NCBI GenBank assembly: GCA_963708135.1 | Contig: OY970192.1 | Span: 4,704,001-4,768,000, forward strand | Length of the DNA: 64,000 bases | From: an uncultured Gemmatimonadales bacterium | Lineage (GTDB): Bacteria; Gemmatimonadota; Gemmatimonadetes; Longimicrobiales; RSA9 | Direction of reading: 5' to 3' | Shown here: piece by piece, positions 1 to 64,000 of the stretch | Layout: each line of letters starts with the position of its first letter | Position numbering within the stretch: the first letter of the stretch is position 1 | Made by a program: the position numbers and the translations under genes | Notes under the pieces: generated by a model | Told to the model about the DNA's origin: nothing | Seen by the model: only the letters and a program-made list of their open reading frames with translations | Databases searched by the model: none

Positions 1-406
1 GCGCGAGTTCTGGACCGCGCACGCCAAGGCCGCGGGGGAGGCGCCGGCTGAGTTCAAGTCGGAGCTCGAGGAGCGAGTCCAGTACGTGAACCGCAACTTC
101 CGGCCGCCGGCCGCCCGGAACCGGAAGAAGCCGGTGCAGGGGTGGCAGACGGATCGTGGCCGCATCTACATCATGCTCGGGGCCCCGGCCGACAAGATGG
201 TCTCGCAGGAGCGGGGCGGCGCCCTCACCAGGCGCTGGGAGGCGTGGAAGTATGCCCAGGGCCGCGGCGACATCTACCTGTTCGTGGACGTCTCCGGGTT
301 CGGCCGCTACGAGATGCTGTACACGACGAACCCCTACATTCCGTCGGATCCGAGCTGGCAGAACTACCTCGGCCGCGAGGACCTGCAGCGGCTGCAGGCG
401 TTCTAG
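1..406 (+). CDS. GWxTD domain-containing protein (5' end outside window)
   Basis: Frame is open from the window edge; contains GWQTDRGRIYIMLGAP, the GWxTD signature; TAG ends at 406. Confidence 0.8.
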   Translation, partial: REFWTAHAKAAGEAPAEFKSELEERVQYVNRNFRPPAARNRKKPVQGWQTDRGRIYIMLGAPADKMVSQERGGALTRRWEAWKYAQGRGDIYLFVDVSGFGRYEMLYTTNPYIPSDPSWQNYLGREDLQRLQAF

Positions 407-489
407 GCGCGCGGGGGCGCGGGGCTCAGGGCTCGGAGAAAGGGAAGGGTGGGGCGGACCGCCGTCCGCCCCACCCGTGTATCAGCAGG

Positions 490-2538
490 ATGATGGCACG
501 TTCCCGCAGCGCGCTCGCCGCGCTCGTCCTCCTCCTCGGCGCCGCCGCCCCCACCCTCGCCCAGTCCCCGCCGGACAGCGCCCGGGCCCGTGCGCAGTAC
601 GAGCGCGGCGTGGCGCTCCTGGCGAAGGGCGACGCGCACATCCCCTCGCCGGGCGACATCCTGCGCGGCCTCACCTTCTGGCAGGACTTCCTCTCTGCGA
701 TCGGCAGGGACCACGTGGCCGGCGCCCGGCGCGCGTTCGGGGCGGCCCTCGAGGCGGACCCGGCGTTCGCCCCCGCGGCCGTCGAGCTGGGCAAGCTGGC
801 GCTCGCCTCGCGCGACCCGGACGACCTGGCCGGGGCCGCCGCCGCGCTGGACCGGGTGGCGGCCGCGCCGGACGCGACGGCCGAGACGCTGCGCCTCGCG
901 TCGGAGGTCGCGCTCGCGGTCGGAGACAGCGCGGCCGCGGGCGCGCGGGCGCGGGCGTACGCGACGGCGCCCGGGCGCGACGCGTCGCTTGCGGGCCTCG
1001 ACCTCGCGCGCGCGGAGCTGGAAGCCGGGCGGGCCGCCGAGGGCTGGGCCGCCTACACGGCGGGGCTCGACTCGCTGACCGACGCCGGAGCGGACGCCTA
1101 CCTCGCCGACCTTGGGCCGCTCTCCGAGGACGCGAGCGCCGCGGACTGGCAGAGCCTCCCGCTCGGCGGCAGGGCCACGTGGCTGCGCCACTACTGGGTG
1201 GCCCGCGCCGCGGCGGCGGGGCGCACCCCCGCCGCCGTGCTGACGGAGCACGAGCGGCGGCTGCGCTTCGCGCAGCAGCATTATCCGCGGACCAGCCGGC
1301 GGGCCGTGACCGCGGCGACGCCGGACGCGGTCGCCCACGCCGTCGCCTCCGGGCTCGACGACCGGGGCATCCTCTACGTCCGCCACGGCGCGCCCGACCG
1401 AGTCGTGCGCACGCCGGTATCCGGGTGCGCGCCCCACGAGAGCTGGCTCTATCAGGCCGACGGCGGTCCCCTCATCTACCACTTCGTGTCGCTCAACCGC
1501 GCCAACGAATACGTGCTCGTGGCCGACCCCCTTGCCGGCTGCGGCGATGGCAGCGCGCGCGCCCGGGAGCTCGGGGCGCTCGCGGACCTCGACGGCCGCT
1601 ACGCCGCCCTCGAGGCGCAGGCGAACCTGGCCGGTGTGGGCGGCACGCGCAGCGTCGCCGAGGAGTTCAACACCGATCTCGCCAGGCTGGTCACGGAGCG
1701 GCGGGGCGAGGCGATCGAGGGCCTGAGGGAGAGCGGCTACAGGCCGCGGGCGAAGGACGTGGTCTCGTTCTACTACGACACGTACGCGTTCCGCGGCGCC
1801 TCGGGACGGACGGACCTCGTGGCGGCGCTCGCCATACCGGGCGGCGCGCTCCGCGGCCGGGAGGCCGGACAGGGTGTGCGCTACGCCGCCGACGTCGCCT
1901 TCGCGGTGCTGGACACCGTCACCGCCGGTACCTGGCAGTCGGACACCACGCTGGACTTCATGGCGCCGCGCGCCTTCGGGGCGCGGGAGAACCTGCGGGT
2001 CGCCGTCGAGCTGCCGGTGCCGCCCGGCCGCGCCTACGCCGACCGCGTGAGCGTGCGGTTGCCCGGGCAGGACGCGGAGGGCGGCTACGGCGGCGCGCTC
2101 GCCGTGCCGAGCTTCCGCGGGGACACCCTGATGGTGAGCGACCTCGTGCTGGCGGAGCCCGCCGGCCACGGCTGGCGCCGCGGCGGCGTGGAGCTCGGTC
2201 TGGTCCCGCCCCGGCAGTACACGCGCGGGCCGATCTCTCTCTTCTACGAGCTCTACAACCTGCGGGCGGACTCCACGTACACGACCCGGATCCGCGTCAT
2301 CTCGCTCGGCGGAAAGGATCTGTTCGGCGCGCTGAAGCGGCTCTTCACCGGCGGCGGCGCCGCTCTCTCGGTCTCGTTCCGCGACGTGGCGCACCCCCGC
2401 TCCGACGGCACCGTGCAGGTGCTGCGGCACGTGGACCTCGGCCAGCTCTCGCCTGGCGCGTATCGGATGGAGGTCGAGACCCGCTCAGGCGGGCGGACGG
2501 TGCGGAGGGAGACGGAGTTCCTGGTCAGGAAAGAATAA
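490..2538 (+). CDS. Secreted helical-repeat protein with degenerate GWxTD domain
   Basis: ATG at 490/493 followed by a signal peptide (ALAALVLLLGAAAPTLAQ); GLDDRGILYVRHGAPD matches the GWxTD core with W lost; beta-rich C-terminus. Confidence 0.65.
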   Translation: MMARSRSALAALVLLLGAAAPTLAQSPPDSARARAQYERGVALLAKGDAHIPSPGDILRGLTFWQDFLSAIGRDHVAGARRAFGAALEADPAFAPAAVELGKLALASRDPDDLAGAAAALDRVAAAPDATAETLRLASEVALAVGDSAAAGARARAYATAPGRDASLAGLDLARAELEAGRAAEGWAAYTAGLDSLTDAGADAYLADLGPLSEDASAADWQSLPLGGRATWLRHYWVARAAAAGRTPAAVLTEHERRLRFAQQHYPRTSRRAVTAATPDAVAHAVASGLDDRGILYVRHGAPDRVVRTPVSGCAPHESWLYQADGGPLIYHFVSLNRANEYVLVADPLAGCGDGSARARELGALADLDGRYAALEAQANLAGVGGTRSVAEEFNTDLARLVTERRGEAIEGLRESGYRPRAKDVVSFYYDTYAFRGASGRTDLVAALAIPGGALRGREAGQGVRYAADVAFAVLDTVTAGTWQSDTTLDFMAPRAFGARENLRVAVELPVPPGRAYADRVSVRLPGQDAEGGYGGALAVPSFRGDTLMVSDLVLAEPAGHGWRRGGVELGLVPPRQYTRGPISLFYELYNLRADSTYTTRIRVISLGGKDLFGALKRLFTGGGAALSVSFRDVAHPRSDGTVQVLRHVDLGQLSPGAYRMEVETRSGGRTVRRETEFLVRKE

Positions 2539-2611
2539 CGAACAGGCACACAAGGCCGGCGGCGGGAGCCGGTCGAGTGCCGGTTTTCCATTCGGCGAGG
2601 GGCGCCGCCGT

Positions 2612-3967
2612 TCATCCGTTCTTTCCGTTCTCGCCGCGCCTGCAGGCGGCGAGGCCCTCGAACAGGCGATCGAACTGCTCGGGCCGGTGCGCGGCGGTGG
2701 CGCAGAGGCGCAGGCGCGCGAGTCCCGGCGAGACGGCGGGGTAGGTCACGGCGGAGACGAACACGCCGCGCGCCAGGAGCTGGCGGGCCCAGTGGTAGGC
2801 GCGCCATTCGTCGCCGAGCAGGACGGGGATGACGGGTGTCGTCGAGGGGCCGGTGGGCAGCCCCAGCTCGCGCAGGCCGTCGCGCAGCCGGCGGCTGTTC
2901 TCGTGCAGGCGGCGCACGTGCTGCGGCTCGTCCTGGATGATCCGGATCGCCTCGAGCGCCGCGGCGGCGTTGGCGGGCGTCATGGCGGCGGAGAAGATGT
3001 AGGGGGCCGAGCCGTGCTGGATGTAGATCCTGAGCGGCAGCGAGCCCGCCACGAAGCCGCCGGAGGAGGGGATGGCCTTGGAGAGGGAGCCGGTCAGGAT
3101 GTCGATGGAGGTGGGGTCGATGTCCTGGGCCTCGCAGATGCCGCGGCCGGTAGCGCCCACGGCGCCGATGGAGTGGGCCTCATCGACGAGGAGGAAGGCG
3201 CCGTAGCGGTCCTTGAGGGCGATGAGATCGGCGAGGGGCGCCTCGTCGCCATCCATGCTGAAGACGGAGTCCACGGCGACGAGGATGCGACCCTCGCCCT
3301 TGTTGCGGGCCTGGCGCAGCCGTCGCTCGAGGTCGGCCATGTCGTTGTGGCGGAAGCGGTGCGTGCGGCAGCCGGCCATGCGCACTCCATCCTGGATGCT
3401 CTGGTGCGCATACTGGTCGAGGAGCGCGAGGTCGTCCGGTCCGAACAGCGAGGTGATGGCGGCCACGTTGGCGTCGTAGCCGGAGGCGAAGGTGGCGGTG
3501 GCCTCGTGGCCGAGGAAGTCGGCCAGGGCGCGCTCGAGCTCGAGGTGGAGCTGGAGCGTGCCCGTGAGCAGGCGCACGCCTCCCGTCGAGGTCCCGTAGC
3601 GCTCGACGGCCTCCTTCACGGCCGTGGCGAGACGAGGATGCCCGATGAGCCCGAGGTAGCTGTACGAGGAGAACATCACGAAGCCGGTGCCGAGCGCCTC
3701 GCTCTCGGGGCCGGCCGCGCGGGAGAGCGGCACCTGGTACGTGTAGAGCGACTCCGGCAGGCCGGCGGCGAAGAGGTCGAACCACCGCCGTACGTTGGCG
3801 GTGTCGAGCAGGGAGCCCGGCTCGATCAGCGTATCGACGCTCTTCCCCTCGAAATAGCCGAGGAACGGGTCGCGTGTGAAGTCGTCGAGGCGCTCAGCCG
3901 CCGGGCCGGAACGCGACTTTGATGGAGCCGTGGCCGCCCTTGTCGAGAGCGGCTCTGATCGCGGCAC
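2612..3967 (-). CDS. PLP-dependent alpha-oxoamine synthase (BioF/KBL/serine palmitoyltransferase family)
   Basis: SYSYLGL, AHQSI, VDSVFSMDGD, DEAHSIG and GSLSKAI (PLP lysine) motifs; GGAGG 6 nt before the GTG start. Confidence 0.85.
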   Translation of the reverse strand: MPRSEPLSTRAATAPSKSRSGPAAERLDDFTRDPFLGYFEGKSVDTLIEPGSLLDTANVRRWFDLFAAGLPESLYTYQVPLSRAAGPESEALGTGFVMFSSYSYLGLIGHPRLATAVKEAVERYGTSTGGVRLLTGTLQLHLELERALADFLGHEATATFASGYDANVAAITSLFGPDDLALLDQYAHQSIQDGVRMAGCRTHRFRHNDMADLERRLRQARNKGEGRILVAVDSVFSMDGDEAPLADLIALKDRYGAFLLVDEAHSIGAVGATGRGICEAQDIDPTSIDILTGSLSKAIPSSGGFVAGSLPLRIYIQHGSAPYIFSAAMTPANAAAALEAIRIIQDEPQHVRRLHENSRRLRDGLRELGLPTGPSTTPVIPVLLGDEWRAYHWARQLLARGVFVSAVTYPAVSPGLARLRLCATAAHRPEQFDRLFEGLAACRRGENGKNG

Positions 3968-5111
3968 GATAGTCCTCCAGGGCGAAGACGTGGGTCAGCA
4001 TGCCGAGCGCCTCGAGGCGGTCCCGCCTCATGAGCTCGAGGGCGGCATCGTAGATGTCGGTGTCGCGGCCGCCGAACGGGGCGAGCCCGTACGCAAAGAC
4101 GCCCGCCACGGTGATCTGTCGGTACCACACCCGGGTCCAGTCCACGGCCAGCTTCGCCGCGGCGCCCACCAGGACGAGGCGGCCCGCCTCGCGGACGAGG
4201 GCCAGCGCGTCGCCGGCCGTCCGCTGCGTCCCGACCGTGTCGTAGACCAGCGACGGTCCACCCTCGACGAAGCGCGGCGCCAGCGTGGGCCGGTAGGCGC
4301 GGGCATCCGGCAGCGCGGCGGCCCACGCGTAGACCTCCTCGCGGGTGGAGAAGATCGGCCCCGCTCCCGCCCGCTCGGCCAGCGCCCGCTGCGCCGGATG
4401 GCGCGCGAGCACGGCGACCGGGCCCGTAAAGCCCGTGAGGCGCAGCGCCTTCACCGTGAGCGCCCCAATGCTGCCGGCGCCGATCACCAGCACGACATCG
4501 TCTTCCGCGGGCGGGTGCAGCAGCACCGGCCGAAGCGCCGAGACGAACGGGTCCGCCAGAACGGCCGCCTCCTCGGGCAGCTCCCCGGTACGGTGCAGCT
4601 GGCTGCGGTGCGCCACGAAGGAGGCCGACCAGCCGCCGCCGACGGCGGGGCAGTAGCCGATCATCGGTCCGGTGCCAATGGCGCCGTCGGTGGTGCGGCG
4701 GCAGAGCCCGTACTCGCCGCGGCCGCACGCGGGGCAGACCGGATCGAGCCCTCGCTGGGCGCAGGCGAGCATCGGGTTCACGATCACCGCGTCGCCCGCC
4801 CGCCACTCGCCCGCCGCGCTCCCCGCCTCCGCCACCCGTCCGATGTTCTCGTGGCCGAAGGTGAAGGGATAGGCGCCGAAGGGCTCGAGCGTGAACGAGT
4901 CGTGCGCCGTTACGGCGGCAAGGTCGCTGCCGCAGATCCCGCTGAGCGTGGTCTCGATCCGCACCCAGTCCGGGCCGGGCAGCGCGGGCGGATCCACCTC
5001 GTCGAACGTCACGCAGCCGAGCGGGCCCAGCGCCATGCCGGGGCGGTGGCGAGCGGTCCAGCGGGTCCACAGATACCGCACCGGCCGGTAGTGGAATCGG
5101 ATCGCCCGCAT
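3894..5111 (-). CDS. Zinc-dependent medium-chain alcohol dehydrogenase
   Basis: Starts MRAIRFHY at 5111; GICGSD, GHE, C..CPAC..GEYGLC structural zinc and GAGSIG Rossmann motifs. Confidence 0.85.
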   Translation of the reverse strand: MRAIRFHYRPVRYLWTRWTARHRPGMALGPLGCVTFDEVDPPALPGPDWVRIETTLSGICGSDLAAVTAHDSFTLEPFGAYPFTFGHENIGRVAEAGSAAGEWRAGDAVIVNPMLACAQRGLDPVCPACGRGEYGLCRRTTDGAIGTGPMIGYCPAVGGGWSASFVAHRSQLHRTGELPEEAAVLADPFVSALRPVLLHPPAEDDVVLVIGAGSIGALTVKALRLTGFTGPVAVLARHPAQRALAERAGAGPIFSTREEVYAWAAALPDARAYRPTLAPRFVEGGPSLVYDTVGTQRTAGDALALVREAGRLVLVGAAAKLAVDWTRVWYRQITVAGVFAYGLAPFGGRDTDIYDAALELMRRDRLEALGMLTHVFALEDYRAAIRAALDKGGHGSIKVAFRPGG

Positions 5112-5241
5112 TCTCGCTCCCGCTGGTGTGTCACGCCGCCCACGAGCGACGCCCGCAGCTCCCTTTGAATCTCGAAAAGCTAGGGGACGCGCGCGGTGCG
5201 GACAAGGCTCCGGGGCCGGGCGGGGGGCGGGACGAGCCCCG

Positions 5242-6796
5242 GAGTGGGAGAGTGGGGGAGCGGGAGCTGCGACCTGCTTTCCCGCGCCCTCGCACTGCTG
5301 GACGCGACGCCGGTGCCGGCGCGCGCGGGATTCCTTCTTCCGGCGCCGACTACGTGCGGCCCGCCGGTTGGCCGCGCCGGAGGCGCACGCCGGAATCCAC
5401 TTTCGGGCCCGGTATGGGCGGCGCGCGGAGACGCTGCCCCGTCCCCCACTCCCCCACTCCCCCACTCCCCGCCGCCAGGCGCCCGCGCCCCCAGAGTGGG
5501 AGAGTGGGCGAGTGGGAGCTGCGGCCTGCTTTCCCGCGCCCTCACATCGCCGGGCGCGACGCCGGTGCCGGCGCGCGCGGGATTCCCTTCTTCCGACGCC
5601 GGCCACGTGCGGCCGACCGGCTGCTCGCGCGGACCGGCTGCTCGCGCCGGAGGCGCACGCCGGAATCCACTCTCGGACCCGGTATGGGCGGCGCGCGGCG
5701 ACGCTGCCCCGTCCGCCACTCTCCCACTCTCCCACTCTCCGCCGCCGGGCGCCCGCGCCCCCAGAGTGGGAGAGTGGGTGAGTGGGATCTGCGGCCTGCT
5801 TTCCCGCACTCTCGCATCGCCGGGCGCGACGCCGGTGCCGGCGCGCGCGGGATTCCTTCTTCCGGCGCCGACTACGTGCGGCCCGCCGGTTGGCCGCGCC
5901 GGAGGCGCACGCCGGAATCCACTTTCGGGCCCGGTTTGGGCGGCGCGCGGAGACGCTGTTCCGTCCGCCACTCTCCCACTCTCCCACTCTCCGCCGCCAG
6001 GCGCCCCGCCCCAGAGTGGGAGAGTGGGCGAGTGGGAGCTGCGGCCTGCGTTCCCGCGCCCCTATATCGCCGGGCGCGACGCCGGTGCCGGCGCGCGCGG
6101 GATTCCTTCTTCCGGCGCCGACTACGTGCGGCCCACCGGCTGGTCCGCGCCGGAGGCGCACGCCGGAATCCACTTTCGGGCCCGGTATGGGCGGCGCGCG
6201 GAGACGCTGCCCCGTCCGCCACTCTCCCACTCTCCCACTCCCCGCCGCCAGGCGCCCGCGCCCCCAGAGTGGGAGAGTGGGCGAGTGGGAGCTGCGGCCT
6301 GCTTTCCCGCGCCCCTATATCGCCGGGCGCGACGCCGGTGCCGGCGCGCGCGGGATTCCTTCTTCCGGCGCCGACTACGTGCGGCCCGCCGGTTGGCCGC
6401 GCCGGAGGCGCACGCCGGAATCCACTTTCGGGCCCGGTTTGGGCGGCGCGCGGCGACGCTGCCCCGTCCGCCACTCTCCCACTCTCCCACTCTCCGCCGC
6501 CGGGCGCCCCGCCCCCAGAGTGGGAGAGTGGGCGAGTGGGAGCTGCGGCCTGCGTTCCCGCGCCCCTATATCGCCGGGCGCGACGCCGGTGCCGGCGCGC
6601 GCGGGATTCCTTCTTCCGGCGCCGACTACGTGCGGCCCGCCGGTTGGCCGCGCCGGAGGCGCACGCCGGAATCCACTTTCGGGCCCGGTATGGGCGGCGC
6701 GCGGAGACGCTGCCCCGTCCCCCACTCTCCCACTCCCCCACTCTCCGCCGCCAGGCGACGCTGCCCCGTCCCCCACTCTCCCACTCCCCCACTCTC
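5242..6796. repeat. Tandem array of six ~250-bp GC-rich structured units bounded by GAGTGGGAG...CTCCCACTC inverted repeats
   Basis: Unit starts at 5242, 5494, 5764, 6014, 6267 and 6518 (periods 252, 270, 250, 253, 251); interiors near-identical, with an internal GGATTCC...GGAATCC inverted repeat; partial end duplication ~6755-6796. Confidence 0.95.
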
Positions 6797-6860
6797 TCAA
6801 TCTTGTCGCGTCCCGCGGCGCTCCCTACGTTTCAGCCGGATCCTCCAACCCCGTGTCGCC

Positions 6861-7445
6861 ATGGCCAAGAGACCCGCGCCGCCGCCCTCCCTGCCGCCCG
6901 GCATCGACCGTCGGGGCTTCCTCAGGACGACGACCGGCGGCGCCGCCGCGCTGCTCGTCGCCTCGGTGCTTCCGGCCGGCTGCGCCGCGGATTACCCGCA
7001 GGCGGCCGAGGATGGGGCCACGCTGCGCTCGCTCACGCCGAAGCAGTACGCGACGACGCGCTCGGTGGCGGAGGCGATGCTCGTCGATGTCCCCGTGGCG
7101 CCGGCGGCGATCGCGGCCGACATGGACCGGGAGATGGAGCGCGTCGGCGACCCGGTGGCCCACGACCTCAAGGTGGTGCTCGCGCTGATCGAGAACCTCA
7201 CGTTCTTCTCCGGCCACGTGCGGCCGTTCTCGTCGCTTTCCATCGAGGACCGGCGGGGGACGCTGCACGGCTGGGCGACGAGCCGCTTCAACCTGCGGCG
7301 CGGCGCCTACCAGGCGCTCAAGGCATTCGTCATGTTCTACGCCTACTCCAGCGACTCGACCCGCCCGCTGACCCACTTCCCGGGACCGTGGCCGGAGCGC
7401 TTCAAGCTGCCGGCGACCCCGATCGACTTCGGGGAGGTCACATGA
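6861..7445 (+). CDS. Tat-exported partner subunit of GMC oxidoreductase (gluconate 2-dehydrogenase subunit 3-like)
   Basis: DRRGFL twin-arginine motif and lipobox-like LPAGC; ATGA overlap with the downstream GMC gene. Confidence 0.65.
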   Translation: MAKRPAPPPSLPPGIDRRGFLRTTTGGAAALLVASVLPAGCAADYPQAAEDGATLRSLTPKQYATTRSVAEAMLVDVPVAPAAIAADMDREMERVGDPVAHDLKVVLALIENLTFFSGHVRPFSSLSIEDRRGTLHGWATSRFNLRRGAYQALKAFVMFYAYSSDSTRPLTHFPGPWPERFKLPATPIDFGEVT

Positions 7446-8983
7446 TCATCCAGGGCACGAACCGGGCGGGGGACGTGCGGGAGAGCGCCGACGCCGTCGT
7501 GGTCGGCACGGGCGCGGGCGGCGGCACGCTCGGCGCCTACCTTGCGGAGCGCGGCTGGAAGGTGGTCATGCTGGAGAAGGGCGGCTTCTGGCGCGCGGAG
7601 GACTTCACGCAGCGCGAGGAGGACGCCATGGCCGACTTCAACGGCCGGCGCGGCCTCGATACCACCACCGACAACGCGATCTTCCTGAACTACGCCGAGG
7701 CGGTGGGCGGCTGCACGGTCCACTACTGGGGCGACTCGTTCCGCACCCCCGACGATCGGCTGGAGCGCTGGCGCACGGAGAAGGGGCTCGAGTGGATGCG
7801 CCCCGAGGTGCTCGGGCCGCACTGGGATGCCATCGAGAAGGAGCTCGGCATCCACACGGCCGAGGAGCAGCTCTTCAACGACAACAACCGCATGGTGCGG
7901 AAGGGGTGCGAGGCGCTGGGCGTCGAGGCGGGCGCGGTGCCGACCGCGCGCGTCGGGTGCTACGCCTGCGGCTGGACGCAGTACGGCTGCGCGTACAACA
8001 AGAAGAGCTCGCAGCTGATCACGACTGTCCCGCGCGTCTCGAAGGCGGGCGGGCGGGTCTACAGCGACGCGCACGTGACCCGGATCATCATCCAGGACGG
8101 GCGGGCGCGCGGCGTCGAGGGTGCCCTCGTCGAACGCGCGACGAAAAAGCCGCACGCGCGCATTCGCGTGGACGCGCCGGTGGTGGTGCTGGCCGGCGGC
8201 TCGCTCGGCACGGCAGACCTGCTGCTGCGTAACATCGACGATCCCGTGGTGGGGCGGCGCCTCTACATCAACCCGCACTTCTTCGTGTTCGCGGATTTCG
8301 GGCGCGAGATCGAGAACGTCACCGGGATCCCATGCGCCTACGCCGTGCACGGTTTCCGGCAGGTGAAGCGCGACGCCGGCGGGGGGTATGCGGGCGGCGG
8401 CTACATCATGCTCTCCAGCCACCAGTCGCCAGGGGTGACCGCCGCGATCCTGAACGGCTTCGGCGCGGATCACACGGAGCAGATGAGGAAGTACCGGCAC
8501 TACGGTTCGCTCATGTCCGTCATCGACGAGGACAACCCGGGCCGCGTCTTTCTCGACAACGGCATCCGCAAGACGGAGTTCCACCTGAAGGGCATCGACC
8601 GCCTCAAGGCCGTCGACTACATGAAGAACGCCTCGCGCATCTTCCTCGCCGCCGGCGCGCGCGAAGTGCGCATCCCGGACATCTACGGCACCGTCGTCCG
8701 CACCGAGGCCGACGTCCGCTCCCACATCACGCTCCGCTCCACGGAGCCCAACGCGCAGTTCGTGGCCGGTAGCCATCTCCAGGGCACCGCCCCGCTCGGC
8801 GCCGATCCCGCCGACTCCTTCGCCGGCCCTACGGGCGAGGCGCACCGGGTGAAGGGGCTGTACGTGGCGGACGGCGCCGCCATGCCGACCTCGATCTCCG
8901 TCGATCCGTCGCTCACCATCATGGGCGTGGCGCGCCATGTCGCGGCGGGCATAGACGAGAGGCACGGGCGGGGGCATGCGTAG
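7442..8983 (+). CDS. GMC family FAD-dependent oxidoreductase
   Basis: VVVGTGAGGG FAD motif, LEKG, VGGCTV, C..C....GC, SHLQGT and LYVADG..PTS...DPSLTI motifs. Confidence 0.9.
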   Translation: MIIQGTNRAGDVRESADAVVVGTGAGGGTLGAYLAERGWKVVMLEKGGFWRAEDFTQREEDAMADFNGRRGLDTTTDNAIFLNYAEAVGGCTVHYWGDSFRTPDDRLERWRTEKGLEWMRPEVLGPHWDAIEKELGIHTAEEQLFNDNNRMVRKGCEALGVEAGAVPTARVGCYACGWTQYGCAYNKKSSQLITTVPRVSKAGGRVYSDAHVTRIIIQDGRARGVEGALVERATKKPHARIRVDAPVVVLAGGSLGTADLLLRNIDDPVVGRRLYINPHFFVFADFGREIENVTGIPCAYAVHGFRQVKRDAGGGYAGGGYIMLSSHQSPGVTAAILNGFGADHTEQMRKYRHYGSLMSVIDEDNPGRVFLDNGIRKTEFHLKGIDRLKAVDYMKNASRIFLAAGAREVRIPDIYGTVVRTEADVRSHITLRSTEPNAQFVAGSHLQGTAPLGADPADSFAGPTGEAHRVKGLYVADGAAMPTSISVDPSLTIMGVARHVAAGIDERHGRGHA

Positions 8984-9109
8984 GGAGACCACGCCGCCCC
9001 GAGGAAAGGTCAGGGGCCGGGCACGGCGCCTGCGGTGAGGAGCCGCGTCCTGTTCCCGACCGAGGATCATGCCCGCGGACCGTGACCCCGCCCCTGCCCC
9101 TGCGCTGAT

Positions 9110-9784
9110 GTGAGCTCGCCCGATCCCGCCGGACTCGCCTCGCTCCTCGACCGCCACGCTCCCCTGACGCCCGTTCCGCTCTCGCCCGAGGTTCGCGTCT
9201 TCACGGCGCGCTCGCTGGTGGAGGTCTGGGGCGCGGCGGAGGCGCTCGCGGGGCGGCAGCTGCCCTCTCCCTTCTGGGCGTACGCCTGGCCGGCGGGGGC
9301 GGCGCTCGCGCGCGTGGTGCTGGACGGGGTCGTGGACGTGAGGGGGCTGCGCGTGCTGGACATCGGGGCGGGCGGCGGCGTCGCGTCGCTGGCGGCGGCG
9401 CGGGCGGGGGCGGCGAGCGTCGTCGCCAACGACATCGACCCGTGGGCGCTCGCCACGGCGCGGCTGGCGGCGGAGCGGCAGGGGGTGGAGCTGATCCCGC
9501 TGCTGTCGGACCTCACGCGGGAGCCCGCCGCGGCCGCGGGATTCGACGTGGTGCTGTGCGGCGACCTCGCGTACGAGAGTGGGGAGGCGCCGCGCCAGCG
9601 GGCGCTGCTCGAGTGGCTGGCCGCCGGCGGCGCCCGCGTGGTCGTGGCGGACGCGGGACGGGCGTACTTCGAGGGTGCCGGCCTGGAGACGCTGGCCCGC
9701 TACGATGTCGACGTGCCGCGGGACCTGGAGGGCGTCGCGGTGCGCGCGGCGGTCGTCTACCGGCTCATCCCAGGAGCTCGCTGA
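9110..9784 (+). CDS. Class I SAM-dependent methyltransferase (ETFB-KMT/Nnt1-like)
   Basis: PFWAYAWPAG, VLDIGAGGG, ANDID and GDLAYE motifs. Confidence 0.85.
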   Translation: MSSPDPAGLASLLDRHAPLTPVPLSPEVRVFTARSLVEVWGAAEALAGRQLPSPFWAYAWPAGAALARVVLDGVVDVRGLRVLDIGAGGGVASLAAARAGAASVVANDIDPWALATARLAAERQGVELIPLLSDLTREPAAAAGFDVVLCGDLAYESGEAPRQRALLEWLAAGGARVVVADAGRAYFEGAGLETLARYDVDVPRDLEGVAVRAAVVYRLIPGAR

Positions 9785-10056
9785 GGCGGGACAGGTCGAT
9801 GTTGCCGCCGCTCACGACGGCCACCTCCGGCCGCCGCCCCTTCGCGGCGGCGGCAACACCGGAGATGAGGCCGCCGCCACCGACCGGGACCACGATCGCG
9901 TCGACGTCCGGCAGGTCCTCGAGCACCTCCAACCCGAGCGTCCCCTGGCCGGCCACGACGTCGGCATCGTCGAACGGGTGCACCAGCACCCGCCCCTCCT
10001 CGCGCCGCAGCCGCTCCATCTCCTCGAAGGCCTCGTACACGGTGCCGCGAAGCACG
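9765..10056 (-). pseudogene. Threonine/serine dehydratase remnant (5' truncated, internally deleted)
   Basis: LVHPFDD..VVAGQGTLGLE...VVPVGGGGLISG joined almost directly to the terminal VVSGGNID motif; no PLP-lysine region; 5' edge abuts a GAGTGGG repeat at 10057. Confidence 0.8.
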
Positions 10057-10298
10057 GAGTGGGAGAGTGGGACAGTGGGAGAGTGGAAGAGTGGGCGATG
10101 GTCGTGGGGTACGCGGCTTCGGGGCGTGAGCGGCCGGCGCACCCGCTCCCCCTGCCCGGAGTGCGGCGGCGAGGTAGTCGCCGCAGGCGGGAACTCGGAG
10201 GCCGCCGGGCGGCGCACCCACTCTCCCACTCGGAGTGAGGCGGCGAGGTAGTCGCCGCAGGCGGGAGCTCGGAGGTCGCCGGGCGGTTCACCCACTCC
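10057..10298. repeat. Dispersed GAGTGGG/CCCACTC-bounded element with internal ~70-bp duplication
   Basis: Five degenerate GAGTGGGA octamers at 10057-10095; CCCACTC at ~10217-10231 and ~10291; GGCGGCGAGGTAGTCGCCGCAGGCGGGA repeated at 10165 and 10239. Confidence 0.8.
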
Positions 10299-10359
10299 GG
10301 CGGGTGCAACCCGGTACGGACCTTGCCCGATAGGTCCCGGTCCAGCGAGGAACGGAGGC

Positions 10360-12324
10360 ATGAAAATCGACCGCAGGAACGCGAGCCCCGAGCGCAGGCG
10401 GACGGATCGGCGCGGCTCGAACGACCGCCGGGACGGACCGATGGGGGACAAGCGCATGCGCTTCTCCATCGTCTATTTCGTGCTGGTACTCGCGCTCCTT
10501 TTCGGGCTGAACTACATCCTGGGCCAGCAGCACACGAAGGAGCTGCCCTACAGCCAGCTGAAGGCGAAGCTCGCGGCGGGGCAGGTCAAGTCGGTCGTGC
10601 TGGGGCAGACGAGCGTCAAGGCGGTGCCGGTGGACAGCCTCAAGAAGGCTGGGGCGCCGGACGCGTGGACGGCCGTTCGCGTGCAAGGCGACGACCGTCT
10701 CGTTCCGCTGCTGGACTCGATGGATGTCAGCTACGCGGGCACGACGCAGGGCTGGTTCAGCCAGGCGCTCGGCTGGCTGCTGCCGCTGGGCCTGCTCTTC
10801 CTGTTCTGGATGTGGATGATCCGGCGCATGAACCCGGCGCAGGGCGTCATGACGGTGGGGAAGAACCGCGCTCGCATCGTGGGCGTGGAGGGGACGGGGG
10901 TGACGTTCGACGACGTGGCGGGGGCGGACGAGGCGAAGCAGGAGCTGGAGGAGGTCGTCGAATTCCTGAAGACGCCGGAGAAGTTCGCGAAGCTCGGGGC
11001 CAAGATCCCGAAGGGAGTGCTGCTGGTCGGCCCGCCTGGGACGGGGAAGACGCTGCTCGCGCGCGCCGTGGCGGGGGAGGCGGGGGTCACGTTCTTCTCG
11101 ATCAACGGCTCGGAGTTCGTGGAGATGTTCGTGGGTGTGGGCGCGGCGCGGGTGCGCGACCTGTTCGAGCAGGCCAAGGCGCAGGCGCCGTGCATCGTCT
11201 TCATCGACGAGCTGGACGCGCTCGGCAAGGCGCGCGGGGTGAGCGGGATCATGGGCGGGCACGACGAGCGGGAACAGACGCTGAACCAGCTGCTCGTGGA
11301 GATGGACGGCTTCGATCCCCGCCGCGGCGTCATCATCATGGCGGCGACGAACCGGCCGGAGATCCTGGACCCGGCGCTGCTGCGGCCGGGCCGCTTCGAC
11401 CGGCAGGTGGTGGTGGACCGGCCGGACCTGAACGGGCGGGAGGCGATCCTGCGGGTGCACTCGAAGGAGGTCAAGCTCGCCGGGGACGTGGACCTGCGCA
11501 TCGTCGCCCGGCGCACGCCCGGCTTCGTGGGCGCGGACCTGGCCAACGTGCTGAACGAGGGTGCGCTGCTCGCGGCTCGCCGGGACAAGGACCGGGTCGA
11601 GATGGCCGACATCGACGCTGCGATAGACCGCGTCGTCGCGGGCCTGGAGAAGCGGAACCGGCTGATCAACGAGAAGGAGCGCGAGATCGTGGCGTTCCAC
11701 GAGGCCGGGCACGCGCTCGTGGCGGAGGGCGTGGACACCGCGGACCCGGTGCACAAGATCTCGATCATCCCGCGCGGCGTGGGGGCGCTCGGCTACACGC
11801 AGCAGCTGCCGCTCGACGAGCGGTTCCTGCTGCAGCGGCGGGAGCTCATGGACCGGCTGGCGGTGCTGCTCGGCGGCCGCGCCGCGGAGGAGCTGGTCTT
11901 CCACGAGATCTCGAGCGGCGCGAGCAACGACCTGGAGCGGGCGAGCGACATTGCGCGCCGCATGGTCTCCGAGCTCGGCATGTCGGAGGCGCTCGGGCCG
12001 GTCGCCTTCGGCAAGCGGCGGGGGCCGGGCTTCCTCGACGGCGGCGAGGGTCCGGGCATGGCGCAGGAGCGCAACTACAGCGAGGCCACCGCCGAGACCA
12101 TGGACCAGGAGGTGCGCCGGGTGCTGAACGAAGCACACGATCGGGCATTCTCGATCCTGGAGGGGCAGCGCGCGGTGCTCGACCAGCTCGCGCACCTGCT
12201 GCTCGAGAAGGAGGTCGTGGAGCGGGCGGAGTTGCGCGAGCTCCTCGGCAAGCCGCCGGAGGAGCCCGGCGATGCGCATCGCCCCGAGGTCGGCCATGTC
12301 CCGGGCGACCAGGCCGCGGACTGA
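10360..12324 (+). CDS. ftsH: ATP-dependent zinc metalloprotease FtsH
   Basis: Two TM segments, [19 protein letters not shown] ([20 protein letters not shown]) and HEAGH; GGAGG upstream. Confidence 0.97.
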
Positions 12325-12340
12325 GGCGGGCGGGCCGCTG

Positions 12341-13507
12341 ATGGCGCGGGGAGTGGAGGCCCCATCCCAGGGGGCGCCGCAGCCCGGGCATGACGGCGGC
12401 CGCTTCGGCTCGAGCGGGCAGGCGGCGATGTTCGCGCGCTTCCTGGAGAAGCATCGCGGCGAGGTCCACGCCGCTACGCTGCAGGACTACCCCGATCCCG
12501 ACGCGATCTCCTCGGCGCTGGCGTATCGCGCGCTGGCGAGCCGCTTCGACATCGACGTGGACATCGTCTACGAGGGACGGATCAGCCATCAGGAGAACCT
12601 GGCGCTCGTCCACCTGTTGCGCATCGACATGACCCGCGTCACGGACGCGCTCCCGCTCGAGCGCTACGATGGCGCCATCTACATCGACAACCAGGGCACC
12701 ACCACCCGGCTCAGGGACCGCTTCGAGGCCGCCGGCGTGCCCGCCCTGGCCGTCATCGACCACCACGCGCCGCAGGGCGTGCTCACCCCCGAGTATTCCG
12801 ACGTGCGGCCGGTCGGCGCCGCCGGGACGATCCTCACCGACTACCTGCGCAACGGCGGGATCCTCACGCTCCAGCCCGACCGAGAGGAGCACATCCACCT
12901 CGCCACCGCCCTCCTGCACGGGCTGCGGAGCGAGACGGAGGGCTTCATCCGCGCCGGCCCGGAGGAGTACGCGGCGGGCGAGTACCTGGCCCCCTTCATC
13001 GATCCGCAGCTGCTCGAGGCCGTGCTGCGCGTGCAGCGCAGCAAGGGCACGATGGAGGTCATCCGCATCGCGCTGACCGACCACTACACGCGCGGCGGCT
13101 TCTCCGTGGCCGGCGTCGGCTACCTGCGGCACGCGGACCGCGACGCGATCCCCCAGGCCACGGACTTCCTGCTGACCGAGGAGAACATCCACACCGCGGT
13201 GGTCTACGGCATCCTGCTCGGCGAGGGGGAGCGGGAGGTGGTGGTGGGGAGCGTGCGCACCTCCAAGCTCACGCTGGACGTCAACCAGTTCCTGAAGAGC
13301 GCGCTCGGCAGCGATCTGCGCGGACGCTACTACGGCGGCGGGCGCAGCCGCGCCGGCGGCTTCGAGATCCCGGTCGGCTTCCTCGGGGGCACGGAGGACC
13401 GCGAGCAGATGCGGCTGAAGTGGGACACGTTCAACCGTCAGATCCGGACCAAGCTGCTGCGCGCTGCGGGGCTGGAGCCGGAGGACGGCGCGGGGGAGGG
13501 CGCCTGA
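12341..13507 (+). CDS. DHH family phosphoesterase (NrnA-like)
   Basis: PDPDAISS, IDN, IDHH and C-terminal GGG..AGG motifs; start uncertain (12341 or 12428). Confidence 0.85.
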   Translation: MARGVEAPSQGAPQPGHDGGRFGSSGQAAMFARFLEKHRGEVHAATLQDYPDPDAISSALAYRALASRFDIDVDIVYEGRISHQENLALVHLLRIDMTRVTDALPLERYDGAIYIDNQGTTTRLRDRFEAAGVPALAVIDHHAPQGVLTPEYSDVRPVGAAGTILTDYLRNGGILTLQPDREEHIHLATALLHGLRSETEGFIRAGPEEYAAGEYLAPFIDPQLLEAVLRVQRSKGTMEVIRIALTDHYTRGGFSVAGVGYLRHADRDAIPQATDFLLTEENIHTAVVYGILLGEGEREVVVGSVRTSKLTLDVNQFLKSALGSDLRGRYYGGGRSRAGGFEIPVGFLGGTEDREQMRLKWDTFNRQIRTKLLRAAGLEPEDGAGEGA

Positions 13508-13525
13508 GCGGGCGCGGCCGCCCGT

Positions 13526-13978
13526 TCACGGCAGCTCGCGGCGGATCTCCTCGGCGATCTCAGGCGTGATCGGCTGGCGGCCGGCAAAGCCGCCATCGAT
13601 CTCGTGCCAGAAGGCGACGCGCGACTCACCCAGCTTCCAGCACAGCAGGACCGGGCGGCCGCGGTAGAGGCTGTGGAAGTCGATCAGCCCTTCCTGGAAG
13701 TCCTTGACCACGCAACCCACCTGGTCGAGCTCCCGGAGATAGCCGTGCAGCCGCTCGGCGTAGGCGTCCACGGCGTCGCTCAGCGACTGCAGCTTCGAGC
13801 CGAGCGCCTCCCCCGTCGAGGCATCGAGCTGCCGGTAGAGCGAGCGCTTGCGCTGGAACTCCGGGTAGCCGTCCACGATGTCGCGCACGATGCGCGCGAC
13901 CAGCGGCAGCGTCCGGCTCGCCTCCTCGACCGTGAAGAAGCGCGGCTGGCGCGCGCCGCCCGAAGCCGGCTCGCTCAT
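13526..13978 (-). CDS. DUF2203 family protein
   Basis: FFTVEEA...LP, KD...GLIDF, LCWKLGE..V.FWH...GFAGR pattern. Confidence 0.85.
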   Translation of the reverse strand: MSEPASGGARQPRFFTVEEASRTLPLVARIVRDIVDGYPEFQRKRSLYRQLDASTGEALGSKLQSLSDAVDAYAERLHGYLRELDQVGCVVKDFQEGLIDFHSLYRGRPVLLCWKLGESRVAFWHEIDGGFAGRQPITPEIAEEIRRELP

Positions 13979-14634
13979 GCGTCGCCCTCGGCGAGCACCC
14001 ACTCGCAGCCGGCCGCGCCCCGGACCGCGCAGGCGCTGTGCAGCACCCGGGCGCGCGTGCCGGTGAACGCCGCCACCAGCTCCTCGAGTGCGCCGCCGTA
14101 CAGCACGCAGGCAGTGCCGCTCGGGTCGAGCGTCGTAGCCAGGGTTCCGCTCGCCTCCACGTGGAGTGGCCGCCCCGAGACCCGCACGGTCCCGCCGCCG
14201 GCGAGCCCGCGCAGCAGGCGGCCGGCGGAGCGGCGGATGTAGGCGAAGGAGAGCGCGCGCGGGAGCGAGGGCAGGACGCGCGCGAGGAAGCGGGGCGCCC
14301 GCGCCACGTGCTCGCGCGCAACGCGGTGGCCGGCGTCGCGCAGGATCGCCTCGGCGTCCGGCCGCCGGAGCACGAGCTGGATGAGGTTGGCCGCCTCGGC
14401 GCTCGGCACCCGCCGTCCGCGGCGGGCCGCGCGCTCGTAGTTGTGGATCTGCGACTCGACCACCCCGCTCAGCCCGAGGCGGCGGGGCAGACTGGCCGAC
14501 AGGTCCTCGTCCTCCAGGATCTCGCCCGGGCGGTCGTGTGCCCGCACCGAGAGGAGCAGGGACAGCGGGAGGAACGGCGTGACCGGCTCATCGGGGAGCG
14601 ATCCGCCTGTGACATCGTCGGTTGCCGCGCTCAC
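13975..14634 (-). CDS. Hypothetical protein with V4R-like C-terminus
   Basis: C....G.L and C...G...CE motifs; 4-bp overlap with the downstream gene. Confidence 0.55.
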   Translation of the reverse strand: MSAATDDVTGGSLPDEPVTPFLPLSLLLSVRAHDRPGEILEDEDLSASLPRRLGLSGVVESQIHNYERAARRGRRVPSAEAANLIQLVLRRPDAEAILRDAGHRVAREHVARAPRFLARVLPSLPRALSFAYIRRSAGRLLRGLAGGGTVRVSGRPLHVEASGTLATTLDPSGTACVLYGGALEELVAAFTGTRARVLHSACAVRGAAGCEWVLAEGDA

Positions 14635-14684
14635 TGGTGCACCTTACCCTCAGCGGGGCGTAGATTCGCGCCGCTCAAGAGAAG

Positions 14685-14865
14685 TGCTTCGGCGTCCGGG
14701 TAGGGAGAGCCAGCGTCGCTTGCCGCTCGACGGCCCGCATGAGACCCGCTCCCCTGCCCGGCGTGGAAGGCCCCAACCGACCACAGGGTGTAGCGCCACG
14801 GCACCTGAAGCCGAGAGCGCCTTTCAGTGAGCGATCGGTGAGACCTTCCAACGCCGGAGCGAGGG
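14685..14865 (+). ncRNA. Putative IS110 bridge/seek RNA
   Basis: Two stem-closed domains (14697-14760 and 14760-14855) carrying GCCGCTC (= left target+core), GCATGAG (= reverse complement of core+right target), CACAGGGTGT (= element right end) and TGAG (= reverse complement of core). RNA ends are approximate. Confidence 0.7.
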
Positions 14866-14891
14866 AGTGAATCTCTGCTCGGAGGTGAGGC

Positions 14892-16139
14892 GTGGAAGGA
14901 CTGGATCCAAGCTACCTCGTCGGAATTGACTGGGCCAGCGACAAGCATGACGTCTGTGTGCTCGATCTGAGCGGCGCCCTCGTTGACGCGTTCACCATCC
15001 CTCACACGGCCGGTGGGCTGAGTGAGCTGATCCGGCGCCTGCGTCGCGTCAGCTCTCCGGCGCAGCTGCCCATCGCCATCGAGCGGCCGTCCGGACTTCT
15101 GGTGGATACGTTGGTCGAGGCCGGCTTCCCGGTCGTTCCGATCCACCCGAACGCCCTCAAGGCCACCCGGCCCCGCTACGCCGCGGCTCCGGGGAAGAGC
15201 GATCCCGGTGATGCCTACATCCTCGCCGACGTCCTGCGTACCGATGGGCATCGATTCCGGCCGCTCCGGGTCCCCTCCGATCGCACCAAGGCGCTTCGCG
15301 CCGCCGTTCGCACCCGCGATGACCTGGTCGCGACCCGCGTCCAGCTCGCCAATCAGCTCCGCAGCCTGCTCGACAGCTTCTGGGCCGGCGCTGCCGCCAT
15401 TTTCGCCGATGTCGATAGCCCGATCGCCCTCGATTTCCTGGACGCCTACCCCACCCCGGAGAGCGCCGCCCGCCTCGGGCCCAAGCGCCTCGAACGATTC
15501 CTCAAGCGCACTGCCTACTGCGGCCGCCGGCCGGTCGATCAGCTCCTCGAGCGGCTCCGCTCCGCCCCCGCAGGGCAGGCCGCCGAGCTCGAGAGCGAGA
15601 CCAAAGGTCAGCTCGTCCGTTCCCTGGTCGCCGTCCTCCGCCCTCTCGTGGCTCAGATCCGCGAGCTCGACGGGCTCATCGCCGCTCACCTCGCGCAGCA
15701 TCCCGACGGTGAGATCCTGAAGTCCTTCCCCCGCACCGGCACCATCAATGCCGCCCAGATTCTCGCCGAGCTCGGCGACGACCGGCTCCGCTTCGCCACC
15801 GACGCCCAGCTCGCCGCCGAAGCCGGCGTCGCCCCCGTTACGCACAGCTCCGGCAAGCATCGCGGCGTCGCCTGCCGCTTCGCCTGCAACAAGCGCCTGC
15901 GACAAGCCCTCACCACCTGGGCGGACAACTCCCGCCATGCCCACCCCTGGGCCGCCGCCGTCTACAAGTGCGCCCGTGCCCGCGGCTGCGATCACCCGCA
16001 CGCAATCCGAATCCTCGCCCGAGCCTGGGTCCGCGTGCTGTGGCGCTGCTGGCACAATCGGTCCACCTACGACCCCTCCCGACATGGACGGGCTATCCCC
16101 TTCTTCACCCCCGCGGAACCCACCGCGGCGGCTGCTTGA
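14892..16139 (+). CDS. IS110 family DEDD transposase/recombinase
   Basis: GIDWA, IAIER and KSDPGDA DEDD residues; GVAP...SSG serine motif; N.RLR and R.LARAW; GGAGG before the GTG. Confidence 0.95.
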   Translation: MEGLDPSYLVGIDWASDKHDVCVLDLSGALVDAFTIPHTAGGLSELIRRLRRVSSPAQLPIAIERPSGLLVDTLVEAGFPVVPIHPNALKATRPRYAAAPGKSDPGDAYILADVLRTDGHRFRPLRVPSDRTKALRAAVRTRDDLVATRVQLANQLRSLLDSFWAGAAAIFADVDSPIALDFLDAYPTPESAARLGPKRLERFLKRTAYCGRRPVDQLLERLRSAPAGQAAELESETKGQLVRSLVAVLRPLVAQIRELDGLIAAHLAQHPDGEILKSFPRTGTINAAQILAELGDDRLRFATDAQLAAEAGVAPVTHSSGKHRGVACRFACNKRLRQALTTWADNSRHAHPWAAAVYKCARARGCDHPHAIRILARAWVRVLWRCWHNRSTYDPSRHGRAIPFFTPAEPTAAAA

Positions 16140-16323
16140 ACACAGGGGGGTTGACACAGGGTGTCTCATGCCGCCTCGTGAAGGAGCCACCGGTGCGCGG
16201 CTCAATCTTGCGGCGCGGCGGCCCGACTGGCAACGGGGCAGGGAGGCGGCACCCGGCCCGCTTCCTGCATTGTCAGGGGCCCGCTGACAGGAACGGCACC
16301 GCGCCCAGTCGGAGGACCCCCCA

Positions 16324-16770
16324 ATGGTGGATGAAACCTGCATCTTCTGCCGCATCATCGGCGGCGCGGAGATGGTGAGCATCGTGCACGAGGACAGCGA
16401 CGTGATCGCCTTCATGGACATCCAGCCCGCGAGCGTCGGCCACACCCTCGTGGTCACGAAGGACCACTACCCGACCCTCTTCGAGCTGCCGGACGACCTG
16501 GCCGCCCACTGCATCTCCACCGCCAAGTGGATCGGCGAGGCGATCAAGCGCGCCACCGGCGCCGACGCCGTCAACCTCTTCAGCGCCAACGGCCGCGCCG
16601 GCGGCCAGGACGTGCTCCACTTCCATCTGCACCTCATTCCCGTCCGTGAAGGCGACGACTTCGCCCTCCAGCTCCCGCTCGCCGACGCGCGCATCCCGTC
16701 GCGCTCCGAGCTCGACGTGACCGCCGCCCGCATCGGCCGGGCCGTCCAGGACCAGAGCGCGAAGGTCTGA
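16324..16770 (+). CDS. HIT family hydrolase
   Basis: CIFCRII, AFMDIQP..GHTLVV and HFHLHLIP histidine triad. Confidence 0.92.
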   Translation: MVDETCIFCRIIGGAEMVSIVHEDSDVIAFMDIQPASVGHTLVVTKDHYPTLFELPDDLAAHCISTAKWIGEAIKRATGADAVNLFSANGRAGGQDVLHFHLHLIPVREGDDFALQLPLADARIPSRSELDVTAARIGRAVQDQSAKV

Positions 16771-16882
16771 GGGCCGCCCCCCACGGGCCGGGGGGCGGGG
16801 AAGCCGCGGGACGCGCACCGGGCCGCGGCCGCTCCAGACGTTTTCCTTGCCTGACCTCCCGCGAGGCACCAACTTGCTGGCG

Positions 16883-18007
16883 ATGGAACGGTATCCTCCC
16901 TTCGATCCGCCGGAGTACCTCTCCTGGAAGCCCGATCCCGCGCTGACCGCGGAGTACCGCGAGCGACTTGCGGCGGACCCGTCGCGTGCGGCGATCATCG
17001 AGGGGCTCGATGAGGCGGCGCTCCTCGCGCTGTACGCCGGCATGCTGCGCAACCGGCTGCACGACTACGCGCTGAAGCGCTGGGTGCGGCAGGGCGTGAT
17101 CTCGAAGGCGTGGCTGGGGACGGGCGAGGAGGCGGTCACGATCGGAAACGTGCACGCGCTGGAGCGCGGCGTGGACGTTGTGGCGCCGATGATCCGGAAC
17201 GCGGGCGCCTGCCACGAGCTGGGGATGCCGCTGGACGACATGCTGCGTGGCTACCTGGGCACGGCCGACTCGCCGACGCACGGGCACGACCTGCACATCG
17301 GCTCGCTCGAGCACGGCGTGCTGCAGCCGATCTCACCGGTCGCGGAGATGGTGCCGATCATAACGGGGGTGGCGATGGCGTTCCAGCGGCGGGGCGAGCC
17401 GCGGGTCGCGCTGACCTGGGTGGGCGATGGCGCCACCAAGGCGGGCCTGTTCCACGAGGGGATGAGCCTGGCGGCGGTGCAGCAGGTGCCGGCGATCTTC
17501 GTCCTGCAGAACAACCAGGTCGCGCTCGGCACCCGCCTCGACCAGCACCAGCGGGGCGACCTCCTCGACTGGCCGCGGCTCTACGGGGTGGCAGGGGCGT
17601 CGGCGGACGGGAACAACGTGCTCGACGTCTATGCGGCCACGAAGCTCGCGGCGGACCGCGCGCGCGCGGGCGGCGGCGTGACGCTGCTGGTGGCGGAGAC
17701 GTTCCGGATGGGGGGACACGCCACGCACGACGAGGCGGAGGCGCGGGCGACGTTCCCGCCGGAGCTCTTCGAGCGCTGGGGCCGCCGGGACCCGATCGGC
17801 CTGTACGAGGAGTACCTGGTGGGCGAGGGGATCGGGCGGGACCGGCTGGAGTCGATCGAGGCGGACGTCATCGCCGAGGTCGATGCCGCCGCGGAGCGGG
17901 CGCTGGCCTCGCGCGAGGGCGCCCCCGCCAGGGCGGCCGATGCCGAGTACGCGGGCGTGAGCGCGGGGGTCCGGCAGCCGGGGCTGGCGGCCCGGCTCAG
18001 GCGCTGA
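16883..18007 (+). CDS. TPP-dependent 2-oxoacid dehydrogenase E1 alpha-like subunit
   Basis: GEEA, GDGAT...NNQ TPP motif, DGNNVL, R..GHATHD and RDPI. Confidence 0.88.
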   Translation: MERYPPFDPPEYLSWKPDPALTAEYRERLAADPSRAAIIEGLDEAALLALYAGMLRNRLHDYALKRWVRQGVISKAWLGTGEEAVTIGNVHALERGVDVVAPMIRNAGACHELGMPLDDMLRGYLGTADSPTHGHDLHIGSLEHGVLQPISPVAEMVPIITGVAMAFQRRGEPRVALTWVGDGATKAGLFHEGMSLAAVQQVPAIFVLQNNQVALGTRLDQHQRGDLLDWPRLYGVAGASADGNNVLDVYAATKLAADRARAGGGVTLLVAETFRMGGHATHDEAEARATFPPELFERWGRRDPIGLYEEYLVGEGIGRDRLESIEADVIAEVDAAAERALASREGAPARAADAEYAGVSAGVRQPGLAARLRR

Positions 18008-18590
18008 TCCCGGCGCGCGCCGCGAGCTCGAGGAACTGACCCAGGATGCGGTGGGTGAGCCCCCAGATCACGTGCTCGCCGTAGGCGATGGAGGGGAAGG
18101 TCCGCCGCATCCCCTCGATCTCGAGCACCAGCTCGCTGGCGGCGCCCTCGGCCCGGAGCTCATCGAGCGGGACCCAGAGCGCGGCCTCGACCTCGCGCGG
18201 ATCGGGGCTCGCCACCACGTCCGCGGGCACGCCGAACACGAAGGGCGCGATGACCAGCGGCGGCAGGCGGCGCGAGCCCGGCGCGACCTCGTCGAGCGCG
18301 CCGAGCGGGTGGAGCGGTGCGCCGATGCCGGTCTCCTCCTCGGTCTCCCGGACGGCCGTGGCGTGGAGGTCCGGATCGCGCAGATCGCGCCGCCCGCCGG
18401 GGAGAGCCATGTGGCCGGACCAGGGGTCGCCTGCCACCTCGGCGCGCTTGATGAGCAGCAGCTCGAGCCTCTGGCGTGGGCGCAGGAGCAGCGCGACGGC
18501 GGCCTCGCGCGACTCCGGCTCGCGCGGCAGGCCGCGGGCGCGGTGGCCCGCGAGCACGGCCTCGAGCCGGAGGATGCGGGGGTCGTCCAT
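17997..18590 (-). CDS. CoA pyrophosphatase (Nudix, NudL-like)
   Basis: AAVALL, KRA....PWSG..ALPGG, A.RETEEETG and IWGLT motifs. Confidence 0.88.
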   Translation of the reverse strand: MDDPRILRLEAVLAGHRARGLPREPESREAAVALLLRPRQRLELLLIKRAEVAGDPWSGHMALPGGRRDLRDPDLHATAVRETEEETGIGAPLHPLGALDEVAPGSRRLPPLVIAPFVFGVPADVVASPDPREVEAALWVPLDELRAEGAASELVLEIEGMRRTFPSIAYGEHVIWGLTHRILGQFLELAARAGISA

Positions 18591-18653
18591 GCCGGACACA
18601 GTACGGCCCGGCGCTGAGGGGAGCAACGCGCGCTCCCGCGTGTATGAAGAATC

Positions 18654-18974
18654 GTGGCAGGACCCGGAGGCTCGCGGGACTCGACCCGCCGTGAACGGAT
18701 CTACCGCAGGGATGGCTGGCGCTGCGTGTACTGCGGCGCCGTGCTCCCACCCGACGAGTTGACGCTGGATCACGTGCAGCCGCGGATGAAAGGCGGAGAC
18801 GCCTCGGAAGGCAACCTCGTCACGTGCTGCCGGGCGTGCAACACGGCCAAGGGCGGAGAGGCCGCGTGGTCGTTCCTGGCGCGGCGTCCCGAGCTGCGCC
18901 AGAACTTCCTTCGCTACGCCCGCGGCATCTGGCCCCGGCTGCGGCGGGCGGTCGCCGAGGCGGCCGGCGAGTAG
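18654..18974 (+). CDS. Small HNH endonuclease
   Basis: RDGWRCVYCG, LTLDHVQP..GG and NLVTCCRACN..KG. Confidence 0.88.
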   Translation: MAGPGGSRDSTRRERIYRRDGWRCVYCGAVLPPDELTLDHVQPRMKGGDASEGNLVTCCRACNTAKGGEAAWSFLARRPELRQNFLRYARGIWPRLRRAVAEAAGE

Positions 18975-19065
18975 CCGCCCACTCCGGCTCAGGCAGGACG
19001 TCGCCCGCGGACGGGCGGCAGCGCGGTACCGCGCCCGACGCGGGCGCACTCCACTGGGAACGAAC

Positions 19066-21453
19066 ATGAGAGCACGACGTCGTCATCTCGTCCTGGCAGC
19101 GCTCGCCGCGCTGACCCTGGGGGCGTGCGCCCCGGGGCCGCGGCAGGCGCTCGGGCCGGATGTGCGGCGCGAGCTCGACCGCGGGCGGGCGCTGGCGGAG
19201 CGGTGGAGCGTGGCGGGGCGGAGCCGCACGCCGATCCACACGGCCGACGCGGCCGCCGCCGCCTACCTGGAGCGGCTCCGGCTCGGGCTGGGCAGCCCGT
19301 TCCGGTTGATCGACTATGCGACGACGGACCCCCGGCTCTCTGCGGCGCAGCGCCGCGACCTGGGCTGGGCGCTGCTCGCGCGCGTGGTCGCCGGCGCCGA
19401 CTACGTCATCGAGCCGGCGGCGCTGGACCGGGCCGGCACCCCGGGCGTGGCGCCGGCGGGGACGGGGCGCTACCACCTGCGGCTGATCGAGAACGCGGTC
19501 CGCGAGGCGCGCGACCCGCGCGGGGGCGAGCTGGCGGTGCGGCTGGCCTACGGGCTGGCGGCAGCCGAGCGGAGCGTGGGCAGGGACGCGCCGCGGCTGG
19601 CGGCGGAGGCAGCCGCCCTGCTGCGGGACCGCGAGCTGGCGCGCATCGATGCCGACCGGCTCCTGCGGACGGCCAGCCGCCTGCACGAGGATCCGCTGAC
19701 GCTGCTGCCGCGCTGGCGGGCGGAGCGCCGCTTCCTCGTGGAGGCGCCGCCGCTGGAGAAGCTGCCGCAGGCGGTCGAGCGAGAGGCCATGGAGATGGCG
19801 CCGCGGCTGGCGGAATCGCTCAGGCTGCTCGCGCCGCGCCTGGCCGACCAGCCCGTGCAGCTGGAGACACCGGCGGCGGGCACGGCGCCGCTCCTCTCGC
19901 CCGCCGTGGCGCGGGAGCTAGCCGCGACGCCCGACAGCCTGCAGCTCCCGCCGGAGACGCCGATCGTCGTGGCCACCATGATCGAGCGGGAGCAGATCCT
20001 CGGGGCGGCGGATGCGCCGGCGACGGCGCGCACGGCGCGGCGTCGCTTCCTCGACCGGGCGACCGACGGCGAGCGCTACGCGGTCGAGCACGCCCGCGTG
20101 CTGGCCACGGATTCCACGAGCGCGGAGCTCCTGGCCCGGGTCACGCTCGCGGTGGCGACATCGCTGCGCAGCTACGCGCAGGAGGCGGTCTGGTGGCCCT
20201 CCTACGGTGGCCCGTCGGGGAGCGAGTTGCGCGACCGGCTGGGGCTGCGTGTCTCCTTCGACGCCGCCGTGCCGGCGCTCTGGCGCCCCTACTACCGCGG
20301 GATGCTGGCACGCGGGCTCGCCGACCTGCAGCGCGTGCTGCCCGCGCTCGACTTCCGCGGGCTGCGCGTGCGCTTCGGCCGCGCGCCGGCCGGCAGCACG
20401 GTCCTCGCGCTCCACGATCCGCAGCACCGCACGGTCTTCCTTCCGCCGGCCACGGGGGCGGGCACGATCGCGCACGAGTTCGCCCACGACCTCGACTACC
20501 AGGTGGCGGAGCGACGCTACGGGATCCGGGGCGACTACGCCACCGACTTCGCCACGCGCACCGAGCGCGGCCGGCTGGCCGCCTCCGTCACGGGGCTGAG
20601 CGGCGCCACGCTGGTGGCGCCCGCGCCCGGCGACCCGGCCGTGCCCGACCACGCCCACCGCCCGGCCGAGGTCTTCGCCCGCAGCATGGAGTGGTTCGTG
20701 GCGGTCTCGCTCGCCCGCGAGGGCCGCACGGACGGCTACCTCACCTCCGTCCAGGACGACATGCTGACCGGGTACGGGACCGTCGTCCCGCCCGATGTGA
20801 GCGGCGGGGCGGGACGGGCGCTGATCGAGATCCTGGATGACGTGGCCCCGGTCCACGCGGACACCCGCGCCTGGTTCCTCAAGGCGTACGGGCCCGACCG
20901 CGTGCTCACGCCCTTCGACCTGCTGCGCCGCGTGCTCGAGACGGCGCGGGTGCCCGGCCGCAGCCCCGAGACCCCCGCGCCCATCGCCTCGCCGGCGCCC
21001 GCGGCCGACTCCGCGGGCGGCGCCCCGCTCGAGCTGCCGTCGCTCACCGGCGCCGGCTACGCCTCGATCCGGCGCGCCAGGGACGCCGGGTTCGAGGCGA
21101 TCGACGCCTGGATCTGTGACGCGCCCGGCGCGGTCTACGACCGGGGGCTCGAGCAGGCGCGGCGTCGCCTGGTGACGCTGGCGGCGGGGGCACGGGCCCG
21201 CGGGCTGGCCCTGCGGATCGGTGGGCGGGTGGCCGGCACGCCCGGGCGCGACTGGGTGGCACGCGCCCTCTACGGCGCGCCCTGGCCGGGGGCGGCGCTC
21301 GACTCCGCCACCGTGGCCGTGCTCGACCCCGTCATCGCGGAGGCGCGGGCGATGGGCCGCTCGGACCTGCCGGATCCGGGACCCGGCTTCGGACTGGAGG
21401 AGGCGCCACGTCAGTGCGCGGCGCGGCCGTTCCCATCGCTCCGAGGCGACTGA
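19066..21453 (+). CDS. Large lipoprotein with HExxH zincin-like domain
   Basis: Lipobox LGAC after a basic/hydrophobic N-terminus; GTIAHEFAHDLDY and downstream EVFARS. Confidence 0.6.
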   Translation: MRARRRHLVLAALAALTLGACAPGPRQALGPDVRRELDRGRALAERWSVAGRSRTPIHTADAAAAAYLERLRLGLGSPFRLIDYATTDPRLSAAQRRDLGWALLARVVAGADYVIEPAALDRAGTPGVAPAGTGRYHLRLIENAVREARDPRGGELAVRLAYGLAAAERSVGRDAPRLAAEAAALLRDRELARIDADRLLRTASRLHEDPLTLLPRWRAERRFLVEAPPLEKLPQAVEREAMEMAPRLAESLRLLAPRLADQPVQLETPAAGTAPLLSPAVARELAATPDSLQLPPETPIVVATMIEREQILGAADAPATARTARRRFLDRATDGERYAVEHARVLATDSTSAELLARVTLAVATSLRSYAQEAVWWPSYGGPSGSELRDRLGLRVSFDAAVPALWRPYYRGMLARGLADLQRVLPALDFRGLRVRFGRAPAGSTVLALHDPQHRTVFLPPATGAGTIAHEFAHDLDYQVAERRYGIRGDYATDFATRTERGRLAASVTGLSGATLVAPAPGDPAVPDHAHRPAEVFARSMEWFVAVSLAREGRTDGYLTSVQDDMLTGYGTVVPPDVSGGAGRALIEILDDVAPVHADTRAWFLKAYGPDRVLTPFDLLRRVLETARVPGRSPETPAPIASPAPAADSAGGAPLELPSLTGAGYASIRRARDAGFEAIDAWICDAPGAVYDRGLEQARRRLVTLAAGARARGLALRIGGRVAGTPGRDWVARALYGAPWPGAALDSATVAVLDPVIAEARAMGRSDLPDPGPGFGLEEAPRQCAARPFPSLRGD

Positions 21454-21456
21454 GCC

Positions 21457-22185
21457 TCAGACGCCGTGGACGTCGGCGCCCCAGATGATCTTGTGGAGCT
21501 GGATCTGGTAGCGGACGGGGAGCCGGTCGTCGAGGATCCAGGCGGCGAGGTCGCGCAGGTCGAGGCTGTCCCAGACGGGTGAGAAGAGCAGGGCGCGGAG
21601 GGTGCCGTCCTGGATGCGCCGGTCGAGGCCGCGGCCGCGGATGACGCCGCGCGCCCATTCGTAGTCGGCGCGGTCGCGGAGAACGAACTTCAGCTCGTCG
21701 CCGGGACCGAGGTGGTCCAGGTTGGACCACAGGTTCCGCCCCACCTCGCCCGAGCCCGGGCACTTCAGGTCCATGATGCGGTGCGCGCGCGAGTCGAGGG
21801 GCGCGATGTCGATGGCGCCGGAGGTCTCGACCAGCACGGTGAAGCCGCGGTCGAGGAGCCGCTCCGCGAGCACGAAGGCGTTCCGGTGGATGAGGGGCTC
21901 TCCGCCCGTGATCTCGATGAGCCGGGTGCCGATCGCCTCGACGCGGGCGAGGATGTCGTCGAGGGCCAGCCGCTCGCCGCCGTAGAAGGCGTACTCCGTG
22001 TCGCACCAGGCGCAGCGGAGCGGGCAGCCGGTGAGGCGGACGAAGGTGCAGGGGAGCCCGGCCCAGGTGCTCTCGCCCTGGATGGAGTGGAAGATCTCCG
22101 TGACCCGCAGGAACGCCCGCCCGGCCTCCCGCTCGGCCGTCTCGCCCGCCTCGTGGCCGGCCTGCGCCGGCGCGCCGCCGCTCAC
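21457..22185 (-). CDS. queE: Radical SAM protein, 7-carboxy-7-deazaguanine synthase-like
   Basis: EIFHSIQGE, FVRLTGCPLRCAWCDT, ITGGEP, VETSG and QLHKIIW; GTG start overlaps the upstream TGA. Confidence 0.85.
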   Translation of the reverse strand: MSGGAPAQAGHEAGETAEREAGRAFLRVTEIFHSIQGESTWAGLPCTFVRLTGCPLRCAWCDTEYAFYGGERLALDDILARVEAIGTRLIEITGGEPLIHRNAFVLAERLLDRGFTVLVETSGAIDIAPLDSRAHRIMDLKCPGSGEVGRNLWSNLDHLGPGDELKFVLRDRADYEWARGVIRGRGLDRRIQDGTLRALLFSPVWDSLDLRDLAAWILDDRLPVRYQIQLHKIIWGADVHGV

Positions 22186-23135
22186 CGGTGGCCGTTGCCG
22201 CCCACGAGGAAGCCGAGCGGCGATTCCCGGAGCACGTTGTTCACGATGAAGAAGACGTTGGCCGGGCGTTCCGCCATGCGACGCATGAGGTAGGGGTACC
22301 AGGCGTCGCCGAACGGCACGTAGATGCGCACGTTGAAGCCGCTCTTCACGAGCCGCTGCTGGAGGTCGCGGCGCACGCCGTAGAGCATCTGGAACTCGAA
22401 GGCGGAGCGGTCGATGCCCGCCTCGGCCACGTGGTCCTCGGTGGCGCGGATCATCGCCTCGTCGTGCGTGGCGATGCCGGGGTAGGTGCCGTGGTCGAGC
22501 AGCTTCTTCATGAGCCGCACGAAGCTCGCATCGACGTCCGTCTTGTCGGGGTAGGCGACGCTCTTCGGCTCCTGGTACGCACCCTTGCAGAGCCGGACGC
22601 GCGCGCCGAGCTCGTTCAGCGCGTCGATGTCGGCGGCGCTGCGGTAGAGGTAGGACTGGATCACGACGCCGACGTTGCGATAGCCCTCCTCCCAGACGCG
22701 GTGGAAGAAGTGGAGCGTGCGCTCGGTGGTGTCGCTCCCCTCCATGTCGAAGCGGACGAACAGGTCGTGCGCGCGCGCCGCGTCGAGGATGCGGCCGGCG
22801 TTGTCCCGCAGGAAGGGCTCGTCGATCTCCTGCCCCATCTGCGTCAGCTTGACGGAGATGTTGGCGTCCAGCTTCTCCGCCGCGATGCGCTCGACGATGC
22901 CGAGCGCCACGTCCGCCGCGGCCCGCGCCTCCTCCCGCGTCGTCACCGCCTCGCCCAGGTAGTCCAGCGAGACGTGCATGCCCGCCTCGTTCAGCTCGCG
23001 GGCGACGCGCACCGCCTCGTCCAGCCGCTCTCCCGCGACGAAGCGCCGGGCCGCGGTGCGTGCGAACGGCGCGTGCGTGACGAGGCCGCGCGCCAGCCGG
23101 TTGTGGCTCAGGAACAGCAGGCCCTCGCGCAGCAT
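22182..23135 (-). CDS. Monofunctional proline dehydrogenase
   Basis: RFVAGE, DYLGE, SVKLTQ, DME, VRLCKGAY, ATHD, EFQMLYG and YLMRRMAERPAN. Confidence 0.95.
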   Translation of the reverse strand: MLREGLLFLSHNRLARGLVTHAPFARTAARRFVAGERLDEAVRVARELNEAGMHVSLDYLGEAVTTREEARAAADVALGIVERIAAEKLDANISVKLTQMGQEIDEPFLRDNAGRILDAARAHDLFVRFDMEGSDTTERTLHFFHRVWEEGYRNVGVVIQSYLYRSAADIDALNELGARVRLCKGAYQEPKSVAYPDKTDVDASFVRLMKKLLDHGTYPGIATHDEAMIRATEDHVAEAGIDRSAFEFQMLYGVRRDLQQRLVKSGFNVRIYVPFGDAWYPYLMRRMAERPANVFFIVNNVLRESPLGFLVGGNGHR

Positions 23136-23137
23136 GA

Positions 23138-23608
23138 TCAATCCTCCAGCTCCGCCCGCCGCCGCGCGATGGCGGCATCGAGCTCGGCCTTGACCTCGTA
23201 GAGGGAGAGCTCCATCACGGCCTGCCGGGCCTCCTCCTCGCTCCGGCCCCGGGACAGGTCGCCCGACTCCGTGTGCTCCATGATCCCCGCCCCGGTCGCT
23301 GCCCAGCGCAGGAACACGAGGAAGCCGACGAAGCGCCCATCCCCCTCCCCGCTGTCCTCCACATCCACGTCCACCGTGTAGGGCTGCCCGTCGCTCCCCT
23401 CGAACGCCGGCACGCGGTTGTGCCTGGCGACGTAGCCGCCGAGCGTCACGTCGCCCGCCGCGCTGGCCTGCTCGTCCGAGGGCGCGCGTCCCGCGAGCCC
23501 TTCGACGAGGTCCGGCGCCTCCGCCTCGTCCTCGTCCGCGGCGGCCTCGATCGCGCGCATCTCGAGGGCGTCGAGCAGGCTCTCGTCCGGCGTCTCGTTG
23601 TCTTCCAT
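23138..23608 (-). CDS. Conserved hypothetical protein (acidic)
   Basis: GGAGG-preceded ATG, host-like codon usage, ends 2 nt before the proline dehydrogenase start. Confidence 0.65.
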   Translation of the reverse strand: MEDNETPDESLLDALEMRAIEAAADEDEAEAPDLVEGLAGRAPSDEQASAAGDVTLGGYVARHNRVPAFEGSDGQPYTVDVDVEDSGEGDGRFVGFLVFLRWAATGAGIMEHTESGDLSRGRSEEEARQAVMELSLYEVKAELDAAIARRRAELED

Positions 23609-23761
23609 CGCGTGCGCCTCCGACCGATTCCGGGCCCCGGGGTTGCATGGTCCGGACCCCGCTGAAAGTGTATCCGGGCCGGGAGAGGGGGACAAGGTCG
23701 GGTGGGCATCTGCGCCCCGGGCCGGAGCGCGGGCGGCCGGGGGCGGACGGGGCCCGACGGC

Positions 23762-24000
23762 GAGAGTGGGGGAGTGGGGGAGTGGGGGACCGCGGCCGGC
23801 TGCCGCGAGCTCCTCCCATCACCGTGCGCGGCGACGCGCGCGACGCGCGCGGGTCCGCCGTGGATCTTCCGCTGCCGTGCGCGGCGCCCCGGCCGGCGCG
23901 GCGAGGACGCCGGCGCGCTCGGCGAAGGGCGCGGCGGGTGGAGGAGGGCCGGCCGGCGCGGCGGCCGGAGTCGTCGCTCCGGTCCCCCACTCTCCCACTC
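23762..24000. repeat. Dispersed ~240-bp element with GAGTGGGGGACC...GGTCCCCCACTC inverted ends
   Basis: Three GAGTGGGG octamers at the left end and complementary CCCCCACTCTCCCACTC at the right end; intergenic between divergent genes. Confidence 0.8.
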
Positions 24001-24082
24001 GGGCCGTGGGGAAGTCGCGGGCGCTTTGCCCGGCCTTCGACGAGGTCATAAGCTTCGACTCGACCATCGCGTGGGAGGAAAG

Positions 24083-25105
24083 ATGCGGGCGGCGGTATTC
24101 CACGAGTTCGGCGGTCCGGAGCAGGTCCGTCTCGAGGACGTCCCCACGCCGGAGCCGGGGCCGGGCGAGGTGCGCCTGGCGGTCCGGGCGGTGGGCATGA
24201 ACCACCTGGACGTGTGGGTGCGGCGGGGCCTTCCGGTGAATGCGCCGATGCCGCACATCGGCGGCGCGGACGCGGCGGGGGTCGTGGACGCGCTCGGGCC
24301 GGGGGTCGAAGGAATCGAGGTCGGTGCGCGGGTCGTCGTGAACCCGGGGCTGTCGTGCGGGCACTGCGCGTGGTGCCTGGCGGGCGAGCAGAGCCTGTGC
24401 GAGTCGTTCCGCATCCTCGGCGAGCACACGCAGGGTGCCTTCGCGGAGTATGTCGTGGTGCCGGTGGGCAACCTGTTCCCCATCCCGGAGGAGATGCCCT
24501 TCGAGGAGGCCGCCGCGGCACCGCTGGCGTTTCTCACGGCGTGGCGCGGTCTGATCGGCCGCGGGCGCCTGCGGGCCGGCGAGGACGTGCTGGCGACGGG
24601 CGCATCGGGCGGTGTCGCCACGGCGGCGGTCCAGATCGGCGCGCTCGCCGGTGCGCGCGTCTTCGCCGTGACGAGCACTCCGTACGTCGAGCGGGTACGG
24701 GCGCTCGGGGCCGACGTCGTCTACGATCGCGAGCGGGTGGATTACTCCCGCGAGGTCTGGCAGGCCACGGGCAAGCGGGGCGTGGACGTGATCCTCGATT
24801 CCGTGGGCCAGGCGACCTGGAAGCAGAACGTGCGCGCGCTGGCGCGGGGCGGGCGCCTGGTGGTCTACGGCGCGACGACGGGCCCGACGGCCGAGACCGA
24901 CTTGCGGCTGATCTTCTGGAAGCAGGTCGAGGTGATCGGCACGACCATGTCGAGCCGAACGGAATTCGAGACGGTGATGCGGCTCGTCGTCCGGGGCGCG
25001 CTGCATCCGGTCGTGGACGTGGTCCTGCCCCTCGAGCGGGCGGCGGACGCCCATGCCCGGCTCGAGGCCGGCGCACAGTTCGGCAACATCGTGCTGAAGC
25101 CGTGA
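24083..25105 (+). CDS. Zinc-binding dehydrogenase / quinone oxidoreductase (MDR)
   Basis: GGPEQ, NHLD, CGHCAWC....LC, GASGGVA and FGNIVL; GGAGG upstream. Confidence 0.9.
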   Translation: MRAAVFHEFGGPEQVRLEDVPTPEPGPGEVRLAVRAVGMNHLDVWVRRGLPVNAPMPHIGGADAAGVVDALGPGVEGIEVGARVVVNPGLSCGHCAWCLAGEQSLCESFRILGEHTQGAFAEYVVVPVGNLFPIPEEMPFEEAAAAPLAFLTAWRGLIGRGRLRAGEDVLATGASGGVATAAVQIGALAGARVFAVTSTPYVERVRALGADVVYDRERVDYSREVWQATGKRGVDVILDSVGQATWKQNVRALARGGRLVVYGATTGPTAETDLRLIFWKQVEVIGTTMSSRTEFETVMRLVVRGALHPVVDVVLPLERAADAHARLEAGAQFGNIVLKP

Positions 25106-25681
25106 GCGGGCCGGCCTCGAGCGGCGGCCCGGAGGAGACCGGCGGCAGCTGGCGGGAGCTGTCCCGCGACGTGGTGGGCGAGTTCGACATCTTCCGCGTC
25201 GAGCGGATCGTGGCCCGCTCGCCGCGCACCGGCGAGACGCACCCCTTCCACGTGCTGCGCGTCCCGGACTGGGTGAACGTCGTGGCCGTTCGCCGCCGAT
25301 GGCCGGATCATCATGGTCGAGCAGTACCGCCACGGGACGGGCGAGCGCACGCTGGAGTTCCCCTCCGGGATCATCGAACCGGGCGAGGACGCGTGCGCGG
25401 CCGGGCTCCGCGAGCTGGAGGAGGAGACGGGCTACTGCGCCGGCGGGTGCCGGCTCCTCGGCCGCGTGCAGCCGAACTCCGCGCTGCAGGACAACGAGCT
25501 GGCGGTGGTCAGCGCCTGGGGCTGCACCGCCACCGGGCGGACGGCGCTCGATCCCGGGGAGGACGTGACCGTGCATCTCTTCACCCCCGCCGAGGTCACG
25601 GCGCTGATCGAGAGCGGCCGGATCCGGCACGCGCTCGCGCTGATCACGTGGGGGCTGTATGAGCGGAGCCCGGCGAGGTGA
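25102..25681 (+). pseudogene. Nudix hydrolase (ADP-ribose pyrophosphatase-like), frameshifted near 25290
   Basis: N-terminal half (..[14 protein letters not shown]) and the Nudix box half (QYRHG...LEFPSG..E......RELEEETG) are in different frames; one extra base; may be a sequencing error. Confidence 0.7.
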
Positions 25682-25846
25682 GTGAGAGAGTGGGGGAGTG
25701 GGGGAGTGGGGGAGTGGGGGAGTGGGGGATGCGGCCGCCGGCGCGGCGTTCCGCCGGGGCGCGGGCGCGGCGCCGTTGCCGGCGCGCGCCAGCGCCACCG
25801 GGCCGTTGCTCGTCGCTCCGGCCTTCACACTCTCGCACTTCCCACC
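25680..25846. repeat. GAGTGGGG octamer run with a degenerate complementary end
   Basis: About five GAGTGGGG copies up to 25728 and CACACTCTCGCACTTCCCAC at ~25826-25845, between convergent genes. Confidence 0.7.
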
Positions 25847-25858
25847 CCGGCGCTTCGG

Positions 25859-26173
25859 CTACCTCTTCGTCCACCGCTCAGCGTCGCGCGTCCGGTACTT
25901 CTCCAGCACCTCGTCGAAGGCTGCCTCGAGATCGATCCCCTGCTCGTTGGCGAGGGCCACGAGCACGAAGAGGATGTCGGCCATCTCGAGGGCGAGGTCG
26001 GCGGCGGGCTCATCGGCCTTCTTCGGCTTGTGGCCGTAGCGGTGGTTCAGCTCGCGGGCGAGCTCGCCGACCTCTTCGACGAGCCGGGCGAGGTTGGAGA
26101 GCGGCGGCCAGTAGCCGTCCTCGAGCTGGCCGATCCACGCGTCCACCGCCCGCTGCGCTTCCGAGATCCTCAC
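25859..26173 (-). CDS. MazG-like nucleotide pyrophosphohydrolase
   Basis: LARLVEEVGELARE and EMADILFV..LAN..IDL motifs; GTGA overlap with the upstream gene. Confidence 0.9.
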   Translation of the reverse strand: MRISEAQRAVDAWIGQLEDGYWPPLSNLARLVEEVGELARELNHRYGHKPKKADEPAADLALEMADILFVLVALANEQGIDLEAAFDEVLEKYRTRDAERWTKR

Positions 26174-27300
26174 GCCTGCCTCCACGCCGCGAGCTCGCGC
26201 GCCACGAGGTCGATCTCGTCCTCCGTGTTGTAGAAGTGGGGCGAGATGCGGACGAGGCCCGGGCGCCAGTCCACGATGATGCCGCGCGCGGCGAGGTGCA
26301 CCACCGCGCCGGCGGGGTCCTCCTCCTCGACCATCACGATCGCGGAGCGGCGCTCCGGATCCGCGGCGCAGCGGAGGCGCAGCCCCACATCCCCCAGCGC
26401 CTCGATCAGCCGCTCCGTGAGGGCGGCGTTCCGTCTGCGAATGGCCGGCACGCCGATCTCGTCGATCACGTCCTGCCCGCCCAGCGCGAAGTGGACGCTC
26501 GGCAGCGATGGCGTGCCCATCTCGAAGCGGCGCGCGTCCTCCTTCGGCTCGTAGCGTGAGATATCGAAGGCGAACTGCTCGCGGGCGCCGAACCAGCCCC
26601 CGAGCGTCGGCACGAGCGTGGAGGCCAGCTCCTGCTGAAGCCAGAGGTAGGCGAGGCCGGGGCCGCCGAGGAGCCACTTGAGCGGCCCGGTGGTCAGGAT
26701 GTCCGCGCCGCTGGCGGGAGCATTCACGGGGATCTGCCCCACGCTCTGGTAGGCGTCCACGAGCAGCAGCGCGCCGCGGCGGTGGGCGATCTCGGCGAGC
26801 GCCGGCAGGTCCTGGATGGCTCCCGTGGTGAAGTAGACGTGGCTGGTGGCGAGGAGGGCGGTGCGCCCGTCCACGGCGTCGGCGAAGCGGGCCGGGTCGA
26901 TGGTGGTGCCATCGTCGCTCGGGACACGCACCACCTCGACGTCGGGCCGGGCCATCCAGGCATAGGCGAGGGTGGGAAAGTCGAGCTCGCCTACGACCAC
27001 GCGCGGCCGCCGGTGGTAGTCGAGCGCGGAGGCGACCGCGGCGAGCGCCACGGAGGTGGAGGGCGCGAGCGCGAGGGCGGCGGCGTCGCCTCCGAGCATG
27101 GCGGCCACGCGCGCGCGGAGCTCCGCGAGACGGCCGATCCACGTCTCGTACCATGCCGAGGCGCCGTGGGCACTCCACTCCTCCTCGAACGCCGCGACCC
27201 GTCGCGTCGCCCGGCGGCCGAGCGCGCCGAGCGAGCAGGAGTTGAGGTAGACGGTGTCCGCGAGGATGGGGAACTCGCTGCGCCAGTCGGTCCAGTCCAT
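26170..27300 (-). CDS. Aminotransferase class V (kynureninase/cysteine desulfurase-like)
   Basis: EFPIL..TVYLNS.SLG, DFPT, VDAYQSVG, KWLLGGPG and RISPHFYNT. Confidence 0.88.
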   Translation of the reverse strand: MDWTDWRSEFPILADTVYLNSCSLGALGRRATRRVAAFEEEWSAHGASAWYETWIGRLAELRARVAAMLGGDAAALALAPSTSVALAAVASALDYHRRPRVVVGELDFPTLAYAWMARPDVEVVRVPSDDGTTIDPARFADAVDGRTALLATSHVYFTTGAIQDLPALAEIAHRRGALLLVDAYQSVGQIPVNAPASGADILTTGPLKWLLGGPGLAYLWLQQELASTLVPTLGGWFGAREQFAFDISRYEPKEDARRFEMGTPSLPSVHFALGGQDVIDEIGVPAIRRRNAALTERLIEALGDVGLRLRCAADPERRSAIVMVEEEDPAGAVVHLAARGIIVDWRPGLVRISPHFYNTEDEIDLVARELAAWRQA

Positions 27301-27374
27301 GGCGGCAAGGTAGTGGACGGCTTTCGGGGGCGGCAAGCTCGCGGGATGGCCCCGCGCCGCCTACCTTTCAGGCC

Positions 27375-28589
27375 ATGGCGCCGCTTCTCGCCGCACTGCC
27401 GTGGATCCTGCTCGCCCTCCTGGCGACGCTGGCGTTCCGCCGCCGCCCGCGTCTCGCCGACTACCCGGCGCCGGCAGGCGGCGCGGGCGCGCCGACCGTC
27501 TCCGTCATCGTGCCGGCGCGCGACGAGGCGGAGAACATCGGGGCATGCGTCGCGACGCTCCTCGCCTCCGCCTACCCGGAGCGCGAGGTCATCGTCGTGG
27601 ACGACGGGAGCCGTGACGGCACCGCGGAAGTGGTGCGGGCGCTCGCGCAGCGCAGCGAGCGCGACGTGCGGGTGGTGGATGGGGCGCCGCTCCCGGAGGG
27701 CTGGTTCGGCAAGCCGTGGGCGTGCTGGCAGGGAGCGCGCGAGGCGAGCGGCGAGCTGCTCCTCTTCACCGATGCCGACACCCGGCACGACGACGACCTG
27801 CTCGGCCACGCCGTCGGCGCGATGGAGGCGGAGCGGGCGGACCTGCTGAGCGTCCTGCCGCACCAGCGGCTCGACAGCTTCTGGGAGCGGCTCGTCATGC
27901 CCCACGTGCTCACCCTCATCGCCATGCGCTACGCCGACCTCCGGCGGGTCAACCGCACCACCCGCGCGCGCGACGTCGTCGCCAACGGCCAGTTCATCCT
28001 GGTGCGCCGCGAGGCCTACGACGCCATCGGCGGCCACGAGGCGGTGCGCGGCGACGTCGTCGAGGACCAGCGACTGGCGCAGCGAATGGTCTCGGCGGGC
28101 CGCCGGATCTTCCTCGCCCACGCCGAGGAGCTGCTCGAGACGCGCATGTACCGTGGCCTGCGCGACCTCGTGGCCGGCTGGACGAAGAACCTGGCGACGG
28201 GCGCGCGCCACGCCGTCGCTCCGCCGCTGCGGCGGGCGATCCCCTGGCTCGTGGCCGCGACGCTGCTCCTGGTCTGGGTCGTGCCTCCGGCCGCGCTGGT
28301 CCTCTGGATCTTCGGGGCGACCCGCTCCGGCGTCGGGGCGTGGGCCCTCTGGGCCACCCTGGCGAGCATTGCCTTCTGGCTCATCTCGCTGGCCAGCATG
28401 AAGGTGCCTCCGAGATTCGCGCTGCTCTACCCGCTCGGCGCCCTCTGCGTGGCGGGCCTGTTCGTCCGGAGCGCGGTGCGCGGTGCGCGCATCACCTGGA
28501 AAGGACGCTCCTACGGCGCCCCGGCATCGCCGCGCGGCTCGCCGCCGCCGGGGTCCGCGCGTCCATCCGGAAACGCGCGCCGGCCTTGA
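27375..28589 (+). CDS. Glycosyltransferase family 2, membrane-bound (carotenoid glycosyltransferase-like)
   Basis: SVIVPARDE, VVDDGSRDGT, GW.GKPWAC, FTDAD, ANGQF, VED and C-terminal TM helices. Confidence 0.85.
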   Translation: MAPLLAALPWILLALLATLAFRRRPRLADYPAPAGGAGAPTVSVIVPARDEAENIGACVATLLASAYPEREVIVVDDGSRDGTAEVVRALAQRSERDVRVVDGAPLPEGWFGKPWACWQGAREASGELLLFTDADTRHDDDLLGHAVGAMEAERADLLSVLPHQRLDSFWERLVMPHVLTLIAMRYADLRRVNRTTRARDVVANGQFILVRREAYDAIGGHEAVRGDVVEDQRLAQRMVSAGRRIFLAHAEELLETRMYRGLRDLVAGWTKNLATGARHAVAPPLRRAIPWLVAATLLLVWVVPPAALVLWIFGATRSGVGAWALWATLASIAFWLISLASMKVPPRFALLYPLGALCVAGLFVRSAVRGARITWKGRSYGAPASPRGSPPPGSARPSGNARRP

Positions 28590-28743
28590 CGTTTCGTCGC
28601 GCAACGGCAATACATTCAGGTCGCAGTCGGGCCCTCTCCCCCACGACTGCCTACAATTTTGTATACGGACGCGCGATGCGGACGGTGCGCCAGACCGGCC
28701 ACCGCCCTCCCGCGAGGTTCCAGGGACAGGAGAGCCGCTGCTG

Positions 28744-30393
28744 ATGTCGTCCAGGCCCCGACGCCCGTGGATGGTCTTCTCCCGGTCGAAGCTGATCGTG
28801 GGCCTTCTCCTGCTCATCCTGATCGTCACCTCGACGCTCGCCTACCAGGCACAGGACGCCGCCCGGCTGCACCGGCAGACCGCCGAGCGCGCGCTGCGCG
28901 AGTATGCCGCGTTCGCGGCGTGGGAGCTGACGCGCCGGACCGAGGACCAGACGTACATGGCGCTCAAGGGGATCTTCCAGCCGCTGACGGTTCGAGCGGA
29001 CGACGCCGCTCTACGGGATGGTGTTACGCTGGTCCATCGGAACATTCTCGCGAACCGGCAGTGCCGCTGTCTGTTCAGTACCTCCTCCTACGTCTTCGGG
29101 TACGATTTCCGGTCCGGACGGCGCGTCGAGTCCGGGCGCGCGCCGGAGGGCATCGAGGCGCTCGCGGCAGCGGCCATGGATTGGGCCAGCGTTCCCATGG
29201 GGGAGTGGCGGGTCTCGCTGGCCTTTCCTCCCGAGTTCGGCGGCCGTGGACTCGCGGTCGCGTCGCGGAGGGATTCGGCGGGGCAGCCGTTTGCGGTATT
29301 CGGTTTCACGGTCGAGCGCTCGGAGATCACTCACCTCTTCGAGACCGCCATCCGCGTTTCGCCGCTGCTGCCAACCTCATTGCTCCGCGGGGCGGGGTAC
29401 CGGCAGATCCTTTCCGCCACCGTGGCGGCGCGTAACCGGCGACTATTCGCTTCCACGCCGGAGTACGAACCGCGCTTCGCGGCGCAGGACACCTTCACCT
29501 CCGCGTTAGGGAGCTCTGTTGTACGGGTCGCCATCAATCCCGAGGCGGCGAGCCACCTGGTTATCGGGGGAGTCCCGAAGTCGCGGTTCGCGCTTCTCGT
29601 GACGCTGGTCCTGCTCATCGCGGGCCTGACCCTGGTGGCCATCCACCAGCTGCGGCGGGAGGCCGAGCTCACGCGGCTGCGGACCGACTTCGTCTCGGGC
29701 GTCTCCCACGAGCTGCGCACGCCGCTGGCGCAGATCCGCATGTTCGCGGAGACGCTGCTGCTCGGCCGGGTGCGGACGGAGGCGGAGCGGCAGCGCTCGC
29801 TCCAGATCATCGACCAGGAGGCGCGGCGGCTGTCGCAGCTGGTGGAGAACGTGCTCCGCTTCTCGCGGACGGAGCGCAGGGTGGAGCAGGTCGCGCCGGA
29901 GACGACGGAGATCTCGGCGGAGGTGGCGGAGATCGTCGAGGGATACCGCCTCTACGCCCAGTCGCGGAAGGCCGAGGTGCGGGCGGAGGTGCAGGAGGGC
30001 GTGATGGTCTCCGTGGATCGCGGCGCGCTCCGGCAGATCGTGCTGAACCTGCTCGAGAACGCGCTCAAGTACGGGCCGGCCGGGCAGCGGGTGGTGGTCG
30101 GGCTCGCGCTCTTCACCGACGCCGCGCGCCTGTGGGTGGACGACGAGGGGCCGGGGATCCCCGCCTCCCGGCGGGAAGAGGTGTTCGCGCCGTTCTACCG
30201 GCTGGCGCGCGATTCCGGCTCGTCGGTGGCCGGGAGCGGCATCGGCCTGGCCGTCGTGCGGCAGCTCGCCGTCCTGCACCGTGGGCGCGCCTGGGCCGAG
30301 GACGCGCCCGGCGGCGGCGCCCGGATTGTAGTGGAGATCCCCGGCGCGTACCTTCGGCCCGTGGTCGAGAAGGGCGGCATCGAGGCCGCCTGA
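28744..30393 (+). CDS. Membrane sensor histidine kinase
   Basis: Two TM segments; H-box VSHELRTPL, N-box NLLENALKY, DEGPGI, F..FYR and GSGIGL; start 28744 or 28771. Confidence 0.92.
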   Translation: MSSRPRRPWMVFSRSKLIVGLLLLILIVTSTLAYQAQDAARLHRQTAERALREYAAFAAWELTRRTEDQTYMALKGIFQPLTVRADDAALRDGVTLVHRNILANRQCRCLFSTSSYVFGYDFRSGRRVESGRAPEGIEALAAAAMDWASVPMGEWRVSLAFPPEFGGRGLAVASRRDSAGQPFAVFGFTVERSEITHLFETAIRVSPLLPTSLLRGAGYRQILSATVAARNRRLFASTPEYEPRFAAQDTFTSALGSSVVRVAINPEAASHLVIGGVPKSRFALLVTLVLLIAGLTLVAIHQLRREAELTRLRTDFVSGVSHELRTPLAQIRMFAETLLLGRVRTEAERQRSLQIIDQEARRLSQLVENVLRFSRTERRVEQVAPETTEISAEVAEIVEGYRLYAQSRKAEVRAEVQEGVMVSVDRGALRQIVLNLLENALKYGPAGQRVVVGLALFTDAARLWVDDEGPGIPASRREEVFAPFYRLARDSGSSVAGSGIGLAVVRQLAVLHRGRAWAEDAPGGGARIVVEIPGAYLRPVVEKGGIEAA

Positions 30394-30416
30394 GGCACTC
30401 AGCGAGCCGGAGCGGC

Positions 30417-31112
30417 ATGGCGAAGGTGCTCATCATCGAGGACAACCCGGATCTCGCCTTCGGGTTGATCAACAATCTGGAAATCGAGGGTTACCGGGTC
30501 GAGCTGGTCGAAGACGGCGCGCGTGGACTCGCGCGCGCCATCGAGACGGAGCCCGACCTGATCATCCTGGACGTGATGCTCCCCAGCCTCAACGGGTACG
30601 GGGTGCTGCGCTCGCTCCGGGAGGAGGGGCTGCAGACGCCCGTGCTCATCCTGAGCGCGCGCGGCGAGGAGGCGGACAAGCTGCGGGGCTTCCGCTTCGG
30701 CGCGGACGACTACGTGACGAAGCCGTTCAGCCTGCTCGAGCTGCTGGCGCGGGTGGACGCGCTCATGCGGCGGGCTCGGGCGTCCGCCGAGTCCGCGGAA
30801 GTTGAAGCGCCGCGGGTGGAGCGGTTCGGCGATGTGGAGGTGGACACGGCGTCTCACGCGGTGCGGAAGGGCGGCGTCGAGGTGGCGCTCACGCCCAAGG
30901 CGTACGACCTGCTCCTCGCGCTGCTGCGCCGGAGAGGCCGCGTCGCCTCGCGGGTCGAGCTCCAGAAGGAGGTGTGGGGGCACCGCGGACTGGTCACCAG
31001 CCGGACCGTGGACACCCACGTGGTGGAGCTGCGGCGCAAGCTCGAGGACGATGCCTCCAGCCCCAGGCACATCCTCACGGTCCGCAAGGCGGGGTACCGG
31101 CTGGACGCATAG
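30417..31112 (+). CDS. OmpR/PhoB family response regulator
   Basis: VLIIED, LDVMLP, GADDYVTKPF and wHTH RTVDTHV..LRRKL...ILTVR..GY. Confidence 0.95.
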   Translation: MAKVLIIEDNPDLAFGLINNLEIEGYRVELVEDGARGLARAIETEPDLIILDVMLPSLNGYGVLRSLREEGLQTPVLILSARGEEADKLRGFRFGADDYVTKPFSLLELLARVDALMRRARASAESAEVEAPRVERFGDVEVDTASHAVRKGGVEVALTPKAYDLLLALLRRRGRVASRVELQKEVWGHRGLVTSRTVDTHVVELRRKLEDDASSPRHILTVRKAGYRLDA

Positions 31113-31187
31113 CCCCCTTGCCGCGGCGGCCGATCCGCCCGCTTCCCGGCACGCCCCTTCGATCCGCGCGCGCTCCTCCTCCGGGCC

Positions 31188-31248
31188 TTGACCGAACCGT
31201 AACAATCCTCCCACAGGTCTCTCACGCGACCCTGACCCGGCCATCACC
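31188..31248 (+). promoter_or_regulatory. Putative OmpR/PhoB-type operator: six half-sites at 11-bp period
   Basis: TTGACC(31188), GTAACA(31199), CCCACA(31210), CTCACG(31221), CTGACC(31232), ATCACC(31243): invariant AC at positions 4-5, T at position 2 in five of six. Confidence 0.55.
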
Positions 31249-31298
31249 TGCGCCGGGCCAGGGCGCGCTAGCTTCCACCTCACACAGGACAAACGGGC

Positions 31299-31631
31299 AT
31301 GAAACGACCGGAGACGGACATGAGCATCTTCCATCCACGCCTGAAGCGGACCTTCGCGGGGCGGCCCACGGACCGGGTCCGCGCCGCGGACCACGTGGTC
31401 TCTGCCAGCCAGGGCGACCGGACGGTGCTCCTCGACACGCGACGCGGGCGCTACTACGGAATGGACGGCGTCGGCACGCGGATCTGGCAGATCATCGGGG
31501 AGGGCGTGAGCTTCACGGAGGTCGTGGACCGGCTCGAGCGCGAGTACGATGCGCCCCGGCCGGTGCTGGAGCAGGACGCGGCGAGCTTCCTCGTCCGACT
31601 GACCACGAGCCGCCTGGCGGTGCGGGCATGA
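31299..31631 (+). CDS. PqqD-like RiPP recognition element (lasso B1)
   Basis: TVLLD..GRYYGMDGVG.RIW...L..EYD.......D..FL..L pattern; start 31299 or 31320. Confidence 0.88.
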   Translation: MKRPETDMSIFHPRLKRTFAGRPTDRVRAADHVVSASQGDRTVLLDTRRGRYYGMDGVGTRIWQIIGEGVSFTEVVDRLEREYDAPRPVLEQDAASFLVRLTTSRLAVRA

Positions 31632-32044
31632 GCGCTCGCCGACCCGGCGCTCCCCGGCCGCCCTCGGTGGCTGCGGCGGCGGTGGCTCTCGCGGCCGCGA
31701 AGCTGGGCCTCGCGGTGCTCGGGCTCGGACGCTTCAAGAAGCTGATCGAGCGGCTCACAGCGGCGCGGCCTGTGACGGACGCCATCCCTGCGGGACTGCC
31801 GGCAGAAACCGCGCGGCGGGTCGCCGTCGCGGCCGCGTTCTACCCGGGCCGGGCGCTCTGCCTCGAGCAGTCGGTGACGCTGTACCTGCTGCTGCGCCGC
31901 CGCGGGCTCCCGGTCGACCTGCGTCTCGGGGTGCACGTCTACCCGTTCCTGGCCCACGCGTGGGTCGAGCACGCCGGAACGCCTCTGAACGAGTCGCCCG
32001 AGTACGTGGCGACGCTCCTTCCGCTGGCGGCGGGTGCGCGGTGA
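31628..32044 (+). CDS. Lasso peptide leader peptidase (B2, transglutaminase-like)
   Basis: CLEQS, LRLGV...PF.AHAWVE Cys-His catalytic motifs; ATGA overlap with B1. Confidence 0.92.
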   Translation: MSARRPGAPRPPSVAAAAVALAAAKLGLAVLGLGRFKKLIERLTAARPVTDAIPAGLPAETARRVAVAAAFYPGRALCLEQSVTLYLLLRRRGLPVDLRLGVHVYPFLAHAWVEHAGTPLNESPEYVATLLPLAAGAR

Positions 32045-33882
32045 GCGCCTACCTGTGCGGGCTCCGGCCCACGGGCGAGCCGCTCCGCAGGAGCGACCTG
32101 TTCGGCCCCGTGGCGCGACTGGGAGGCGCGGAGGAGCCGCTCCGGTGGATCGAGACGGGGCCGTTCGTAGCGATGTCGCGGGATGCCTCGGCGCCCCGCC
32201 CGCTGCTGGCGCGCTGGCGCACGCTGGCCGGTGTGGGCGACGTGCGGCTGGACAATCGGGCCGAGGTCGCCTCCTGGTGCCCGGCGGCGCCGGACACGGC
32301 GAGCGACCTGGAGCTGGTGCTGGCGGCGCTCGACGAGATGGGCGAGGCGTGCGTTCCGCGGCTGCTCGGCGACTTCGCCTTCGCGGCATGGGACCCACGG
32401 GCGCACAAGCTCTTGGCGGCGCGGGACGCGTTCGGCGTGAAGCAGCTCTTCTACCGCGCCGAGGACGGCCTGCTGCTCTTCTCCTCACGGCTGGCCGCCT
32501 TCGAGGCCCCTGGCCGCTACGACCCCGAGTACATCGCGGACTTTCTGGTCACCGGGGGCGCGGCGCGTGACCGCACGATCTGGCTGAACGCGGGGTCGCT
32601 CCCCGCCGGGACCCTGCTCGTCCAGCGCGGCACGGTGCGCTCCACCCGCCGCTTCTGGGACCCCGCCGACTACGAGCCGGCCCCGGGTGGCGACCTCCAC
32701 GCGCTGCGGGACGAGTTCCGGGCGCTGTTCCGGAAGGCGGTCGCGCTGCGCGCGGAGCCCGGCGCGACGTGGGCGCAGCTCTCGGGCGGGATGGACTCCT
32801 CCTCGATCGTGGCCACCGTCCAGTCCATGGCGGCGAGCGGAGCCCTGTCCGGCGGGTTGAGCGGGACGATCACGCTCGTGGACACCCTCGGGAGCGGCGA
32901 CGAGCGGCTGTACTCGAACGCGGTGGTCTCCAGGTACGGCGTTCGCAACGAGCTCGTCACGGACTACTGGCCGTGGCAGGACGCCGGGGCCGGCGCACCG
33001 CGGACGGACGAGCCGCGTCCGCTCTATCCGTTCTTCGAGCGGGATCGGCACACGGCGGCGCGGGTGCGGGCCGGCGGTGGGCGCGTGCTGCTCAGCGGGC
33101 TCGGCTCGGACCACTTCCTCTACGGCAACCTCGGCTTCTTCTCCGACATGGCCGCGCACGGGCACGTCCTCGCCGCGCTGGCCGAGGCCGCGCGCTGGGC
33201 CGTGACCTGGCGGCAGTCGTTCTGGAGGGTGGCGGGCCGGCACATCGCCTATCCCTTCCTGCCGCGGGCGCTCAAGCTGCGCATGGCGAACCCGTGGGAG
33301 AGCCTGCCGCGCTGGCTGCCGCAGGGCTACGTGCGACGCTACGACGTCGCGCGGCGGCTCCCGATCATGCGCAAGATCGCCGGCCGGCCGGGGCGCAACT
33401 TCGCGCGCGAGACGGCGGATGAGGTGCTCCGGCTGCCGGAGATGATCGACCGCGAGCCGATCACGGACGGCATTGAGATGCGCTACCCGTTCCTGTACCG
33501 CCCCCTGGCCGAGTTGTGTCTCCGGCTGCCCATCCAGGCGCGTGTGCGGCCGGAGACCCGCAAGTGGGTGCTGCGGGAGGCGATGCGCGACGTGCTGCCG
33601 GAGACGGTCTACCGGCGGGTGCGGAAAGGCAGCATCGACGCCCGCATCCTGTGGGCGTTCGACCGCGAGCGCGGCCGGCTGGACGCCCTGCTGCGCGAGC
33701 CGATCCTGGCCGAGCTCGGCTGCGTGGACGCCGGCGCGCTGCGCGGCGCGGTGGAGGCGGCGCGGCGGGGCAGCGCGCCCAACCTGGTGTTCCTCGTCTT
33801 CGCGCTGTCGCTGGAGACGTGGCTGTCGGTCCGGCATGGCCGGTGGACGGCACGGCCCGCGGCCGCGCAGCCCGCGGCGTGA
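32041..33882 (+). CDS. Lasso peptide cyclase (asparagine synthetase-like, C protein)
   Basis: RLDNR, GDFAF, RD.FG.KQLFY, LSGGMDSS, SG.GSD, RYPFL and LREAM..LP; no N-terminal catalytic Cys; GTGA overlap with B2. Confidence 0.92.
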   Translation: MSAYLCGLRPTGEPLRRSDLFGPVARLGGAEEPLRWIETGPFVAMSRDASAPRPLLARWRTLAGVGDVRLDNRAEVASWCPAAPDTASDLELVLAALDEMGEACVPRLLGDFAFAAWDPRAHKLLAARDAFGVKQLFYRAEDGLLLFSSRLAAFEAPGRYDPEYIADFLVTGGAARDRTIWLNAGSLPAGTLLVQRGTVRSTRRFWDPADYEPAPGGDLHALRDEFRALFRKAVALRAEPGATWAQLSGGMDSSSIVATVQSMAASGALSGGLSGTITLVDTLGSGDERLYSNAVVSRYGVRNELVTDYWPWQDAGAGAPRTDEPRPLYPFFERDRHTAARVRAGGGRVLLSGLGSDHFLYGNLGFFSDMAAHGHVLAALAEAARWAVTWRQSFWRVAGRHIAYPFLPRALKLRMANPWESLPRWLPQGYVRRYDVARRLPIMRKIAGRPGRNFARETADEVLRLPEMIDREPITDGIEMRYPFLYRPLAELCLRLPIQARVRPETRKWVLREAMRDVLPETVYRRVRKGSIDARILWAFDRERGRLDALLREPILAELGCVDAGALRGAVEAARRGSAPNLVFLVFALSLETWLSVRHGRWTARPAAAQPAA

Positions 33883-33935
33883 ACGCCGGACCCGTTTCGA
33901 TGGAGACCTACTAAACCTCAGGAGGGGAGAGGACC

Positions 33936-34076
33936 ATGGAGCAGAGCAAGAAGGCGTACACGCCCCCGTCGCTGGTGGAGCACGGCAAGGTGGAGGAGGA
34001 GACGAAGGGCTTCTGCACGTTCGACTGGGAGTCGTACGGCGCCCAGCAGCAGGACCCGCAGCCGATCAAGCCGTAG
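33936..34076 (+). CDS. Lasso peptide precursor (46 aa): MEQSKKAYTPPSLVEHGKVEEETK-GFCTFDWESYGAQQQDPQPIKP
   Basis: Hand-translated; purine-rich RBS; YxxPxL leader motif, G at -8, Thr at -2; core Gly1 with Glu8 acceptor. Confidence 0.92.
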   Translation: MEQSKKAYTPPSLVEHGKVEEETKGFCTFDWESYGAQQQDPQPIKP

Positions 34077-34087
34077 ACGAGCCTATT

Positions 34088-34120
34088 GGCCGCGGACGGG
34101 GCGCTTGCCCGCCCGCGGCC
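34088..34120 (+). terminator. GC-rich hairpin after the lasso precursor (terminator or mRNA-stabilising)
   Basis: GGCCGCGG...CCGCGGCC stem 11 nt after the stop; no U-tract. Confidence 0.4.
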
Positions 34121-34391
34121 GGGAGATCCGACGGACGCGTGACGCTGGTGGTGTGGACGGTGTGGAGTGTCGATGGGTGCACTGGAACGGCACGAGGGGC
34201 CATCGCCTCCCACCGTCCCGCCACCGCGCCGCGCGGCTGCCGATGATCCGGAGCGCAGTCCCCCGGACGGTGCCTGGCGACCGAGCAGTCCGATTGCCCC
34301 GAGCCAGCTGGACCCGACCCCGCAGTGCAGCCCGCCCATACTCCCAGGCCGCCGTCCATGGGGTCCGCCGCGGGGTGAGCGACCGAGAAGC

Positions 34392-35231
34392 TCACCCCGC
34401 GGCAAACTCCACGGTCACGCGATGCGGGATCACGCCCTCCTCGAATCCCCGATCCAGGAACAGCTGCACCGCGCGCCGGCCGTCCTCGCCGTAATCCAGC
34501 GTGCGGGCGTTGACGTACATGCCGACGAACTCGTCCGTCTGCGCGCGGTCGAGCCCGCGGCCGTAGGACTCCGCGTGCGCCAGCGCGGCGCTCCGGTGCT
34601 GGAGCCCGTAGGCGATCGACTGCCGCAGGAGCGCGGAGACGCGCGCGATGAGCTCGGGACCGAGATCGCGCCGGATGGCGTTGCCGCCGAGCGGGAGCGG
34701 CAGCCCACCGGTCTCGCCGGCCCACCACTCGCCCAGGTCCGCGACGAGGCGCAGTCCCGCGTCCGCGTAGGTGAGCTGTCCTTCGTGGATCAGCACCCCC
34801 GCATCGGCCCTGCCGGCGGCCACGTAGTCCATGATCTCGTCGAACGGGACCACCACCGTCGCGAGCTCCGGCTGGTAGAGCCGGAGCGCGAGCGCGGTGG
34901 AGGTCATGGTCCCCGGGATGGCGACGGTGCGGCCCCCGAGGTCCGCCGCCGAGAGCGGCTCCCGCGCCACGATGCGCGGGCCGTAGCGCTCGCCCATCGA
35001 GGCGCCGTGCGGCAGCAGCATGTAGGTGTCGGCGAGGTAGGCGTAGGCGTGGATCGAGACCGCTGTGACCTCGAGCTCGCCCGCCAGCGCGCGGCGGTTC
35101 AACGTCTCGATGTCCTGCAGCTCGTGGACGAACTCGAGGTCGCCGGTGTCGATCTTCCCCTCGGCCAGGGCGTAGAACATGAACGCGTCGTCGGAGTCCG
35201 GAGAGTGCGCGACGCGGATCGTCCTCGACAT
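34392..35231 (-). CDS. mqnD: 1,4-dihydroxy-6-naphthoate synthase (futalosine menaquinone pathway)
   Basis: AHSPDSDDAFMFYAL, DIETLN, G.SMG..YGP, IHEGQLTY, DLGEWW...LPLPLGG and MYVN. Confidence 0.88.
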   Translation of the reverse strand: MSRTIRVAHSPDSDDAFMFYALAEGKIDTGDLEFVHELQDIETLNRRALAGELEVTAVSIHAYAYLADTYMLLPHGASMGERYGPRIVAREPLSAADLGGRTVAIPGTMTSTALALRLYQPELATVVVPFDEIMDYVAAGRADAGVLIHEGQLTYADAGLRLVADLGEWWAGETGGLPLPLGGNAIRRDLGPELIARVSALLRQSIAYGLQHRSAALAHAESYGRGLDRAQTDEFVGMYVNARTLDYGEDGRRAVQLFLDRGFEEGVIPHRVTVEFAAG

Positions 35232-35424
35232 GTGAAGCTCCGCTGGATCGGTGGACGGAAGCGGCGCAACGTAGGCGGGCGGACCTTCCACTGTCAAACG
35301 ACGGACGGGTCGGGGATGGCGTGGGGGTTCGGGTTCGACAAGGCCGGCTCGCCGGGGTGCGCGTGGACTGCGGCCCCGTAGCCCCGCGGCGAGACCGTTC
35401 AGGGGGGCGGCGGGTATTTCGGGC

Positions 35425-36666
35425 ATGGCATTTGGATTCGATCGGCCGGGCTCCGCGCCCGGCGCCGCGCTGGCCGAGCGGCTGAAGGCCGAGGGCCTGC
35501 GGCTGGGATTCGACGCGGTCGGGATCGCGGCGCTCGGGCCGAGCGACCACGCGGCGTTCTACCGCGCGTGGCTCGCGGCGGGACGCCATGGCGAGATGGC
35601 GTACCTGGCGCGGCCGGACGCGGTGGAGAAGCGGGCGAACCCGGCGCGGGCGTGGGGGCTGCGGTCCGCCGTCGTCGCCCTGCACGGCTATGCGCCGGAG
35701 GGCGACGATCCGGCCGGGGATCCCTCGCGCGGCGTGATCGCGCGCTACGCCCGCGGGCGGGATTACCACAGGGTGGTGAAGAAGCGGCTGCTCGCGCTGC
35801 TCGGCTGGCTGGAGGCGGAGCTCGGCCGTAGGCTGCCCGCGGCGCGCGCTTACGTCGACACGGGCCCCGTGCTCGAGCGCGAGCTGGCGCGGCGGGCCGG
35901 GCTCGGCTGGTTCGGCCGCAACACCATGCTCATCGACCCGCGGCGGGGGTCGTACCTCTTCATCGGCACGCTGCTGCTCGACCTGGAGCTTCCGCCGGAT
36001 CCGCCGTTCGAGGCGGACCGTTGCGGCACGTGCCGGGCGTGTCTGGACGCCTGCCCGACGGGCGCGCTGCTGGGCCGCAATGCGGCCGGCGCGCCGGTGA
36101 TGGATGCCACGCGCTGCATCTCCTACCTCACGATCGAGCAGCGCGGGCCGATCCCGGAGCAGCTGCGGCCGGCCATCCGTAACCGCGTGTACGGCTGCGA
36201 CATCTGCCAGGAATGTTGCCCATACACCCGTAAATTCTCACGACCGTCGTCCGAACCAGCGTTCGCGTCCCGCGGGCCGGGGGAAGCGCCGTTCGGCGTG
36301 CAGCTGGTGGCCGGCGCGTCACGGTCGCACCCGGGCACGCGGTCGCCTTCACTGATTGCGCTGCTCGAGATGTCCCTGGACGAGGCGGCGTGGGATTCGT
36401 TCTCGCGCGGCTCCGCGATACGGCGCTCCGGCAGGGCCGGATTCGCACGCAACGTGTGCGTCGGACTCGGCAACTGGGGCTCGCCAGAGGCCGTCGCCGT
36501 GCTCTCGCGGGCGTTATCCGACCCCGAACCGTTGGTGCGCGCGCACGCCGCCTGGGCACTCGGCAGAGTGGGCTCTGCCGAGGCCAGGTCAGCGCTGTCA
36601 GCGGCCGCGTCGGTGGAAACCGACGCGGCCGTGCTGGAGGAGTTGTCCGCGGCGATGGCCGCCTGA
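35425..36666 (+). CDS. queG: Epoxyqueuosine reductase; 3' part probably supplied by the integrated element
   Basis: ARYARGRDYH, VDTGPVLER, G.GW.G.N, CGTCRACLDACPT, CISYLTIE, GCDICQ..CP and RN...LGN with HEAT repeats. Confidence 0.93.
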   Translation: MAFGFDRPGSAPGAALAERLKAEGLRLGFDAVGIAALGPSDHAAFYRAWLAAGRHGEMAYLARPDAVEKRANPARAWGLRSAVVALHGYAPEGDDPAGDPSRGVIARYARGRDYHRVVKKRLLALLGWLEAELGRRLPAARAYVDTGPVLERELARRAGLGWFGRNTMLIDPRRGSYLFIGTLLLDLELPPDPPFEADRCGTCRACLDACPTGALLGRNAAGAPVMDATRCISYLTIEQRGPIPEQLRPAIRNRVYGCDICQECCPYTRKFSRPSSEPAFASRGPGEAPFGVQLVAGASRSHPGTRSPSLIALLEMSLDEAAWDSFSRGSAIRRSGRAGFARNVCVGLGNWGSPEAVAVLSRALSDPEPLVRAHAAWALGRVGSAEARSALSAAASVETDAAVLEELSAAMAA

Positions 36667-38357
36667 CGGTCGAGCGCGAAGAACTTCGGGTCGTTCGGCG
36701 CCGTGCGGAGCACAACAGCGGCCGACTTGTTGTTCGCGCGGAGCTTGCCGGGCACCGGTTCGACGATGACCTGCACGTCGTAGACCCAGTAGTCGAGCAG
36801 AATCTTCCGCTCCTCCTCACCCAGGCCCGGCCACGCGTCTGCGAGGTTGCGCGTCTCGCTGATGATGGTGGACAGGCGGTCCCACGCGTCTTCACGCGAC
36901 CGCGCGAACTTCTCCGCGTCCTTGAGCTCGGTGCGCGCAGCCGTCAGCTGCTGCTGGACAGCCCGCGCCTCCTTCTCGAACGCCTTGCTGTCGAAGTTCT
37001 CGTCGGCCGTGAGCACGGCCAGCGTGCGAGCGAGCTTGCTGTTCTGCCGCTCGAGGCGCTCGACCTCCTCCCTGGCCGACGCGACGGCCTCGTCCGCCTG
37101 CTTCCGGAACTCGTCGCGCTCCAGAATCGCCTGACGGACGAGGTCCTCGAACTCGGCGGAACCGCGCTCCGCGGCGATGAGGTCCTTGATGCCGTTCTCC
37201 AGTTCCTCCGCGTCCACGTACCAGACCTTGCAGCCGCACTCCATGAACCGCTGGTGCGCCTCCGCGTCCATGCGCTTCTTCGGCTTGGTGTGGACGTACG
37301 AGCGGGTGCGGCCCTGCGCCTCGGCGAGCCTGCCGCCGTGGTACTCGCCACCGCAATGGGCGCAGCCGGGCTTCAGGGGGAAGCCGCCCCGCTTCTTGCG
37401 CTTGGCGTTACGCGGCTGACGGTTCCGCTGCTCGAGCTCCTTCTCGACGGCCCTGAACAGGTCGACGTCCACGAACGGCTCCCACTTCGCCGTCACACGC
37501 ACGGGGTTCTTCTCGCCCGCGGGCGTGTACTCCACGAGGCCGATGAGGCCCGGGTTCGTGAGGAAGTTCTTGATGCTGCGGTGCCCGAGCTTGCCGCGGC
37601 GGGGACCGCGAACGCCGGCCTCTGTGAGCATGTCACCCACGGCGTCGAGGGATGCACCGGCGATGATACGGTTCGCGCACACCTCCCAGCGGGCCAGCAC
37701 CGGCTGGTCCGCAACCAGGACAGTCCCGCCGCCGCCGGGGGTGGACTGCTGTCCCTTGCTGAGAATCTTGCCGGTCCGCGTATCCATGCGCTTCGTGCCC
37801 CACGGTGCCGCGCCGCCCGTCCACCAACCCTGCGAGGCGTGATTGCCCATACCGCGCTTGACGTTGTTGGAGAGGTTGGTCGAGTAGATGGCCGCTGCGT
37901 ACGCGTAGAGCGCCATGGTGACGATGTCCGCCAGGTTGTCACCAACGCGGTTCACGGTGACGAAGTGGAGCTGCCACCCGGCCGACTCGAACTCCCCGTA
38001 CATGGACAGGAAGGCGAGGATGTCGGGCTTTCCGTCCTCGTCGAGGACGCGACCGAAACGCGAGGGGTCGTAGATATAGATGATTCCGGGGTCCGACTTG
38101 GGGCGCCGGTTCGCGCGGCAGAACTCACGGAGCTGCGAGAGCTGGTCGCGGTCGAACGTCGTACCCGTGCAGCTGTCGGCGAACCACCAGTTGTCGTCGA
38201 ACACGCCGAACTTGGACAGGATGGCTTCCTTCTGCTGGTCGTGTGAAGCGACCTGCCGCTCCTCACCCGTCGTGCTCTTCCGCGTGTAGAACAGGACTGC
38301 CGGGATGAGGCCGGCGGCAGCCGCAATGCGCTCGACCCAGGAACGAAACTTCTTCAT
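36123..38357 (-). CDS. Large serine recombinase (integrase)
   Basis: YTRKST catalytic Ser, D.SRFGR, recombinase domain, CAHCGG zinc ribbon and coiled coil; last ~180 codons run antisense to queG. Confidence 0.9.
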   Translation of the reverse strand: MKKFRSWVERIAAAAGLIPAVLFYTRKSTTGEERQVASHDQQKEAILSKFGVFDDNWWFADSCTGTTFDRDQLSQLREFCRANRRPKSDPGIIYIYDPSRFGRVLDEDGKPDILAFLSMYGEFESAGWQLHFVTVNRVGDNLADIVTMALYAYAAAIYSTNLSNNVKRGMGNHASQGWWTGGAAPWGTKRMDTRTGKILSKGQQSTPGGGGTVLVADQPVLARWEVCANRIIAGASLDAVGDMLTEAGVRGPRRGKLGHRSIKNFLTNPGLIGLVEYTPAGEKNPVRVTAKWEPFVDVDLFRAVEKELEQRNRQPRNAKRKKRGGFPLKPGCAHCGGEYHGGRLAEAQGRTRSYVHTKPKKRMDAEAHQRFMECGCKVWYVDAEELENGIKDLIAAERGSAEFEDLVRQAILERDEFRKQADEAVASAREEVERLERQNSKLARTLAVLTADENFDSKAFEKEARAVQQQLTAARTELKDAEKFARSREDAWDRLSTIISETRNLADAWPGLGEEERKILLDYWVYDVQVIVEPVPGKLRANNKSAAVVLRTAPNDPKFFALDRQAAIAADNSSSTAASVSTDAAADSADLASAEPTLPSAQAACARTNGSGSDNARESTATASGEPQLPSPTHTLRANPALPERRIAEPRENESHAASSRDISSSAISEGDRVPGCDRDAPATSCTPNGASPGPRDANAGSDDGRENLRVYGQHSWQMSQPYTRLRMAGRSCSGIGPRCSIVR

Positions 38358-38387
38358 GTGGACCTGCCTTCTGGAGCCACGCTCCGT

Positions 38388-38609
38388 TTAGTCGCTCAGT
38401 GCCTTGAGCAGGTGGTTAGCGATGACCTCTGCTGAACGGCGCCGGAACACCCTGTCCTGCGCTTCGTCGTCCAGCCGGGCCTGAACTGCCTTTGCGCGCT
38501 TCTCGAGCGCCTTCGGCGAAATGAGGCCGGCGAGCCGGTGGGGCAGAGCCGAGCCACGGGGCTGCGCCGCAGCCCCCTGATTCAGCGTCGATTCTGCCTT
38601 CGTGCTCAT
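38388..38609 (-). CDS. Small hypothetical protein upstream of the serine integrase
   Basis: 73-aa ORF with ATG and GAAGG upstream, co-oriented, 30 nt before the integrase. Confidence 0.5.
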   Translation of the reverse strand: MSTKAESTLNQGAAAQPRGSALPHRLAGLISPKALEKRAKAVQARLDDEAQDRVFRRRSAEVIANHLLKALSD

Positions 38610-38798
38610 TGCCTTCGGTCCGCCGTCCTGCTGTGCTCGGCTGGTCCCCGTGACCGCCGTATGAGCACTCTGTGGGCTTTTGAAGGCGACCCGGTAGTGG
38701 GGGGGTCAGGTCACGGCCGGGCGGGCCCCGGATGGCGCCGGGTTTCGGCTCTGCCCGACCACCGGACGCGGCAAGGAACGCCCGGGCGGCCAGCCGAA

Positions 38799-39917
38799 TC
38801 ACCGGACGTTCCTTCGGAGGCTGGCCGGCATGCAGATGTCGTCAGGACGCAGGGTGTAGCAGGTGCCGGGACGGGCTTCCACGTCCAGCAGTCGAAGCAG
38901 CGCGAGGTCAACAGCGGCCTGTATCCAGCCGAGTCCGGCGCGGGGTGTCACCTCGCTTGGCGCGTTCGCGACTGCCGCCGCCACGTACGCGAGTACCGAA
39001 TCAGGGACGGTGATGCCGAACCCGAATGCCTCGGCCGCCCTCACTGCCTTTACAGCGGCAGTCCGATAGATGGGTACCAGTTGGTGCGGCTCCAGGCGGC
39101 TGAACGGCACAATCATGGGGAACCGGCTCGCGAACTCCGGCAGGTAGCCGTACGCGACCAGGTCGCTTGGACCGGGGTCGGCGGGAAGTCCCTCGAACGC
39201 ACCGGCCGCGATGACCAGCATGTCGTCAGTCACGACCGAAACAGCTCGGCCCCGGTCCCCGTCCTCGGGGAAGCGAACCGGTACTCCTCCGGAGGCCAAG
39301 GTCAGCAGGCTGACCTGTTGACCGCGCTTGTGCTGTTTGCTGGTGCCCTGGGCATCACGGATTGCGACCTTGCAGGCTTCGTCCAACACGATGACGGCCC
39401 GCTGCATGACTTCGAGGTCGCGGTCGCACGTGGCGTAGAGTTCCGCCAACGCCGCATTCGCGTTGACGCCTGACCACCCGGCTTCTGAAGACGTACTGAT
39501 GTCCCATACGAGCGCCGGACACGACATGGCGCGCGCGAGTGCGACGAGAGTCGAGCTCTTACCCGAGCCGCTCGGTCCAATGACCAATGCCCGGTTACCG
39601 CCCCCCAGATGCACGTGCCGCGCACCGATGAGGCACAGTGCGTCCACGGCTGCGTCCTGACCGACAATGTCTGCGCGCAAGTGTCGGCGAATCTCACGGA
39701 ACGCAGCCGCCATAACGCCCGCCGGCGGCGGAGTGACTTCAGGTTCAGAGCTGTGCGTCACGACGGCTCCACATTCGCAACGCGGCCTTTCTGGCGCCCC
39801 TCGCACCGCGGGTCCGAGGCCGGCTGAACAGAAGGGACAGTTGACGGTCAGCGCCGATATGACCAGTTCGCGCTCATGGTTGCCGTCGGCCAACCAGTAC
39901 CTGCGTCGTGCACGCAT
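38799..39917 (-). CDS. ClpX/HslU-like AAA+ ATPase with N-terminal Cys4 zinc finger
   Basis: CPFC...CEC, IVGQD.A, GPSGSGKS, IVLDEACK, AGAF.GL and G..PEF.SRFP; AGGAGG before the ATG at 39917. Confidence 0.8.
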   Translation of the reverse strand: MRARRRYWLADGNHERELVISALTVNCPFCSAGLGPAVRGAPERPRCECGAVVTHSSEPEVTPPPAGVMAAAFREIRRHLRADIVGQDAAVDALCLIGARHVHLGGGNRALVIGPSGSGKSSTLVALARAMSCPALVWDISTSSEAGWSGVNANAALAELYATCDRDLEVMQRAVIVLDEACKVAIRDAQGTSKQHKRGQQVSLLTLASGGVPVRFPEDGDRGRAVSVVTDDMLVIAAGAFEGLPADPGPSDLVAYGYLPEFASRFPMIVPFSRLEPHQLVPIYRTAAVKAVRAAEAFGFGITVPDSVLAYVAAAVANAPSEVTPRAGLGWIQAAVDLALLRLLDVEARPGTCYTLRPDDICMPASLRRNVR

Positions 39918-39991
39918 GTAGCCTCCTTGTTGCGTGTCCGGCACAGGCTACCCGGCCGGATTCGCAGGCAGGAATCCGACCGGGCCCTAGT

Positions 39992-40213
39992 CTAGCGGCG
40001 GCCAGCGGCCGGCCGCGGGCTGGCTGTGTAGGTGGGGCCGTCGAGCGCGCGTGTGAGCGACTCCATGTATTCATCGAGTTCCTCGATGCGCAGCTGGAGT
40101 GCTTCCAGTTCAGCGATTCTGACGCGGCGCTCGATGAGCGCATTGGCGCGGTCGCGATGCGCCGTCTGGAGCTGGGCGGTGAGACGATCGCGATGTGACT
40201 TCGACCTGTTCAT
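39992..40213 (-). CDS. Small coiled-coil hypothetical protein
   Basis: 73 aa with heptad-like L/I/E pattern; co-oriented with the ATPase. Confidence 0.45.
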   Translation of the reverse strand: MNRSKSHRDRLTAQLQTAHRDRANALIERRVRIAELEALQLRIEELDEYMESLTRALDGPTYTASPRPAAGRR

Positions 40214-40410
40214 GGCGGGAGGTGGTTAGAGGTGGGAGGTGGGAGGTGGGATACCGCGGGTACGACCATCACTACCTGCTCGTCGTTGCAAACAGCAAGC
40301 GGTCCGTCAACGAGGATGACCGGCGGATTCCTCCGAACGGCCCGCGTCGGGTAGGCTCCACTGTGAGCGTTCGAGTGTGACACGCCGCACTGGACCCGGA
40401 GGAGCCTGCG

Positions 40411-40797
40411 ATGACGATTGCGGAACTACTTCAGCGCTGGACCGACGAAGCTGCACAGCTACGTGAGCGGTACGGCATGGAGGCGGCGGCACGTCTGTGC
40501 GACGCGCACGTGCGTGAACTGACTGCAGCGCTGCACGCGCGCCAGGACGAACTGCTGACCATCGCAGCCGCTGCGGTGGAAACTCGCTACTCAACCCAAC
40601 ATCTCCGTGCGCTCATCGCAGAGGGCGCCATTCCGAATGCCGGTTCAAAGGGACGACCACGTATCCGCCGGGCCGACCTTCCTCCGCCGAAGAGCGTCTC
40701 CTCACGTGTGCGTGCGGCTGCGGCCGACAGCCGCCAGCGAAATCAGGCGAACCGAAAGAAGGTGTTCGATGCGAGCCGGATCGTACGCCGTCCATGA
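40411..40797 (+). CDS. Excisionase-like helix-turn-helix protein
   Basis: LLTIAAAAVETRYSTQHLRALIAEGAIP...RIRRADL resembles the HTH_17/Xis pattern; GGAGG RBS; directly upstream of an integrase. Confidence 0.7.
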   Translation: MTIAELLQRWTDEAAQLRERYGMEAAARLCDAHVRELTAALHARQDELLTIAAAAVETRYSTQHLRALIAEGAIPNAGSKGRPRIRRADLPPPKSVSSRVRAAAADSRQRNQANRKKVFDASRIVRRP

Positions 40798-40894
40798 CGT
40801 GACTTGGCGGCGGCCCGGAAGCGGGAGTAGGGTCGAGGTGCGGCTACGAATCAGCGTCGTCCGCAATGCCACTCAACCATAAGGACACCAGCAC

Positions 40895-42589
40895 ATGGCA
40901 CAGTCGAGTCCAACCACCCGTAAGCGTCGCGGTAAGGCGAAGCGCGCGAGCAAGGGCAGCAAGGTCGTCCGTGAGGTCACGTCCGGAGAGGTCGTCGTCC
41001 ACGTGAAGAAGCGCGTGGACGGTCGCGGATGGCTCTTCTACGCCGAATTCCTGCATCCCACGAAGGGTCGTCAGCGGCCGTCGCTGCAGACTGATGACCT
41101 GGAGGAGGCGGTGCGGAACGCGCAGGAGATCGCGGACGAGTTGGCCCTCCTGATCGAGAGCGGTTCCGTCGAGCACCTCGCCGCGATCAGCCAGTCGCGA
41201 GTAACGCTGGGACAGGTGTTCGACGAGTACCGACGGGAGCAGCTGCCGAACTACATCGAGAGTGACGGCCGTCCGAACGGTCACTGGGTCAACATGGACC
41301 GCGTTATCCGCGTCGCAGAGGGTATCTGGGGCCGCGATCAGGTCGTATGTGAACTGGGACCCTCCCAGGTCGCTCGGCTGAAGGCGGCACGGCTCGCGGG
41401 CGGTGTGACGATTGTCGGCCGCGTGCTGCCCGACCAGTTCGATCGGCTCATCATGCCGGCGGAGCCGACTGTCCTCAAGCCCTGCGGCCCGCGAACGGTG
41501 CGCGGCGAGATCGCGCTGCTGTCCGTGCTCTTCAACTGGGCCAGGCGCCACAAGGTGAAGGGGGGACGCGGTCGCAAGCTGCTCGGCGACAATCCACTGC
41601 ACGGCATCCCATTCAAAGCGGGGGTGGAGGAGCCGAAGCGCCCGCTGATGACCCAGAAGCGGTACGACGTCATGCTGCAATACGCTCCCGAAGTCGAAGC
41701 GATCACGCGGGGTGAAATCGAGTACCAGCGGCACTTCAAGGATGGTCGCGTGGTGCTATCGCGGAACCCGTCAGGCCGGCGCGGGCGGAAGTTCGCGAAG
41801 ATGCCTCGTGGCTTCCTGGTGACGCTGCTCATGCTGGCTCGTGGCACATGGCATCGCATCGAATCGCTGCGGGGGCTGAGAGTCGGCGACATCCTGCTGA
41901 CCCACGATCAGATGCGGCGCAAGCTGCTCGACCTCGGTTGGCCTGAAGAATGGGCTGACGAGTGGCCGTGGGGGGCGATCTACTGGAATCCCGAGTTCGA
42001 CAAGGAAGGCTACAGCCGCGTCGTGGCCATCTCGAAGCGGCTTCATGACCAGCTCGTTCTCTACCTGCGCGAACTCGGCACGATCGACCCCAACGCGTGG
42101 CTCTTCCCCTCGCCGTCCAAGCGTGGCAGGCATGTCAGCAATGGGCAGGTGTGGCGCTGGTTCCGCCGTATCGAGCGAGTGGCGGCAGCGAATGGCGCCG
42201 ACCTCCTTCCGCTGAAGTACGGGGCGTTCCACCCGTTCCGCCGCCAAGGCAGGAGCGAGAGGGCCGGCCATTTCGATGACAAACTCATCGCGCTGTGCGG
42301 CGGCTGGCAGCGTTTCAAGGACAGCCAGGAAGCTATGAACCAGGGCTACCTACAGTACAGCGCGCGGGCTCTGTACCTCTGCGTCGAGTTCGACGTGACG
42401 CGCGACGTTCCGGATGACGGCTGCGTGCCCGGCGTGAACATCACCGTGAACGCGCCGCCGGCGCCTCGCGCCGTCGAGGCCGAAACGGCCACGATAGGCG
42501 CACAGAATAGTCACACGCTCACGCCGGCGAACTCGATGGGGCCCCGCAAGATCGTGCCGCTCAAGACGTTGAACGAGCGGGCCTCATAA
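40895..42589 (+). CDS. Tyrosine recombinase/integrase
   Basis: Arm-binding-like N-terminus; R (HRIESL.GL.VGDI), K (FDKEG), HxxR (FHPFRR), W (GGW) and Y (QGYLQY). Confidence 0.85.
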   Translation: MAQSSPTTRKRRGKAKRASKGSKVVREVTSGEVVVHVKKRVDGRGWLFYAEFLHPTKGRQRPSLQTDDLEEAVRNAQEIADELALLIESGSVEHLAAISQSRVTLGQVFDEYRREQLPNYIESDGRPNGHWVNMDRVIRVAEGIWGRDQVVCELGPSQVARLKAARLAGGVTIVGRVLPDQFDRLIMPAEPTVLKPCGPRTVRGEIALLSVLFNWARRHKVKGGRGRKLLGDNPLHGIPFKAGVEEPKRPLMTQKRYDVMLQYAPEVEAITRGEIEYQRHFKDGRVVLSRNPSGRRGRKFAKMPRGFLVTLLMLARGTWHRIESLRGLRVGDILLTHDQMRRKLLDLGWPEEWADEWPWGAIYWNPEFDKEGYSRVVAISKRLHDQLVLYLRELGTIDPNAWLFPSPSKRGRHVSNGQVWRWFRRIERVAAANGADLLPLKYGAFHPFRRQGRSERAGHFDDKLIALCGGWQRFKDSQEAMNQGYLQYSARALYLCVEFDVTRDVPDDGCVPGVNITVNAPPAPRAVEAETATIGAQNSHTLTPANSMGPRKIVPLKTLNERAS

Positions 42590-42771
42590 ACGGCGACTAC
42601 GACGTCAACGGAATCACAAGAACGCTATAGGGGCAAGTTTTCCAGCAATCACGCCGAAATCCATCTCAGATCCGCGACGTTCCCCCTCCAGATCCGCACC
42701 TTTCCGCACTCCCGCAGTCACACACGTTGTCACACTAACTGCCTTCCCCGCACCTGCCTCGACCGCCCTCC

Positions 42772-43434
42772 ATGTCCATCACTCCGCAACAGCACGCGGT
42801 GTATCGAGCGGCCCTCGACGTCGCCGACAGCATCGACCCCAGCGGCCGCTTCCGCGCCATCCTGCATCTCCTCCGGTGCGCCGGTGGCGAGCAGATCGGC
42901 CGGATGCTGTCGCTGCGGCTCGACGCTGTCGGCTTCGTCAGGCCCTCGACTGCCAGGGCCCGCAGCAGCACCGCGCGAGGTCAGGAACTGGAACTGTTCA
43001 ATGGTTGCACAATCGTCCTGGACGAAGAAGCCGTCGCTGAACTGCATCTGTATGCTCGGCGCAGGTCTCGTCACGTGCGCATGCGCCTCGTCCAGCGACG
43101 GGAGCGCAGCTCGCTCTGGTATGCTCATGTGATCTGTGCAGGAGGCCATGCATTCACATCCCTCGGAACCCATGACCACGAGGTGGCGCGCCAGCGTGCG
43201 CGTGAGCGGCGCATGGAACTGGCCTGCACTGCCCGAAGCCGCGGATGCCGGTTTCTCTTTCCGGCCAGCTGGAAACGCGATACGCACGTGAGCGTGGGCG
43301 AACTCCGTCAGTGGATCAATGCCGCTGTGGGTCGCGGATCCCTGGGCTCGACTCGCGAGGCGTGTGAGCAGACTCGCCCGATACATCGCATCCAGGAGCG
43401 CCGGCGGCGGAAGGACAATGACCCACCCACCTGA
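42772..43434 (+). CDS. Hypothetical protein resembling a degenerate, rearranged tyrosine recombinase
   Basis: Segments resemble the upstream integrase (see findings) but catalytic R, HxxR and Y are absent. Confidence 0.45.
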   Translation: MSITPQQHAVYRAALDVADSIDPSGRFRAILHLLRCAGGEQIGRMLSLRLDAVGFVRPSTARARSSTARGQELELFNGCTIVLDEEAVAELHLYARRRSRHVRMRLVQRRERSSLWYAHVICAGGHAFTSLGTHDHEVARQRARERRMELACTARSRGCRFLFPASWKRDTHVSVGELRQWINAAVGRGSLGSTREACEQTRPIHRIQERRRRKDNDPPT

Positions 43435-43536
43435 ACGTATCGCGCCGCGCAGCCGCGCAGCCGCGTGCCGGGGCGGATTCCGCGCAGCGGCCGACACCGG
43501 GTAGGAGTGTTCCCGGACTCGCAACCGGGAGAGATC

Positions 43537-43731
43537 ATGAGACACTGGGATCACGCGTCGTTCGAGCACGCACGCATCGGTGAGGACCTCGGCAGCGTCA
43601 TCGATGAGATCGTGGGGCTCTACGTCGAGCTCGAGGGGGCGAAGGTGGCAGAGCGGGCAACGCTGCGCCGGAAACTCGCGGCGGCCGGCTTTCGCCTGAA
43701 TCGTCTCGCCGCCCGACGGAGGACCGCATGA
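43537..43731 (+). CDS. Small hypothetical protein
   Basis: GGGAGAG before the ATG at 43537; stop overlaps the xseA frame start (ATGA). Confidence 0.45.
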   Translation: MRHWDHASFEHARIGEDLGSVIDEIVGLYVELEGAKVAERATLRRKLAAAGFRLNRLAARRRTA

Positions 43732-45119
43732 TCCAGCGACAATGTGCGCCGCGGCGTGGTGTGAGCACGCTCGGCCTCACCGCTGAGCATCCGATCCCGG
43801 TGTCGCTGGCCGTGCCGCGCGTGGCCGCCGTCGTAGACCAGCACTGCGGCACCCCATACTGGTTCAGCGGCGAGCTGTCATCGCTGCGGCCGGGTCGTGG
43901 CTCGTGGATGTTCGGGTCCGTGTCCGACGGCGATGCACGGCTCGACGTCCGCATTGGGCCGGGAACACGGCACGACCTCAATTCCGATTCCGTAGGCCGC
44001 TTGGTCGTGTTCAGGGGCGCGCTGCGTCTGGACCGAGCGGCCCGGCTTAGTGTGGCCGTCATCGAAGCAGTCAGCGTGGACGCCCAGGGAGTGCGCCTGC
44101 TCGTCCGTGAGGATGTCCGACGCCGTCTGGTGGCGGAGGGCGTTCTCGGGCGGCAACACAGGCTTCTTCCAGAGTGGCCCGCCACTATCGCCGTTGTGAC
44201 GGCCGCCCGGGGCGCAGCTGTCGAGGACATCCGCGCGGTTGTCATGCGCCGCGCGCCGTGGGTTCAGCTGGTGATCTGTGACTCAGCGGTCCAAGGTCGC
44301 AACGCGCCGGCGTCGCTGACGCGTGCGCTGACCGCAGCGGCCGCCTCAGGTGCAGAAGTAGTGCTTCTCACGCGTGGCGGCGGCGCCGCGGAGGACTTGG
44401 CCGTGTTCGATGACGAACTCGTGGTTCGCGCCGTCGCGGCCTCATGCGTGCCGGTCGTCTGCGCGGTCGGGCACCAGATGGACCGCACGCTCTGCGACGA
44501 CGTTGCGGACGTCTCCGTCGCCACACCCACTGCGGCGGCCGAGCACGTCACGCCTGACCGGAATGCGCTGAAGCGGGAACTCGAACAGCTGCGGATGCGC
44601 GCTCGCGACGGCGCGAAGCGCCTCTTGCGAGCCAAGGACGCAGAGCTTCGGGGTATGGCGAGACACGCGATGCCGGCCATGGCGCGACTGCTCGAGCTGC
44701 TCGAGAACCGCTTGAGTGCATCGGGGCCACCGGTGCTGGAGCAGCGGATGCATCGTGCGGTCGATGCCCGGCGCCGGGCTGCCGACGATGCACTTCTCCG
44801 CTGCCAACGGGCCTCTGTGTCTCTGGTCCGCACTGCGCTCACCGACGTTGAACGGACGCGTGGACGGCTTCTTACCGCAAGGCAGCACTTCCTCATGTCT
44901 GCAACGAGGAACCTGGAGCATCAGTGGACGCACATCGCCGTGCTTTCACCGCAACGGGTTCTCGACCGCGGTTACGCGATTGTGCGAAGCCACGGGGCTC
45001 TGTGCCGCTCGACTGCGGATGTCGGCCCGGGAGCGACGGTGCACATCCGCTTCGCAGATGGAGTTGTTTCGGCGACGATTACCAACATCGCACCTTCGAC
45101 GAAAGGACGGGCTGCATGA
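43728..45119 (+). CDS. xseA: Exodeoxyribonuclease VII large subunit (divergent copy)
   Basis: W..GELS, IAVVTA..GAA..DI, VQG..A, RGGGA.EDL..FD.E, AVGH..D.TL.D.VAD....TPTAAAE and LSP..VL.RGY. Confidence 0.9.
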   Translation: MIQRQCAPRRGVSTLGLTAEHPIPVSLAVPRVAAVVDQHCGTPYWFSGELSSLRPGRGSWMFGSVSDGDARLDVRIGPGTRHDLNSDSVGRLVVFRGALRLDRAARLSVAVIEAVSVDAQGVRLLVREDVRRRLVAEGVLGRQHRLLPEWPATIAVVTAARGAAVEDIRAVVMRRAPWVQLVICDSAVQGRNAPASLTRALTAAAASGAEVVLLTRGGGAAEDLAVFDDELVVRAVAASCVPVVCAVGHQMDRTLCDDVADVSVATPTAAAEHVTPDRNALKRELEQLRMRARDGAKRLLRAKDAELRGMARHAMPAMARLLELLENRLSASGPPVLEQRMHRAVDARRRAADDALLRCQRASVSLVRTALTDVERTRGRLLTARQHFLMSATRNLEHQWTHIAVLSPQRVLDRGYAIVRSHGALCRSTADVGPGATVHIRFADGVVSATITNIAPSTKGRAA

Positions 45120-45352
45120 GCACAGCGTTGGCAACGCGGAACGGTAGCCAGAGTGAGTACCGGACGCATCTGCGGGCTCTCGAGCACGCGGCCGCGCAGC
45201 TCGAGCGCGGCGACCTCGACCCCGAGCAGGCGTTGGAGGTCTATCGTGACGCACTTCGGAGGTACGAAGCGGCCAGGGTTATACTCGACGCGGTGGCCGA
45301 GGCGTTCGTTCGCGTGGAAGGCGGGGCGGACAAGACAAACACCACACAGTAG
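45116..45352 (+). CDS. xseB: Exodeoxyribonuclease VII small subunit
   Basis: Y...L..LE.....LE.G.L..E.AL..Y.........L pattern; ATGA overlap with xseA. Confidence 0.8.
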   Translation: MSTALATRNGSQSEYRTHLRALEHAAAQLERGDLDPEQALEVYRDALRRYEAARVILDAVAEAFVRVEGGADKTNTTQ

Positions 45353-45483
45353 GAGTCCCATGATCTGATTGCCAAGACTGGTTGGAGGGGTGGCCGGGCC
45401 TGCTGTCTGTGGAGGCAAGGCGCGGATATGCCCGCCTGCCGCCGGCCCGGCCGGCACCTCTTCCGACGAAGGAAGGTCGTACC

Positions 45484-46545
45484 ATGGTGTTCTTCTCGAA
45501 TCTCTTTAGTCGCCGCACTTCCCAGCACAGTGCGGTCCCCGCTTCGCCCCAGCCCTCGCCGGCGGCCAGCTCCGACCCCTACCTCGTGGCCCAGCGGCCG
45601 CTGGTGCTGCTGGCAGACGACGAGCTGGAGTCGCTTCCGCAGCTCGAGTACATCGTGCCGGGAATGATTCCCGCCGGTGGCTTCGTCGTGCTGGTGGGTG
45701 CTCCCGGCTGCGGCAAGACGTTCCTGGTCCTCGACATCGTCATGAGCGTGGCGACCGGTCTGCCGTGGCACGGGCGCGACGTGGTCCGGGGTCCCGTCGT
45801 CTATGTCGCCGGCGAGGGGGTACGTGGTCTCACGAGCCGCATCGTAGCCTGGAAGGAGGAGCAGGCATTCGCCGGCAGGGCAGGCGTCTTCGTGCTCCCG
45901 CAGGCGACTGCCCTCGCGCAGCCTGACGAGGTGGCTCGGCTGATTGCCGCCATCGGCGCGTTGCCGGCGCCTCCGCTTGCGGTCGTCATCGATACCCTCG
46001 CCAGGAACATGGGGGAGGGCGACGAGAACAGCGCTCGGGACGTCGCCCGGCTGACCGCCGGGGTCAACCGGATTCGTCACGCGACGGGCGCCACGGTCAT
46101 CCTCGTCCACCACACGGGACTCAAGGGCGAGCGTGAACGTGGCAGTTCGGCGCTGCGTGGCAACGCAGACACGACCATGCTCCTGCGTGGGAGCAGGACC
46201 GGGCTCGTGCGGCTGGACTGCCTGAAGCAGAAGGAGGACGAGCCGTTCGCCAGCATGGCCCTCCAGCTGACGAAGCGCGGCGACTCCTGCGTGCTGCTGC
46301 CGGCACCGCCGAACACCTCGGCCGGGCCCGCGGTTTCACCCACCGAGCTGCGCGCGCTCCGCGCTCTGGCGGCCGCAATGCCGAACGGCCTCAGCTACTC
46401 GGCGTGGGGCACTGCGTGCGGGGCCAAGGGCGGTGCGTTCGACCGCATCACGAAGGCCTTCGTACGCGACGGGCTGGTGGCCGGCGGCGGCGGCAAGGGC
46501 GTTCCCTACGTGCTGACACCCCTCGGGATCAGCGCCGCAGCCTGA
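45484..46545 (+). CDS. RepA/DnaB-like (AAA_25) replicative helicase with C-terminal wHTH
   Basis: GAPGCGKTF, VVYVAGEG, VVIDTLAR...GDENS, VHH.G and RGSSAL.G..D motifs. Confidence 0.88.
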   Translation: MVFFSNLFSRRTSQHSAVPASPQPSPAASSDPYLVAQRPLVLLADDELESLPQLEYIVPGMIPAGGFVVLVGAPGCGKTFLVLDIVMSVATGLPWHGRDVVRGPVVYVAGEGVRGLTSRIVAWKEEQAFAGRAGVFVLPQATALAQPDEVARLIAAIGALPAPPLAVVIDTLARNMGEGDENSARDVARLTAGVNRIRHATGATVILVHHTGLKGERERGSSALRGNADTTMLLRGSRTGLVRLDCLKQKEDEPFASMALQLTKRGDSCVLLPAPPNTSAGPAVSPTELRALRALAAAMPNGLSYSAWGTACGAKGGAFDRITKAFVRDGLVAGGGGKGVPYVLTPLGISAAA

Positions 46546-46562
46546 CGGTCTCCCTGCCACCA

Positions 46563-46616
46563 CGAAACAGTACCCCCACTCCGGTCCTACGAGACCGGAG
46601 TGGGGGTACTGTTTCG
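46563..46616. repeat. Perfect 24-bp inverted repeat with 6-nt loop (candidate origin/cruciform)
   Basis: CGAAACAGTACCCCCACTCCGGTC (46563-46586), CTACGA, GACCGGAGTGGGGGTACTGTTTCG (46593-46616). Confidence 0.9.
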
Positions 46617-46703
46617 GCGCCGGACTCCGCGCGCAGAGCCGTGTCCCGTAGACCGGTACAGGACGGCACGATGCCGTTCCCGAAACCAGCCGCGGAGCAA
46701 TCA

Positions 46704-47054
46704 ATGACACGGCCCATCCTGCTGCCCGCCGACCGCCAGCTCGAGTTCACCTTCGACTCCTACATGGAGGAGCTCGAAGCGCTTGACGCAGCCCTCGGAG
46801 CCCACCTCCTCGACACTGCGCTGACACCTGGCGCAGCCGCCACGACTGGCCGCCGCGGCTCGCCGGCCTGGTGGCGGACGCAGGTCATGGCCTGGTGCGG
46901 CCTCGCTTCCACCGCAGCACGGTTCGACCCGGAGGCGGTCGGCTCGGCCGCCATGGCTGCGCAGCACATGGAGGACTACCTGCTCATGCCGTGGATTCGT
47001 TCTCTCCTCGCAGCAGGCGCCGCCGTCGACCAGCCGGACAGGCCCGCCGCCTGA
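46704..47054 (+). CDS. Hypothetical protein
   Basis: GGAG before the ATG at 46704; 116 aa with protein-like composition. Confidence 0.55.
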   Translation: MTRPILLPADRQLEFTFDSYMEELEALDAALGAHLLDTALTPGAAATTGRRGSPAWWRTQVMAWCGLASTAARFDPEAVGSAAMAAQHMEDYLLMPWIRSLLAAGAAVDQPDRPAA

Positions 47055-47079
47055 GCGACCGCCGAAGAGGGGGTTCTCA

Positions 47080-47120
47080 CAGCGGGTCGCACTCCCACAC
47101 CATGTGAGTGCGACCCGCTG
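47080..47120. repeat. Perfect 15-bp inverted repeat
   Basis: CAGCGGGTCGCACTC (47080-47094) and GAGTGCGACCCGCTG (47106-47120). Confidence 0.85.
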
Positions 47121-47168
47121 CGGGCCGCCGCCGCACGGCGATAATCCCCAGAACGCAGGAACCTGAAC

Positions 47169-47480
47169 ATGCGCGCAGTCATTGACGGGAAGCGGTACAA
47201 CACGGAGACGGCCACGGAGGTCGCCTGCATCGAAAATGGGCACAACCTGAGCGACTTCGAATACTTCACGGAGGGGCTGTACCACACCGGGAAGGGTGCC
47301 TGGTTCCTCGCCGGCTGGGGAAACGCTCGGTCGCCGTATGGGACGGTGGCCGGCAACACCCGCGGCTCAGGCGAGCGAATCACCGTCCTGACCCCGGCCG
47401 AGGCGCAGGAGTGGCTGGAGGAGCACGGCAAGGTGGACGCCCTGGAGGCATACTTCGGCGAGCTGATCGAGGACGCATAG
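47169..47480 (+). CDS. Small acidic phage/MGE-type hypothetical protein
   Basis: AGGA RBS; I.GKRYNTETA....LY.T.KG.WFL.G.G...S.Y pattern recalled from mobile-element hypothetical proteins. Confidence 0.7.
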   Translation: MRAVIDGKRYNTETATEVACIENGHNLSDFEYFTEGLYHTGKGAWFLAGWGNARSPYGTVAGNTRGSGERITVLTPAEAQEWLEEHGKVDALEAYFGELIEDA

Positions 47481-47699
47481 CCATTACGCGGCCATTATCG
47501 GGAGCCGCCAAGTCCTGCGCGTGCGGTCGTAGGAGGCGGGAGTCAATCATCGTCAGGCCGAAGGGGGAGAACCGCGTCCCGCCGTTGCACCCCAGTATCG
47601 AGCGCCGTCGGCAAGTGCCGGCGGCGCTCGGCCGTTAGAGCTACACCCGCATCTTCGTCAAAGCCTGCCGAACATCTGTGAGTCGGAGCCCCATTGCCC

Positions 47700-48548
47700 T
47701 CATTCGCCCGCAGGCACAACCTGCTTCTTGCTGCGCCGACGGCGCGTCGAGTGGGCCGGCGAGCTTGCGTCTGCGGCCGTCGGCGGCGTCGGGCAGTTAC
47801 GCAGGTCCTGGAGCGCGCGGTCACGCTCGATTTCCACGGCGCCGAGCTGGCGTAGAAGTTCCTCGCAGCGCGCCCGCACAGCGTTGCTCTCCAGACTCTT
47901 GCGCTCAAGCTCCGCGGCCGCCGCCCGAGCCGTGGCGCCTGCCGCAGCGGCCTCGGCCTCGGCCCGGCTGCGCCCTGCACCCCGCCTCGCGACCTCTTCC
48001 TGCGCCCGCGTGAGCGCGTCCGTGAGCGCGAGCCGTTCCCGGCTGTGGGACTCGTTCTCGGACCGTCGGAGCTCCTCGGCGGCGTCACGGGCGGTGCCCG
48101 CCTCGCCCAGCGCCGTGGCCAGCCGCTCGACTTCTGCGCGCAGCTCCTGCACTTCAGCTTCGCAGGCCGCGAGGTCCTCGTTCAGCAGGGAGAGATTCGT
48201 CTCGGCTGTCCGCATGGCCGCCTCGTGCCGGGCCGCGGCTGCGGTCTCCGCCGAACGGGCGCGGTCGAGCTCGGCGACGCGTACCGCCGTCAGCTGCCGG
48301 ATGATGTCAGCGGTTACACGCGCGAGCCCGTCCCGGAGACAGACAGGCAGTTCCGGGTCGGCCGTGGCTGTCTCAGTCCCGACTGCCGGCAGCACGCGGT
48401 CCGCCGCGGCCTCGCGGACGCGCCGCACGACTGCCATGAGGCGTTCCCGCTGCCCGCCGCCGGCGACCCGCTTCAAGCGGTCGACCGACAGCTCGCCGCG
48501 TGCGTGGAGGTCTTCCGCGGCGGCCAAGAGCTCTTCTTCGGATTTCAT
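47700..48548 (-). CDS. KfrA-like DNA-binding coiled-coil protein (5' end interrupted by IS4)
   Basis: AAEDLHARGELSVDRLKRVAGGG KfrA_N-like HTH followed by a long Ala/Glu/Arg coiled coil. Confidence 0.7.
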   Translation of the reverse strand: MKSEEELLAAAEDLHARGELSVDRLKRVAGGGQRERLMAVVRRVREAAADRVLPAVGTETATADPELPVCLRDGLARVTADIIRQLTAVRVAELDRARSAETAAAARHEAAMRTAETNLSLLNEDLAACEAEVQELRAEVERLATALGEAGTARDAAEELRRSENESHSRERLALTDALTRAQEEVARRGAGRSRAEAEAAAAGATARAAAAELERKSLESNAVRARCEELLRQLGAVEIERDRALQDLRNCPTPPTAADASSPAHSTRRRRSKKQVVPAGE

Positions 48549-48557
48549 GGGGGTTCT

Positions 48558-49879
48558 CAGTAGTGTCCGGTCACAAGTTGAAGAGCGACAACTGGTTACG
48601 ATCGGAGGGGACTTCGGGGGTGTAGGCCGAACGCGTAAGTACTTGTGCGAGAGGGGCTTTCTCGAACGCATAGACGCTCAGGATCTGTAGAATTGTGTAG
48701 AGTTCGCGCTCGATCCGGAGCCGCTTGCGGACGATCGCGACGAGGACGTAAACGCTGATCGCGATCCAGATCTGCGTGCGCACAGCGTTCGCGCTCGTGC
48801 CGAAGAAGCGCTTGATCCTGAGGTGCTGCTTGATCCATTTGAAGAAGAGCTCGATCTGCCACCGCAGGCGGTAGAGCTCGGCCACGGTAACGGCGGGCAG
48901 CGCGACGTCGTTGGTCAGAAGGACGAGGTCCTGCCCGGACCCTGCGTCCTTGAAACGCACGCGGCGAAGCCGGTCGGGATAGGCCCTGGCAGACCGGGGC
49001 AGCGCAAGGCGGATGATCTGATCACAGAAGACGCCGGTGGTGCGATCGACGGGTCCTGAGGAGAGCCGGTTGAACTTGAGGTTTGCCTTGGCGCGAACGA
49101 CGAAGGTGGCCCGGTGCTGATCGAGTCGGTAGAGCCGGGCGAAGTCGACGTAGCCGCGGTCCAGGACGTAGATCGATCCGGGCTCCGGGATAAGCGCATC
49201 GAGGATGCGCACATCGTGGGTGCTCGCGTCCGTGATCCAGGCGTAGGCGGGGATCCTGCCTGCCAAGTCGAGCAGTGTATGCAGCTTCACGCCGCCTTTG
49301 CTCGTACGAAACGAGGCCCAGGGGAACAGCGACAAACACAGGTCGATCGTGGTGGAATCCAGCGCGTAGACGGTGTTCGTGAGCTCGATCCCCAACGTGT
49401 CGTCGGCGTAGAGCCGACGCGCGTCTGCGATCAGGCGTTGAGCGAAATCGGCGTAGATGCGCCAGTCGCGATTCTCGTTCGCATCGGCGAGCGTGCTGCG
49501 AGAGAGCGGCGAACGGAAGCCAAGATGGTACAGCTTCTCGGGGGCCGCCCCGAGGGTGGCCTCGAGGTCCCGCAGGCTCTCCCGGTAGGTGAGCTGGGCA
49601 AAGGCCATGGCGAGGAACTGGTCCCGACACGAGAAACGTCGGACCCTCCGGTTGCCGTGGTAGCGGCGGATGCACCGATCGAGCGCGAAGCGAGATGCGT
49701 GGGCCATCACCTGTGAGAAAACCGTGCTTCCGGGATTCATGCGCTACTCCGGCCGGGGGGTCCGGGCAGGATAGCGGCGCAGGAGCGAAGTTCAAATCGG
49801 TGCGGCAACCAAAACGTCGTAACGCACCATGTAGCAATCCGTTACGGCATCATCATCTCAGCTTAACCGGACAGTACTG
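48558..49879 (-). mobile_element. IS4 family insertion sequence (1322 bp)
   Basis: Terminal IRs CAGTAGTGTCCGGT (48558-48571) and ACCGGACAGTACTG (49866-49879), 13/14 match; 9-bp target duplication GGGGGTTCT at 48549-48557 and 49880-49888. Confidence 0.95.
48571..49740 (-). CDS. IS4 family DDE transposase
   Basis: QLTYRESLRD, STLADAN, ALDSTTI, KLHTL, DRGY and YRLRWQIELFFKWIKQ (YREK motif). Confidence 0.96.
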   Translation of the reverse strand: MNPGSTVFSQVMAHASRFALDRCIRRYHGNRRVRRFSCRDQFLAMAFAQLTYRESLRDLEATLGAAPEKLYHLGFRSPLSRSTLADANENRDWRIYADFAQRLIADARRLYADDTLGIELTNTVYALDSTTIDLCLSLFPWASFRTSKGGVKLHTLLDLAGRIPAYAWITDASTHDVRILDALIPEPGSIYVLDRGYVDFARLYRLDQHRATFVVRAKANLKFNRLSSGPVDRTTGVFCDQIIRLALPRSARAYPDRLRRVRFKDAGSGQDLVLLTNDVALPAVTVAELYRLRWQIELFFKWIKQHLRIKRFFGTSANAVRTQIWIAISVYVLVAIVRKRLRIERELYTILQILSVYAFEKAPLAQVLTRSAYTPEVPSDRNQLSLFNL

Positions 49880-50110
49880 GGGGGTTCTCATTCTCGGCCT
49901 CTTTCCGGAACGGACCGGAATCCGGCGGTCCGATTCCCTATTCTGTTCTGGTCTGGTGCGGCCCTGCGGCCGCATGAGACACCGTACGGGACCGCCGGGG
50001 CTGGCGAGAATCCGGTTGTCGAACCGCAATAGCGAGCACGGATGGCGGAGGCGTTACTCCGGTGGCTACCCGCGGCCACAATGAATTGGGTGCGTGAGCG
50101 CGTGAGATGC

Positions 50111-50140
50111 TTGACGGGGACGAGGCGCCGACTGTACTTT
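50111..50140 (+). promoter_or_regulatory. Putative sigma70 promoter of the defence-like operon
   Basis: TTGACG-18 bp-TACTTT, 27 nt upstream of the first ORF. Confidence 0.45.
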
Positions 50141-50167
50141 GGTCGGCGGCAATGAGTAGGTGAGCGC

Positions 50168-51460
50168 GTGAAAGGGTTTCGCTTGGACACAACAAGCTAT
50201 CTATCCAACCTCGGCATCGAGCTGGCCGCGCCCGCGCTCCCAACTATTGGTCGCCTGGCGCTGATGGGGGAGTTCCTCCTCGGCGGCAACCGCGGTGTGC
50301 TCCTTCGCCCCAAGCGTGGCAAGATCTCCACCCGGTATCTGGAGGTGCTCGGCCGTGAGGGCTTCGGGCTTGCGGTCATTGATGGAACTGGCTTCCCCAC
50401 GTTTTACGCCCGCGAGGGCGAGGAATTTGTACCGATCCGGGCCTTGCCCGTACTCCACCGGCGGTTTTTCCCCTCGGAAGCCGTCCTCGACGCATGGGCG
50501 GGTCTCATCCGCGATGCGGCAACTCGAGGGGAAGCGGCGCGAGTGGGCGTGGGGCAGTTGCTTACCTGGCTCGGGGACGACTCACGCTTCGACGCGGCCC
50601 TCGTGCTTCCGCACGGAGACCTGCCCATCGAGCAACTTGGTGGAGACGAAACGGTAAGCGCCGAGCCCTTCCGAACGGCGGCCGCCTTGCTCGCCGGGTT
50701 TCGAGCGCAACCCGAGTCGCCCGAGGAGGTCGTTCGCCTGCTGGGCGCGGTCTCGCCGCTTCTCACCGACATTGGTGATGTCTCTGGTCTGATGGAAACC
50801 CTCACGCCGCTGGTCCGCGTTGACGGGCTCGGAGCCCACCGATTGTTGGTCTCGCATGGCATCGGTGCGGAAGTGGCTGCCCTCTTCGGAGCGGAAGGCA
50901 CGATGGTCCTGCCGATCGAGCTCCGAGTTCTTGAGCCGCTGCTGCTGCGGCTGCTGCCCAGCATCGACTGTGTGTTTACCGACTTTCTGCAGTTGAGCTC
51001 GGAGCGCTCCTACGACGGTGTCATCGTAGTCCCTCCGGTCGGTATTCGCCTCAGCGGAGCCCAGCTTGGCGGATACGATCTCGCGAAGCGGGGAGGCAAG
51101 GTACGCAGCGGTGTGGCCGCAGAGCTGCTGTTCGTGGAGCGCGCCCTCGCAGCAGTGGTCGATGGTGGTCTCCTTGTGACGGTTCTGTCGGAAGGCTTGC
51201 TCTCGAGCGCCGGTCATGTGGACTTCCGAGAGTGGCTGCTTGATCGCGCGCGCCTGCTGGCGGTCGTCAGCCTCCCTGCGGGAACCTGCTTCCCCGGGAG
51301 CGGGGTGAAATGCTCCGTCGTGCTGCTCCGAAAGCCGCCCGAAAAAGACTACTCGATCCTCATGGTCGAGGTAGAGGCAGACGACCTCACAGGCGAAATC
51401 GCGGCGGCACAATCGAAGCTCCAGGAGTTCCTCGAACGGGAGGTGCCGGCATCCGCGTAG
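50168..51460 (+). CDS. Degenerate N6-adenine methyltransferase-fold protein (HsdM C-terminal-like, probably inactive)
   Basis: YDGVIVVPPVG replaces FD.ILTNPPFG; ELLFVER...GG.L..VL.EG.L, FREWL and AVVSLP..F retained; no recognisable motif I. Confidence 0.7.
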   Translation: MKGFRLDTTSYLSNLGIELAAPALPTIGRLALMGEFLLGGNRGVLLRPKRGKISTRYLEVLGREGFGLAVIDGTGFPTFYAREGEEFVPIRALPVLHRRFFPSEAVLDAWAGLIRDAATRGEAARVGVGQLLTWLGDDSRFDAALVLPHGDLPIEQLGGDETVSAEPFRTAAALLAGFRAQPESPEEVVRLLGAVSPLLTDIGDVSGLMETLTPLVRVDGLGAHRLLVSHGIGAEVAALFGAEGTMVLPIELRVLEPLLLRLLPSIDCVFTDFLQLSSERSYDGVIVVPPVGIRLSGAQLGGYDLAKRGGKVRSGVAAELLFVERALAAVVDGGLLVTVLSEGLLSSAGHVDFREWLLDRARLLAVVSLPAGTCFPGSGVKCSVVLLRKPPEKDYSILMVEVEADDLTGEIAAAQSKLQEFLEREVPASA

Positions 51461-52833
51461 CCACGCTCTCCCGCAGCGGCCTCGGAAAGTCGCACGTTCG
51501 ACTCGACCCCGCCTTCTACGTCGGCCGCGACCTGGTTCGCTCGACGATGAATTCCGAGAGCAGTCGACACGTTCGCCTGGAGGACATGGTCGAGTTCATT
51601 CAGGACGGGGCGCGGCTGCCGTCGGCAGAGCCGGGCATTCCGATGCTCCGCTTGAACAACGTGCTGCCCTGCGAGCTCGACTTGAGCGGCATGGCCCTCG
51701 TCGACGGCGCCGCGGCCAAGTGGGTGAGCGTTCGGGAGCATGATGTCCTGTTTACGCGTGCTGCTCAGCCGTTTCGCGCCGCCGCTGTGCAGCCCGGCGT
51801 GCCGGCGGAGCTCGCCGCGTCGTCGGAGCTCAGCATCATTCGGCCCCGGCCGGCCGTATTGCCCGAGTATCTCGCCGCAGTCTTCTGCACACCAACGCTC
51901 AACCAGATTCTGCGACACCTCGCCTATCGGGGCCGCTCGTCGGCTCTCCCGCGCCTGCGTTTATCGGACATCGCACGCCTGCCCATCCCGCTCCCCCCGA
52001 GGAGTCTGCAGGAGGCGCTGCGGCAGCAGTATCAAGGGGCGGTCGACCTCACCGCGAGCGCGCGTGTCGAAATCAGCGCAGTGGTGTCGGCAATTCATGC
52101 CGAGATTGATCACCGCGTCTGGGGTACGGAGCCTCCCAGGAGAGCCATCGAGGTGCGTCGCTCATACCTGCCAAACCGCTGGGATGTGCCATACAATCGC
52201 GGCCGCGGTTTCCGAGAATCCTTGGCTGCGTCCTCAACGATGCGACCGCTGCTTCAGCTTGCGAGTCCGCGGACGTCGAGCCTCAGCGGTCTCACCGACG
52301 AGGAGGAAGTCTTCCTTGTTCAGGCCAACGACGTGAACGAGGCGAGCTTCCTCGTCGAGGGCGGAGAGAACCGTTCTCTCGCGGGACTCTCGTCTCGCAT
52401 GCGCCAGCGGCTCGAAGTCGGGGATGTCCTCCTCTGCACGACGGGATCGGGCGATCAGGTCGCCTACTTGGATGAGGATCTCGGACGCGGCGGAGAGTCG
52501 ATCCTCGGAAGTGCGACGTTCACGGCTCTTCGCTTCCGCGAGACACCCCGCGTCTTCGCTGTCGCTCTCGCCCATCCTGTGGTACGCGAGCAGCTGCGCC
52601 TGCTCTCGTCAGGGTCAGTGCAGCGCTTCATCAACAAGCGTGACCTCGACGATCTTCTCGTCCCCGTTCTCGGTGCTGTTTGGCGCGGGGACTTCGAGAC
52701 GAGGCTCACCCAAGCGATGCAGCGGCGCCGGGAGGCTTTGCGGGCGCGGAGTGCGCTCATCGAGGTGGCCGACGAGTACCTGAGGGAGTTGAGCAGTCCT
52801 TCCCTTGCCCTTGCCGGGGGAAAGGACGCATGA
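51451..52833 (+). CDS. HsdS-like specificity subunit 1 (start uncertain: ATC at 51451 or ATG at 51547)
   Basis: RLDPAFY, P.LRL.N, DVLFTR, PEYLAA, L.IPLPP..Q and a second TRD-like repeat (GDVLL...G, INK.DL..L.VP). Confidence 0.7.
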   Translation: MRVATLSRSGLGKSHVRLDPAFYVGRDLVRSTMNSESSRHVRLEDMVEFIQDGARLPSAEPGIPMLRLNNVLPCELDLSGMALVDGAAAKWVSVREHDVLFTRAAQPFRAAAVQPGVPAELAASSELSIIRPRPAVLPEYLAAVFCTPTLNQILRHLAYRGRSSALPRLRLSDIARLPIPLPPRSLQEALRQQYQGAVDLTASARVEISAVVSAIHAEIDHRVWGTEPPRRAIEVRRSYLPNRWDVPYNRGRGFRESLAASSTMRPLLQLASPRTSSLSGLTDEEEVFLVQANDVNEASFLVEGGENRSLAGLSSRMRQRLEVGDVLLCTTGSGDQVAYLDEDLGRGGESILGSATFTALRFRETPRVFAVALAHPVVREQLRLLSSGSVQRFINKRDLDDLLVPVLGAVWRGDFETRLTQAMQRRREALRARSALIEVADEYLRELSSPSLALAGGKDA

Positions 52834-53207
52834 CCGGCCTCATCACCACGAAGATCCGTGACTTCCTGATCGGCCGTGGTCCTGCGACGCCCGAACGCGT
52901 GGCGGAGGCCGTCCCCGAGCTCGCGGAGGCGGGAGGTGCGGAGCGGGCCCTCTTGCTGATGCGGCTCGACCCCGCCCTCGAGCGCACCGGAAGCGAGATG
53001 TGGGCGGCTCGAGGAACCGCCATCACCGACGACCGCCGCGTGCGAATGGCGGCTGAGAAGTTCTTCGATGGGCGGCCGGGCGCTCCGCTAGGGAGCGTTA
53101 TCCGCGCGGTGGCAAGCGAGACCGGTCTGCCCGAGCACCAGGCGCGTGAGCTCCTCACCGCACAGTTCGTCGTGGCGGGCACGAACATTTTTAACCGGCG
53201 ACGGTAG
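52830..53207 (+). CDS. Small winged-helix-like hypothetical protein
   Basis: AAGGA RBS, ATGA overlap; IRDFL...GPAT.E.VA.AV pattern. Confidence 0.6.
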   Translation: MTGLITTKIRDFLIGRGPATPERVAEAVPELAEAGGAERALLLMRLDPALERTGSEMWAARGTAITDDRRVRMAAEKFFDGRPGAPLGSVIRAVASETGLPEHQARELLTAQFVVAGTNIFNRRR

Positions 53208-53220
53208 CGAAACGACCCCT

Positions 53221-55224
53221 ATGGCCAAGAATAAGAAGAACACGACAGACGCAGTGCGCGGTGGCGCGCGGGAGAAGCTCTCGCAGCTCGGCTACCAGCA
53301 GATCGAGGACGACTTCGCGCTCTTCGATCCGCTCGGTGACGGATCCATGACGGCGACCGCCGAGCTCGTGGCGCTCGATGAGGGCGAGCCCGTCATCCTC
53401 TTCGCCAGCGGCGACCCCGGCGATGCCTCGCGGCCTCCCGTGCAGGACGATGCGAAGTTCAAGGCAGGCCTCGGCGCCGCCGCCGGCAAGCCGTTTCGTT
53501 TCGTCTGGGTGTCGGACGGCGAGAACGACTTCATCTTCGACGTCCAGAAGGACGCGCAGGTCTCGGCGCTGCCGGCCCGGGACGAGTGGAAGACCGTCGC
53601 CCGGCCAATCTCCGATACCCGCACCCGGCTCGTGCAGGAGGTCTCAGCAGAGTACCACCGCGGCGACTTCCGAGCGATCCAGCGGAAGTTCGATCAGCTG
53701 CACGAGGCCATCTACTCGCGTGGCGGCGTCAAGCCCACCAACGCTGCCATTGACGAACTCGGCAAGCTGCTCTTTCTCAAGGTACACCTCGAGAAGGCGC
53801 CCAGCTACGTGCTCACGAGCGGCGCCGCGAAGGGCAAGCGCTTCGCTGACATCTACTCGGCCGACCACGTGCGGGAGCACAAGAAGGATGCGGTCATTCA
53901 GCTCAAGGACGCCTTCCGCGAGATAAACAACCTCCCGCAGTACAAGGCGACCGACATCACGGGCGAGGTGCACACTATCTTTTCGTACGACGAGCCGCTG
54001 CGTCTCGAGAACCCCGACGTTCTCGCGCTCGCCATCGAGGCCCTCGAGCTGCGCGACCGCCATGGCAAGTCCATCCGGCTCTCGGTGCCCGACCGCGAGC
54101 TCCTCGGCAACGGGGAGAAGGCGCGCGAGATGCGGGCGCACCTCATCCACGAGGATCTCCTCGGCTGGGCCTTTGACGTGTTCCTTCGCGGCAAGTACGC
54201 AAGCGACGAGGGACTCGCGACCTACCTGACGCCGAGTCAGGTCGTGGAGTGCATGGCCCGCATGGTCTTCCACGACATCCCGGACGCGGACCTCTGGGCG
54301 CGACGGGGCGACGACGGGCAGCGCGAGCGCTGGAGTCCCCAGACCGACGAGGAGGCCGCGCTCCCCGCCTTCCTGTGCGGCGACATCTGCTGCGGCACGG
54401 GGCGCTTCCCCATAGGCGCGCTGCGCGAGGTGAAGCGGCGCGTGCTCGACGACCGCCACGTCGGCCACTCCGACCACGACAAGCTGCGTTGGCTCTCGCA
54501 GATGAAGCGGCACAGCTTCTTCGGCGCCGACCAAGCCGCGGGCTCGATCCAGAAAGCGCGCATCAACATGCTGCTGTACGGCGAGGACCACAGCCAGCTG
54601 CTGAAGGTCGACGACTCGCTGGTCGACCCGCATCTCGATCGGCTCATCGGGAAGTTCGACGTCATCCTGACCAACCCGCCCTTCGGCTCGGGCAAGTACA
54701 ATGATCCCCGCGGACTGGTGCGCATGCGCGACGAGGGGCGCGGTGTCGAGCTGGGCTGGTCGTGGACGCCCGGGAACCGGGCGAAGCGGAAGGAGCTCGC
54801 CAAGGCCGACCCGGCCTCGCTGTTCATCGACCGCAACCTACAGCTCCTGAAGCCGGGCGGGCGGCTCTTGATCGTCGTGCCTGACGGCATCCTCTGCAAC
54901 TCGGGGGACGCCTACATCCGCGAGTACTTCATGGGGACTCAGGACGAGGAGACGGGGGAGTTCCTCGGCGGAAAGGCGATCGTGCGCGCCGTCGTGAGCC
55001 TGCCCACCGAGACATTCTCCATCGCGGGCACGGGCGCCAAGACCAGCTTCCTCTACCTGCAGAAGAAGCGACATCCGGCTGAGAAGCAGGGCCCGGTCTT
55101 CATGGCCGTGGCCGAGCATGTCGGGTACCTGAAGAAGGGCAAGACCGAGGTTCCCGATCCTAGCGGCAACGACCTCGTCGCCATCTCGTCAACGTACGTG
55201 ACGACCGCGGGGGGCGGGCGATGA
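53221..55224 (+). CDS. N6-adenine DNA methyltransferase (Type I HsdM-like, long N-terminal extension)
   Basis: YLTP, DICCGTGRF (motif I), GAD, FDVILTNPPFG (motif IV), LKPGGRL.IVVPDGIL and VVSLP..TF. Confidence 0.92.
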   Translation: MAKNKKNTTDAVRGGAREKLSQLGYQQIEDDFALFDPLGDGSMTATAELVALDEGEPVILFASGDPGDASRPPVQDDAKFKAGLGAAAGKPFRFVWVSDGENDFIFDVQKDAQVSALPARDEWKTVARPISDTRTRLVQEVSAEYHRGDFRAIQRKFDQLHEAIYSRGGVKPTNAAIDELGKLLFLKVHLEKAPSYVLTSGAAKGKRFADIYSADHVREHKKDAVIQLKDAFREINNLPQYKATDITGEVHTIFSYDEPLRLENPDVLALAIEALELRDRHGKSIRLSVPDRELLGNGEKAREMRAHLIHEDLLGWAFDVFLRGKYASDEGLATYLTPSQVVECMARMVFHDIPDADLWARRGDDGQRERWSPQTDEEAALPAFLCGDICCGTGRFPIGALREVKRRVLDDRHVGHSDHDKLRWLSQMKRHSFFGADQAAGSIQKARINMLLYGEDHSQLLKVDDSLVDPHLDRLIGKFDVILTNPPFGSGKYNDPRGLVRMRDEGRGVELGWSWTPGNRAKRKELAKADPASLFIDRNLQLLKPGGRLLIVVPDGILCNSGDAYIREYFMGTQDEETGEFLGGKAIVRAVVSLPTETFSIAGTGAKTSFLYLQKKRHPAEKQGPVFMAVAEHVGYLKKGKTEVPDPSGNDLVAISSTYVTTAGGGR

Positions 55225-56681
55225 CAGTAAACCCCTCCGCCGTGTGGGTCGGACCCGCGCGCGTTCGTCCGTCTCGACTTGCCGCCGAGTTCTATCGTCA
55301 GGAGTACACCGACCTTGAGGACCAGCTCGATCGCTCCGGCCACAAGCTCGTCGTACTCGGAAAACTAGGCCGGCTGTTCACGGGCCCGTTCGGGTCGAAG
55401 CTACCCGCGTCCCTGTACGACACCCCCAACGGAGTCCCACTCCTCCGTGTGCAGAACATCGGGGACCTCTTTCTGAACGAGACTGATCTCGCGCGGATCC
55501 CGCTTGAAGTCCACGACGACATCCACCGCTCAAAGCTCGAGTCGGGGGATCTCGCCCTCGCGAAGGCAGGCCGCTTGGGAGCGCTCTCCAAGATCCCTGC
55601 TGACATCCCGGAGTGCAACATCACGCAGCACATTGTTGGCGTGAAAGTGCGCGCCGACAAAGTGCGTGGAAGCTACCTGGCTGCGTTCTTCCTTTCTCGC
55701 TTCGGGAGCTTTCAGCTCAAGCGTCAAGGGATCGGAACTCTGATCAAGTACCTCGGGATCGAGGAGACGCGCGCTGCGAAGGTGGTCGTTCCCGAGCGAG
55801 GCGTCCAAGACTACATCGGCGCGAAGGTCGAGTTGGCGGAGCGCTGTCGGGCGCGGTCTGGATACCTCCGTGCAGAAGCCATCGCACGCTTCGACGCGCT
55901 TCTCCGAACGCCCGAGTTCAGCCCGGGATCAGCTCTCACCAACGTCGTCGATTCCCCAGCCCTCACCGGTCGTCTGACCGGCGAGTTCTACCTCCCTCGT
56001 TACTTTGCGCTCGAATCGCACCTGGCGGGCCTTGGGGTATCGGTCAAACCACTCCGCTCGCTACTCCGCAGCGACATCATTCGGTCCTCGACGCCAGAAC
56101 GAGACGAAGCGGCGCCCGTCCCCTGCATTCTCACCTCGGACATCGACCCTCACGAGATCCGTTGGCGAAACCCGAGCTTGCGCATCACGCAGTCGGTGCA
56201 CGACCGCCACGTTGGTCGGCTCGCTGCACTAGACGTCGTTTACACGTCTGTCGGTCCGCCTGTGGGAGAAGCAGCCGTGGTGTTGCCACAGTTTCTTCCG
56301 ATGGCTGTGGGTGGCGATGTGTCCATCCTCCGCCATGGCGCCGATCTCCATCCCGGCTTCCTCGCCCTGTACCTGAACTCGGTGTTCGGGCGGATGCAGA
56401 ACGATCGCTACTCGCGGGGAATTCGACAGCGCCGCGTGTACCCCGAGGACATCGGCGCGTTTTTGATCCCAGCGTTCGGCGCCAAGGATCAGGCCTACGT
56501 GGGCGAGCGGATCGTGCGACATCAAGTCCTCAACGAGCTGGCTATCGACCTCGTCAACGAGGCCAGGGCCGACGTTGAAGCGCTGGTCCAAGGCACCCTC
56601 GACGTGCAGGCGATCCTCGCCGGAACGCTCAGGGCGCCCACCGCCGACGACATCCCGGAGCTGGCGGAGGACGGCGTATGA
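55221..56681 (+). CDS. HsdS-like specificity subunit 2
   Basis: RL.AEFY twice, TGPFGS.L, GVPLLRVQNI, GDL.LAK.G, YL..FF.S..G..Q and FL.LYLNS..G..Q; two TRD-like halves. Confidence 0.85.
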   Translation: MTVNPSAVWVGPARVRPSRLAAEFYRQEYTDLEDQLDRSGHKLVVLGKLGRLFTGPFGSKLPASLYDTPNGVPLLRVQNIGDLFLNETDLARIPLEVHDDIHRSKLESGDLALAKAGRLGALSKIPADIPECNITQHIVGVKVRADKVRGSYLAAFFLSRFGSFQLKRQGIGTLIKYLGIEETRAAKVVVPERGVQDYIGAKVELAERCRARSGYLRAEAIARFDALLRTPEFSPGSALTNVVDSPALTGRLTGEFYLPRYFALESHLAGLGVSVKPLRSLLRSDIIRSSTPERDEAAPVPCILTSDIDPHEIRWRNPSLRITQSVHDRHVGRLAALDVVYTSVGPPVGEAAVVLPQFLPMAVGGDVSILRHGADLHPGFLALYLNSVFGRMQNDRYSRGIRQRRVYPEDIGAFLIPAFGAKDQAYVGERIVRHQVLNELAIDLVNEARADVEALVQGTLDVQAILAGTLRAPTADDIPELAEDGV

Positions 56682-57136
56682 ATGTCCTCGGCATAGCTCC
56701 AAGTTCGACCGGCTTCAAGTGGGCGCTCCTCGATGGCAGCCGGGCTCAGCCCCGGGTTCTGCCGCTCCCGTCCACGTCGCAGAAGCTCCCCGCCGACGCT
56801 TGTGAGGGGCACGCGCTGCTGAGCCTACGGCGGCTGCTCTCGACCTTCCTAGCGGAGCAGAGAGTAGAGCGTATCTGCGTGCTGCAGGCCGGCTCCTCAC
56901 AGTTCCGCGGCCCGTCGGCGGCTCGCGTCAAAGCCGAGGGCATCGTCCAGCTGGTGGGTGCCGAGCTCGAGCTCACCGTCAACTTGGTCGCGCCACAGTC
57001 CCTCCGTGCGCATGAGAAGCGCTTCACCTCCATCGCGTCCGGTTCGCCCGAGGATGTGTTGAACGGCGGCGCGGACTTCAAGCCCAAGGCCTGGCGCGAC
57101 GCCGTGCTCGTCGCGTGGTGGGGGCTCGGCGAATGA
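56678..57136 (+). CDS. RuvC/RNase H-fold protein (DUF3010-like)
   Basis: MNVLGIAPSS..F.WALL, K.EG..QL and DAVLVA follow RuvC-like topology; the first catalytic Asp is replaced by Ala. Confidence 0.6.
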   Translation: MNVLGIAPSSTGFKWALLDGSRAQPRVLPLPSTSQKLPADACEGHALLSLRRLLSTFLAEQRVERICVLQAGSSQFRGPSAARVKAEGIVQLVGAELELTVNLVAPQSLRAHEKRFTSIASGSPEDVLNGGADFKPKAWRDAVLVAWWGLGE

Positions 57137-58269
57137 GCACGATCCTTCAGGACATCCAGGAGCTCATCGCTGCGACTGGGAAGTACAGGCTCGAGGCGGA
57201 GAACACCGAGGGCGCGAACGCGTACGCCTTCCGTGCCCATCACGTGCCCCTCGACCTGCCGGTGTTCCTGAAGGTCCTCTACCCTGATCCGAGCGGCGAC
57301 CTCTTCACGGAGCCACGCCTCCTGGTGGAGGCTACACGGACCGAGGGCAGCGAGAGCAACCTCGTGCGCGTTCACGATGCGCAGCGCCTCGGCGACAACT
57401 TCGTCCTCGTCGCCATGGAGTACGTCGACGGCGGCAGCATCCTATCGCGCTTGAGCGGCGGGCCACTCCCGATGATGGAGGCCGTCTGCGCGGCGATTGG
57501 CATCCTCCACGGGCTCGCGCAGCTTCACCAGGCACTCCTCGTTCACCGGGACATCAAGCCCGCCAACGTGCTGATCTCGCAGCGCCAAGGGCGCATTTGG
57601 CCGAAGATCACCGACTTCGGTTCGGTCGCGCGCCTCGCTCATGCGAGTGCGAGCGTGATGGCCTCCCGCCACAGCGCGCTGTATGTGCCGGCCGAGGGAT
57701 GGGCGACGCCGAGTCGATACGACGTACGGTCGGACCTCTATCAGGTGGGCCTGGTGCTCTTCGAGATGGTCCACGGCTCCCTGCCGTACAGCGACGACGC
57801 CTACTTGGACCGTGAGGCGAGGAAGGAGCTTCGCGAGCTGGCGAAAGCGTCGGGCGGCGGCGTCGCCGATTTCGACAGACAACAGGTGGTCGATCGCGCG
57901 CTAGGCCGGGCCGCGTCCGGCAAGGGCGTGATTTCGTTCGGGCAGATGCAGCCGTACGTGCCCAGGAGCTTGGCGCGCATCATCAACAAGGCGGTCTCGA
58001 CCGACCCCGCCGCCCGCTACCAGACACCGTCCGAGATGATCGGCGATCTCGAGGCGCTCCGCCTTCCCGATTGGAGGCTGGCCCCCTGCGGTGAGAAGTA
58101 CGCCGCCAGCGGATGGTCGGGCTGGGACTGGAGCATCGAGAAGGATCCAAAAATGCCGGAGCAGTGGGTCGTCCTGCGCTCACGCCAGGCGGCAACGAGC
58201 TTCCGCCGGTGGGCCGCGGCCGAGAACGCGCGAGCGGCCTGTCGCCTCGTCATGGAGGCCGCTGCATGA
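57133..58269 (+). CDS. Hanks-type Ser/Thr protein kinase
   Basis: VFLKV, MEYVDGGS, HRDIKPANVL, TDFG, YVPAE, SDLYQVG and DP..RY. Confidence 0.93.
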   Translation: MSTILQDIQELIAATGKYRLEAENTEGANAYAFRAHHVPLDLPVFLKVLYPDPSGDLFTEPRLLVEATRTEGSESNLVRVHDAQRLGDNFVLVAMEYVDGGSILSRLSGGPLPMMEAVCAAIGILHGLAQLHQALLVHRDIKPANVLISQRQGRIWPKITDFGSVARLAHASASVMASRHSALYVPAEGWATPSRYDVRSDLYQVGLVLFEMVHGSLPYSDDAYLDREARKELRELAKASGGGVADFDRQQVVDRALGRAASGKGVISFGQMQPYVPRSLARIINKAVSTDPAARYQTPSEMIGDLEALRLPDWRLAPCGEKYAASGWSGWDWSIEKDPKMPEQWVVLRSRQAATSFRRWAAAENARAACRLVMEAAA

Positions 58270-59493
58270 GTCTCCCCGCCCGCCCGAGCGATGCGTTGGC
58301 GCTCTTCGAGCATCTTGCCCAGTGGGGCGAGGTGTCGGCCTATGAGGCCGAGGACCTCGGCGCTGGGGCGTGGATCACGTTGTTGAAGAACGCAGGCGCC
58401 CTTGAGTGCGTTCACGACGATCACGGTCGTCCCTTGGCCTGGCATTCTGACGCCACCCTTCGTGCACCTGCTCGAGTCCGACGCGCAGCAGGTCGGACGT
58501 CGTCTGTGCTTCGCAGTGCCCGAGTACCGCGCCTACCTACTCAGGATCCTCGTCGACGGCCTGGTCGATGCCGGCCGGGCGGGCATGACCGTGGAACTCG
58601 AGGAGTGGACGAAGGGTGAGCTCGCACCGCTGCTGGCCGAGCTCAACGCATTTCTCGCGCCTCTGGAGAGCGGCAAGCGGCTGGTCGATCTCGCGCCGGC
58701 GGAGCTCGAGGCCCGAATGGCCGACCTCCCCGAGGGCACTCGATCGTTCGCCGCCTGGGACAGCTACGCACTGGGACACTCCGCGCGTCCCAAGGGGCTC
58801 TTCGAGTACGCGCTCCGGCGCTTCGGCCCCGCAAGCGTGGCGCTGCCCATCGCCGTCGAGACCGCTGCGGTGCTGCGCCCGCTGCCACTCAATCGAGAGG
58901 ACGGCTTCAGCCACGAGCGCGTCTTGCTTCCGCACGCATGGAACACGCGGCGCTTCGTTGTAGTGAGTGGGGCTGCGGTTGTGGACGTTCAGGGCGAGGT
59001 CTTGTTCGACAAAGATGCGCCCCTCAACGACGTACTCATCGAACACCTCCGCGATGCTGTGGTGGAGCACCCGTTCTACGCCGCGGTGATTCACTTGGGC
59101 ATCTGTGCCTGGCGCTCGCCGGCGTCGACAATACCGACCGTGGAGCTCTACGTGCCGGCATCGGGCGAGCTGCAGGAGATCTCGGTGCTCGTAGGATCCC
59201 GTGGCGTGGGCCGCGTCGCAGCGCTGCTCGGCGACCTCGTTCGCGCGCAGGGCTACGTACCCTTCGGCCTAGTCGAGGACCGAGTCCCAGACGAACTCAT
59301 GGCAAACCTGCTTCGGAACCTGCTGGAACTTCGAATCCTGCGCCGCCAGGACGAGCTGCTGGTGCTCGACGACGACTACCGGTCGTCTCTGATGGCGGCG
59401 CGCCTGCGCACCGTGTTTCGTCCCGGGAAGGAACTACAGAAGCGGGTGGTCGAAGAGCTGGCGATGCGGGCGTCCGAGGGAGGTGCCGCATGA
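58266..59493 (+). CDS. Unknown protein A, +1 frameshift at ~58445
   Basis: ATGA-coupled start at 58266 (MSLPARPS); continues in the +1 frame (LTPPFVHLL) to 59493; both halves resemble the C-terminal part of the next gene. Confidence 0.6.
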
Positions 59494-61788
59494 GGACGGG
59501 GATGGAACAGGTCGAGGACTGGATCGTTGCCGCACTACGCTCAGCCGGCGGGCGCATGGAGCTGAACGAACTCATTCGCCATCTCGAAGCCTCTTGTCCG
59601 CTCACGGCAGAGGACCGGGTGCCTCAGAAGGGTCATGAACACGAGTCGCAGTTTGCCTACCGCTGCCGGTGGGCGGTGACACGGTTGCGGAACAAGGGCG
59701 TCGTTCTTCGCCCCGGTGCGCAGCGTGGCTCAGTCCAGCTTGGCGAAGACGGAAGTCCTAGCGGTGTCAGCCTGCCCAGCTTGCCTGACGCGCGTAAGCA
59801 GCGCGTCTGGATCTTCCAGGCCAACCCCAAATATTACCGCATCCTCGAGGCGCTTCAGCAGCTCGACCGGATGCAGTTCCTGGCCAACCGATACAAGGAC
59901 CGCATCCAGGTCGGTGACACCGTCCTGCTCTGGATGTCGGGCAACCACGCGGGCATCTACGCACAAGCCCGTGTCGTGGAGGGCGTCGCGGAGCGGAAGT
60001 CCGACGGCGACGATGCGGCGTTCTGGGCGGACCCGAGCAGTGGAAGCACAACGAAGCCTCGCGTCGTGCTCGCGATCGAGAGACGGTTCCTCGGCAACCC
60101 GCTCCTCAAGACCACCATCGTGGCCACGGAGGGGCTGGGCAACCTGATGATCCTCCGGCAGCCGAACGGCACCAACTTCCCCGTCGACGTCGACTCGTGG
60201 GAGCTGTTGCGCCCGTTACTGCCGACCGAGCAGACCCGCGAGCCGGCGCGCGAGGTCCTCACGTGGGCGATGAAGCGAGCCAGGGGTGGCAAGATCTACG
60301 ACGAGAGCTGCAACGAGCTGCTCGAGCGCTTCGTCGCCGAGACGTTCGCCGGTGGGGAGGAACACTCCCGGGACGAGATCACCAGCTGGTTTGCAGCGAA
60401 CTACCCGCTCTTCAAGCCGATCACCGTCCAGTGTCACATCGAGAAGTACACAACCAACTTCCGCAGTCGCGTCCACTACAACGCGACGCCAGAGCACGAC
60501 CTCCTCTTCCGCGTCGACGACGACTGGGCGCGCCTCCGCCTCTACCGCCCGGGTGACGATCCCGCTCCGATCCACGACAAGCCTGACGCGCCGAAGGGCT
60601 CGAAGGCCAAGTCCTCGACGAAGGCGAAGCATGTCTCACCCCTCGACCGCAACCGCCGGCTGCTCGCGCATCTCGCCACCCTCGGTGAGCTGACGCCGGG
60701 CGATCTCGAGGACCTCGGGCTCGAAGAGACGGACCTGAGCGACTGGCTCGACTCGCTGCTGGCGCGTCGTCCCGAGGCCCACGTAGTCACCCCGCTCTTC
60801 CTTCATCTCGTGGACGGAGACGCGGGCCCGTCCGCGTTCACCACCCGGCTCGCGGCGCGCTTCATGGGCGAGCACCTACGGAGATACGCCCCGGAGCCGA
60901 TCCCGGGGCTCGAGGATCACGTCTGGGCACGATTCGGACGCTGGCATTCTGACGCAGCCCCACGGCGGCGACCAGAAGACGCATGCCTACCTCAGTGTGC
61001 CGATCCGCGAACCGCACGACGTGGCGGCCTCGGAGCGACTCGACCTGTTCGCGCAGCTGCCGCCGAAGGTGATCGGTGACCTGATTCGCGAGCCCGAGTT
61101 CCTCTCGGAGCAGCAATCCTGGAGTGCCGACGCGGCGTCGAAGTCGTCGGATGGGCCGCTCAGCACGCAGCTCCGTCGAAGCTGGAAGCGCCCGTTGCTC
61201 CTCAGCACCGTGGAGCTGCTCGTGGCCGACGACCGCCAAGTGCTGATCGGCGAGATGGAGCGCACCGACGTTATCGAGCGCAACTACGTCGTCGCCGGCC
61301 TACCGCTCTGTCGCGACGGCGAGTGGGAGCCTGCAGCCACGCTCGATCGAGAGGCCGCCGCAGAACGTCTCTTCCAACACCCGGTCGCGGCGGCACTCCT
61401 GCAGTTCGAGGTTCATCGCCTGTTCGCCGGCCTGTCGAGCGACGTGGCGGCGCTGATCCACCTCGGCGGGGGTATGGCGCAGCTCGAGCTCGATGGCGCC
61501 GGGCGAGGGCCTCTGTGGCGCCACGTCCGCTCGATGCTCGAGCAGGTCGGCTACTGGCCGGTGGGGGCCAGCACCCAGGATTCGCTCTGGGCGACCGCCG
61601 TCCACGTGATGCTGAAGAACCTCGAGCTGCTCGATGTGTTCGAGCGTGACGGCGACACACTGCGTCTGACCGACGACTACCAATCCAAGATCAAGGCTCA
61701 TCCGGCACACCGGCAGAACCGGGGCGAGAAGCCCTACCGCGTTCGCCTGTCGCCGTTCCTGGCGGCTCTCCACGGAGGACAGGCATGA
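59490..61788 (+). CDS. Multidomain protein B: Mrr_N-like wHTH + EVE domain + second wHTH + paralog of protein A; +1 frameshift at ~60947
   Basis: F.YR.RWA.T.L..KG (Mrr_N-like); WIFQANP..Y, IQVGD.V.LW.SG...GIYA.A.V (EVE); C-terminal part in the +1 frame ends at 61788 with an ATGA overlap. Confidence 0.65.
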
Positions 61789-62960
61789 CGACGGCGTCGG
61801 TGCGCATCGCGCTCCCCAAGCTATTTCTATGGAGCGAGCCGGCTCGCATCCAGGAGTATCCGGAGGCGGCGTCCCGTGCCGAGCCCGGCCTCGTCTATTC
61901 GCGGGCTGACCTCGAGCGCGTCGTCTTCGACATCGCTCCCACGATGGAGTTCAAGGGTGGGGCGCCGCGCGGCAAGGGGACCGACGGCGTCGTCAACACG
62001 TACGGGATGGAGCGCAGCGGCGCCCGTTACCGTGTCAACGGGATCAATCTCTTCGAGCGGGTCGACAAGGGCCTCCGGGCCACGCCCGAAGGCGTCGAGC
62101 TGGGGAAGGCGTTTCGTGACGCGGACGCTGACATCGACTGGGCTCGCGCCCTCGCGAAGCAGCTGCTTCGACGTGAGCCTAGAACGCGTTTGGTGATCGG
62201 GCTTTGCCTCGCGGGTTGGCAGCTGGGCGTCGAGGCGCCGGGCGGTATCCCCACGGGCTCGTTGTCGCTCATGTCGCCCGAAGGCGACGCCCTGGAGATC
62301 GCACAGCGCAACTGCGACGACTTCAACGCGCTGCTGTGCGACAACGCAGAGCTCGCCCTCGGGCCGCGTTGGCGCGCTGACCTTTCGGCACTCGGGGAAA
62401 CCGCAGCGGTCGTGTGGGAGGGCGTCCAGGGTGGAACCCCCTCGACGAACGACCTCCCTACGGCGCTCAAGAAGGCCTTGGCCGTGTTCTTCCACATCCG
62501 AGCCTTCGACGGTGGTCCTTCGACCTGGAGCCTGGACGCCGGCGGACTCGCCGATGCGCTGGCGGTGGAGGATCTCGTCGAGCTCGGCTTTGAGGGAGCA
62601 GCGCCGGTGCGGCTGACCGACGACGAGGCGTTCGCGCGGGCGCTCCGCGACAGCACGGACGCCGAGGGCTTTTTAATCGTGAGTCAGCTCGGCGAGCGCT
62701 TCGGCGAGCTCCTTCAGGTGCCGGACGAGGATCGAGCCGCCGTCCTCGACAGCTACATCCGGACAGCGATGTACCACGACCATCTGCGGGTGCTCGACCG
62801 CCACCCAGGACAGCCCCGCATGGGACGAGGGCTCTTCGGCGAGCCCGGCGCACGTCGCGTTCGCATCGAATTCACGCCCAGCCACCAGACTACGAACGTA
62901 GACGCCGCGGAGCAGATTCCCGCGGGCTCATCCAGCGAGACGCAGCGAGAAGACCGATGA
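61785..62960 (+). CDS. Hypothetical protein (possible winged helix)
   Basis: 391-aa ORF coupled by ATGA overlaps at both ends; LFER....LRATPEG.ELG wing-like motif. Confidence 0.75.
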   Translation: MTTASVRIALPKLFLWSEPARIQEYPEAASRAEPGLVYSRADLERVVFDIAPTMEFKGGAPRGKGTDGVVNTYGMERSGARYRVNGINLFERVDKGLRATPEGVELGKAFRDADADIDWARALAKQLLRREPRTRLVIGLCLAGWQLGVEAPGGIPTGSLSLMSPEGDALEIAQRNCDDFNALLCDNAELALGPRWRADLSALGETAAVVWEGVQGGTPSTNDLPTALKKALAVFFHIRAFDGGPSTWSLDAGGLADALAVEDLVELGFEGAAPVRLTDDEAFARALRDSTDAEGFLIVSQLGERFGELLQVPDEDRAAVLDSYIRTAMYHDHLRVLDRHPGQPRMGRGLFGEPGARRVRIEFTPSHQTTNVDAAEQIPAGSSSETQREDR

Positions 62961-64000
62961 CCATTACGAAGCCGTGGGCCGCCAAGGGCGTCGCGCTCTA
63001 TCCGCCCTCCTTCTCCATGGTCGGCCAGAACCAGGTGTTCAACGCCCTCCACCAGTTCCGCCGGTCCTTCTGGGACGGCGCAGCCAATGACATCGCGGGC
63101 TTCTTCATCGCGTTCGGCGACTGGGGTCTGGGCAAGACGCGGCTTGGCTACGAGCTCATCGCGGAAGCGACGGGTACCGTCGACCGGTGGCTGCTCAATA
63201 AGAACGAGTACGTCATCCCGCCGTTCCATCAGCCCGATAAGAAGCCGCGCGTGCTCGAGCCGGCGCTGCAGGATGGGGTCCTGCCGCTTTACATCCGCTA
63301 CAGCACCGTGTGCGACGACGCGCTCGACGCTGCGACGTGGGTGGCTCGCCTGGCGGTCGAGGCCCTGCGGCACACGTTGCACGCCGACCCCGCCGCTGGC
63401 GGGCCGCGGGACCTGTACGAGGATCTCAAGGCCGCCATGCAGGCCAAGGGCGTCAACCTGAAGGCGCTCTCCCTCGTCAACGACGACACTCGGTCGTTCG
63501 AGGACCGGCTCCGCGACGCGAAGAAGGTCTTGCGAGATGCTGGGCTGAACCACCTCTGGATCATCGTCGACGAGGTCGAGACTCCCGGTGACCTGAAGCG
63601 GGGCCTTCGCGAGGACACGCAGACCAAGGTCAACGACGAGTACCTCCTGATGGTCTCGGAGGTCATCAAGCATGAGAACTGGAGGAACCAGCATCCGGAC
63701 GTGAACTTCCTTCTGCTGTGCAGCGTGGGCATGCGCGACCAGATCCACATCGGTCCGAACCTGCGCCGCGCGAGCTCGGTGACGATCGAGCCGAACCAGC
63801 TGACCGACGTGCAGAGCTACGTCGATCACATCAAGGGCAGCCTGGTCAACCCGCACGCCGTCGAGTACCCGGTGGGTACGCTCGAGGGCGCCTTCCTCTC
63901 GGCCAACCGGAACTTCGGCTGGCTGAACGTGATCATGGCGTCCATTCACGAGACGCACGCACGACATCTCGAGCGCGGAGACGGCTCGAGCGCGTGGGAG
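62957..64000 (+). CDS. P-loop ATPase (3' end outside window)
   Basis: Hand-translated MTITKPWAAKG...; Walker A GDWGLGKT and Walker B WIIVDEVE; frame open to the window end, so it is absent from the ORF track. Confidence 0.85.
   Translation, partial: MTITKPWAAKGVALYPPSFSMVGQNQVFNALHQFRRSFWDGAANDIAGFFIAFGDWGLGKTRLGYELIAEATGTVDRWLLNKNEYVIPPFHQPDKKPRVLEPALQDGVLPLYIRYSTVCDDALDAATWVARLAVEALRHTLHADPAAGGPRDLYEDLKAAMQAKGVNLKALSLVNDDTRSFEDRLRDAKKVLRDAGLNHLWIIVDEVETPGDLKRGLREDTQTKVNDEYLLMVSEVIKHENWRNQHPDVNFLLLCSVGMRDQIHIGPNLRRASSVTIEPNQLTDVQSYVDHIKGSLVNPHAVEYPVGTLEGAFLSANRNFGWLNVIMASIHETHARHLERGDGSSAWE

Follow-up and report, generated by a model that had tools for sequence, protein, structure and literature searches.

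Sequence evidence for a complete, probably active IS110-group insertion sequence with a bridge RNA of IS621-like plan

The window (the whole 64-kb stretch of DNA analysed; all coordinates are positions within it) contains a gene for an IS110-family recombinase, and the known system with which it invites comparison is IS621 of Escherichia coli with its bridge RNA (Durrant et al. 2024, PMC11208160; Hiraizumi et al. 2024, PMC11208158). Is this gene part of a complete element that carries such an RNA, and if so, where does the element end and which RNA segments match its target and its own termini? A preliminary description of the locus had proposed an intact IS110 element with an RNA of variant architecture. 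We place a probability of about 0.9 on the reading that the feature is a complete IS110-group insertion sequence whose bridge RNA has an IS621-like plan.

Extent, copies and recombinase

The genome (G+C 72%) holds four copies of the element with 100% identity across 1,531–1,561 nt. Their common sequence runs from 14629/14630 (GCTCACTGGTG...) to 16170, and the flanks beyond 14629 and 16170 are unrelated, so that the boundaries are established directly. The element spans 1,535 bp, from a core CT at 14630–14631 to the last right-end base at 16164, after which a second CT follows; the same short core thus stands at both junctions in place of a target duplication. The parts are as follows.

14630–14631, plus strand: left core copy, CT, placed by four copies with four different flanks and by the guides
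14632–14891, plus strand: left end, 260 nt, non-coding on this strand and predicted to encode the bridge RNA
14892–16139, plus strand: IS110-family recombinase, 415 aa, with a GTG start 6 nt after GGAGG
16140–16164, plus strand: right end, 25 nt, with TTGACA (candidate −35) at 16151–16156, 8 nt from the end
16165–16166, plus strand: right core copy, CT, followed by the right target CATGC (string check, copies and relatives)

The left end had previously been placed at 14674. Since the four copies share 44 more bases leftward, 14634–14673 is internal to the element, as is the segment 14670–14676 that had been taken for left flank plus core and that supplies the 3′ arm of the RNA's 5′ stem-loop. 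Among related elements, contigs made of the element alone carry about 245–265 nt 5′ of the gene and 17–34 nt 3′ of it, which agrees with the 260-nt left and 25-nt right ends of the window copy. Throughout, we sampled 53 of 80 related loci plus the window (54 elements and sites); the remaining 27, being limited to <300 nt upstream or <60 nt downstream of the gene, entered no alignment or count.

The core is CT and not CTCA, as had been proposed. The dinucleotide CA after the core is frequent in the targets and left ends of the family and is absent from the targets of several relatives (L055, L062, L065). In three others (L078, L081, L082) the core has changed from CT to AT, and the left target, right target and right donor guides change jointly with the left junction, which fixes the position of the core. 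Of 41 inverted pairs, the 25 longest include none that connects one terminus with the other. A search of 30 relatives, all of other genera, gave no base-exact empty site, because the orthologous host gene and its HIT neighbour, present in five of them, have only 72–77% DNA identity.

The proposal of an intact IS110-family element is borne out by the recombinase. An in-frame TGA (14886–14888) directly precedes its start. The protein matches PF01548 (E = 2.4e-37) and PF02371 (E = 2e-17) and scores 204.7 bits against a cut-off of 140 for the NCBIfam model NF033542, 'IS110 family RNA-guided transposase'. Residues D13, E64, D104 and D107 (DEDD) and S320 do not vary among 25 relatives, and in alignment they fall on the catalytic positions of IS621, for which D102 and S241 are named as catalytic in PMC11208160 and PMC11208158; S320, in the ESGSS motif, aligns with the IS621 serine. 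A search of the PDB with the single sequence gave nothing at E ≤ 0.001, only an unrelated SusD chain at E = 1.4. A profile built from the 25 relatives matches the IS621 transposase 8wt6 (E = 3.2e-18) and, over the same domains, a transposase named ISCro4 from its PDB entry alone (9t56, E = 1.8e-17). As IS621 is out of reach of the single-sequence search, the recombinase is a distant relative for which a family profile is needed.

Structure and guides of the RNA

[quoted passage not shown] The fold was established from an alignment of 52 left-end sequences (47 distinct) from the sampled loci and the window. Across 36 proposed pairs, 92.5% of alignment cells are paired, compared with 74.5% after shuffling and 40–48% when the 3′ partners are slid; 30 of the 36 pairs show compensatory changes on both sides, and none of 500 shuffles reaches the observed value for any of five measures. 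The minimum-energy fold of 14650–14860 recovers the same helices (z = −3.1). An Rfam scan of 14000–16800 at E ≤ 1 returned no family.

14652–14675, plus strand: 5′ stem-loop with loop UAGAUU (minimum-energy fold), including the first GCCGCTC of the preliminary description
14697–14760, plus strand: target-binding loop module, outer stem 14697–14710/14748–14760 around an internal loop (helices 1 and 2)
14722–14734, plus strand: apical hairpin of the target-binding loop, GCCG CUCGA CGGC (helix 3)
14764–14850, plus strand: donor-binding loop module, with outer stem 14764–14770/14844–14850, inner stem 14777–14780/14835–14838 and an apical stem-loop at 14793–14820

Helices 1 and 2 comprise 13 pairs, 12 of them compensatory, with 85.9% and 95.7% of cells paired. 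Helix 3 (14722–14725/14731–14734) is 98.9% paired and compensatory in 3 of 4 pairs, and one relative (L013) carries a 9-nt insertion within the loop of this hairpin. In the donor module, helix 4 (the outer stem) is 91.8% paired, helix 5 is paired in every cell (100%) and compensatory in 3 of its 4 pairs, and helix 7 is poorly aligned (62%). Hairpins equivalent to the 5′ stem-loop, built of different letters, were read by eye in L007 and L010. The two stems and the two-loop RNA of the preliminary description, with loops that match the element's own ends and its insertion site, therefore stand, supported by both the minimum-energy fold and compensatory changes.

The guides were examined by permutation (1000 shuffles; 54 sites for the left target, 50 sites for the right target, 50 elements for the donor).

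14713–14720, plus strand: left target guide, GCGUCG plus core CU, reading like the left target's top strand (permutation test)
14737–14743, plus strand: right target guide, GCAUG plus AG, the reverse complement of core plus right target, CTCATGC
14744–14745, plus strand: AC, candidate target-loop handshake bases, which complement the GT that ends the right end (direct reading)
14782–14791, plus strand: left donor guide, CACAGGGUGU, identical in letters to the final 10 nt of the right end
14825–14831, plus strand: right donor guide, CAGUG plus AG, the reverse complement of core plus left end, CTCACTG (14630–14636)
14832–14833, plus strand: CG, candidate donor-loop handshake bases, which complement CG at target positions −2 and −1 (direct reading)

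Covariation of the internal loops with DNA is observed directly: the first loop covaries with the target and the second with the element ends, core included, the left donor guide being the exception. At left target positions −6 to −1 the guide matches in 0.41–0.98 of 54 sites (0.27–0.81 when shuffled), and these positions together with the first core position exceed the shuffles, at most 13 of 1000 reaching the observed values; clear cases are L062, L065, L066, L075 and L036. For right target positions +1 to +5 the match is 0.80–1.00 of 50 sites (0.43–0.96 when shuffled), reached by at most 10 of 1000 shuffles at +1 and by none at +2 to +5. The segment GCATGAG, already proposed as right target guide, is upheld by this covariation.

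The segment proposed as left target guide, GCCGCTC at 14722–14728, lies instead in the apical hairpin, which compensatory changes preserve, and it matches targets no better than shuffled pairings do (54 sites). On the two strands of the window together, GCCGCTC is found 76 times, where shuffles predict 55.7; because it is common in a genome of 72% G+C, a second copy 50 nt away is no evidence of guiding.

The left donor guide, given earlier as CACAGGGTGT, likewise holds: positions −9 to −2 match in 98–100% of 50 elements and covary with the element ends at −8, −7, −4 and −3 (0 of 1000 shuffles). The guide does not match position −1 (52%) or the core, which counts against a full likeness to IS621, whose left donor guide pairs through the first core base (PMC11208160, PMC11208158). 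The left donor match had been reported to stop short of the core. That impression came from the wrong left boundary, since the right donor guide, CAGTGAG at 14825–14831, is the exact reverse complement of CTCACTG at 14630–14636. In 51 of 54 elements an exact 7-nt complement of this guide is present 215–368 nt upstream of the gene, and the guide covaries with its partner (CACTG, CATTG, CATCA or CATTC, and TTACTG with the AT core). As left ends were located by that 7-mer, its permutation match is circular; support comes from the rate of 51/54, the consistent distance and the agreement with the boundary of the four copies.

By analogy with IS621, AC and CG are candidate handshake guides. The motif AGACC is nearly invariant, and GT closes the right end of every one of the 47 relatives in which that end was mapped; the segment 14737–14750 also forms an inverted repeat (I11, 86%) with 16158–16171. 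Target position −1 is G in 98% of 54 sites, and −2 matches in 72%.

With the left end and the left target guide corrected, the map has the IS621 layout, and the variant architecture with target guides 8 nt apart was an artefact of mis-mapping. In the published accounts of IS621, left guides read as the top strand and right guides as its complement (PMC11208160, PMC11208158), and the window element shares these orientation rules, the CT core and handshake bases after each right guide. The target loops have a common order of stem, left guide, stem-loop, right guide and handshake bases. Also in common are the DEDD RuvC-like domain, the Tnp domain with its serine, an RNA in a long left end, a candidate −35 in the right end with a candidate −10 in the left end, and the lack of terminal inverted repeats among the 25 pairs considered above. 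The window RNA differs in length (about 200 nt from a 260-nt left end, compared with 177 nt in IS621), in a left donor guide that pairs at −9 to −2 only and not at −1 or the core, and in a left target guide of 6+2 rather than 7+2 positions. Its targets appear to be start-codon contexts, whereas those described for IS621 are REP elements, and it carries an open antisense frame along the whole element. The RNA follows the published IS621 plan, and the NCBI family model already names such proteins RNA-guided transposases. The map offers a fully described natural guide set (target and donor guides, handshake bases, promoter parts) from a lineage far from IS621; backed by 47 distinct natural RNA variants, it could serve to start orthologue screening.

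Circle junction and choice of insertion site

Transcription, a circular intermediate, an RNA–protein complex and the chemistry of strand exchange are predicted here from sequence features of the element. Excision would yield a circle that places right-end TTGACA and left-end CACCTT, with an 18-nt spacer between them, together as a promoter, which would drive the bridge RNA. The junction of right and left ends would read ...GGGTGT-CT-CACTGG... (...GGGTGTCTCACTGG...). The DEDD/Ser recombinase together with the RNA would then recombine the circle junction with (GCGT)CG-CT-CATGC-type targets by strand exchange at CT.

14640–14645, plus strand: CACCTT, putative −10 box; the other strand reads AAGGTG

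The candidate −10 box is weak relative to the E. coli consensus. A (C/T)ACC(T/C)T hexamer is found in 40 of 51 left ends; over the 51, the second position is A in 50 and the sixth is T in 42. The candidate −35 box is TTGACA in 35 of 47 relatives, TGGACA in 11 and TCGACA in 1, at the same distance from the end. A scan of the integrated copy (14500–16300) for consensus promoters and terminators found none. We also considered TAGATT (14661–14666) as the −10 of an internal promoter and rejected it, because the conserved 5′ hairpin has it as its loop and no acceptable −35 accompanies it. In public RNA runs, one soil metatranscriptome shares a small part of the words of the element, in contigs that may derive from DNA carry-over or from a relative: a 176-nt contig, differing by 3 letters and 4 gaps, covers only 14716–14889, and a second contig, of the same possible origins, touches 15744–15778.

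The site in the window matches the right target guide at 5 of 5 positions and the left target guide at 4 of 6. The preliminary description had proposed checking whether other copies sit in similar targets. For the right half and core this is strictly so; the left guide matches the four occupied sites of the genome at only 4, 3, 2 and 1 of its six covarying positions. Better targets stand vacant, one of them a perfect 13-bp target, and the genome has two 14-mers with one mismatch and 51 with two, so that pairing of the left half does not predict where the element is located. Within this genome, then, the element keeps strictly to the right target half and to the two bases left of the core, and only loosely to the remaining left half.

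This pattern raises the possibility that the right target guide, the core and two handshake-complementary bases (CG-CT-CATGC) aim the element while the left guide adds little, which would make the element only half-programmable in nature. We consider this rather unlikely. It would account for occupied sites that share CG/TG-CT-CATG despite poor left pairing, and for the lower match at left target −6 to −2 (0.41–0.72) than at right target +1 to +5 (0.80–1.00) over 54 sites; a 2026 preprint also describes 'half-match' insertion by IS621. However, the left guide covaries with targets well beyond shuffles, L062, L065, L066 and L075 sit in sites with 6 of 6 left matches, and no part of the RNA varies more than the left guide region, as expected of a guide that is used and re-programmed. 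That natural sites follow the right target half far better than the left would, if confirmed, bear on the off-target rules of bridge recombinases.

It is very improbable that the elements are inert relics in which the RNA structure is ancestral baggage. The data checked give no direct sign of transcription or circles and some relatives have decayed (stops or frameshifts in 5 of 80 loci), but the four copies, at unrelated sites, show no difference across about 1.53 kb and retain an intact reading frame, the five catalytic residues and the promoter parts. The window element is an intact IS110-type element that, judged by these features, has recently moved and is probably active.

Virtually no weight remains on the original model of an element at 14674–16168 with a 4-bp CTCA core, closely spaced target guides and a truncated left donor guide, which the copy boundaries, the covariation of the apical hairpin and the lack of target covariation refute, along with the L013 loop insertion, the abundance of GCCGCTC and the targets lacking CA after the core, even though every quoted string is in place (GCCGCTC at 14670–14676 and 14722–14728, GCATGAG at 14737–14743, TGAG at 14828–14831, CACAGGGTGT at 14782–14791 and 16155–16164, CTCA at 14674–14677 and 16165–16168), CTCA flanks the span, GCCGCTC(A) at 14670–14677 repeats 14722–14728, and CA follows CT in most targets and left ends of the family.

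Interrupted gene and antisense frame

The insertion falls at the start of a host gene on the opposite strand, from which a frame runs antisense through the element.

13975–14634, minus strand: interrupted host gene, 219 aa, with a weak V4R match, whose original ATG now lies at the right junction
14631–16169, minus strand: antisense frame open across the whole element, 512 codons from the displaced host ATG (16169–16167) to a TGA (14633–14631)

An element-derived GTG (14634–14632) replaces the host ATG in frame and overlaps the antisense TGA. Orthologues of the host gene in the five relatives start at about the same place and adjoin the divergent HIT gene. Insertion in the family may favour translation starts: ATG, GTG or TTG stands at the junction in 43 of 48 sites, with a Shine-Dalgarno-like motif upstream in 16 of 46 (13–14% in controls), and the four sites in the window genome comprise three gene starts and one position inside a gene. 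The right target guide is kept as ...(A/G/T)TGAG in 37 of 47 distinct RNAs, which places the cut two bases after an opposite-strand start codon.

In relatives, the antisense frame is open to within 8 nt of the left terminus in 39 of 45 elements and to within 12 nt in 42. Within the left end it is stop-free in 43 of 46, compared with 0–18 of 46 for the other five frames. A Pfam search with the 512-aa antisense product found no family, and left-end variability, used to gauge whether the frame encodes a selected protein, has no codon-position periodicity (mean entropies 0.91, 0.80 and 0.88; p = 0.56). As a control, 165 of 399 gene-like frames of 380–480 codons in the genome lack the three codons that read as stops on the opposite strand, so that an open antisense frame across the recombinase gene is by itself unremarkable.

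Tentatively, at somewhat under even odds, we suggest that this widespread clade may be built to occupy the start codon of a gene without silencing it. The host ribosome-binding site and ATG would open a stop-free frame, some 500 codons long, that crosses right end, recombinase gene and RNA-coding left end in antisense. This frame would end in a TGA formed by the core T and CA and overlapping the regenerated ATG or GTG (RTGA), which the element's AAGGTG would precede at 5 nt; with this overlap and AAGGTG, ribosomes could terminate and then re-initiate on the interrupted gene. If this is true, the bridge-RNA region would be under a second, translational constraint that allows no stops and indels only in threes. 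Confirmation would show that a bridge-RNA gene is able to carry a reading-frame constraint, and the antisense frame with its stop–start overlap would tie the 1997 'hed' idea from IS900 to RNA-coded target choice. The paper cited for the hed open reading frame is reportedly that of Doran et al. 1997.

IS900, an IS110-family element of Mycobacterium avium subsp. paratuberculosis, was the only precedent found for an antisense frame or for translation-start targeting in IS110 elements among the papers searched. According to PMC8141618, its hed frame spans the whole element on the opposite strand without a ribosome-binding site or start codon of its own, as the window frame does; its target motif, CATG N6 TCTCCTT, holds an opposite-strand start codon and ribosome-binding site; and its insertions are rarely inside coding sequences. 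IS900 is described there as sitting between the ribosome-binding site and the start codon, whereas in the window the cut lies two bases past the ATG and the insertion restores a start codon overlapping the antisense stop; the likeness drawn here is one of organisation.

The IS1111-type elements with their seekRNAs, as presented by Siddiquee et al. 2024 (PMC11187229), share with the window element a DEDD transposase and a target-selecting RNA from a non-coding region, and form a promoter-creating circle of the kind predicted here. They differ from it in having the non-coding region downstream of the gene, a reversed order of strand matches and subterminal inverted repeats. The RNA of the window element lies upstream of the gene, which assigns it to the IS110 type and not to IS1111.

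Element boundaries, copies and recombinase

Judged by its sequence, the element is an intact, recently active insertion sequence of the canonical bridge-RNA kind. The genome holding the window, a single contig (5.45 Mb, 72% G+C), carries four copies at 100% identity. In an alignment that includes the flanks, all four agree from 14629/14630 (GCTCACTGGTGCACC...) to 16170 (...GGGTGTCTCATG) and differ beyond these points; the target sites are tgccgCGCTCATGCcgc, gagctCGCTCATGCggg, gtgcgCGCTCATGGctc and catcgTGCTCATGGgcc. The preliminary description had correctly recognized an IS110 element with a bridge RNA, and every string it quoted is present where it was placed. Because the copies share sequence from 14629/14630, the left end it proposed (14674) falls 44 nt inside the element, and the GCCGCTC at 14670-14676 that it read as left flank plus core is internal. 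GCCGCTC occurs 76 times in the window, so a second copy 50 nt away is uninformative.

The element encodes a recombinase:
14892-16139 (+), 415-aa protein with both Pfam domains of IS110 transposases (PF01548, E = 2.4e-37; PF02371, E = 2e-17)

The protein scores 204.7 bits against NCBIfam NF033542 ("IS110 family RNA-guided transposase"; cut-off 140). A single-sequence search of solved structures gave no match for the recombinase; a profile built from 25 relatives retrieved 8wt6, the transposase of IS621 (E = 3.2e-18), and 9t56, that of ISCro4 (E = 1.8e-17). Residues D13, E64, D104, D107 and S320 are invariant across the 25 relatives; the first four align with the DEDD residues of IS621 and S320 with the ESGSS-motif serine of that enzyme. 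The IS621 reports name D102 and S241 as catalytic (PMC11208160, PMC11208158). Elsewhere in the genome, 36 nt at locus L005 (G000:C1:2058224-2058259) match the recombinase gene at 86% and are possibly another IS110-family element or remnant.

A scan with one genome per species yielded 141 confirmed relatives, and 80 loci were kept, at 54-89% amino-acid identity and from several phyla. In five of the 80 (L038, L039, L042, L043, L078) the recombinase match contains a stop codon or its length is not divisible by three; these are decayed copies amid otherwise intact relatives. Alignments comprised the window plus the 53 loci in which the gene is preceded by 300 nt or more and followed by 60 nt or more (52 distinct upstream sequences); the remaining 27 were left out. 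Relatives on short, element-only contigs have 245-265 nt before the gene and 17-34 nt after it, which fits the 260-nt left end and 25-nt right end in the window.

In a sub-clade of three Actinomycetota records (L078, L081, L082) the core CT is changed to AT jointly in the left target, right target and right donor guides and at the left junction; the core is therefore two bases. At all three loci the left junction has AT whereas the right one has GT, and the guide U opposite core position 1 could pair with A or G.

Bridge RNA, guides and target choice

The predicted helices and guides are as follows, with guide matches given as observed and shuffled ranges.
14697-14710/14748-14760, target-loop outer stem
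14713-14720, left target guide (left target -6 to -1; observed 0.41-0.98, shuffled 0.27-0.81)
14722-14725/14731-14734, target-loop apical hairpin (98.9% paired)
14737-14743, right target guide (right target +1 to +5; observed 0.80-1.00, shuffled 0.43-0.96)
14764-14770/14844-14850, donor-loop outer stem
14777-14780/14835-14838, donor-loop inner stem
14782-14791, left donor guide (donor -9 to -2; observed 0.98-1.00; covaries at -8, -7, -4 and -3)
14793-14796/14817-14820, donor-loop apical stem, plus a poorly aligned tip
14825-14831, right donor guide

On the alignment of 14694-14858 with relatives, the 36 proposed pairs are formed in 92.5% of cells compared with 74.5% in column shuffles; shifting the 3′ partners by 1-3 columns gives 40-48%. 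In 30 of the 36 pairs both partners have changed, and none of 500 shuffles reaches any of these measures. The minimum-energy fold of 14650-14860 (z = -3.1) contains the same helices plus a 5′ hairpin at 14652-14675. This layout follows the plan described for IS621: a 5′ stem-loop and two internal-loop stem-loops, each with stem, left guide, stem-loop and right guide (PMC11208160, PMC11208158). No Rfam family matched in the element region.

To locate left ends, an exact complement to the 7 nt aligned with 14825-14831 was sought (found in 51/54 elements); right ends were located by the 10 nt aligned with 14782-14791, allowing at most two mismatches (47/54). Guide letters were compared with DNA letters against 1000 re-pairings, with the three other own-genome copies added. 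The observed match was reached by at most 10 of the 1000 shuffles for the right target guide and at most 13 for the left target guide, which matches at 6/6 positions in L062, L065, L066 and L075. The left donor guide leaves -1 (0.52) and the core unmatched. The match figure for the right donor guide is circular by construction, as the 7-mer itself located the left ends; this predicted guide is backed by the hit rate, the constant distance, the four-copy boundary and covariation of its variable letters (end/guide CACTG/CAGTG, CATTG/CAATG, CATCA/TGATG, CATTC/GAATG).

The left target guide proposed in the preliminary description (14722-14728) matches targets no better than shuffled pairings and lies inside the 98.9%-paired hairpin, whose loop carries a 9-nt insertion in L013. 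Two of the four guides were identified correctly in that description; the unusual features it reported arose from the misplaced left boundary and from a hairpin taken for a guide.

The AC at 14744-14745, directly 3′ of the right target guide, is complementary to the invariant GT ending the right end, and the CG at 14832-14833, directly 3′ of the right donor guide, to the CG preceding the core in most targets. In IS621, each right guide is followed by two bases that pair with the other DNA once strands have been exchanged (PMC11208160, PMC11208158); AC and CG are candidate handshake bases in the corresponding places. Inverted repeat I11 (14737-14750 with 16158-16171, 86%) is this AC/GT complementarity, and the right donor guide complement seemingly runs into the left flank because handshake bases follow the guide.

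At the four occupied sites of its own genome the left target guide matches 4, 3, 2 and 1 of 6 positions, the right half matches 4-5 of 5 and CG/TG-CT is obeyed. The whole contig also contains unoccupied matches to the two target guides: one that is perfect over 13 bp, and 14-mers with a single mismatch (two sites) or two mismatches (51 sites). Agreement with the left guide does not predict which sites are occupied; the pattern is compatible with, and no test of, the "half-match" insertion that a 2026 preprint reports for IS621.

Two relatives have two left-end starts (L072, 110 nt apart; L028, 20 nt apart), one copy being inserted within the left end of another. In L072 the sequence flanking on the left is the target-loop hairpin of a second copy, which suggests that the stretch coding for the right target guide can in turn be a target, on the other strand.

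Candidate circle-junction promoter

All 47 elements carry TTGACA (35), TGGACA (11) or TCGACA (1) at a distance of 8 nt from the right end. When the ends are joined, (C/T)ACC(T/C)T follows 18 nt beyond this box, with A at position 2 in 50/51 and T at position 6 in 42/51. We infer that a circle junction would join the two into a promoter; a transcript beginning roughly 7 nt further downstream would have its first base where the 5′ hairpin begins. A scan of the integrated copy found no consensus promoter. Public RNA data touching the element comprise two metatranscriptome contigs with no bearing on expression. A 176-nt soil metatranscriptome contig (95-99% alike) covers 14716-14889, in the RNA-coding left end alone, leaving the gene uncovered; it may represent RNA of a relative or carried-over DNA.

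Insertion at start codons and the antisense frame

ATG, GTG or TTG is found at the junction in 43/48 sites, and such a start codon is specified by 37 of the 47 distinct right target guides. A Shine-Dalgarno-like motif lies upstream in 16/46 sites versus 13-14% in controls (p about 1e-4). Three of the four own-genome copies sit exactly on gene start codons, and the fourth is inside a gene:
16165-16171, window's copy, start of a V4R-like gene
own-genome copy, start of an RnfD/NqrB-family gene (match begins at profile position 2)
own-genome copy, start of an amidase gene

In L078, L081 and L082 the host ATG is the core AT plus the next base, and the element therefore parts the ribosome-binding site from the start codon.

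On the minus strand the window's copy occupies a gene's start codon, and before insertion the site read ...GAGGCGGC-ATG-AGC-GCG... on that strand. The host ATG, now at the right junction (16169-16167), opens a 512-codon antisense frame (14631-16169, minus strand) through the whole element to a TGA at 14633-14631. This TGA overlaps a GTG (14634-14632) supplied by the left end, with AAGGTG 5 nt upstream, and the gene frame is restored (GTG-AGC-GCG). In the window and among relatives L007-L083, a regenerated GTG or ATG overlaps the antisense TGA at the left terminus.

Among 45 relatives with both ends mapped, the antisense frame stays open up to the last 8 nt before the left terminus in 39 and up to the last 12 nt in L018, L019 and L077 (42/45 in all); the exceptions are L038 (a decayed copy), L059 and L066. 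Of the distinct end lengths, 19 of 21 on the left (215-368 nt) leave a remainder of 2 when divided by three, and 5 of 6 on the right a remainder of 1. The frame that continues the gene's antisense codons contains no stop in 43 of 46 distinct left ends (4 stops in total), compared with 18, 4, 2, 0 and 16 for the other five frames (49-116 stops). The gene part alone is unremarkable, as 41% of comparable genes in the genome have an open codon-aligned antisense frame. The antisense product matches no Pfam family and the left end has no codon periodicity, so selection, if any, would act on openness of the frame rather than on protein sequence.

The closest precedent is IS900, for which one report describes a "hed" ORF on the complementary strand, spanning the whole element without start signals of its own, and a target motif CATG N6 TCTCCTT (PMC8141618). 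Literature searches on antisense frames or start-codon targeting in IS110 elements gave nothing beyond IS900.

The neighbouring genes of the window's copy are:
13529-14634 (-), V4R-like gene, then a DUF2203 gene
16324-16770 (+), divergent HIT-family gene

The same divergent gene pair is present in five relatives of the same family.
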